This document shows, piece after piece, positions 1 through 64,000 of a stretch of 64,000 nucleotides of DNA (its first letter is position 1; each line of letters starts with the position of its first letter). Origin of the DNA: Ginglymostoma cirratum (lineage: Eukaryota); NCBI GenBank assembly GCA_024137785.1, contig JAHRHZ010000018.1, positions 51,620,229 through 51,684,228 on the forward strand, read 5' to 3'. The translations under genes were made by a program, and so were the position numbers. Under the pieces are notes generated by a model that did no database searches, was not told where the DNA came from, and saw only the letters and a program-made list of their open reading frames with translations.

Positions 1-238
1 ACCTACACTCACCTTTACTGGCTCCATCCCCGCCTCTTCAACTTGTCTGCCTCCTCTCCACCTATCCTCTCCTCTATCCATCCTCTATCCGCCTCCCCGT
101 CTCTCCCTACTTATTTCAGAACACTCTTCCCCTCCCCCATTTCTGACGAAGGGTTTAGGCCCGAAACGTCAAGCTTTCCTGCTCCTATGATGCTGCTTGG
201 CCTGCTTTGTTCATCCAGCCCCACACCTTGTTATCTTG
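1..238 (+). mobile_element. Penelope-like element (PLE) terminal repeat (pLTR) fragment, cut by the window edge
   Basis: Nearly identical to the reverse complement of 8217-8452, which follows a GIY-YIG ORF. CT-rich tract, then a hammerhead motif, then the ...gatgctgcttggcctgc...ccttgttatct tail. Confidence 0.9.
140..173 (+). ncRNA. Minimal hammerhead ribozyme motif (PLE type), intact core
   Basis: CTGACGA (143-149), extra A, stem II GGGT/TTAG/GCCC, GAAA (163-166), C, GTC (168-170). Predicted cleavage 3' of 170. Stem I is short and stem III has no loop. Confidence 0.75.
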
Positions 239-929
239 GGTTAAGTTAGTGCCTCACCACAAAAACGTTACTTGGCCTTCAGACTGCTGTCGTCTATGTG
301 GATCTGTCCTCAGTGATCTGGATATTTCAGATGGGGCGTGTGTTAACAGCAAAGTTAATAGCAGTATATGGTAATGTCCAACACATCAGTCTGGAAGGTA
401 AGAAACAGACAGCATATACATTTGAGGGATACAACTGCAGCTGTTGGAATAAGATCAGTAGCAAAGGTCTCAGATTGGTCTCTCTCAGCTCTACTGCTGG
501 AAGGTGCTTCCTTGCGTATTTTCAGGTTCGCTGCTGCCTCCTTCTCTATCTCATTGTCTTCGTTCCCATAAAATCAAGAGCTTTTTAAATCCTCACAGCC
601 ATTGCAACTGGCCACTTTTCCTGTCACTGAATAAGACCTCAATTCTGGTGGCCTCACCCAGCTCACCTCAGTCAACCCTGCATAAGCTTTCTGTTCCTTT
701 TGAGGACCTGGAAGAGTGAGAATTCCTAAGTCCCATTTCCCAACTTCACGGACCTGATGTCTTTGGGTTGGATGTTTGTTCAACCCTCACAAAGCTCCTC
801 GAGGATGCCCACATTAGACCTTGAAGAGATAAAGCCGATACCCGCCTGACCTCTGGCCTGCCTGGCACATTCCAGGTGCACATAGGTAGAAAAGTCAATA
901 TTTCACATTTGAAACTACATTTGCAGAGG

Positions 930-1100
930 TGCTTTTCTCCATTTGAAATCCCTAATCTACTGTCCTGCTCATTCCCTATGCTTTTCTTCACCAATATTTA
1001 ATTCCCTTTTAAAAGCTTATTGACTAAATTTCAATAGCAATTTGTCGTGGAGAATTTTACACTCTGATCACCCTCTTTGTAAAGTTTTTTTTCCCCTCTA
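930..1100 (-). mobile_element. Highly decayed CR1 LINE 3' fragment
   Basis: Resembles the reverse complement of the CR1 3' ends elsewhere in the window (gaattttacactctgatcaccctctttgtaaag). Confidence 0.4.
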
Positions 1101-3112
1101 ATATGTCTATTCACTCTTTTCACACTTCTGCAATTTTGGACTTTTTCCATAGGACTAATAACATAGTATCAGTAAAATTGCTGGAGTGAATTTCAAATCT
1201 CTCACTGTATCTTTGGAAGAATATCAGCAAAAGCTGTCATTTATGCTACTTCTTCTGAGCTGCTGCTGATTTTCTGCCAATGTTACAGCGGGAGATCCGA
1301 AGTACCCCTGCAAGGATTCTAGCCAAGACTTATAGAGCACCCTACAACACTTTTGTTGTGAATCTGCATAAATCGTGACTGGTCCTTCATTCTGAGTACG
1401 AATAGAAATGTTTTTCTAATATTAATGCTGTGGATTTGCTTGTTTTGAATTTTATTGCTGAGTAAAAGAATTCTCTTTGGCTTCATATTTTATAAATCAA
1501 ACCACCTTCCTTCTCCAAACGTCTATGGAAAAAGGAAAGTTCATGTTTAAGGTCAACAATCTTTACTTTGGATATTTTTAGGCCCAGGATCAATGCACCC
1601 AGTAAGTTGCCTGGCTGTGCAGCCATTTGAATGCTCCTGTTTTCCACATGAGAAAGGGTACAATTCATTCCAGTTTCTACAGCATATCCCTTGCGTAAAA
1701 ATGATTAAAGATACAAATTAAAGATGCAATATTAATCAAAAGTCCTGCTGAATATTTGTGGAACAATAACCTTTAACGTTTTTTTCCCTGAAACTTGTTG
1801 TCTCTCCCAACAGATGTCCCCTACAGTCACCACCCTGTAGAAGAATTTAGAATGTGTAATTTGTAATTGATCAAGCAAAGAGAAAAACATGACCCCTGAA
1901 TTGCCAAACGATGATGTCAGGATTTAGTGGCTGTGTTGTTTTCAGAGATCAGAAGACATGACGGTTTAACAATGTGACTGGAGAAAACATTGAGTACAGT
2001 TGTACACAAATTTGGGCAAAAGCCTCTTTGTCTCTGTCAGATAGCATATACAACTTTTCAATTGCTGCAGTATGTACCGCATGAGTTGTTTGTATCTTCC
2101 CTCAGACTATCTTCTAAACACTAAACGTTAAGCTAATCTCCAAAAATGATTTTTAGAGGTGCTTCTATTTCTGAATACCCACGTCAACTTCAACAAAAAT
2201 AACCTTCAGTTTTTGCTTCACAATGGTACATATACACATTATTCTTATGTAACTTTAGCTGTTTTTGAATTTAATTTGCCTCAGTTTGGATCTCCTTTAG
2301 TTTTTCATTATTCCTGAACTGAGGAAATTAGCAATTCAATAATTATTTCTCTCCACCAATCAGGTATATTTCCCTTGTCCCATCCTGTCAGCTGGACATC
2401 CACGTACTATTAATTATCATTAATTTTGCCTAGTTCCTACCCACAATATATCACTTCTCTGATTTTCTTCTGTCCTGTTGCTGTCTCAACATTGAATTCC
2501 CTTTGACTAAGACCGTGGCTATCATCTCGGCAATTCCCTGCTCGAGCCATTGCAGCATCACCTATTGCCTGATCACAATGTCATTTCAACTTCCATGTTC
2601 TCCTCTCTCGGATACTTTCATGGTTAATCTCACCAACCCTCTTTCCATCCCCAGCATCCCACCTGCCACCATCTTTTTAGACTCCACCTGTGGATCAACA
2701 GGTTGCATCTGTTGCTCCCCGTTGCATCTTCCTCTATGTTAGTTTTATCTACATTTTACTTTGATGTTGATCGGGCAGGATTCAGCATGGAACCCAGTGT
2801 CTTCCTTTCATGTTGTCCTGGAGGAGCCTGACAACTTGTCAAACCTGAGGTCAACCAAACTTTAAGAAAATTTTCCAATCATCCTCCTGGCTCATTTAAA
2901 AACAGACTTAGCAGGATCAATCGACAGCACGTATGAATCATGGTTTGTCCTTAATACTTCTGGCGTAGCTACCAAACTGCAAATAACACATCATGAGTAC
3001 GTCTACCAGCTCTGATACCACTCTGGCCAATTGGCAGAGGCCATAGGAGCAGGTTGTTTATTATTCATGCATTTAAAGAAAAAATTAAAAGATCTTCCTA
3101 TCAAAGTGTAAT

Positions 3113-3617
3113 CTTACCCAGTTATAGGAAGGACGTTATCAAGCTAGAGAGGATCCAGAGGTGATTTACTAGGATGTTGTGAGGTATGGAAGGTTTGAGT
3201 AATAAAGAAAGGCTTGATAGGCTAGGACTTTTTTCACTGGAGCATTGGAGGTTGAGCGGTGACCGCATAGAAGTTTATAAAATCATGAGGGATATACTTA
3301 GGGTTAACAGTAGTTGTTTTTTCCCTAGGGTGTGGACATAGGTAGGGTTAATGGTGGGTGTCTTTTCCATAAGATGTGGGATTTCAAGACCAGGGGCACA
3401 TTCTTAAGGTAAGAGGAGCGAAATTTAAAAAAGACTTGAGGGGCAAATTTTTTTTACACAGAAGGTAGTTTGCATGTGAAACAAACTTCCTGAGGAAGTG
3501 GTGGAGGGATAAGGGCCAGGATCAGGCAAGTGGGACTAGTTTAGTTTGGGATTATATTCGGCATGGACTGTTTGGACCGAAGGGTCTGTTCCTGTGCTGT
3601 ATGACTCAATGACTCTA
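3113..3617 (+). mobile_element. CR1 (HER1-like) LINE 3' fragment
   Basis: Encodes a decayed RT C-terminus (YRKDVIKLERIQR.FTRML...LGLFSLE..RLSGD..EVYKIMRG) and ends in a (tatgactc)n tail. Homologous to 25630-26198 and 33245-34100. Confidence 0.9.
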
Positions 3618-4599
3618 TTAATCTAATCAAATGATGAGCCTACTACTTCAATTCATCCAAAGATAGATTGTTAAGGATCTTTTCTGAGGGAGAAAGTGTT
3701 TAGAAAACCAAGTTAGTGCCACCAGTCGTCCTGTGCCTATGTTGTTTTATCTGCAAGGTTCTTAAAATAATTCTAAACTGGCAACTATTCAAGTTAGAAT
3801 TGTGTCAGTGATTTTCTGAAACTGGATAATAAATCTACACAGCAGCTTTCCAAAAAGTCCTAGAGTGTTTCCCTTGCTGTGTACAGTAATTAGTATTAAA
3901 TAACCATTCATGGAAACATAATGATTAGCTTTTTCATGATTCACATTTTTGTTCACAGCCAAATTCTGCTATTTAAGAAGACAAAGGTAAATTTTAAGTG
4001 TTTTTGAACCAACATTAACCCTTCTACTTGCTGTCCATTTCAAGCATCTCCAAATGTTGCTTTGGTGATAAATCAGTAAAAAGCTTGGCTAAAATTCCCA
4101 ACAAATCATATCCACAAACTGTTTACGTTTGTAACAATTTATTGTGTGAACAAAGCTATCAGTGGAAATGGAAACATGTCCCATGTGATGACATTATGGC
4201 ATCATTATTGGTATGTGTGAAATTTGTTTCAAAAAGATTTCTTTTGGTAAATTAACAAATGAAGTGGTGAGGGCAGTTGGGAGCAGTTGGCTGTCCCTAG
4301 CACCCTGAGTAGGTCATAGGTTTACAAACTTGACTTGCAGCCTGGCAAGATGTACCTCTTATGACCAAAGCTTCCTGTAGCTCTGCTCTACACGTACTGC
4401 ACTTGTTAGAATGTTTAGGTGGTACCAGAATGGCGTTTCCACAACATTATTGAATTGCCACCATGTCAATTCGTTGAATGATAGGAAAGCCCATACAAAA
4501 TCAGCAAAAAGCTTCACTTTTGAAATGTTCTCCCAAAGGAGCAAATGGACTCCTTAGATACTAATCAATCCCTAAAGGAGATGGAGTGCCTTTCCCTGG

Positions 4600-4762
4600 G
4601 GACTTTGTCAGGCCTCAGTCTCGCTCCTTGAGATGGTGAGCATTCAGCTGAGACCTTCACAAGAAGGTAGCTCAATCCCTCATTCTCCAGGGAAATTAAT
4701 GGTTTGGTCATAAATGTTAGCATTAAGAGATGTCTACTTCCCATGAATGATGAATAAAAAAA
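4600..4762 (+). mobile_element. Decayed 3' tail of the APE-type LINE / tRNA-SINE family also at 24389 and 39170
   Basis: caagaaggtagctca...cataaatgttagc...cccatgaatgatgaataaaaaa resembles the tails at 24680-24752 and 39750-39845. Confidence 0.5.
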
Positions 4763-4904
4763 GGGAGGTGTTTGTCCATAGCAAAAATGCCTTTAGCAAA
4801 TTAGAACAATTACAGGAGAGTGATAGCTTGCAGAACTGGCTAAGAGCAGGACTCCTTTAAAATGAGCATTCTTTAAGGGGTCGCCTGATAGTTTTTAGGG
4901 GTTG

Positions 4905-5115
4905 GTTAGTGCCATTAGCTCGATCAGCAGAGTATGATGCAGAATCAAGCCAACTGCACAGGTAAGGCCCCTGTATTTGCTGTGGTAGTGAATGGAAGCC
5001 TGTCTCATCACCTTACTTCAGACATGTGAAGTGGTTACCCTCAAGCTAAACATTACCTGTTATATTTCTCCATAATGGACAGAAATGTCTATGATCCTTT
5101 TTAGGCTCTGATTCC
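4905..5115 (+). mobile_element. tRNA-derived SINE (second family), decayed
   Basis: A-box-like tagctcgatc. Body gtggttaccctcaagctaaac matches the reverse complement of 30810-30990. Confidence 0.55.
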
Positions 5116-5142
5116 TAATATGCAATTGAGGTTTTTAACAGT

Positions 5143-5280
5143 GAGTTCTGAACAAGGGCCATTGGACCTGAAACATTAACTCTTTCTCTCCACAGATGTT
5201 GCCTGACCTGCTGAGTTTTTCCAGCAATTTCTGCTCTTGTTTCTGATTTCCAGCATCTGCAGTTCTTTCAGTTTATTTTT
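5143..5280 (+). mobile_element. PLE terminal fragment with a degenerate hammerhead (GAGTT...AACTC subtype)
   Basis: GAGTT-CTGAACA-AGGGCC ATT GGACCT-GAAA-CATT-AACTC (5143-5182), then ...cctgacctgctgagttttt...ccagcatctgcag tail. Confidence 0.75.
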
Positions 5281-5409
5281 AAAGTATAGGCAGGTCTGGG
5301 AGCAATTGTAAGGAGAATCTTATATTTGGTTTGGATAAGTAAAAACTGTGTTGGATTTTATGGAGAGATTCTCACTAAGAAGTCCAGCAAGATTTTTCGC
5401 CTTATCTTA

Positions 5410-5890
5410 TTTACTTGATCCCTATGACATCCTTCACATTTTACATTAGGGTTTCCCTTCCACCTTCAATCCCACTAACCTCCATATTCAACATTTCATC
5501 CTCTACCCCATTTGGAACATCTCTAGGGTGATGCTACCACCAAAAACATTATTCCCTCCTTAATGGTCCATCTCTCCTTCACACCATGATTATGACACCA
5601 TCTTTCCCAACACCACCTCCTTTTTCAATGGCACCTTTCCAAGCAAGCTTAGATGATGCAACACCTGTCCTTTCACCTCCACTCCTCCCATTGTGCATTC
5701 AGCAAAACTAAATTAACTAGTATCAGAATAGTAGTTACTTTCTGAAGTTGTTAAACTCAATATTGAGTACAGAAGGTTGAAAAGTGCTGAGGCAAAAAGT
5801 GAGGTGTGGTTCTTGGAGCTTGCATTAAGCTTAATCCGAATGCTGGGCTGAATGGTCAGAGTGGGAACAAAATGGGGAATTAAAGAGGTA
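5410..5890. pseudogene. Rearranged Neptune-type PLE remnant: RT/linker on +, GIY-YIG end on -
   Basis: Plus strand ~5625-5690 gives GTFPSKLR*CNTCPFTS (cysteine linker). Minus strand ~5740-5885 gives ...CKLQEPHLTFCLSTFQPSVLNIEFNNFR, homologous to the end of the 8584-8964 ORF. Confidence 0.65.
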
Positions 5891-7307
5891 CACCAGTTCT
5901 GTCAGCTCCCTTTCCCGCAAAATGTTTTGATCTCTTTGCTAAGCATCCAACCATAGTCCAAGCCTGAGACTCCAGATAAACCCAACTTATCCAGCAAGCT
6001 TGTGAACCTGGTGTCACTTTACTGACTCAACAGTTCCAATGCAAGCTAGAAGTCAAAAAAACCCTGGTCTGGAATTTCTGTCCTCAGACCCCAAATACTT
6101 TTACAATTAGGTTAGTGTGAGTTTTTGAGGTCTTCAGTAAATCTGATGGAAAACCAGAACCTAACATGTCAGTGTCTAGACCTAATAACCAACTCCTTCA
6201 ACCTATTCCCTTCAAAGTACTGCAAGAATTGATCAGAAAGTTTGCAGAGTTTCAACTCAATATTCTGCAAACTTAGCCCATGCCCGTTGAACCTGTGCTC
6301 CTTTTCCATGCCAGCCTGGTGAATCAGCAAGTACGGTGATTAGTTATCTTCCTTTAAGCCTTAAGTATGGTCAGGCTGAAACATTTGGCAATGAACAATT
6401 GGAGTGAGGTTAAGCCTCCATTGGTAGACACAACAAATGTGATTCTTAAACAAGTAGGGTTACATTATTCTATCCTAAATGGTTGAGCTAGACAGGCTCA
6501 TCTATCATACCACAGGTAAACTCACCACTGGATGTGTGGGCTTTGTATATTGCACTTCAGAAAGCTTGGTGTTTGTAGCAATAAGGAGGCCCTGGCTGTG
6601 AAAATGATGGCCAGTTTTGTACTCAGCACTTCTGTCATCTCTTTTCATTTGTATTTTTCACTGATTATAACAATTAATCTTATGGACTGTTCCTCATGCG
6701 GTAGAAACCAGTATCTTTTCAAGAAGGGGTGATATTGGTGAACTTGTAAATTGCATGGTCCCAACAATTAGAGTAGAAGATGTCTGTTTGGGAATTCAAA
6801 GTCGATAAAGGTAGTTTTCTGAGGTGGAATTCCTTGACTTTGAAAGCACATAGTGGCAGCTTTGCCAGGCAGGATATTCATACAATACAAGCAAATACAA
6901 GAGGCTTTTCAAAGCAGGCTGTGTTTTATTGTTCAAATGGATAATACCTAATTATTGCCATATTAATCGCTTTAAACCCAACAATTGATTTTAACACCAA
7001 TATATAGCAACTTAAACAGGCAGTTGAATGGTACCACTCAAAACCATGCATCAGTTTTGAAACAACAGTTTTCTCAGTAGAATATAATTAGAACATTATA
7101 AACTATTACAGCCTAAGTGCGAACTGTAAAAGATTAAATATTAATGGCTAAACTATCCATAGAGGTGAAGGTCTTTCATCTGTGATTCCTCATTTATAGC
7201 TAATTGTCACGGTGCTTTCACAACACATGTGATCGCTTCGATGTCAGGATCGAGTGAATGATTAAAGTTTGGGGCAGTGAGATTAAGACAAGAAGAGTGA
7301 CAATGAG

Positions 7308-7489
7308 ATAGTAGGAACTGCAGATGCTGGAGAATCTGAGATAACAAGGATGAACACAGCAGGCGAAGCAGCATCAGAGGAGCAGGAAGGCTGAAATGAA
7401 GAAAGGGTCTAGGCCCGAAACATCAGCCTTCCTGCTCCTCTGATGCTGCTTGGCCTGCTGTGTTCATCCAGCTCTACACCTTGTTATCT
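7308..7489. mobile_element. Fold-back (palindromic) PLE-end mini-element with 15-bp TSD
   Basis: Arm 7339-7394 is inverted at 7423-7489 (left arm has an internal deletion). The loop holds a hammerhead remnant tgaagaaagggtctaggcccgaaacatc. Flanks are aagagtgacaatgag (7293-7307) and aagactgtcaatgag (7490-7504). Confidence 0.85.
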
Positions 7490-8282
7490 AAGACTGTCAA
7501 TGAGGCCCATTCTGTCTTTGACAAAAAACCTTTCTTTTGTTTTCAGCCACAACAGCACTGTCCTCCAATAACCGACAAAAAGCTTGCTTCTTATAAAGAC
7601 AGCTACTGATAGTTGGAATGCTGGTACGTCTATCCATTTAGCCTAAAGTAAGTGGGATGCACCTCTATGAGGTAAACAGCAAGATGGGACTTGACACTGA
7701 TAGCAAATCAAACCCTTCTCCATCACCCAAATTACAAGAACACGTGCAGTTTAATTTTCAGGAAAGAGAGCCTTAGCTGAGAAGAAACAACAGAGGTGAC
7801 TGCCCTAACAATGAGTTAGATAAGCAGAATGGAGCTTGCTACTTCATTGGAGGGGATCCAAAGGAAAGAGATAATTTGACATATTTTCATTCCTCCACTC
7901 TTGAAATAACGAGATAAGAAACATAAAGTAATTAGTATGATCAATCACCTTTCACTTTACATATTGTTCAAAACCTTAGATAGTACATGAAGGCATCCAC
8001 AGTAATATTCAATAAATAACTTCCACTGAGATTAAGCACAGCACTTGTCTGAAATACCTGAGGAGCAGGGCAATGCCAGCAGGCACATGTTTGAAGGTGA
8101 TTGTTGATGTGAACGGTGAATCATGTAGAGGACATGTCTCATTTGCCGTCCAAATAAGATTTCGAATGGAACGCTTCAAATGAAATCTTATCAGATCTGG
8201 ACTCCATTCAAATCCTAGATAACAAGGTGTGGAGCTGGATGAACACAGCAGGCCAAGCAGCATCATAGGAGCAGGAAAGCTT

Positions 8283-8310
8283 GACGTTTCGGGCCTAGAC
8301 CCTTCATCAG
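8283..8310 (-). ncRNA. Minimal hammerhead ribozyme motif, intact core
   Basis: Minus strand reads CTGATGA-A-GGGT CTAG GCCC-GAAA-C-GTC. Confidence 0.75.
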
Positions 8311-8583
8311 AAATGGGGGAGGGGAAGAGGGTTCTGAAATAAATAGGGAGAGAGGGGGAAGCGGATAGAAGATGGAGAGAGGAGAGGATAGGTGGAGAGG
8401 AGGCAGACAAGTCGGAGAGGCAGGGATGGGGCCAGTAAAGGTGAGTGTAGGTGGGGGGGGGTAGGGAGGAGATAGGTCAGTCCAGGGAGGACGGACAGGT
8501 CAAGGGGGCGGGATGAGGTTAGTAGATAGGAGATGGGGGTGGGGCTTGAGGTGGGAGGAGGGGTAGGTGAGAGGAAGGACAGG

Positions 8584-8964
8584 TTAGGGAGGCGGGGACG
8601 AGCTGAGCTGGTTTTGAGATGCGACTGGGGGAGGGGAGATTTTGAAGCTTGTGAAATCCACATTGATACCATAGGGCTGCAGGGTTCCCAGGCTGAATAT
8701 GATTTGCTGTTCCTGCAGCCTTCGGGTGGCATCATTGTGGCATTGCATGAGGCCCTGGATGGACACGTCGTCTGAGGAATGGGAGGGGGAATTGAAATGG
8801 TTCGCGACTGGGAGGTGCAGCTGTTTGTTGCGAACTGAGCGCAGGTGTTCTGCAAAGCGGTCCCCAAGCCTCCGCTTGGTTTCCCCGATGTAGAGGAGGC
8901 CACAACAGGTACAGCGGATGCAGTATACCACATTGGCGGATGTGCAGGTGAACATCTGCCTCAC
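8584..8964 (-). CDS. GIY-YIG endonuclease domain of a PLE ORF (open but 5'-truncated; no RT)
   Basis: VVYCIRCTCCGLLYIGETKRRLGDRFAEH...VANHFN...EQQIIFSLGTLQPYGIN shows the GIY/YIG motifs, conserved R, E and N, and the CxxC/H/H zinc-finger residues. Confidence 0.85.
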   Translation of the reverse strand: MRQMFTCTSANVVYCIRCTCCGLLYIGETKRRLGDRFAEHLRSVRNKQLHLPVANHFNSPSHSSDDVSIQGLMQCHNDATRRLQEQQIIFSLGTLQPYGINVDFTSFKISPPPVASQNQLSSSPPP

Positions 8965-9171
8965 CTACACTCACCTTTACTGGCTCCATCCCCGCCTCTT
9001 TGACTTGTCTGCCTCCTCTCCACCTATTCTCTCCTCTATCCATCTTCTATTCTTTTTAAGCATTGTTAAGAAGTCAGCATGCTTCTTATATTCAGGTGAA
9101 TAAAAAATCTTTAAATGTTGCATCGTTCAAAAGTGCAGACAAATTATGCAGTGCTTTAGCATCTTAAATAA

Positions 9172-9308
9172 AGGCAAAACACTGTGGATGCTGGAAATCT
9201 GAAACAAACACAGAGAATGCAGGAGGAACTCAGCAGGTCTGACAGCATCAATGGGGAGAGAAACAGAGTTAATGCTTTGAGACCAGTGTGATGCTTCTTC
9301 CGAACTGA
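9172..9308 (-). mobile_element. Older PLE terminal fragment with a decayed hammerhead
   Basis: gatgctggaaatctgaaacaaacacagagaatgc...gagttaatgctttga...ttcttccgaact, the same layout as 10675-10783. Confidence 0.65.
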
Positions 9309-9979
9309 GTTTCTTGATTATTCTCTGTGTTCGGTGCTCTAACATCAAATAGTTTGCAGTCAAATGCACGAATTGTAATTGTTTTTACTGTATTTTCTGT
9401 GTAAATTATTAGAATGTTGCATGCAGTTATCAATGAGCCCTAATGATTGCGTGATTTAAATGTTCTTTTAAGAGTGTGAAGGATTGGAATTGGATAGTCA
9501 GAGTTAAAATGGTTTAACCTCAATATTAATCCCCACGGGGCAGGCAGAAGGAGATTTAAAAAACTAAAATCGGTGATGTGACCCCAAACAGCAGTATATC
9601 CTCTTATTGCAGACTTTTATAGGTTTATAGGGGACTGAACATCCCATGACAGATAGGCAGGGTACTTCCTGAAATTGTTTTACCCAGTTTCCACAGTGCA
9701 ATTAGGAGCCTAATTTAAATTACGCCTCTCTGGGCTAATATGCTGAAAAGCCCCACTATTTTTCAGACATATCAAATATTAAAATCTTTTTAAAATTACA
9801 AACAGTGCTCCAATTTACCTGACGTTCAGACCAAGGTTCATAGGAAGCATGGACCAGGTTTCTTTATAAGACAAGAATTATTGTTTTCTACAAGTAATTA
9901 GACTTTAACTACAAGTAAACAGATATAAACTATTGGCATATAACATCACTAACTAAAACTTCAATCACCTTATTAACTT

Positions 9980-10057
9980 CCTCTCTCTCTCTGTCTATCC
10001 CTCACAAGTATACACACACATATATATACACAGATAGACACGCACACACACACACAC
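9980..10057. repeat. Compound (CT)n/(CA)n/(TA)n microsatellite
   Basis: Directly visible. Confidence 0.85.
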
Positions 10058-10674
10058 GCCAACAAATGGGGATAATAGATTAATATCGGAGGTAGAAAAA
10101 CTGGCAAGTCAGTTCAGTGGACAACGCTTTTCAATTCCAATTTTCAGATGAGCCTTATTTGGTTGGCCAGACCTCTTGTTCACATCTTTCTCTCCTGCTT
10201 CCATTGGCTTGCAAGAGGTTCAGAGTAACTGATTCACTTGAAAAATGTCTCTGCGTTATCAATTTAGCTCACAGCAACAGCTGCAGAAAGGTAATTGATT
10301 TACTTCAGGTTTCAGCTATGTTTTTGACGGTAGAGAACAGGCAGCTTCTGGACTTGGAGAAGATCACCACACTTCTTTTTCTCTCTTCTCTCTGTTTCTG
10401 TAACTTGTTTCCAGCTCCAAGCTGCTCAGTCATGGAGAGCCAACCAAACTGTTGTTGGCAAGCAAACTGTCACTAGTCCACAGATCAATCAACTTCTTGT
10501 TGCCATCAAGAGCTGCATTGGTATGTACTCTCACCTCCAGGTTGTTTCCAATCCGAACTTCAATTCCTGCTTACACAAACAGTTGTTTCCAATGCCAGCC
10601 AAGGTGTCATGTTACTTACTTTCAAAACTGCAGCCATTCTTTTAAATATTGACTTTTAAAACAGCTCTTCTCAT

Positions 10675-10783
10675 TTCAGAAACAAAAACAGAAATTGCTG
10701 GAAAAGTCCAGCAGGTCTGGCAGCATCTGTGCAGGGAAGTCAGAGTTAATGTTTTGGGTCTGGTGACCCTTCCTCAGAACTCA
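10675..10783 (-). mobile_element. PLE terminal fragment with hammerhead (GAGTT...AACTC subtype, GAAA mutated)
   Basis: Minus strand 10782-10743 reads GAGTT-CTGAGGA-A-GGGTC ACCA GACCC-AAAA-CATT-AACTC. Confidence 0.75.
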
Positions 10784-11565
10784 TTTCAGTCTTTTTTTTT
10801 TAGACACAAAGATAAGAACACATGGTCCTTACACAATGAAAGAATGTCATTCAAGAAGGTGTATGCAGTTAATAGCATTCTTTGTGGTTCAGGAGTGGTT
10901 CCCCACTGCTTCAAAGGAACCTTAACCCTCTGTTCTATTGCTTGGGCTCCCCTGCCTCTATCCACTGAGAATTCTCCACCAACCTTGATTTATCAATAGC
11001 CTTCCTCCTGATCAATGAGGATCACCCCGAAGAATGGGTGGTTATGGCTTCCTATCATTAATTGATCCTGTCAAATTAACAACTGAATTAAGCAAAGAAA
11101 TTCTGAACCCGAAGACTCAGACAGCAAGTACAGGTTTCCCTTTGTATGATATTACTTTGTTCAAAACATTGACTATTATTGAGTTCATGAAGAATTATTC
11201 TTATGGCAGTCTAAAAGGTATCTTTTTCCAGTTTGGAACTGTATCTCCTTCACCCATTATCTCCCTGTTTAGTTTAGACTATTATTCTGGAATAAATTTG
11301 TCTTCATTGTTTTACCAATTCATGGCAGTAAAGTTGGGCTGCACAGTGTCGCTGGTGTTGGTGTTAGGTCAAGCTCCAAAACAAACTGCTGGAAGATTTC
11401 TGAGCATCTCTGGTGTGGTCCACACACTGATACTAGCACAGATTTGTTGTGCAAAGTCTTAAAACAAGCAGAGCAACTGGATGAGGATGGTGAATGAAGG
11501 AACAATCCACCATCTTGGACTGTGGAAATCCAGTACCAGCATCTGTTAATCATAGGTAAGTTGTC

Positions 11566-11898
11566 ATAGAAATCCTACAGTGTGGAAACAGGCCATTTGG
11601 CCCAACAAGTCCACACTGCCCCTCCAAAGAGCATCCCACACAGACCCATTCCCCCACACCTGCATTTCCCTTGTCTAACCCACCTAACCTAAACATCCCT
11701 GGGCAATTTAGTATAGCCAATTCACTTACCCTGCAAATCTTTGGACTATGGTAGGAAACAGAAGCACCTGGAGGAAACCCACTCAGACACAGGACGAACG
11801 TACAAACTCCACACAGACAGTCGCCCAAGGCTGGAATTGAACCTGGGTCCCTGGTGCTGTGAGGCAGCTGTGCTAACCACAGACCCACTGTGCCGCCC
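11566..11898 (-). mobile_element. HE1-like (V-core) tRNA-derived SINE, near full length
   Basis: Minus strand begins gggcggcacagtggg...ggttagcac (A box) and ggttcaattcc (B box), then the V-core tgtgtggagtttgtacgttc...gggtttcctccaggtgct and a CR1-like tail ending ggatttctatg. Confidence 0.9.
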
Positions 11899-11959
11899 CA
11901 GCTGAGCATGATATCTTCCCCACCCACATATCTTATAGGAGTCTGAGGGACGCAGTACA

Positions 11960-13000
11960 TGGAAAGTTATGTGGACAAATCACAAGGAGTATGGGGAGGT
12001 CCATCTTAATGTCGGCAGTATCTTGATACATCTTTTATGCTTCCCATGAACAGTGAGGTGAGTTTCTTACTGGGCGTGTGGCAAGTTATCATTTGAGGGG
12101 AATTAATGTTAGCTTAATGCCTTGTTGATGGTCCCAATTACCTTAATAATATTCAGCTTCCTATTTGAATGAACATGCCAAATAAGTTCGATATTGAGAA
12201 AACTCAAAATAAAAATCAGAGGGAGTACTTGGAATTCAGCTCACCGCTTGCCCCAAAGGATCACCATGTAGACCACCAGGCACCATCATCTTAGGCCACG
12301 CTCCATGGGCACTCCTAGTCCATGGGCATTGGCATCCGAGATGTGCCAGACTCTACCAACGCTCATGACGTACCACAGATGCACATACAGGAAACTTCCT
12401 TAATGCTCCACCTGGGCTGCATGGGCAACTATCATTGTAATGTTGCAGCTAGGACACTGAGTGCTCTTAAGGACACATAACCAGCTTATAGACAGGGAAG
12501 GGACGCATCGCCATGGTCTCCTCTCACTGAACATTCTGCTCACTAATTTTGAGCCTACCCTGATGCTCACAGCATCCTTTCCTTGCATTGTCGTGCCTTG
12601 ATTTCTTGTGCTTTACTCCCTTAGTCAGGGATATCAGGCTCATACCACTGTCTTGCCATGTTGTTTCTTGCTGTTGGTGCAGGTAGGGAAGTGTCCTGAA
12701 CGAGTGAATAGGCCATGCGGGGCGTATACAGGGTCAGTAGTGTTGAGGGTTGGGGGTAGGCGAGAGTGAGTGAGGGAAGTTTTTGCATGCAAAAGTGAGA
12801 TTGGTAGAAAATGTGCCTTGGTCGGAGGTGGGTATAATCATACAGAGAGTGAATAAGAGCAGTGGGCAATGTCATTGACCTTCTTTCTATTGTGCATATA
12901 TTCCACCAAACAGTTAAAACAGCTTTAAGCCGGGTGGCAACCTGGACCAAACTGATACGTTCTGGTATCATGGCCTCCACTGCTGGTCCTTACAACCTGT
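11960..13000 (-). mobile_element. PIF/Harbinger remnant with decayed Myb/SANT-like exons
   Basis: Minus strand gives QVATRLKAV...agaaagaaggtcaatgac (RKKVND) and ...PDI. 12221-12242 matches the reverse complement of 52744-52770 in the sister copy. Confidence 0.5.
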
Positions 13001-16000
13001 ACACCAATCTATCCAGCAGGATCTCCAGGAGCCTGGTCATTTATTGGGGTGTCAATTTCCCCCAGTCCGCCATGGCCAGGGCAAAAATCAACAACTACAC
13101 AAAGTCCACAGGGCCAGCAATGGGAACGGTAAGTTAGTGGGAGCGAGGTTGACAAGATCAGTCCCCAGTTTGTACACAGGGCAGAAGATGAGAAAGTAGC
13201 TGGGGTTGCTTTGTCTTGCGCTTTAAGGCAATACTGCAACGTGCACACTAAGTATCTATGTACTAAGTACCTCAGACTGTACTTGTCTGCTCATACACAC
13301 TCCCTGGAGCTGCTTGCTCCTTATCTCTAAGTAAGGCTCATCAACTCCTTATGCGGTGTGTCACTCCTTAATTAAGATCTGTATGTAATAGGTTATCCAG
13401 TACACCTCTGTCATCTTGTGTTTAAGTTGTCTAGTACAGCGCTGTCGTTTTGCATTTAAGTCGTCTCTCTTCACATTCTCATCCTAGACTAGGGCCTTCT
13501 CTCTTACTGATTTCAGAGTCATATGATCACCATGATTTACCTGAATCACATTACATCACAGGGGATTCTGCTCCTCAGGAAGTTGTGACAACTGCCTTGA
13601 TAGACTCTTCAAAGGGACCAAGAGAGGCATGAAGGGAAGCTGGGGGCCTATCGAAAAGAAAGTCAAGAATTGGGACTGCAGAAGGAGGTTGAAGGGTACT
13701 GAAGAGTCAGGGTGAGATTTGGAAGGGTAGAGTATCTGCAAAGGGACAAATTAAAGGAGGTATGTTGTTAAGAGATTGGAGGCCAGAAACTTTTAAAAAA
13801 AATATACAGGATGGATGAATAAAAGGGAAATCAAAGATGAAGGGAATAAAAGTTCAAATGGCCGAATAGCAACTGCATCCTAGTGATTGCACAATTGCCC
13901 CTGTTTCAGTAAACCTGTAGAGTAAGGCTTAATGTCTCTTGGTCAAAAATTCACAGGGTTCCAGAGAAGGTTTCCAGATTTTAACTCAACAACAAATCAC
14001 TAGGCAAGTTCCAGATCTGTGCAAGTGGAGAGCTGAAATTTCAGGATCCAACACAGGTGGGAACAAAGGGGTATGAACTTGTATATTACCATGACCTGGA
14101 TCCTGGTGGTAACTATTCTTGTTGAGGAGAATTTATCAGGCAATATATTAGGGTCAATAAAAAAATTGGTAACCACTGTTGGAGGTTGACTGAGATCTTA
14201 CAGGTGACCTCCAGTTTCCAAGCTGGTTAGAAGCTGTTTAACTGTCCAAAGACATGCCACCTGCAGCAGGCCAAGGCAGGCCTAAATTCATCCCAAGGTC
14301 TTGGCCCAAGTGCAGTCAAAATCCAGGCTATTGAGAGACCGCCCCTTTGCCCAACACACCCCATTATACCCCACAGTGGTGACCTGGCTGACAAAGGGTT
14401 TTCTATTAAACAAATTTTCTATTTAAGTTTTTTTTAAATTGGTGAGAGGGAGACTCCATTTTGAAATGCTTTTTCAGCTGCTTAGCCTCCACAGTAACCT
14501 GCTGCAATTGGCCCAGCAGCTTTGAGATGCTCGCCATAGTGTTACCCTTAATTGAACAGGGAACCTTTTCCAATGCCAACTAAGTGAGAACCCCAGTCAA
14601 AATCCCAAAGATTCACTGTTCCCCCTGAAAGAGGGTGGGTTCCAACTTGAGGATAGTCCCCAATCCTGTTTCTTCCCCCAGAGAAAATCTCCAGATGGTC
14701 TCATACCTAATTTTCTCCAATGTTGACCTTTACGATGTAGTCACAAGCGGCAAGAATGAGCCTGTGGTGAGAACTCCCTGCATCCGATATTTGAGGCTCA
14801 AGTAGGAACACCAAAGTACTTCTAATGACCTGGTTTTAAAGCTAAGAACTGAACATTCCAGACAAAATAAATACAAAGAGCTGATCGTTTGGATAGAATC
14901 TAAAATAACAATTTGCCCTTTCCTAATGTCAGCTTGTTTAAACCTGAGCAGAACTGGGAACTGACAGCTGACACAAACAGTTAAAATTAGCAGCTGATCA
15001 CTGCTAGAGGAGGTTACAGAGAAATCAATGCACTGTATCGTCAGCTTGTTTTTACTAAACTCATTTCCTTTTCAGTGTCAGCTTTCTTTAGTGAGCACAT
15101 GCTGTTGATACTTGCAGCCGAACACAAATTCCTTCTACTTTGCAAATCACCAGATTTCCCTTGGTAATGATCAGTGTTAATCTGAGGTCTGGAAATATTT
15201 CCGGATGCGTTTGTGAAGGTTGAAAATGTTTGTGTGTTCCATTCGATAATAGCTGATCTCCTGTTGTTGATCAAAGACAAGATGTATGGACTCATGTAAC
15301 AAAGCACATTATAAATTCACTTGATTAATAATTGTGTTACATGGTTGATACATGTTCAATCATTTCAGCCAGATATTTAATGAGGAAATTAAATCAATAA
15401 CAATGTAGATAACATTAATTCCCAAAGAATGTGGGTTTGAATTGGGGCAGGATGTTAAATCTTAACAAATCTCAAACCCAACCTCCTTCGATCAATCCCC
15501 ATAGTCCAAATTCCCATTTAAATAGAGGTGCATGAGGGCAACCAAACCACTCCCAGGAGATAGTGAAGCACTATACTGAGCCTATCTGCCTAAGAATTTT
15601 TTGTTCCTGTGGTTCAATCCTGGTGTAATCATGCTTTTGATCAGGTTTCCCAGGCTTCAGGAATCCTACAGCTCAACAGAGGCAAAGACAGTTACGCGAA
15701 ACAGGTAAATACAGTACTGTTTGTGGGCCAAAAGGAGCAGGAGTACTCCCCTGAGGTTAAACAAACTATCGGACTGTCCTTCCTTACAATTAGCCTTACA
15801 CCCTATCTCTCCCTGATAATGGAACACTCTGCAATTGGGCCTTTCTGAAATGGACAACCCTGTCTCCAACACACAATCAAAAGACTGCTGGCAACTCCAA
15901 CAGTGTTCCCCCAACTCACAACCATCCTCTTCTCTGATAATGCTCTGTCTCTTGCTCAGCATCTGGGATCACTCTCTGAAACCTTCCCAACCGTCTCCAG

Positions 16001-16979
16001 CATTGTTTTATCCAATGCATCCACCTCGCAAATTTATACTTTAGCATCAGGAAACATAGTGAATTTTAGGATGTGACCCAATTGGCAATGAGAATGAAGC
16101 AAGTCTGTCAATCAGAATGACTTCTTGGGTATCCTGTTGAGAGAAAGAGGATCTTAGACCTTAAAACCATATTCAACCAAAGCTGTTCTTCCCGCACCTT
16201 GTTGGCAGTCCATATGAAACTCTTGTCACTGTGAAGATCAGTGCAAATTACTCAGGAAGTTCAGCTGAATGTTCCCTCTCTATTCTGTTTGCTGTGCACA
16301 GCCGATGTGTTGTATCATGCAGTCCCCTTAAAATTGACATGCAACATTGCACATCTTAAAGGGAACATTGCTTCTTACAAGCATATTTGTTCCCTATATG
16401 GCACATTTCAAATGTGCGCCCATGCAGCTTAGATGGAGCATTGGCTTGATAGGTTATTTTCAACAAGAATAACTAAATCAGTTTAACCTATCTGGACTAT
16501 TTTGATTGGTTCAGAATTAAAGAGTGGTCTTAATGCTAGCTGGGTGGAAGGAATGGGCTGGATAAGTGGTTAACATTGTAAAAAATGACTTTGTTCAGCC
16601 ATTCCCACTGGAAACGCATTGTCTGTCATGGAGCTGACTTACTATAAATGCACCAGCTAGGAAAAGGTAGGTCTCTTGAGCTGATTCAAGTGAGAGACCA
16701 TTATGTCATTTGGATCCTGACAAATCTTAACTGCAGCATTGAAAGCCCCAACCTGTACCCAACACACTGAATAAATGCTACTGAGACAAGTTTCACAAAC
16801 TGACTGACATTACTGAAGCAAACAGCTACTCAGCAGTAGCCACTTAGGTCTTTAGGATATGTGTGCCATTGGAAGTAGTGCATTTCTAAGCCGGTTCAGC
16901 ATTTTCAGTTTGCATCTTTATCACATGCTTTCTCCCTTCCCTGCTCTCATTACTCACCACTGATCGTGCACAATCAGAG

Positions 16980-17172
16980 AGTTTGGCAGTATCTCTGGAG
17001 GGAGGATAAGAATTAATGAGTGCGCAGGGATCTTATGGCTGCTGTACAGTGGGAAATGTGGTGAAGGAGATGACTGAATGAGACAAAAGTGGAAATTTTA
17101 ATTGTTTGATGGCAGATTTTTGTCAGTGACATGTCAGGCCTCATACCATCCAGTGGCAGGTTGCAATACATT
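16980..17172 (+). repeat. Direct repeat, copy 1 (partner 18030-18202)
   Basis: Shared blocks agtttggcagt.tctctgga, gtgggaaatgtg, gatgactgaat, gatttttgtcagtg, gcctcataccatcc, caggtt.caatacatt. Confidence 0.85.
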
Positions 17173-17189
17173 AAACTTTATCTTTCTAT

Positions 17190-17322
17190 TCCTTTTTACC
17201 TTACTCTTAAATTATTCAAAATGGCACTGGATTGTGGCAAAATTGAGAAAGATTTTCATTGTATTTTGTTGTTCTTGTTGTAAGATACGTGACAATAAAT
17301 CATTCATTTATTCATTCATTGA
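17190..17322 (+). mobile_element. Short retroposon 3' tail (Rex1/L2-type, ends gtgacaataaa(tcat)n)
   Basis: tttcattgta...tacgtgacaataaatcattcatttattcattcatt. Similar tails at 51490-51543 and 55040-55085 (minus). Confidence 0.55.
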
Positions 17323-18029
17323 ATGTTTTCTACTCATCCTGTGAATGAGTCAAGATTTGAAGAAACAGAAACTCAGCAAAATCCTGGACAAGCAGATTGA
17401 ACAGGATGATTCCATGCAAATACATAATACCAACTAGGGTAACGTTTGATGTATTGTGATACTGTAATTTTATTGGATAAACTAGATGGAGCAAAGAGTC
17501 CCTTCCCTGTCTGCCATCGTTCATATTTTTCCTATGCTTATATTCTGGACCTGCTTGAAGAAAGCAGGCAGGTGGGACAGTTTGAAGATGGCTCTGCTCA
17601 GTCAATAAGAGTTACATTTATCGATATTTCTGAGGAGCTGTGCAGGAGTCTTCACTTCACCAGATGGTTGTCACAGATCTCAGCGCATTTTCACATGACC
17701 TGGTGCCATGTTTCTCTGTTGGCTAACAACATGAGCAACTGCAATCAGGGCACCACCACATTCCTTGTGCAAGTAAACAGAGCATTACATTTCTAATATA
17801 TGCCAATTCGCACCATGACAGAACTCTGGGATTTGTGACAACCACTGGTTTCCCTCATGTCCATGACTTAATGGTCTACATACATGAAGTTACAAGCACA
17901 GAAGAAGCTGAACCACTAATATCAGTGAGGAGGAGCTACCTCTCCACCCATTTCCATGTGGTGTGTGATGGCTGGAGAAGGATAATCCAATGGTTTCATG
18001 AAAATGGAAAATGTTGGAAATATTTTGAA

Positions 18030-18202
18030 AGTTTGGCAGTGTCTCTGGAAAGACGATATGATCTTACAGCTGCTCCAGAGTGGGAAATGTGATGGGTGGG
18101 ATGACTGAATTAGGCAGAAGAGTAAATTTGAATTTCCTGATGGGGGATTTTTGTCAGTGGCACATCGAGCCTCATACCATCCTGTGACAGGTTACAATAC
18201 AT
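18030..18202 (+). repeat. Direct repeat, copy 2 (partner 16980-17172)
   Basis: Same blocks as copy 1, with a ~20-bp indel. Confidence 0.85.
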
Positions 18203-20724
18203 TTGTGCTAAATTTGCATGCTGTGAGTACTTGTTGGCTTAAGACTTCATTAATTGCATCTGAACTTCAAGATGAAGAGTGTGTGGGAAAATAACGATAA
18301 TGAAATGTATGTGTATTGTTCCTCTTTCATTAAAAAGTATAATATTTCACTAATATTGCTGAAAAACATGTATTATGGAGGGCGGGGGTTCTCCTATAAC
18401 TCATGTTCCAACAATGTGAATTGGCTATAACGTGATTGACAAATTGTGGAATGGCATTTGTAAAACACGAACTTGTGTTAGCCATAACACGATTCCATCG
18501 AGAGTATGGATTGTGTGTCATAAACCTCAAATGTAATATCATAAAGAGAACAACCATCTTATTAGGAAAATATGTGAAGTATTAGTTTGAAGAATTAATG
18601 CTGAACGCATTAAATGTATCATCATTATTTAAAAATGCAGTTCATTTAAATAGAAGAATGGACTCCACTGCTAAATTGATGGCAACAGTAAAAAATGAAG
18701 TATAGTATAAAATAACATGAGTGCTGTTAAAACATGCCTAGATTTTGATACATATTTAATGTGTAAGAACTTTTGAACTCGCTCATGTAAATCGTTTATA
18801 CCAAAAGTTGTCTGTGTTACAACCTACTATATTCCAGCGCTATTTTGAATACAATGTTACTCACATTTACAATGCATTTGAAGCCTACAGTTAACTTCAG
18901 TGCCAATGGGCTACATAGGAAAGAAAGGTCAAATCTATCCAGAAGTCTGTGCCGATGCAATGTCAAGTTGGATCAGCATTTAAATGGAGGAGGGAATTTT
19001 ACTAGAAATTGCTGACGTGTCAATTTCGGGGGAGTTTCATGGAGGGTTGCTGGCTGTGAGATCTATCTTACACACTTTTGCACTGCTCACCTCTTTTGGG
19101 TCATGCTCGCACTATCATGAAGTGTTGACCATTGCTGGGAATTCCAGCGGAGAAACTCTATTTAAAGACCAGCTGTCACTTCATTGCAAATACAAGGTCA
19201 GATTCGTAAAAATATTGCCTCTTTGCAGCATCACCGTCTAATAAACTGTGACTATAACTGCAGCTATAAAAATGAAGCTACACAGTTGAGGAAGAAGTTT
19301 GAAACATACAATTGTCATGTGTCCTTTGTGCCCCTAACCCTGCTTTCCCCATAGGCCGTATTATTTCTGTAACGCGATGTTGCACTGGGACATCCAAACT
19401 TTTTCGCTTGTACTATCGGGAAAGATGCAAGAATATCAAATTTCAAAAGCAACGCCAATTAATTCTGCATGAGATATACAGTGTTGATGGCTTGCAGTAA
19501 ATTCTGACTTCCCCAGGTATTGTCATGGAGAATAATTGTCCCAAAGTTTTGTTTAAATTCTAAAAACATTCGTCACTTTTGTTGGTCATGATGCGCCATG
19601 GAGAATGTACAAGGGAAAAGTGTCTCCCAAATATTTATTAGATTGGAAATGGCACAATGCCTGGAAAAATTCCATCTGAATGTATTTTCCTATAAAACCA
19701 CATCCGTTATCACGATGAGCGGACTTGCTGAATCCATACAGTTCAACAAATTTGTTAACTCCAATGGAGGTGAACTGAGTTTTGCAATCATGTATTACTC
19801 TTTCAGGTTCAACAACAGAACTGATACTGCTGAAATGATTGTAGCGGCTTTCAAACCTTTCACTGTTCAGAAGTCGGCAACCATGAGATATGAATGTCCA
19901 TGTGTGAATAAATCAGCTCCCACAGAATGCCATTGTCTGGATGCTATTTCAATAGTTACCATCTCTTTCTGCTGTCTAATTCTGTACTTCTGGCATCTAC
20001 TGCATATAGACTGCATTTTTCTGATGCTTTTGTAGATGCCTATCCAAATATACAGCTCACCTGGTCTTGAACTTACTCCATTCCCTTGTGGCTTTCCCTT
20101 GTGTATCTTCAGCAGACATTCTCCCTGCATCTTTTTTGGGTACAATGGTTCTGAGTGTAGCTAGCAGAACAGCATATTCTCACAAAATATCATGCTGGCT
20201 GTGTTTGTTGTATCTTATCCAGTCATCCTTAGATATTTTACTGAGAGAACATTTGTAACTCCTTATCTTTTCTGGTCTCATCTCTAATCAGACTCAGTTT
20301 TAGTGATGTAACATTTACTAATTGATGGATTTTGTGATGACAAATGAAATAGGATATCTGCTAGCACTGTTCACCAAAATGGTTCATATTTCAAAATGAA
20401 ATTGTAACCCTGAAGCCTCAAGAGAAACCTTGGCCATCATGCTGGAGTTCTTCACATTCTTCTTGAAGATCTACTCCAATGGACAATAATCAGTCTCAAC
20501 TATTAAGTTCCTTCCACTAGAGATATGTATAGAATTTCTCATATCCATGCATGACTTTCAAAAGCACTTCCTGTGTTGACTTTGCAAGCATCAGATGATA
20601 CTGAGACTTTGGATGCAAATGTTATCAGTTTTCCATCTTATACCAGGGTACTCCTAGCTTTTTTGTAAAGCATCTACTTGCAGAGATGCAAATTTCTCTG
20701 CTGTGAAATGTCATAATCTTCCAA

Positions 20725-22140
20725 GAATCCTTAGGTTGAAAACTGCCAATGTAACACCCTTGTTTAAAAGGAAAGGAAACAAATAGCAGGTGACTATAGG
20801 CCAGTCAGTTGAACATCTGTTATTGGGAAAATATTAGAATCTATTATAAAGTGTATAATAGCAGAGTATTTACAAATACATAATATGAATAGGCGGAGTT
20901 CGTATGACTTCATGAAGGAGAAATCGTGCCCGAAAATTTACTAGAATTCAGGAGGTTGTAAGCAGAACAGATAAAAGCGGGCAGGGGAGTAGATGTAATA
21001 TATTTGAATTTTCAGAAGGTGTTTGATAAGGTACCGCACATTTCTACTTGATAAGATAAGAGCCCATGTGTTAGACAAAGTATATAAGCATGCAAAGAGG
21101 GTTAGCTAAGTAAAAGAAGACAAAAGGTTGAGACAGGGGGCCATTTTCAGGATGGCAACTTGTAGCTAGTGATGTACCCAGGGATCAGTGCTGAAGCCGT
21201 ACAATGACTTCGATAATGAAAATGAATGTAATATTGCCAACTTTGTGGATGAGACAAAATTGCATGGGAAGGCAAGTGGTGAGGATGACATGAAGGGCCT
21301 GCAGAAGGATATAGACAGGTTGAGGAAGTGTGAAAAATCCTGGTGAACATAATATAACGTGGGAAAATGTGAAGTTATGCACTTTGGTAGGTAGAATAGA
21401 GAGCTGAACATTATTTAAATGGGGATAAACTACAAAAAGCTATGGAACAGAGGGATTTGGGAGTCCTTGTCCGTGAATCACAAAAAGCTGGCATCCACAT
21501 TCGGTGTGTAATAGAGATGGTAAATGGAATTTTGACCTTTATTTCAAAGGGAATGGAATATAAAGATGTGAAGATTTTACTAAAAGTGTGCAAGACACTT
21601 TTAAGACTATAGCTGGAATATTGTGAACAGTTGTGGGTGCCTTTTCTAAGAAAATGCTGACATTATAGGCATTACAGAGCAGTTTAACTACACTGATACC
21701 AGATATAGAGGGGTGACCTAAGAGGACAGGTTGGGTAGTTTAGGCCTGTGTTCATCAGACTTTAGAAAACTGTGAGATGATTTTATTTAAACGTACAAGA
21801 TTCTCAAGGGACTTAACAGGGTAGATGCAGTAAGGTTTTATTTCCCTTGTGGGAGAGTCTAAGAATAATCTCAGAATAAAGTTGCCCATATAAGACAGAA
21901 ATGAGGAAGACTTTTTTCCCTTAGAGGGTAGTGAATCAGTGAAATTCTTTACCACAGAGGGCTTGATCATTAAGAATATACAAAACCAAGGCAGACAGAA
22001 ATTTAATCTGTATGGGAACAACAGCTGTAGGGAAAGCACGAGAAAGTGAAGTTTAGGATTATCAGATCAGCCATGATATCCTTGAACAGCAGAACAGTTT
22101 TCACTGGCTGAATGGTCTATATTTGCTCCTGTGTCTTGTG
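20725..22140 (+). mobile_element. CR1 LINE ORF2 RT fragment with 3' end
   Basis: ANVTPLFKR...DYRPVS, VDVIYLNFQKVFDKVPH, VPQGSVL, FVDETKL (YADD equivalent), NVGKCEVMHFG. Decayed. Confidence 0.9.
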
Positions 22141-22304
22141 GTCCTACGGACAGACTTGTTTCCTTGGGTTTACTGAAACTGCTCTCACGATACACTGATC
22201 ACTCATTCTTAATGTGTTCCCTCATCAGCTCTTGTTGGTATCCTGTGAATGCTGACATGAGATGTATAAAAGAACTCATGCAATAGATCAATTTAAGGGA
22301 ACAT

Positions 22305-22372
22305 CTCATTGGTCGGCATGGACCAGTTTGGACCGAAAGGCGTGTCTCCGTGCTGTAGGACTCTATGACTCT
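22305..22372 (+). mobile_element. CR1/HE1 3' tip
   Basis: ggtcggcatggaccagtttggaccgaa...gtgctgtaggactctatgactc. Confidence 0.75.
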
Positions 22373-23884
22373 CATAATTTCTAATCTCTTGTGGCTTTTA
22401 TCTCAGAGATAGCTGTGACTTTTCAGGACTTGACTTTACTAAGGCAGCTGTGTACATCATGTTGAAGATTTGACATCTGCCAACCTCACAACGTATTTGT
22501 CTGCGCTTGACTTGATCCCAACTCTCCTGGTTTATCTCCCTGCTTCATGCAGATAGCAGTCATATCTTTTTCATCTGCACCATATATATCTGGATATCCT
22601 CAGCTAAATGAACAGTTCCTTTGCTTCCTCAGTATGACTTATCTAGTTTTTGCTGGAACACATTCTGGCTCGCATTAAATGCCAAAAAACAGAAACAGAG
22701 ATCTATACCAAACAAAGGGTGTTGATGTTGCCAACAATCAAGACTGTTTATCAACCCAACATTTCAAGCCTCAAGCTTTCTCCTTACTGGTATTGGTGTG
22801 ATGTCTTCCATTACTCTATATCATTTCAGTAAAATCTCTGGCATCCAGGCAAATTCTTAAATATCCATTTGGTTTCTTCCCTCATCAGAATGGGATTTAC
22901 CAAGTCTGGATGTTCTGTGATTCTATCAATCCCTTTTTTTAATCTTTCCATCTCTTAGAGCTTTCTTTCAAGTTTTCCTTTTAGTTCCTTTAGTTCTAAT
23001 GGTATTTTACATAGGACATAAATCAATAGTGTCTTCTCAAATCAACTTTGATGTGATATTAAAAATCTACAGAACATTCAAGTATTTCATCAGAACACTC
23101 TGGCTATAAGTACTTTCTTGAATCTGATGAGAGGATGCTTTACATTGAGTGCACTACCTTTAACCCTTTGTGATCCTCTCCCATTTTATGATTTGCTGAG
23201 TTAAGCTGCACCACCTCACAATTGTTTAACTCCAGGATATCAGGACCATGTGTTTTAGTGATGTAGAACATGTAATAAGTTTCTCTCTATCTTTGTGAAT
23301 CCCTCTGCTTTGGGTTCTTTCTAGCAGTGGAATCTCAGTTCCCACATATGTGATGTTGCTGGATTTCAGAGCACCTTTAATTAGGTAATAAATTTTATTT
23401 GAAATTTTCAAGCGAAGACCTTCTAGTGTAGACTGAGCAAGATGATGACACTCTTGTATCAAACTTCAGCTTCAGATTTGTGGTTCTTCCATTCTTCTTC
23501 ATTTGAATGGTTATCTGAATTTATTCCCGCTGGGGAACTAACACTAACTTCCCACTAACATTCTAAATAAAACGCTAAAAAGCATTCTGAATCAAAAGTG
23601 AATTAACTCCATACTCCAATATTAATGGATCTTTCAAAACTCATGAGGGTGCAGATCCAGATAGACATTTTCACCTAAAAAAATTACTCCTGCCTTGAGC
23701 TATATCCTAGATGTGTAACAATTTTTTCTAATATTTGGTGTATATTGTTTACAGCCAAGTAAAAAGACCAACAGACTATTAAATATTGGCAGTAACATTA
23801 CCTCAGCCTATCTTTCATGGCAGAGGCAATAAAAAACAAAACACATGATTAAGAAATCCAATAAGGAATCCAAGAGATACATTT

Positions 23885-24105
23885 CACCGAAGATTGGTTA
23901 GAATATGGAACACACCACCAAGCAGCAATTGGGGAAAGTAGAAAAAGTGTTTCAAGGGACCGATAGCTGAATGTATGGGGGAGAAAGCATCAGAAGGATA
24001 ACATACAGGGTCAGATGGAAAGAGATGGGAGGATGCTTGTGTGGACCATGAATGACAGAATAGATCACTTGGTCCCAATAGCCTGTTTTGAGTATACAAC
24101 CAATA
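23885..24105 (+). mobile_element. Decayed CR1 3' fragment
   Basis: gttagaatatggaac...ggaggatgcttgtgtggacc...gcctgtttt resembles CR1 3' ends. Confidence 0.5.
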
Positions 24106-24388
24106 TAATACAATGGGTTGAATTTTCACTTCCCTGTAAAGGCTTGGGATGATGATAAGGTGGGTTGGGGGTTGGCGTTAGGGGGTTGCTGTGGTGAGGG
24201 GAGCCTTGAAAATATTGGTGCTACAATCTGAGGGACAGGAATCCCACTCCTCTTCCAGATCAACCTGTTCAAGTGTTTGTTTAAGGTTTATTGGAAGGGC
24301 GTGGGGGAAGCGGGTTGGGCATAAGGTTGAGAGTGAAATACTTAAAGGATTGGACAGGTTTTAAAAACTGTCAGATTCAGAACAGCTG

Positions 24389-24752
24389 AGGGGAGGCAAT
24401 GGCCTAGTGGTATTATCGCTAGACTGTTAATCCAGAGACCCAGATAACATTCTGGGGACCCAAGGTCAAATCCTGCCATGGCAGGTGGCAGCATTTGAAT
24501 TCAATAAAAATATCTGGAATTAAGAATCTAATGATGACCATGAACCCATTGTCAATTGTCAGAAAAACCCATCTGGTTCACTAATGTCCTTTAGGGACGG
24601 AAACTGCCATCCTTACCTGGTCTGGCCAACATGTGACTCTAGACCCACAGTATTGTAGTTGACTCTAAACTGGCCTCTGGGCAATTAGGGATGGGCAATA
24701 AATGCTGCCTGGTCAGCCATGTCTTCATCCCGTAAATGAATAACGAAGAAAA
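24389..24752 (+). mobile_element. tRNA-derived SINE, full length, with a LINE-derived 3' tail
   Basis: A box tggcctagtgg, B box ggtcaaatcc, body aaaacccatctggttcactaatgtcctttaggg, tail ggcaattagggatgggcaataaatgc...gaataa. Sister copy at 35075-35300. Confidence 0.85.
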
Positions 24753-25629
24753 AGGAAGGATATAACACAGGAAACCAGGCAAGGATTCCTGGCATCATCC
24801 TGATTCCACAAGAGGGCCAGTCAGGCAAAAGGGATTGGATCCGTTAATGACTGGCATTGGCACAACACAAGTGACAGGGAAAATGAGTACAGCATTTCCA
24901 GGTTTTGAAGAAGGTCCGAAATCTTCTGGCATTGCAGGGCTGGAAAAATTGGGGCAAATCTGCCAGGATCAATTGGGTGGCCAGCTGTGCAGAAAGAAGC
25001 CTCCTACAGGCAACTGGGGAAAGACTACCAGATTTGGGGTCCTGTGGTAATAGAAACTGGACTATTTATTGAAATTGAGGAACCCCATACAGCAGAAGGA
25101 CATTTGAGAGGAGAAAAGGACCTGACAGGAAAAGGAAGCCAAGCTCTCAAAACATGAGCAACCACCAAAAATGAATATAACTGGAGATGAAAAAGAACCA
25201 GTGCTGTTCGATACTGCAAACCCCAGGCAGATTGCTACAGGCTTCTGTGCCCTTGTTTTCAAAGGGCTTGCACCTCACAGTGTGGGTCTTCATGCCCTGC
25301 ACTGCCCATCAAATTCACTGTGGTTTTCACCTTCTTGTCTTCTGATTCCTTCCAAGGATCTGCTATGAAGCTGGTGGCATTTTGCAAATGGCTGCACACT
25401 GTGTATCTTGCTGGCCGCTGATATCCTTTTTGTTAAAACCAGCAACCACAACAAGAGCATCCTACACCTTTCAGCCTGTGGTCATGGCACTTGTCATGAC
25501 TTCCTCATCCTGTACCTGTTCAAGTCACAGTCAAACCCCTAAGGCACAAAGGAAATCCCTTGCAGATATAGCTATTAATCCATTACAAGACTCTCTCAAG
25601 CAGAAGTGTAGAGTATAGCAGTTGGGAGG

Positions 25630-26198
25630 TCCTGGTGTGGCAGTACAAGACATTGGTGAGACCACTTTTGGAATACTGCACTCAGTTCTTGTCTCCCTGC
25701 TATCAGAAAGATGTTGTGACACTTGAAAGAACTCAGAAAAGATTTACAAGGATGTTGCCAGGGTTAGAGAGTTTGAACTTTAGGGAGAGGTTGAGTAGGC
25801 TGGGGCTATTTTCCCTGGAGCTTTGGACACTGAGGGACAACCTTATAGAACTTTATAAAATCATAAGAGGCATGGATACGGTGAAGAGTCACGTCTTTTT
25901 CCCGGCGAAGGGAAATCCAAAGCTAGAGGGTAAAGTTTAAGGTGAGGGAGGAAAGATAGAAAAGGGACCAAAGGGGCAACTTTTTGTTGCAGAGGGTGGT
26001 GTGTGTATGGAATGAGCTACCAGAGGAACTAGTGGAGGCTGGTACAATTCCAACATTTAAAAACTATTGGCCAAAGATATTTAAAAGATATCAGCCAAAT
26101 TCTGACAAATGGGACTATGTTAATTTAGGATATCTGGCTGGCATGGATGAGTTGGACCAAAGGGTCTGTTTCTGTGCTGTACATCTCTATGACTCTAT
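25630..26198 (+). mobile_element. CR1 LINE 3' fragment
   Basis: ORF 25635-25940 YKTLVRPLLEYCTQFLSPCYQKDVVTLERTQKRFTRMLPGL...LYKIIRG, ending in a ctctatgactcta tail. Confidence 0.92.
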
Positions 26199-26899
26199 AA
26201 GTAAAGGCACTCACTCACCATCAACAAAGGCATCAAGCTTATGAAGCTGCAAGCCTGAGGTCGGTAAGACCTTCCTGCCAGTGTCTCTGCCATTGTTATG
26301 GCCTACTGCATTCTCCATGTCATGGTCCCTCTGACAGCAGTAGACCCAGATGTGCAGGGTGATGCCCTGGAAGGAGCCGGAGCCAGGAGTAGGATGTTAG
26401 ATGGGGGCAGGAAGAAGAGGTGGACGCTGGTGATGTTGAACTGCAAGCTGCCTCAGCTGCATGATGAGGCCGTCTCCTCCTGCCATCTCACCAGGAAAAG
26501 AATCTGCTCCCTCCCTGCCTTCCATTAGATACATGTTGGCATCAATGAAGAGAAGGGCTAGGCAGTCCCAGATACCAAAGATTTGGCTCCTCTTGCTTCC
26601 CTGTGCTGCAGAGAAAGATGTTGGCACAAATTACAAACTTCTGCCTCAGGACCCTCAGCTTCAGTGAGGGATGCCATAGGTTTATCTGCCCTCCTGTCCC
26701 ATTGGCTCTAAGTACACAAGAAGTACAGCTCTGTATCAATTAAAGCCTCACCCTTGGAAAGACTGGAATCCTGATCAAGTCCCCCACCCCCAGATATGGC
26801 TTCCTGCCCAAAAACAGATCCAGCTCCTGACTCCCACCATCATGGCAATATAAAATCAACCACATGTGTCTACCAGCATGAATCATATTCATTGATTCA

Positions 26900-27350
26900 G
26901 CAACAGACAGGGATAATGAGGAAAGTGCAATTGATCTTGTGTATATGAGCTTGCAAAAGGTGATTAGCAAAGTTTCACATAATAGAGATGTTAGCAAATT
27001 AAAATTTACGGATTGAAGGGACAGTAGAAGTCCAGATACAGAGTTTGCTAAAGGTCACAGAGAGTAGTGGTGAATAATAATTGTTCAGACTGGAATAATT
27101 ATACTGGGATCTTTCTGAGTAAGACTCTTCCTTATGATAAATATATCTATATTCTGTTTAGGCATGTTCTAGAATACACTGCCTGAAAGGATGCTGGAAA
27201 TATATTTAATAGTGATATTCAAAGGAGAATTCAATAAGTATTGATAGGGAAAACAATTGAAAGACTGTGGAGAAGAACAAGGGTGAAGCTTGCATTGGCT
27301 TGGCAAGCAGAAAAGTCTCCTGTGTGGTACCATTGTATGATTCTATGAAA
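26900..27350 (+). mobile_element. Decayed, internally deleted CR1 fragment
   Basis: gattgatcttgtgtatatgagcttgcaaaagg-like RT segment with tttcacat, then 3' tail gtatgattctatg. Confidence 0.55.
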
Positions 27351-28199
27351 AAAGAACTGTGGTGATATCTAGCAGCATCCACATACCCAAAATTCCCCAA
27401 CATACTCTTAATGGCAAGCAATCACTGTCAAGAAGACACGGCAATTAGTGTCTTCACAGGAAAGACTCAAACAGTAAACAAGCAATTTATCTGTTTTGCT
27501 GACATTTGTTGGTTAAATGAATATTAGTCAGGAAAATTACATTAAATTCCTTTCTTTGCTATTTCAGATAAACTATTATAGGTCAACACTATTGTATGTG
27601 GGGTTGGAAGGATCTGAAAGGGTTACTTCTTGATTGAGTGCAATAAGAACTACCCATTGTGAGGATATTTAGTAAGAGAATAAATTAGGATTCTGAGAGA
27701 ACAAACATCAGAGATTGCAAGAGTCAAAACTTAATATCCCTGGGATAAAAGGTGAAACTTTAAATGGTGCAAAAATTCAGGATGAGAAAGCAAGAATTAA
27801 AACAGAAAGGAAGTTGCAGCTCAGATTGATGCCACCATATCAGGTAGACATGAGGCACAGCTAGTAAAAAGAATGGGAACTAAGAGGCCCAAGAGATGAA
27901 TTCACATGATCCAGGAACTGCAAGCTGGGAAGTCACATACCTGTTCAAAATAGATATGCATTAGACAACTGAAACATTCTGTTCTTACATGCTATTTTCT
28001 CAGGGGCTTCCATTATAGCCAAAACAAAATTAAGTCGCAAATGCATTTGAACCTTTCATTAAAGCCACAAGGAGCACAAAAAAAAAACCTCTAAAGCGAT
28101 GAAGTTGCCGGCAGAAAAGCTGCCATCACTGCAAAATAAAAATATTTCAAGAAGATCGAATAAGATTAGGAAGCTATGGCTTCAGAAATAGTATTGACA

Positions 28200-31100
28200 G
28201 GAATTAATTTCAGAGATGGATCAAAAATAACACAATGTTTGAATTCACGGTTAAAACAATTCTTGATATGTAGAACAGCTTCTGAACTGAATACCAGGTA
28301 AGAACAACTAAATGAACTTCTGTACTCAAATGGGACAATAACAGATACTCATCAAGGAGGAAAAAAGAAACAGCATATTCGAAGTGGTATTGAAAACATT
28401 TGCCAATTAATCCAACCTCAGAATGAATAAAATTTTTCAAAGACCAAGAACTAATTGAAGAATACAGCATCCAGAGAATTCATTGATGATTTTGTTAATG
28501 GTCTGTGCAGACTAAACAAAAGGTATCACAATGGTGACTTAAAGTCAGAATTCATAAGATCCACACTGTAGGGATTCTATCAAAAATAAATAAGTTGCTG
28601 TAGGCATTAATGATGAGTCTTTGTCAGATATATTACTGTCTAAGAAAAACCTAATTCTTGAGAAAGCTATTCATTATGTGAGTGAAGCAAAGGTGTGGAA
28701 GCATCACAGGTCAATCCTAAGGGGGAGAAGATCAAACTTGGCACAGGAGACCTTCTGAATCCATTCAATTTTTAAAATAGATAATAATAAAAGACATATG
28801 TGGTGAGCATTGCAGACATCAGATTCTACAAAACCCACACAAATGCTATGGAGCAAAGACACTTCACTGGTATGAATTGGTCCAGTTACTGAAACAGAAA
28901 GCCTTTATTGTAAAGAAATAGATCACTTAAAGGAAATGTGTCAAAGAAGGACGTAGTCGCAGGAAAGCGAAATGTTAGGGAACCACCAAAGCAAGCATGA
29001 ACAAGCTCCAGTTCAAGAGAAATAAAAAGTTTTCCTTGAGGAGACTAGTGACCCAGACCAAGCATTTTGGCAAACTGACATTTATGTCAATGAGTATCTC
29101 ATTAATTTGAGTGAAACAGTGTTACAATATTATTGAAAAAAAAATACTGTTTACAGCTGACAGAAGTTCAACTACATGGTCCAAGGGACATTGCACCTGA
29201 AGTTGTGAATGTCACAGGCAGCTCTCCAACACTGAGGACACCAAATATGAGAAGATCTATAGGTATAGAGGAAGGAGATATATGTTGAATGCATCCCATT
29301 TCAAAAAGCAGAAGAAATATCCCAGTTCATGGACTGATACAAAACCACATGCCTTTTACGCCTAGGAATATATCACATCCCTTAATTGAATAACTTGAGA
29401 ACCAACTTGCAGAAACAACACGACTTAGTATTATTTCCCTCAGCACAAATTTAACAGAATAGAGTTTGAGCATGGTTACTGTTCAAATTACTATTCAAAT
29501 TTGCATTGACCTCATACAACTCAACAAGGTGGTATCAAAAGAAATTAATTTCAGACCATGGTTGAAAAGAATCCAGCTAAACTATCTAAGAGTAAAATTT
29601 GCATGAAATTCAACGCAAACAACTCACTCTGGCATGGACTATTGGACAATTAGGCAATTATGATTGCTTATACATTTGTAACTGTTGGAAATCTTTGATT
29701 TAACAGATTACCATTTGTAATTACATTTGCTACAGTGATTTTCCAATTAACTGTGTCAAATATTTTGCAATGTTTTCACAGATTCATGTGACACATGGAT
29801 GATATACTGATCCATAGGGCATTGGTTGAAGAATATGATCAGAGAGTGCATGCAGTATTAAAGGGTTTCCAAGAAGAAAGCCTTACACTTAATCACATGC
29901 TTAAATTCTCTAAAGAATCCATTTCCTGCTCGAGACACATTGCCAACAGACATAATGGGTGATACTCAGCCATCATTGAGCTCCCTATTCCAAAGTCAAT
30001 ACAGAAGATTCAAAGATATTTGAGTATGGTTAGCTAATTTTTTGCCTAATCTAACATGACAGAACCATTGAGACAACACCTCAAGAAAATACAAAGATGA
30101 TGCTGGAATTCTTATCAAGTGAACACTTTTCAGAATAGTAAGGGAATGGTGATGTTTACAGTTGTCTTAGCACCACTATAATTTTTGATTTCCAATGACA
30201 ATACTAGCTAATGCTTCAGTTGCAGGCTTAAAACAGAACTCTTTCAGGAGCAACCATGTAGCTGTCACAAACCAGCCCATTACATATCGCAGACACTTTT
30301 TTAATGCAGAAGCATGATATGCAGTAATTGCATTCTGATGGATATTTGGATTTGTAAGAGGTTTTCAGGCTCAAATCTTAAGATCAAAAGTGGTAATTAA
30401 AACAGATCAGAAGCATTAGTTTCATGACTGGATGAGAAGGAGCTTGCAAGAATGCCTAAGACTACAAACGATTTTCACTTTGTCTCATCAGGTTCACTTA
30501 TGAAACAGCATATTTGGAGAGGAAACTGCAGATGACAGGAGATACCCTCTCCAGGGTGATGGCTGAAAGCCTCAACAGTCATCATGCTGATTTCATCCAA
30601 GAAATCAAGTCACATATCTGACCCATGAGAGCACAATAACCAGGAAGGTCACAATTAGCTTATCCAGGTTCAAAAGAGCAAAGGAGACACCATCCCTAAA
30701 TTTGCACCTAGGTTTGGCCACATCAAACACCCAGTGATGTGTCTATGAAAACATAGTTGGAAGTGAGAAACCAGAGAATTTATCATCATTGATGACATAG
30801 GGTAAAGTTGTCATAGTCCTAGAGGACCATAGAACTGTTGTCTTATGAAGGAGAGATGACTGCTGGAGAGGTTAACCTGAGGGTCACCACGTCTCAGGTG
30901 AGGGGAGATGTTGAGAAGGACAGTCCTTCATGGTAACCTTAGCCACTGCAGGAATCAAATCCATGCTTTATCGTAATTTGCCAGAGCTGGGAATGGAGGA
31001 TCAAGTGTAGATCTGGGATTCAAATAGAAAAAGCACAATTGTTCACAGTGATATGATCCAACGGAGATCATACATCATTCACACCATTGAAGGGGCCCTG

Positions 31101-31350
31101 CGTGAAGGACACGCTGGAGCCTCATCCTATTATGCTTGAGTCTTACTCAGATTAATCACCTGAGAAGAATTGAATGACAATAGAGACATCAAAGGGGATC
31201 CTCAAAACTCAGACTATCAGAAAAACAACACAAGACAAACGCCTTCTACCCAACAAATTACCACTCATTCAAGTCCAAAGAAGACATGTTCAGGGAGAAT
31301 AATGTAACTCCCAAATAACTCCCAGATAAGACTTAGATTGGTGGTAGATG
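28200..31350 (+). mobile_element. Gypsy/Ty3 gag-pol remnant
   Basis: gag-like segment 28250-28720; RT motifs tttaacagattaccattt (FNRLPF) and HMDDILIH (~29793); RNase H TDQKH (~30402); DTLSR (~30541). Heavily decayed. Confidence 0.75.
30805..30990 (-). mobile_element. tRNA-derived SINE (same family as 4905-5115) inserted in the Gypsy remnant
   Basis: gaggaccatag...ggttaacctgagggtcaccacgtctcaggtgagggga...ccttcatggtaacct...ggaatcaaatcc (B box, reverse strand). Confidence 0.7.
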
Positions 31351-31749
31351 TAATTTTATAAACACCCATGTGACAAGAATAATTCTCGGAGAGAAAGCTT
31401 GAGAGGAATTTTGTACATGGATCTGGAAGTGCCTGAAAACACTAAACCTTGATTAAGTGCAACAATTAACACCAAATGTGATCATTTCATAAAGATTTGG
31501 TGATAGAATAAGTTGAGATTTCGTGAGAGATCAATCTGAGGCTTTGTCTTCTCAACAGTCTTTTTAGTGAAGTACAGCCTATTGTCAATATTTGCTGAGA
31601 TAGAATAAACTACATTTGTTTTACAGTACAAGACTTCTCATTACAGTAGAAGATGACTACTGTCATAGGCATTAGATTGCATAATACCCTAAAGAGCCCA
31701 TGTGCTCAGAAGTCACAGATGGCTTGTGTAGACCATATATTCTTATTTT

Positions 31750-32620
31750 GCTGCATTTTTGAATGTGGATTATAATTGGAAAAGGACTGTTTTAAAAACT
31801 AAGCATTATGGAAGGGATTGCTGCACTATTTAAAAGCAAGTTAATAAAACTCATTGCAAGTGGTGTTTACACCGCTGCTTTGTCTAATCAGTTAGAGATG
31901 TTTGGTTGCAGACAGACTGGCACCAGGATGGGTACCGAATGAGGTTCAGCAACCAAAAAGTAGCTAATTGGTTTGTGCAGTTGTGACTAGCTATGTAGAT
32001 AAAAAGCATCTGCCTACCAACAATTTTATCGTTAGCTCCTGGGTAGCTGAAAAACTTGTGGATGTGAATGATACTGCCAAAAGCCTTTAGATTGCCAGAA
32101 GGGAAGGTGATACATCTCTGCAGTCTGAAGAAAGCAAGTTTATGTCCCCACACATTGCTGGAAGCTTTTGCTTTCGACAAATAAGTTAGAAACTTTATAA
32201 TTTATGCCTCCAATAAGGATATGAAACATACCAGGAGAAGAGAGAATGAATTTCAGCAAGTTCTCTTTAGCAAAAGGAATATTTCAAAAAACATAATGGA
32301 CAGGGGTCATTCAGCTACCTTCCGAGTTTTCTTCCCCCATCCAGAATACCATTTTGTTTTTAATCTGTGTTGCCTGTATGTTTGTGTAGAGGCATTTTTA
32401 TCAGGGAATTAGTGTTTTAACTTCATAGACTTATAATTTGAGAGTTCATAGTTGTTTACCCAGAACTAGAACTGATTTATTTGTAATAAATAGTAATTCT
32501 TGCTAAATACAAAACCTGGCCCATGTTCCTTGTTAATCTTGGTGTACAAAGACAGATAAATTAGAGACTGTACATACTTTGATAAAACCTTTAACTTTGG
32601 TGACAATTCCAGGGTTTTGC
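31750..32620 (+). mobile_element. Putative LTR-like repeat (partner family of 9820-10900)
   Basis: Shares a block with 9855-9900 and has AATAAA at ~32484. Boundaries uncertain. Confidence 0.35.
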
Positions 32621-33244
32621 ATAAAACCGTAGTGAGGTATGATAGGGAGCATACAAGACAACAAGCATCTAGGTTAAAACATGGATGAGAGGGACTTTAA
32701 AAGAGTACACAAAGAGTTCATGCAATAACATTGCTGTGAATAACCTCCAAATTATAATGGGGGTGAACAGTGGACCATTGTGATTTTGGTCAGTGGACTA
32801 CATTCTATGCGTTGAAACTATGAATACAACTGCAATACTTGCTGAAGCTAAGGAACTGATTGTCTGTTGAATAATTTGCAAAGGGTTGAACACATGGCAT
32901 ATTACATAGGTAGGTGAGTAAGAGCAACACTTGGTGACTCGCTGCTGATTTGTTTTCCCACCCTGTAGGGAAGCATTTAAACTCTTCTCACTACCTCCGC
33001 CTGACAGTATGTTTCAGATTAGGAACACACTGCTTGAGAAATTGTAGCCAAGAACCCACTTCTCCCCATTCCATTGTGCAGCATGTTTAGCAGACGTCTG
33101 TTGCTGATTTCTCCCATAGTACCTTTTTGTCCAACTTTTTCTTGCCTTATCCCTTGCTTTGTCCATCAGACTTCCCTGTGTCTCACTGTTTATGTGTATT
33201 GTATTGCTCATTTTCAATTAACTTCTTTCTTTTTTTGTGAGTAA

Positions 33245-34100
33245 CTAAAGAGATCTTGATCAATTGGGTCATTTGGCTGAAGAGTGGCAGATGGATAATT
33301 TGGATAAATGTGAGATATTGCATTTTGGTAAAACAAAGGAGAGGACTTATACATTTAATGGTAGGGTCCTGGATAATGTTGTAAGACAGAGTTACCTCGG
33401 GGTCGAGGTACATAATTCTTTGAAATTTGATCAGAGGTAGACAGGATGGTTAAGAAGATGTTTAGCATGCGTGCCTTCATTGCTCAGACCTTTGAGTGTA
33501 GGAGTTGGGACATCATGCTAAGGCAGTACGAGACATTAGTGAGGCCACCGTCTGGAGTACTGTGTGCAGTTCTGGTTGCCCTGTTATAAGAAGGATATGA
33601 TTGAATCGGAGCGGGTTCAGAAAAGAATTACCAGGATGTTGCTGGGAATCGAGGGTTTAAGTTATAAAAATAGACTGGATAGACTGGGACTTTTTTCACT
33701 GGAGTATAGGAGATTGAGGGATGACCTTATAGAGGTTTAGAAAATCATGAGGGGCATTGATAAAGTGAACAGCAAAGCTCTTTTCCCTGAGGTGGGAGGG
33801 TTCAAAACTGGGGGGGTCATATTTTTAAGGTGAGAGGAGAAAGATTTATAAAGGAGATGAGGGGCAATTTTCTTTTACACAAAGAGCAGTTAGTGTGTAG
33901 AATGAACTGCCAGAGGAAGTGATGAATGCTGGTACAGTTACAACATTTAAGAGACATTTGGATAAGTACAGGAATAGGAAATGTTTGGACTGATACGGGC
34001 CAAACACAGGCAGGTGGGACTAGTTTAGTTTGGAAACATGGTCAGCGTGGATTAGTTGGAGCGAAGGGTCTGTTTCCAAGCTGTATGACTCTATGGCTCT
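33245..34100 (+). mobile_element. CR1 LINE RT/3' fragment
   Basis: DLDQLGHLAEEWQM...DKCEILHFG...LEYCVQFW...LGLFSLE, ending in a tatgactctatggctcta tail. Confidence 0.92.
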
Positions 34101-34809
34101 ATAACAATTGAATCCTTTGTGTATTTTAAACTAGACAGCAATTTAAGTCTTGTGAAATCGAACTTTGTTTGCTCTTCAATTACATGATGCTAGTGTGTGT
34201 GGTCAGAGTTCAGTGAGTTACAGAGAGAGGCAAAGGAACAGTGAAGTGAAAGCTATAGTGAAATGTTTACACAATGTAATTCATTTCCCAGGAACAGTTT
34301 CTTCCTTATCTCAAATGACTCCTCTCAAGTTAATAGCAGGGAGACCTTTCCACTGATGGTGCAAGTGGACACCAAGTGGGTGTGGAACAAACCAATGTTC
34401 CAAGGGTTGGATCTGCAGGAATGTGAGAACAGAGCATAACCCTGTAGCATCTCACTGGGCATCACAGGATTCTCCTGAATCCTGAATGTACAAGACTGAT
34501 TAGAAACCCTAGGATTATATAAATTAAGCAGGACTTCCTGGCAGCGAAGTGGTTTTTGTGAGTTTTATAACTCAGGTTTCATCACAATGCGGCTGATCAG
34601 CTAGACACCTTGAAAGAAATGTGGCTGATTGAAGACGGAAGGGTCATTTGTGAGGGATGCACATTCCCATGGCAGCAGCGGCTTTTCCTACCAAGCAACT
34701 GGTTAAAATGCATGAAGGTCTGATGACAGGTCATATCAAAAAAAGGAGCCTGATGATACAGCAGATCAAAATCCTGAGTATCATATCATCAAGAAAATAT
34801 AAAAATATC

Positions 34810-35570
34810 AAAATTAGGAGCAGGAGTAGGCCATTCAGCCCTTCAAAGTTGCTCTGCCATTCAATATCATGACAGCTGATCATCCAATTCATTAACCTGC
34901 TCCCACTGTCGCCCTGTACCTTTGGCCCCTTTAGCCCTAGAACTACATCTAACTCCTTCTTCAAAACATTCAATGTTTTGGCCTCAAACACTTTCTTTGT
35001 TAGAGAATTCCATAGGTTCACTTCTATCTAAAAGATAGAAGTTTTCACTTTGGAGAAGTAAAAGTTTTGAAAATTAACAATCTAATGATGACCATGAATC
35101 CATTGTCGATTGTCAGAAAAACCCATCTGGCTCATTAATGTCCTTTCTGGAAGGAAGCTGCCATCCTTACCTGGTCTGGCCTACATGTGACTCCAGATCT
35201 ACAGCAAAGTGGTTGAATCTCAACTGCCATCTGGGCAATTAGGGACAGGTAATAAATGCTGCCTAGCCAGCGACGCCCTCATCCCGTTAATGAATAAAGA
35301 AAGTGTTGACATGTTTCATCACAAGTATGCATGCTTAAAGCCACCACTCTCATTTTCACAACTTTATACATATTATATCAATACTATTATACTATTTATA
35401 TGAAACTTCCCCTCATGTCAGTGCTAAATGTCCTACCCCCTGTATCCTTAGACTGTGTCCATTGATTCTGGATCCCTAGACTTTGGGAACATCCTTTCCG
35501 CATTTACCCTATCTAGTCCTGTGAATATAGTCCTAGCCAATCCAGTCCCCTTTCCTACATCGTGCCATCA
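34810..35570 (-). mobile_element. CR1 3' fragment split by a ~375-bp insert (35028-35403)
   Basis: 34810-35025 encodes NLWNSL...FEAKTLNVLKKELD. The element resumes at ~35405 (aacttcccctcatgtcagtgctaaatg...ttaccctatctagtcctg). Confidence 0.8.
35075..35300 (+). mobile_element. 5'-truncated copy of the 24389 SINE
   Basis: aatctaatgatgaccatgaa...gggcaattagggacaggtaataaatgctgcctagccagcgacgcc...gaataaa. Confidence 0.88.
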
Positions 35571-36620
35571 TATGGTAAACTTATCATATATACTTTCCTG
35601 TTTTACACAAATATGGAAAACTTGAACCTTTAAAATTTTCTCGTTATTAAAATGTAATACCACAATGCTGTCACCCTCTATAATTAAAATTTTACAATCA
35701 AACGGCTTGAATTTGCAAGTTAAATTTAAACCTAAAGGTCATCTCTTAGCTGTAGTTCATTTCTAAACAACAAATTTAAAATATCATTTCCTCAAAATGT
35801 TGAGTCAAGAAGCAATCATTGATTGTATCAATAAATGACTCTTGGGTGCCTCACATCTGTTGTCCATGTCCTTTACAGACTGGCTTTGTAAGTGAACCAC
35901 TGAAATTTCCTTTCCCTATTGTCTTCCCTCCATTGACCGCTTTTCAGTTTGGTTACACATTACCAGGTTCTCATCCCTGTGTTCTCTTTGTGTTCTGCAC
36001 TGTGGTACCCCAGCTGCTGTTGGGTTTTCCGTAATGTTCAGCTCTACTTGCAGCAAAAACAGCATGTAGTGTTAGTGGTGTCAGGGGCTGGGGAGAGAGT
36101 TGGTTGAGAGCGAGTCGGGAACATGTTGCGGGTAATAATGAGAGTGGTATATGGTGGGTTGAGTTTGAGGAATCGGAGTGAAACTGGTTGAATCTATACT
36201 CACAGAGCAGAGAGGGCCACTGACCTTTATCCTTCAATGCTGGCCATTCCTCCAGATAGCTGAGATTGTATTAAAATGGTTGGCAACTTTGCACCAGGAA
36301 TGACATGGTCTGCATCGTCTTGTGTCATGCACTCCATTGCTGGGCCCTGGGGAAGGATGGAGTCCCACGTTGGCACTACACCATCCAGCAGGACGTACAG
36401 GATCCTGGCAGCAAGGAGGGGTACCAATTTCCCCTTGTCTGTCACATGTGGGGCAAATTTCAAGCACTGTACAGGGCAGCTCCAGACTGATAGAACATGT
36501 CCCTGTGCACAACGGACTTTTGAAGATGTTCCAGGCACAAGCGATGACAGTGAATTCTGGGGTATCCAATGAGTAGCGAGTTGTTCCAGGAAACATGCTT
36601 GGCAAAGTGTGTTGGAAACC

Positions 36621-36720
36621 GAGATAACAAGCATGGGGCTGGATGAACACAGCAGGTCAAGCAGCATCATAGGAGCAGGAAAACTTGACGTTTCGGGCCT
36701 AAACCCTTCATCAGAAATCA
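36621..36720 (-). mobile_element. PLE terminal fragment with an intact minimal hammerhead (36687-36714)
   Basis: Minus strand CTGATGA-A-GGGT TTAG GCCC-GAAA-C-GTC, with the tail shared with 8217-8310. Confidence 0.85.
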
Positions 36721-37454
36721 AATGTGAGAGATACATAGGGATGTGGTGCATAATTCAATGAGGTGAGCTTGGTACGATACAGTGAGAGGACACGCTCGGC
36801 CACGCAGTGAAAAACCCTCAAAAAAAAGTGACACAACTTGGATGTGACCACAAAAACATAAGTTGCAGGTCACGTAGCAGATTGTTGCTTTTTTAATATG
36901 ATTGACATTTTCCACTGAAAAGCCATAGTCATTTATATAATTCCAAATGAATCAGGAGCAGCAAGCATAAGGGCAGCTTTCTCTTTTGGTTGGACAAATT
37001 CCCCAAAATGTAGGGCCTTGTTAACTGCACTCAAGTTGTTATTTGTACACCTTGTCATTAACCATATGAGATTCAGTGCACCCATTGTGAAAGCTTTCAA
37101 GATGCATAAGCAATGCTACCAATGCTGAGAATATCCAGACTACACCTTGTCATATTCACCCGTGTAAGCTGGAAGAAAGAACATCACAAGGACCTATGCC
37201 ACATATTACTCTATCTACAGAGACCTAGCACAGGAGCAAAGCAGATAAGGATTTTTGTTCAGTTTCTCAGATAATTGATTACTAAGCCTAAAGCACTACA
37301 CTTGGGTTATATAAGACTTCAGTATATCTACATAAAAAGTACTGCATCTGACTTTGGTCCTACATGTTGAGGGATGTCAAGGCTTTGAGGAGGGTACAAA
37401 ACAGGGTATTTCCCCTGAATTCTGCTTCATTTCTTTTCTTGAGGATAGATTCCA

Positions 37455-37585
37455 AAACATAGAAGTTTTCACTTTGGAGAATTAAATGTTTATGAGTGTT
37501 GGCATGCATTATCACAAGTATGCATGCTTAAAGCCACCACTCTCATTTTACAATTTTGGATATATTATGTCAGTACAGTACTATC
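37455..37585 (+). repeat. Uninterrupted copy of the segment duplicated at 35030-35400
   Basis: atagaagttttcactttggagaa and atcacaagtatgcatgcttaaagccaccactctcatttt are shared exactly. Confidence 0.9.
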
Positions 37586-39169
37586 CAATGACAAAATTTG
37601 TAACATCTTAAATATCGGATTGAAAACTGTGAATATGGTTCAGAGTAAAGTTTGCAGTATTTTCAGCTTCATTTCTGCATTGCCTTCTTGGCTATCTCCA
37701 AGTTTTCTTCCTCACATCCTTTCAGTACACTTCAAATGCTGACCAAGTCCTGATCTGATGAATACCAAACATCCAGGCAGTTTGTTCTTAAGGTTAGTGG
37801 GCCTTCCATTGCTTCCAGAAAAGGTCACCTTATTTCCCAAGATGCCATCAAGACAAATGGCAACATCAAAAATTGGAGAAGTTATGCACAGCCTATGGCT
37901 GGCATGTTTGGATTTCCTCACTGCATTGCACTACTTACATCCTGTTTGCAAATACTGATCATGAGACAACACCCTTCCTAACTCGTGAGCCTGCCACTGA
38001 AAAGGTGAACTGCTGTCAGTTCCATACCAGTTTTCCCAAAGTTCCAATGGTAACAAAGCTCTGCGATGTGGCAAGCAGAATGCAGAAAATAACTCCTGGA
38101 TTATGTGCGAAGAAATTATATCATCAAGGAATGAAGCTCTTCCACAAACAGGATCATTCTAATTCAGAGAAGATAGCAAGCAAGTCAATGCTTTTGTGAA
38201 CCAGACTGTGCTATAAATAAGGTGCTATCACATCCAAAGAACAAAATAAACAAAGGTTGTTTCTTCATTAAGGTTCATCAAATCTGTGCTGCTGCTGCTC
38301 TGTCAATATGTTAAAACTAAAGTTGAAAGTTTGGCTTTTTGCAAATCTGTAAGGGAATCCATTAAAGTAGATCAGAGTGACCTAACTCCCTGCCCCCTAC
38401 TACCTGCATTAGATTTCATGTATATAGGTCATCCTCATATTTTATAAGTTATTAAAACCAATTACTTTAAGATCCCTTGCCAGCTGTATCTTTTTACTCA
38501 TCTGTAAGCTTGACCTGGTTTACATAAGCATTTGCAAAAATGGATAGTGCTATTTAACTCCATATGGCAGTATGACACTTTACCTTCTCCTCACTGGGTA
38601 CAATGACCCTTCATCACTGCTTAAAGGAAAGCTGTGGAACAGAGATGCATGATTCAAGAACTGATAACATAGTTCCAACCTTCCCAAATACAGAGGACAA
38701 AGGATAAGCTATAGCGTTGAATGCATTCAATTAGGAGATTATCACGAAATGCTACTTTTTAGTTTCAAAAGAGAATTCAAAAGGAAATTATCACTAAAGC
38801 CATCAACTGAAGCCATGGACACTATGGAATTTTAATTTTATTGCTCACACATATTTCTACACAGCATATTATACATTTTATAGACCCTTTAACCTGCTTC
38901 AATATCATCTCTGCTTATATCCTATCTCACCAGCATCACTGGTGATGGCACAGTGGGTGGCATAGTATAGGACAGTCAGGAAGATGCAGTTCAGTAGTTC
39001 CTAACATTGCTGGACAGTGACATTAGGTGTACTTTTCTACCGATTACCTCCATCTACCCTTCCTCCAAAGATGAATGATCTCTCCTCTGTGTTTAATGAT
39101 CCTTCAAAGAAGCCCTGATGGCATTCAGTAAGAGCAATGTAGTCTGGGTGGGGAAAGTTTTCTGAGGAT

Positions 39170-39845
39170 CCCCCAACACAGAAGCCAGTGTTCAGTAAAT
39201 TCTATCACTCCATATGGTATTAAGATGCAGCAAAGTCTCCGGGCTCCAACAACATCTCAATTGCAATGCTCCAGAACTAGGTGTGCATCTTGCCAAGCTA
39301 TTTCAGTACGGGTAGAGCTCTGGCAGTTGTCTAAAAACTGTGAAGCAATGCCAAGGGATGTGCTGTCCACAAAAATCAGGACAAATCCAATCGGATCAAT
39401 TACCACTTTATCTGTATTTTCCCAGTTACCAGCAAAGTAATGGCCAGTTGTCATCCACTGTGCCACAAAGCACCATTTACTCAGCAATAACCCTGCACAT
39501 CGACATTCAGTTTGGATTCTGTTAGGACAAAACTTAATTCCAGACCTCAGTGTAGTCTTTGTCAAAAGACCCAAACTCCAGAGTTCCTGCTCTTGACATC
39601 AAGGAAGCATTTGATTAAATTTGGCATTACACATCATCCCAGCTGATAACTATCTCACTTTTTCTGTGCTGTGACTGGTCAAAATCCTGAAACACCCTCC
39701 CTAGTAACACTGTTGGAATACCTTCATAGCACAGACAGAAATGGTTTAAGAGAATGATTCAACACCAGCTTTAAAAGAACAATCAGGCTTGAGTAATAGA
39801 TAATGGTCCTGACAGCTGTGTTCACATCCCTTAAATGATTTTTTT
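39170..39845 (+). mobile_element. APE-type LINE (CR1 group, clade undetermined): RT fragments and 3' end
   Basis: QDKSNRINYH (NYRPI equivalent), ALDIKEAFD*IWH, then a 3' end gtcaaaatcctgaaacaccctccct...cacatcccttaaatga resembling the 24389 SINE tail. Confidence 0.7.
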
Positions 39846-40049
39846 ATATAAAAAGGATGGACTATGGATGCAGTTACATTGTGAAGAAGGTCTTAAACCT
39901 ATGGATCCTGCATCATAACCTTCTTAAAGCCCTAATTTTCTTCATGAAAATGTGATGTACGGTATGCAGTTCTCTGAGATGGAAGTAATAACACACAAGA
40001 ACAGAAAAGGAAAGATAAATTCCACTAATACTGCAATCTTCCTGCCCTT

Positions 40050-40330
40050 GTAGAACATCCAAACTGTTTCACATTATTTTGAAGTGTAGCCATTGTTGTA
40101 TTACTGGCAAATGCAGCACAGATCCTACAATGAGATGAATGACCAGATAATTTATTTTGTGTCATGTTGATTGGGAAATAAATACTTGCTCAGACTCCAG
40201 GAGAAATCCCCAGTTTTTCTTTAATTAGTCCTATAGGATCTTCTACATAAACCTAAGGGAGAAAATTTGGCCTTCCTAAAAATAAATCTTATCCAAACAG
40301 AATGAAGAACTACTCTATAGGCTAATCGTT
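40050..40330 (-). mobile_element. Deu-core SINE (SacSINE1/AmnSINE1-like) remnant
   Basis: ttttgaagtgtagccattgttgta...aatgaccagataat...atgttgattgggaaataaatacttg...ggatcttctacat matches the reverse Deu domain as I recall it. A weaker copy lies at ~27370-27560. Confidence 0.6.
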
Positions 40331-40652
40331 ATTTCTTGAGCTTTTCAAAATATGTTCTACACTTGTTCAAAAACCATTATTATTATTTTTACACAGCCTT
40401 ATCAAGCTGACATGAAGCTTGGGATCCTAAAGGTGGTATTTCACTGCAGTGGGAATAACTGAAACAATGTAGTTCAACAGATGAGCTTGTACTCATTTGC
40501 ATTGTTTAAGATCCTGAATTTGCCTCTTTAGCTGTTGGCTATATAAAATATGCAATGCAGAGTCTTTCAATCCAACAAGACTGACAAACTGAGGAGACCC
40601 ACTTACCATTTCCTTTACTTGCATATTAACCTTTCCCCCTCCTGTGTGTCAG

Positions 40653-40719
40653 CATGTTCAACCTCACATCCAATGGGCTGACAGAATGCCTCCCCCTGGA
40701 TTCACCTGCTGGTCCCTCT
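40653..40719 (+). other. Candidate 67-nt internal exon of an unidentified gene
   Basis: tattaac + pyrimidine tract + tcag acceptor, and a gtgagt donor. Two frames are open (HVQPHIQWADRMPPPGFTCWSL or MFNLTSNGLTECLPLDSPAGPS). No homology recognised. Confidence 0.3.
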
Positions 40720-41421
40720 GTGAGTAAAACCTAACACATTTGCCTGTCAGCAGCAAAATTCTCACTGTTTTCATCTCCTGTGACTTTTGGCATAATGTTT
40801 GTTTTAATAACTGAAGTCATCCCCAGGCTTGGAGAATTAAAGTTCTCCTTGGCAAAAGAGTAGGAGAGAGTATGCCACAGAAAATAACCAAATATCATGT
40901 ACTTTTCTGCTGGGCAGAATTCTTTAACTGTTAACACATTTTGAATAACCAGCACTGGTGAATTCAATTGTTTTGATCCCGTCGCACGACATGCTGAATT
41001 TTTCAGGCAGCGCCAGCCCAAATATTCATTCTTTAAGTGTCTATCTGTAGCAAGATGCTGTTCAATTACAGAGAAGAATCACAACGGAGCCTGATCATAC
41101 CCTTACTTACTGCCCATGCAATATACACTTTCCAGGCTATGTGACTGGATCACTGTTGGAACTGGTTAATATCATTCTAAATCCCAGATTATTTATACTG
41201 CTACCTACTGCTGCTCCTCCTGAGATTAACTATCATTCTAACATAGTCCACCTCACAGGAAACTGCAAGGTATTTGTTGGATGTCTCTTTTATAGTCTGT
41301 CTGATTTTCTAAGAAGTTTAAAATTGGGAAGGGTGCAAAGAGGGACAACGGAATTGCCAAAGAGAAAAACCAATGAAACTTGAAAATGAATGTACTAATC
41401 ATATTGGAGTTCCATTTTCAG

Positions 41422-41459
41422 GTACACAAGACAAGTCGGACCCATTTGCATCATTTTGA
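41422..41459 (+). other. Candidate terminal coding exon start (xTQDKSDPFASF*) followed by a UTR-like stretch
   Basis: tactaat branch point and ccattttcag acceptor. About 1.6 kb downstream has no recognisable repeat, with AATAAA at ~42795 and ~43011. Confidence 0.3.
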
Positions 41460-43089
41460 AATTTTACTGGTTTTTCTCTTTGAACGACTGAATATTTTGT
41501 TTTATTTTGTTTCAATTTTGTCATTTTGTTTTAAAATAATCCCCCAGTAGTTAAATTTGGGAATTCTGGGGCTCATGCTCATGTGTACACATTTCCTTTA
41601 CAAGCCCACTGGAGGAAACAAATTCTGCTGTGCTTTCAATTCAGGGATCCCAAGTTGTCTGCAATCTTCATACAATGTTCAATATGACAGACTCAAGTCA
41701 ATCTAAGCCAGACTTACATGGAGGTTTCTTGGCATTACCAATCCAATCCAGTGCAAAAACACCAATTCTATTTTATTTTCCTCTGTGGAAAGTCATGCAA
41801 AATTAGTCTTCCAGGCCTCCTGCTTCATAAAGCCTTCCCCCAAGCTTCAACAATCCCTCAATCCTGGGAATACCAAAGATCCCCTTTTTCTCCGTATGTA
41901 AATGTACTCTGTTGATCTTGATGCTTTTATATTTCTCCTTCTGCTGCTTCCGGAACTGCTTGATGAAGAGTAAAGCCCAGAGAAATGGCAGTAAGACCCA
42001 AACTTTCCAGTTGAATATCATTTTCTCTCTCCAGTTCAGCCCTGGTACAAATATAATTTTGAGCTTTACTGTCAAGGTTTGGGAAAATGAGCTGGAATTA
42101 GGGAAGTCACAAGGCTGTCAGCAATGTTACGCTATTGCTACTGTTACCAAAAAGAGAAGCCCTGCCTCAGTATTTTACCACCTCCGAGGTATACCTGAAC
42201 CTTGTCTTTCTGCCCAGTGTGTTCCCTGCTTGTGCCTCATGCATAAATGTTAATCTATGGGAAGCAACTGTTTTCCCAGTTAGAAATTTCATCCTTTCTT
42301 CACGTTGGTTAAACACATTGATCACCAGTGGTGTAGAGGCATGGAGGGCCAGCAGTTCATATGGAGATTTCAAACTCGATTTTAATTTCATAACACGCTG
42401 GAAGTTCAGCATGAATGGGCATCGTGTGATAGTGCACCAGAAAACATCTAATGACCGAGACAGCAGGCGATATTAGAAGTGTGAATAACCTTGTAAGAAC
42501 TTTGCACTGGAAACCTGGCCCAAATTTAAGGCTCTGTTTAGAGTTAATGAGAAAATTCATGAAAACTGAGAACGGGAGATGCAGACAAGTTAGTGAGTTT
42601 AGACAACATTATGCTTGTATCAGGGTTTTCTTTAACTACTGTTTACAAAGTGCCATTAGCAACCAGCTATACAAAGGATTTTAAATACTTGCGTGGTTTT
42701 AGAACTCATATTGGCATCCTGTTCTACACAAAGCTCCATTTGAACTTCAGAAGTGTCAGGCTCCAGCTGATCAGTGTGAGAGTGTAAGTGACATAATAAA
42801 AAAAAGTGTGATATACTAATGTTAATTACAATGACATTTGGAAAATCTGCGTGTGTTGCAGAGATCACATGACAGTACAAATGTTCCAATTTTATGCATA
42901 CAATCCAAACATTCCTGCTAATCCATATATATCACTAATTTATGTGCTTCCATGCAATATTAGTCTATAAATATTTTAATATGTCTTTCTATGATTTTTC
43001 CTGCTATTGTAATAAACATGTTAACAAACAGTTTTATTTTAAAAAACTTAACCATTTTGACGTCTTTGCTAAAACGGCAGAAAATGGAT

Positions 43090-45012
43090 TCACAGTGCAG
43101 AGGAATGGCCATCAATACCATAAGAAGGTCAATGATCTTATTCACTGCTCTAAGCGCCACATTCTTCTGTCTCACTCCATCCTTTCACCCACCATCCACC
43201 AGCCATCAAGGCTCTGCCACTCTCACTGCGCCCTGTAATACCTTCCCTCAACAACCTCCCAAATCTGCCATATCACTATATCGTATGGCCTTTGGGCTGC
43301 CTCCTTTCTCCCTTGGAATACCTCACCACCTTCTGCATATCTGCATCAGTACCAACACCTGTATCATCCACTTTCAGTTCACTCAGTTCCTCCTTTTCTC
43401 TCATTTCAAGAGAAGACAGTACACAAAGAGTCTGTACAGATGGAGGGGTGCCTGACATTAGGCTGCTCATCCCTTAAGAGGAAAGAATCTTCGCTCTTGT
43501 GGGAGAAGACCGGGACTGCTCCTGTTGGGATGCCAAAACATCCATGCCTTGTCAACTAAGGAAGTACCATTCTTCATTCCATGACAATTCCCACACAAAC
43601 TCTGCTGTCAGAACCATTCATTACGTACCATTTCTAACCACTGACTGTGATATTTTGCCTTTCTTTTGTCTTGCAGATACCACCAACATGTCTACCACCT
43701 ATGAGGAGAATTGGTCAGCTCTCCCAGCCTATAGTACCAGTGCCTCAGAGGAAGCATCGGCGAGGCTACTTCTTGCACCCAACACTAGCTCAGATACTGA
43801 AGCCACAGTGGGAACTGCAACCTTAGAAAATTCCAGAGCACAAGCTGGTGAGCATCTCAGAGTGGCAGCTCTGCAGCTGGCCAAGGAGGAGAGGACATTG
43901 TGGTGTCCATGATCAGGGACTTCACCCACAGGCACAGGGAGGAAGAGCAGCAGCAGACAGGGATGTGGGAGAGAGAATGGCCCTCATTGCCCAGAAGCTG
44001 CAGGAGGGCTGCGAGTCATGTGACTGTCTGTCTCCAAAGACAAGTTGGCTGTTGCCATGGAGACACAGGGCCAGCTCCTGCACAGGCTGCTGGAGAGGCT
44101 CATACAACCACACTCTATCATCCCAGCCATTAGTCCTTGGGGTCAAGGAAGCTGTTGAGGAGGAGGTGCCACAAAGAGGTCCTTCAGACATCTCCACACA
44201 GGATATCCCAGAGATGGCTGTGCACACCACCTCCACACTGCCACCCCTTTCTGACCATTGGAAGTTCAGGCCAAGGAGGATCAACTTGCACCTAGCAAGA
44301 TGACCCTTGGCTAGTCTGGTCCATCCAGACACCAGTGTCCCAGGAGCTCCCAATCAAATCTTCAGGGTCAACGTGCTCTGCTGTGGGGCATCCCTCCAAC
44401 CCAAGGAATTCCCTAAGACAGAGTGGAAGGAAGAGGAAGAAGGAAAATGATTGAAGGCACTTTGGTGACACAAGTAGTGTTATTGGGCCCTTTTTATTAC
44501 AAATGGCACTTTTTGACTTTATATCTGGTTGTTTGTCTCTCTGTAGTCCTGACTAATTGTTCCAGCATATGGCATAACATCATGTGCACACAGTTTATAC
44601 TATGGATCGCTGTCTATGCTGAATGCATACTACAGCATCTGGAGGAAAGTACAGAGGCCAATGGTGCTGCTGGAACTTTGGCCCTCATTATACAGAATTC
44701 CCATTCTTTCCAGTGTCTAAGGCCAATAGTATTGGTGCCCTCCTATTTTATTGCCTTGCTATTGTTCCTCGAACTTTGTCAACTCACTGTCAGGTCCCAC
44801 GTGCTATAAATTAGTTCCAATGCTGGGTTTCTAACAGAATCAGAGTGGGCAGTTAATTACTGTTTGGAATATCATTAATATTCTGTGATTGGGTTCATTG
44901 GTCTTTCTGGGGTCAATGAGCATAGAATCGGGTCAGTTCAGGCCTTAGGGTCGTGCTCAGATGCACAATGAGTTTGTCAGTCAATTTTTTTAAACTAAAA
45001 CAAAATTCCGCC
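43090..45012 (+). mobile_element. PIF/Harbinger remnant with an intron-containing Myb/SANT-like gene
   Basis: VQRNGHQYHKKVNDLI (43093-43142), a pyrimidine-rich intron, exon ...DGGVPDIRLLIP*EER (~43410-43500). Candidate right TIR aaaattccgcc followed by TTA (45002-45015). Confidence 0.6.
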
Positions 45013-45149
45013 TTATCTGGTAAAACTGGTACAGAACTGCACCCTTAGAATATTAATGGCACATTTTATGCCCCTTCCTAGTCTGCCTCAGAACGTCTGC
45101 ACCAACTCATGAATGGTGGATGTCAGAGGCATGTCTGAAAAAGATAAGT

Positions 45150-45485
45150 GGTATGGTGGCTCACAGGGCAAGGGACCTGGGTTCGATTCCACCCTTGGGC
45201 AATTGTCTGTGTGGAGTTTGCAAATTCTTCCCATGTCTGCACCGTCCAGGTGCTCCAGTTTCCTCCCACGGTCCAAAGATGCGCAGGTTAGGTGGATTAG
45301 CCATTGGAAATTGCTTATAGCGTCTATGGATGTGCAGGCTAGGTCGGTTAGCCAATGGAAATGTAGAGTTACAGAAATAGATTAGGATAGAGGGATGGGT
45401 CTGGGTGGGATGTTCTTTGAAGGTTCAATGTGGACTTGTTGGGCTAAATGGCCTGCTTCCAGACTTTAGGGATTCTACTCTATGA
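45150..45485 (+). mobile_element. HE1-like SINE
   Basis: B box gggttcgattcc, V-core tgtctgtgtggagtttgcaaattcttccc, tail gggattctactctatga. Confidence 0.88.
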
Positions 45486-45489
45486 AATG

Positions 45490-46200
45490 CATAGATGACA
45501 GTTCTGGTGCTGAAGGAGTGTGATGGGAGGTGGTGGGCGTGGAGTAGTGGTAATGTTCTTGTGGAAGGACAAGGCCATTTTTATGATAGCAAGAATATCA
45601 GCTTGTGCACTTAACTTGGGGTCAAATAAGATACAGGAATTGAGAATAGCCTGGTTTAGCCTGAACTAGTGGATGGAGAGGGAAGTAGTTTGTGGCAAGG
45701 GAATGAACAACAAGACCAAAGTATAATTGGAGGAAGGTGCAGTTCATTCAAAAACAGAGTTGAATAGGCTGCCTGATAGCACAGGTGCAGTTGAAAAGTT
45801 GAGCAAAGCATGGTAATGTATCACCTACATATCATGCAAGGGAATCCTTATTTATGACAGTAGCCAGGGATGAAAGGGGAATGGGTGGTGAAGATGTAAG
45901 TTGATGATGCAGAGAGCTACAGGTTCTGAGTTTGGTCCTCCTAATGTTTAGCTGGAGGAAGTTGTATTCATTGTCAACCGGATGTTGGGGAAGCCATGTG
46001 ACAACAGATTGTCAGCAGAGAAGTCGATGGGGACATTGTAGAGATAGAACTGAGTGCCATCAACAGCTGGAAGCTGACCCTATGTCTGTGGCTCAATTCA
46101 CCAATAGGCAGTGGGAAGCTGGGGTGCAGGCAATAGGATAGATTTTTGTGGAAACAGTGAAAAAAATGTGTGGGTGGGATTGCTAGACTTTTGTTTTACC
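45490..46200 (-). mobile_element. Decayed L2 LINE RT fragments
   Basis: Minus strand ~46035-46080 ggtcagcttccagctgttgatggcactcagttctatctc resembles VSFH.YADDTQLYL, and cagctaaacattaggaggacc resembles LQLN..KT. Confidence 0.5.
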
Positions 46201-46289
46201 TTTCAATATTAGGAAAGGAAATGGAAAATTCAGAGAAAATAACATTCAACTTCATTGAACGAAGACTTTATGTTAAAAAAACTGTCATT

Positions 46290-47190
46290 TGTAGCTTCAG
46301 CAAGTTGACACGTCATGTTTAGGCATGCCTAGTGCTGCTCCTGATATGCTGTCCTTACTCCTCATTGAACCATGGCTGGTGATAACGGCAGAGTGGAGGA
46401 TATGCTGGGCCATGAGGTTGCTGATTGTGTTGGACTATAATTCTTCTGCTGCTGATGGCCCACAGTACCTCATGGGTACCCAGTCTTTAATTGCTAGATC
46501 TGTTTGAAGTCAATCCCATGTAGCACCATAATAATTATGATGGAGGTATCCTTAATATGAAGACAGGATCATCTCCACAAAGACTGTGCAGTAATCACTC
46601 TCATTGAAACTTTCATGGACAGATACATCTACAGCAAGCCGCTTGATGAGGATGAGGTCAAGAATGCTCTCCCCCAACAATGTCGGTTCCATCACCAGCA
46701 CGCACACCTTAACTAGCAGTAATGGCCTGAAGAAATCAACCAGCTTGATTAGTTGTGGTGCTGTCAAGCCACTCTTGGTGAGAGACATTGTGATGTCTCC
46801 ATCTAGAGTATATTCTGTACCCTTCCATAATCATTGCTTCCTCCAATTGGATTCCAACATAGGGAAGCAATGATTCATTCGGTGGAGTATGAGTAGATGT
46901 TGAAGACAGCGTGTTTCCTTGGCCATATTTAACCCGATGACAAGAGATTTCATTGACTCTGAATTCAGTGTGGGAACCTCCTGTAGACTGTATATCACTG
47001 TTCCTCCACTTCTGCTGGGTGTATCTTCCTGGTGGGACAGGACATACCAAAAGATGTTTATGGTGGTGCCTGGGACATTGTAGGTATTATTCTGTGAATA
47101 GGAGGATGTCATGCTGTTGCTTTACTTGTCTTTGAGACATCTCTCCCAATTTTGGCATGAACCCCCAGCTGTTTACAAGGAGGACCATAA
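46290..47190 (-). mobile_element. APE endonuclease region of the CR1-group LINE family also at 39170 and 61081-63100
   Basis: HNVSHQEWL, PTLLGESILDLIL (PTR..N.LDL), VHESFNESDY (SDH equivalent). aacagatctagcaa is shared with ~62305. Confidence 0.75.
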
Positions 47191-48391
47191 AGCTGGCCAT
47201 GGCTAAGTTTATCTTAGGGTGTCCCTGAGGTGTGAGATTTTAACCTGAAATCACAGGTACTTGGTTACTGCTGTGAACTATCGGCAGGAGCAAATATTAC
47301 AGAGACCTTTAATATCTCTAGTGACCTGATACTTTTTCCCATCCAGTATTGCCACCAGGCATTCTTCCTTCTTGATAGGTACATGTCTCAGCAATTTTCA
47401 GTGGTGCATCCTTGGCTCCATCCCCTTCCCCTGCCAAAACCAATGCCTTGAAATACAGGCTTTTTTGAGTCCATGTTTTGTGAAAATCATTTTTAGGTTT
47501 ATTAACCGTACATGGGGTTTCCCCTCCAACATGTGTACATTCTCACAAAGTGTGCAAATAAAAATGGGGAATGAGGGCCTCTTCATACCTCCTCAGGAGG
47601 TTTGCTGTTTGGCTTTCTTGCCCTTGGGGAAACTTAATTTTGGATCTGCTATATCTTGTTTGGTCAATGCTGGTTTCATGAAACTTGACCAATCTGTTAG
47701 TCACATGATCGCTATGGCCATTTTAGGCCTGTGTTTTTAATCCCTTCCTAAAACTACTTCAATCCTTGAAATTCCCAGATAATATGCTGAACAACAGAAT
47801 TCAAAATCACATATTTATATTTTATGCCATCATGATCCTCGATTGAGATCCTCGATTAATACCTGAATCTTGTTTCACAATATGACAGCAACACAAACCT
47901 GGACATGTATCATGAGTATACTGGGATCAGATGAAAACGCAGTTGCTCATGAAATAACGAAGCAATATTTAAGTAGTAAACAAAAATTAATTTAGTTGGA
48001 CCAAATCATCCAGTTCTGACTTATGAAGCTGAAAGCACTGCTTTTCTTCACTTAACTGGCACTCTAAATGGCATTTGAAATCGATGTCCATTACCAGGGC
48101 CCCGGGAATTTGCAGGGCATGCTGAGACCCAGCAATACTGCGTCCACGCAATCTTCCAATCATTCTGTCACACTCATGCCAGAATCACGTGCTCAACTGT
48201 TGAAAGAATTTGGCTCCTTTGTGAACTTCCACTAACCCTACACTGGAGTGTCAGTGCAGTAAGCTGCAGCGGTCACTGATGAATATAGTCAGAAAGCAAT
48301 TGCCGGATTCAAGGCCCCTGAAGATTTCAGTCAACATAATTATTGTTCCTTGGTGCTAGAAAGCACCCAAAAGAGTACTGAAATATATCAA

Positions 48392-48605
48392 GAGCTGCCG
48401 ATGCTGGAGTTAGAGATAACACAGTGTGGAGCTGGAGGAACACAGCAGGCCAGGCAGCATCAGAGGAGCAGGAAAGTTGACATTTCGGGTCGGGACTCTT
48501 CTTCAGATCTTTTCTGAAGAAGGGTCCCGACCCGATACATTAGCGTTCCTGCTCCTTTGATGCTGACTGGCCTGCTGTGTTCCTCCAGCTCCACACTGTG
48601 TTATC
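48392..48605. mobile_element. Fold-back PLE-end mini-element with back-to-back hammerheads and 15-bp TSD
   Basis: Near-perfect inverted repeat 48415-48507 / 48513-48605. Hammerhead on minus (48479-48506) and on plus (48514-48541, GAAA mutated to GATA). Flanks actgaaatatatcaa (48377-48391) and actgaaaaataacaa (48606-48620). Confidence 0.9.
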
Positions 48606-50406
48606 ACTGAAAAATAACAATTATCTTTGCCTTTGAAATTCTACATGACAGTGTATGTGCCATCTTTGTTGAAAGACTCAACTGTTTCTTGGACTTCTAT
48701 GGTGATCAATGGATCTGTATTTGATTATGCGAATCTCTTCTCCATTGAAGTTAACTGTGCTGGATTAGTTAAGCCTGGATGTGGACTCAGACTAAACCGT
48801 TAAGAACTGTGGAGGTTGCTAATGTCAGCATCACAAGGACCAGATATTTTACTGTACTGAATAAAATGTGTTACATAGAAACGCGGGTTCCATCTCTACA
48901 GAGCTCCAAGACATAAAATATACAACAATGTCCAATCAGTATTTGCTTTTAAAATATCGATCTGAATCAAATGCTCCAGATATACATCACCCATCAGATC
49001 AGCTTTGAACTTTAATATACAGCATAATTGCAGTCACAGACCTCAGGCGCTTGTTTCATATAACTGCCAGTTTTAACTCAAACCTATAAAACCCGACAGA
49101 AGAATCCATGCTACACTGACTCTTTATACAATTTTTTTTTGCAAAGATGTGTTCTCCTGTTCACAATCTTTTTGCTGTACAATGCAGCTTACATCCTGCT
49201 TCATGCCTGTGGTGTTTCCACGCCATATTTTACATGTAAAAGAATTCCAAAGTGGGACAACTCTGCCTCTCCAATTGGAAACCAAAAGATTGATATTGTG
49301 ACACGGCACTGTTTCTCTGAGGGCAAAAAGACATCATTCGAAGGAATTGCAGATTCTTTCTAATGATTTTGGTTTCTAACCAGAGCAATGCACTTTTTCA
49401 GCAAGTTAGTGAAGAAATTAGTTGTTCATTCTAAATATGTTATTAAGTCAGAAATACTTGAAAGTGAACGTTTTGCCTGATTTATTTATTTACATTTTTT
49501 AGAAATAATATGGAGAAATACATCTACTAATCACCAAGCCAGCAGCAAAGAGGTTAATGTTCACTTTTAAGTAGATACAGCTATTACACGTAGCGGAATT
49601 TCTTCACCAGTTTTAGGTACTGCTTGGTAAACCAACCAAATGAGATAAAGCAGCTTTAATAGTCCATAACATTGCAATCACTTCATGTTGTGACCCACAG
49701 TCAAAATCATCATTTAAAGTACTGATTAATGAACAACATACTTAAATCATACTTAAAAGCAGGACAGCACCACTCCTTTCTAATTGCAAAACTGAATTTA
49801 AAAAGTCACACAGCATAAACAGTGTAAAAGAATGATAGTTTCTGTACTTCAGCTACCAATTCTTTTGAGGTCAAGTGTACCCTGTATTATATTTTATTCC
49901 AATAACATATACCTCCTACAGAATCTCCTGGAGTCTGCTGCAAATTGCTTTCTTGTGTATCTGCTTTAATGATGGAATGTAATTCTCCCTGTGAGCATCT
50001 TCTGACACAAGGAAAGCATATCACACAAACTGCAACATTATTTAAATTAAAGTTCCCTACAACACTGATATTAATTAAAATAACTACTCTCAGGTTAGTA
50101 TTAAGAAGTATTACAGTTTTGCTGTTCTTTACAATAGAGATTGCACACTAGCTAAGAGAAGAAGCAGAACAAAAGCTGGCTGTGTCTTCCACAGGCTGAG
50201 CCAAGCCTGGAGAGTCAGCATAGTCAATGGAACAAGAAAAAGAATTCCCAGATTGGGTTTGTCCCAAGTTGGAGTTTGGGTTAATTGAGATTTCAAATTC
50301 ATCCTCTAACACAGGAATTGAAATCTGGTTCCTCTGGATACAAATGCAAATCTAAACATCAAAAATTGTTCCTATTAGAATGGTCCTAAATTTGAGCAAA
50401 TTTTCT

Positions 50407-63100: not shown

Positions 63101-64000
63101 AGATGCCAACCACTCCTCATGCCTTTAGCACCAGTAGGAGCACTGGCCAGCAGAAGACAATACATTCATCAGAGTCATCGTCTGACCCCAGACCATGTGT
63201 GAAGGTAGAATGAGAATCACAGGATGGGGTGGAGGTCAGAGGCAGGGTCAAGGGGATGGCTTTCAGTGGTCAACTCCTGCTCAATGCCTTGATCAGACAC
63301 AGAGTTCCTCACAGTGAGGAACACCCCAGCGTCCTTGGGAAGTCGCTGATAAACTAGATGAACAGTGCCAATTCAAACCGTTCTGGCTTTCCAAAGGGAC
63401 AGGAAGACTTTGTTGCCCCCTGTAATCCCCGAGTTTCCATTAAATTGTGGTAAGCTCAGGAAGAATGGGTGTCAATTAACCCATTGATAAATTTACTTGG
63501 CACCCTGCCATTGAAGGTCATGAACCCACCGCAGCACTTTTAGCCCTCTGTTCAGAAAAGGTTATCTATTACCAGGAGCAGAATGCTAGGTCTCTCCCAT
63601 GATTAGATGAGTCTGACTGCTCTGGGTCCTATCACATCAGACTGGATTAAATCCTCATCCCATTTTGATACTTGCAACTATCATTGAGTAAATCAAATTC
63701 CAGCTCAAACAATTGAATTCACAATGGGAAAGGTTTACAGAGAATTGGAGAGACTTTTAAAAGAAGTGAACAAATTGAAAGAATTCCAAACACTACATTT
63801 TAGAAACAATCAAATGCTTTACTGTTTTAAACTTCAAAGGATAGTCAGACTTTGTTATAGTCTTTAATGTTTCTGATCTGATTTGATGACAGTTTTATGC
63901 ATTCTCAGATGTCATCCTCAAACTCATTTTCTGCCTGCCCCCAACGAAATCTCATATTGGTTTCAAAATGAACAGTAAAATCGAAGCTGTTAAAGAACCA

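Follow-up and report, generated by a model that had tools for sequence, protein, structure and literature searches.

Two head-to-head ends of a Neptune-type Penelope-like element in Ginglymostoma cirratum: an old insertion probably assembled anew at its landing site

The insertion at 48377-48620 and its parent element

The present analysis concerns a window of 64,000 nucleotides from contig JAHRHZ010000018.1 of Ginglymostoma cirratum, in which an insert of 214 bases, mirror-image in structure and non-coding, consists of two head-to-head arms bounded by a target-site duplication (TSD) (Table 1). Positions within the arms are counted from +1, the T just before the hammerhead core; on this scheme the short arm ends at +93 and a full tail at about +127. 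An earlier note on this DNA had described a near-perfect inverted repeat of ~93 bp; arms of 93 nt each are indeed present, but they pair at only 84 of 93 positions (90%). The 5-nt centre and the 23-nt Penelope-like element (PLE) tail on the left side only were found as that note had them, the tail being about 11 nt shorter than the 34-35-nt tail usual in the family and the left flank agreeing, by eye, at 7 of 11 positions with the part of the tail that is absent. Folded as RNA, 48377-48620 gave -181.4 kcal/mol (z = -20.8), and none of 200 shuffles did as well. About 850 bp to the right of the element (window 49455-49573) lie two inverted stretches of 18 nt, 89% alike and 83 nt apart, probably a chance occurrence. 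With regard to host gene context, no exon was recognised in the window among the frames read by eye.

Table 1. Features of the insertion and of a related fragment in the same window
Feature	Position	Strand	Remarks
Target-site duplication, left copy, 15 bp	48377..48391	+	13/15 identical to right copy
Long-arm tail, 23 nt	48392..48414	-	ends at ~+116; usual family end +123 to +128
Long-arm pLTR core, 93 nt	48415..48507	-	inner end +1; sense strand minus
Decayed minimal type-I hammerhead motif	48479..48506	-	against subfamily majority: C15.2->U and one broken helix II pair (mismatch)
Centre TCTTT, 5 nt	48508..48512	.	two templated T from the short arm and 3 extra nt
Short-arm pLTR, 93 nt, without tail	48513..48605	+
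Decayed minimal hammerhead motif	48514..48541	+	against subfamily majority: A14->U, G16.2->A, C17->U; predicted inactive
Target-site duplication, right copy	48606..48620	+	adjoins short arm directly
Sister-subfamily PLE 3' fragment: tail-less arm, C-rich 3' region, GIY-YIG frame 8584-8964	8218..9050	-	PF01541, E 1.4e-4, at gathering score

The two flanking 15-mers were the best-matching pair around the element ends, and among 400 random 32-mer pairs 0.5% had a flank score of 10 or higher, which supports the 15-bp TSD proposed earlier. The exact junction between the right copy and the short arm is seen in other family copies as well. Contigs of two related organisms, one with ~95% flank identity (organism A) and one with ~92% (organism B), enter the arms from both flanks; the site is filled in each, and no empty site was seen at the orthologous locus in the contigs of either. 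The insertion is thus older than those splits. Its arm-to-arm identity lies near the subfamily median of 91%. The element is a single old insertion, since decayed, and it bears no sign of function.

The arms are, by their sequence, the terminus (pLTR) of a Neptune-type EN+ PLE. Copies extending inward pass through a C-rich region and then into a GIY-YIG frame (PF01541). A CX4CxxC linker was present in a locus of the element's own subfamily (L063), and a locus of the sister subfamily (L181, 1293-3962, minus strand) has a frame of 890 aa, free of stops, that shows DKG, RT-like motifs, the CX4CxxC linker and, at its C-terminus, GIY-YIG; of these Pfam reported the GIY-YIG only and no RT domain, the RT-like motifs there having been read by eye. 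One catalytic RT motif in this copy looks altered. A layout of DKG, CX4CxxC linker and GIY-YIG is that of Neptune and Nematis (PMC8557442, sections covered), and the label Neptune-type is based on the linker together with the vertebrate distribution. Long "open frames" at fetched loci were discounted, being mostly unreadable bases in three of the four loci inspected.

The window holds other members of these families, and the fragment at 8218-9050 shows which element the arms belong to. A tail-less arm bearing the element's 3' body, like that fragment, lies at 1-235. A second two-armed stub, of the sister subfamily, was found at 7285-7504 with its long arm on the left and its short arm on the right; its centre cuts into the ribozyme motif and its flanks match at 13 of 15 positions. 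One-armed termini of related, more diverged PLE families occur at 5147-5267, 9162-9317, 10673-10788 and 36621-36715, and where their core can be read these too end a few bases upstream of it.

Arms, joints and inner ends across the family

An exact 38-mer of the arm is present 3,762 times in the 4.36-Gb genome. Ninety anchors were obtained from 93 of the first 100 listed matches, with three second hits merged and 7 matches left out, and inserts were counted as two-armed where 60 nt or less separated the arms, which held for 41 of the 90. Nearly all of these (39/41) were shorter than 300 bp, and the stub form accounted for 39 of the 90 sampled anchors. In each of the 41 two-armed inserts a long arm ending at +123 to +128 was paired with a short arm ending at +66 to +106, mostly +89 to +100. 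Among the short inserts with a single arm, that arm was long in 20 cases and short in 9, and the probability of 41 long-plus-short pairs under independent arm choice is about 8e-16. Looser BLAST pairing over all loci gave 116 such pairs among 123, the remaining 7 including one clear long-plus-long and one clear short-plus-short pair. TSDs of 8-18 bp with a score of at least 8 flanked 32 of the 41 two-armed inserts, as against 1.5% of random pairs. This family comparison supports the earlier proposal that the element is a complete, TSD-flanked, non-coding insertion representing an extreme-truncation product of PLE inversion.

The short arm reached deeper inward in 18 of the 41, the long arm in 13, and the two lay within 4 nt of each other in 10, a comparison that later deletion at the centre could blur; each arm thus often holds sequence that the other is without. 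The joints (n=41) comprised 12 overlaps, 7 blunt junctions and 22 with inserts, often pieces of arm ends, a pattern characteristic of microhomology-type end joining. Some one-armed inserts have no tail and yet a TSD of their own, so that +93 can prime alone, and an arm without a tail may be followed by hundreds of bases of body. At L137, L138, L140, L145, L148, L150 and L151 the short arm extends only to +36 to +62 and adjoins the TSD there, from which it appears that priming can also begin well short of the usual +93. The arms of one insert shared subfamily alleles at 0.62, compared with 0.215 when shuffled. Within the subfamily they shared the site-31 variant only (10/13 vs 0.285 shuffled; other variants 0.062 vs 0.058), and a single shared RNA template is therefore at most a possibility; the element itself is discordant between its arms at site 31. 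Arm-to-arm conversion was considered and rejected, CpG changes being shared no more often than in the shuffle (0.07 vs 0.10; 0.16 vs 0.13).

Inner ends were counted for 86 anchors, four having been dropped with inner ends adjoining unreadable bases, and 16 lay at +9..+56, 16 at +1..+8, 34 at -1..-8, 3 at -9..-99 and the remaining 17 beyond -100. Per nucleotide, ends occurred at a rate of 0.129 at -1..-8 versus 0.002 upstream and 0.004 at +9..+56, that is, the ends meet a wall just upstream of the core. Exact genome-wide counts gave 19,624 arms diverging at -3, 7,797 at -4 and 4,656 at -5, with 18,965 continuing to -7. About half of the listed C-rich upstream contexts have a motif 30-32 nt before an A at -3, and by promoter consensus we take the motif to be TATA-like and the A initiator-like; the same motif also reads as antisense AATAAA. 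Stops are commonest at -2 and not at the initiator-like A, and -2 is also the 5' edge of hammerhead helix I, so that trimmed RNA or an RT pause fits equally well. A G before the inner end, as expected of a cap, was found by eye in 30, 25 and 19 of 100 listed matches, which is near background and gives no sign of a cap. We consider the chances about even between a promoter start in the pLTR and trimmed RNA or an RT pause. In the sections covered, TATA and Inr motifs are reported in the pLTR of rotifer Pen2a_Av (PMC3846280) and a TATA-less internal promoter for D. virilis Penelope (PMC2377424). At the ribozyme cut site inner ends did not accumulate (3 of 112 arms at +25..+34), in agreement with the use of uncleaved RNA as template in vitro (PMC11167929, sections covered).

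Hammerhead motifs and the predicted hairpin

A hammerhead-like motif occurs on each strand beside the centre, as the earlier note had claimed, the two lying back to back and 7 nt apart; neither is intact, however, and both carry changes in core or stem. The changed bases are given in Table 1 by what are presumably their hammerhead position numbers (A14, G16.2, C17, C15.2). The CUGANGA...GAAA core with its NUH site is lost in the plus arm and kept in the minus arm, where C15.2 and the helix II pair depart from what an active hammerhead has. A fully intact motif was found in 20 of 78 subfamily arms. An Rfam scan of the element returned no hammerhead hit at E <= 10, only chance hairpins below gathering score, and the element contains no second hammerhead on the same strand with which a dimeric fold could form. 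A single minimal hammerhead did not cleave in vitro in the work covered from PMC4209133. Changes among arms in helix II and helix I were one-sided only, with no ribozyme covariation. The lower divergence of the core (0.021 vs 0.040) was set aside, being confounded by the choice of loci.

A competition between hairpin formation and self-cleavage, which had been suggested, would have little to act on: both motifs are mutated, and a lone minimal hammerhead did not cleave in vitro. In a read-through RNA the whole core is predicted to be paired within the hairpin (probability 1.0). The stub, having neither the putative promoter nor an ORF and having decayed, is predicted to be inert except for this hairpin when it is read through. 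It is plausible, by analogy, that such hairpins are ADAR or Dicer substrates; heavy editing has been reported for a lizard Penelope and for a palindromic frog repeat (PMC5625713, sections covered).

Origin of the stubs

Exact search of the genome gave 2,686 back-to-back centres of 30 nt or less, and hand arithmetic puts the subfamily palindromes at ~4,000-6,000; at several fetched loci two-armed inserts often contain stretches of unreadable bases, so that these counts may err either way. One locus (L094) has an inverted duplication of 1.4 kb (2019-3425 and 6433-7839, 99.8% identity), with a short arm terminating one copy and a long arm the other, either a recent rearrangement or an assembly artefact. 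The presence of thousands of similar palindromes of 150-270 bp agrees with a suggestion of the earlier note, namely a non-autonomous fold-back family of retrozyme/MITE-like kind. Such a family would propagate itself, with the PLE enzyme acting in trans. A few centres of 2-7 nt do recur among stubs, and two copies 49 kb apart with unrelated flanks (L164 and L165) have in common a complex 19-nt centre found nowhere else in the genome, which local conversion or repeated repair chemistry could explain. A TSD is present at one of these two and not at the other. When junctions were compared, however, centres were distinct in 40 of 41 (those fetched out of 50 listed among the 2,686). The element's 18-nt centre has 3 matches in the genome, the other 2 not belonging to this family, and by eye it was absent from 28 other distinct best hits, among which two pairs share simple centres of 2-4 nt. 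The stubs also differ from MITEs and fold-back elements, in that TSD length varies (8-18 bp), the two ends are unequal and dispersed copies have, with few exceptions, no internal sequence in common, and they contain neither head-to-tail hammerhead repeats nor the putative promoter. Because nearly all centres differ and that of the element occurs in no other family copy, this is not a self-copying MITE or retrozyme, and propagation of stubs from stubs is scarcely credible; each was likely assembled anew at its landing site.

Two other routes were considered. Fold-back self-priming, in which one cDNA or antisense template snaps back to serve as its own template and resolution by the endonuclease leaves the second end 34 nt short, has been published as a hypothesis for PLEs with an antisense template (PMC3846280, sections covered). 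It accounts directly for the long-plus-short rule, and both the overlap microhomology at 12 of 41 joints and the subfamily alleles shared between arms are in its favor, but a copy of the long cDNA cannot supply a short arm that goes at least 5 nt deeper, as in 18 of 41, nor the hundreds of bases of body in some tail-less arms, and it cannot give the tail-less one-armed inserts with a TSD, by which +93 can prime alone. We therefore regard it as unlikely. Loss of the body from a longer inverted-pLTR insertion through palindrome instability is a poorer prospect again and appears quite improbable: longer two-armed copies are known (463, 863 bp and more), and asymmetry is common among the centres, which often intrude on the ribozyme motif, yet the same wall (-1..-7) bounds one-armed TSD-flanked inserts in which there is no palindrome, and random deletion should have left many ends at -9..-99, where only 3 of 86 were seen.

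The preferred reading, to which we assign a probability of about 0.78, is that the element is an old insertion of two head-to-head Neptune-type PLE ends assembled anew by priming at both nicks and joining of the cDNAs. The PLE endonuclease would nick both target strands ~15 bp apart, and each nick would likely prime RT, one from the start at the tail end (~+127, here ~+116) and the other ~34 nt upstream, at +93. Each cDNA would extend as far as the 5' end of a short RNA beginning 2-4 nt before the ribozyme core, possibly made from a TATA/initiator promoter in the pLTR, and microhomology-type repair would then link the cDNAs at their free ends, giving a centre unique to each insertion. An anole PLE protein cuts and extends both strands in vitro, starts RT at two sites that bound the tail, uses uncleaved RNA and is predicted to form a dimer (PMC11167929, sections covered). 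It is possible, and offered here only as a tentative extension, that the stubs record a coupled step in which a PLE dimer sits on one short RNA, its subunits priming different nicks at different fixed starts, and the strong-stop cDNAs are end-joined.

L1 twin priming is alike in that RT is primed at both of two target nicks, with microhomology joining the products. What L1 inverts is a different part of the RNA, whereas the PLE stub has the same 93 nt twice.

Several features of the stubs are already published, namely the inverted pLTR, the one-sided tail, the TSD and the pairs of hammerheads on opposite strands, and comparisons with published systems refer here to the sections of each source that were covered. 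Pen2a_Av (PMC3846280) and other EN+ PLEs (PMC8557442) are alike in having head-to-head 5'-truncated pLTRs, a one-sided tail of 30-40 bp, a short TSD of variable length and a hammerhead in the pLTR; the stubs differ from those insertions in that no body or ORF lies between the arms and the inner ends stand at a fixed wall. The motifs resemble PLE minimal hammerheads (PMC4209133) in the CUGANGA core, the extra base before helix II, the palindromic ACGU replacing helix III and the very short helix I. PLE dual hammerheads are described there as 100-700 bp apart on opposite strands, and the element differs in that its motifs are 7 nt apart and back to back, with both mutated and no dimer partner on the same strand. 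Poseidon PAc of Anolis (PMC11167929) is alike in its in vitro behavior, with two RT starts bounding the tail, both strands cut and extended and ribozyme cleavage unneeded, but it belongs to a different clade, no difference of start site between strands is reported for it, and neither coupled long-plus-short palindromes nor an inner wall is described in the sections covered. Non-LTR retrozymes (bioRxiv 10.64898/2026.07.22.740005) are likewise non-coding and derived from PLE pLTRs with a type-I hammerhead; they are head-to-tail tandems with intact ribozymes, whereas the element is head-to-head, single and decayed. In openly readable text, no paper beyond those cited here was found on these stubs or on coupled or twin priming in PLEs; supplements, those of the retrozyme preprint among them, may list such repeats.

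The origin of the inverted ends and one-sided tail of PLEs is described as unresolved in the sections covered of PMC8557442. Any model of PLE insertion has to account for the counts behind the long-plus-short rule, the arms' symmetric depth and the inner wall. Thousands of stub hairpins could add to the dsRNA load. If coupled priming by a dimer is true, a single step would yield both the inverted pLTR of PLEs and their one-sided tail, and would have seeded this genome with thousands of 200-bp hairpins that are possible ADAR substrates. The element itself is an ordinary decayed repeat copy, and the class of stubs to which it belongs matters modestly, as a mechanistic record.
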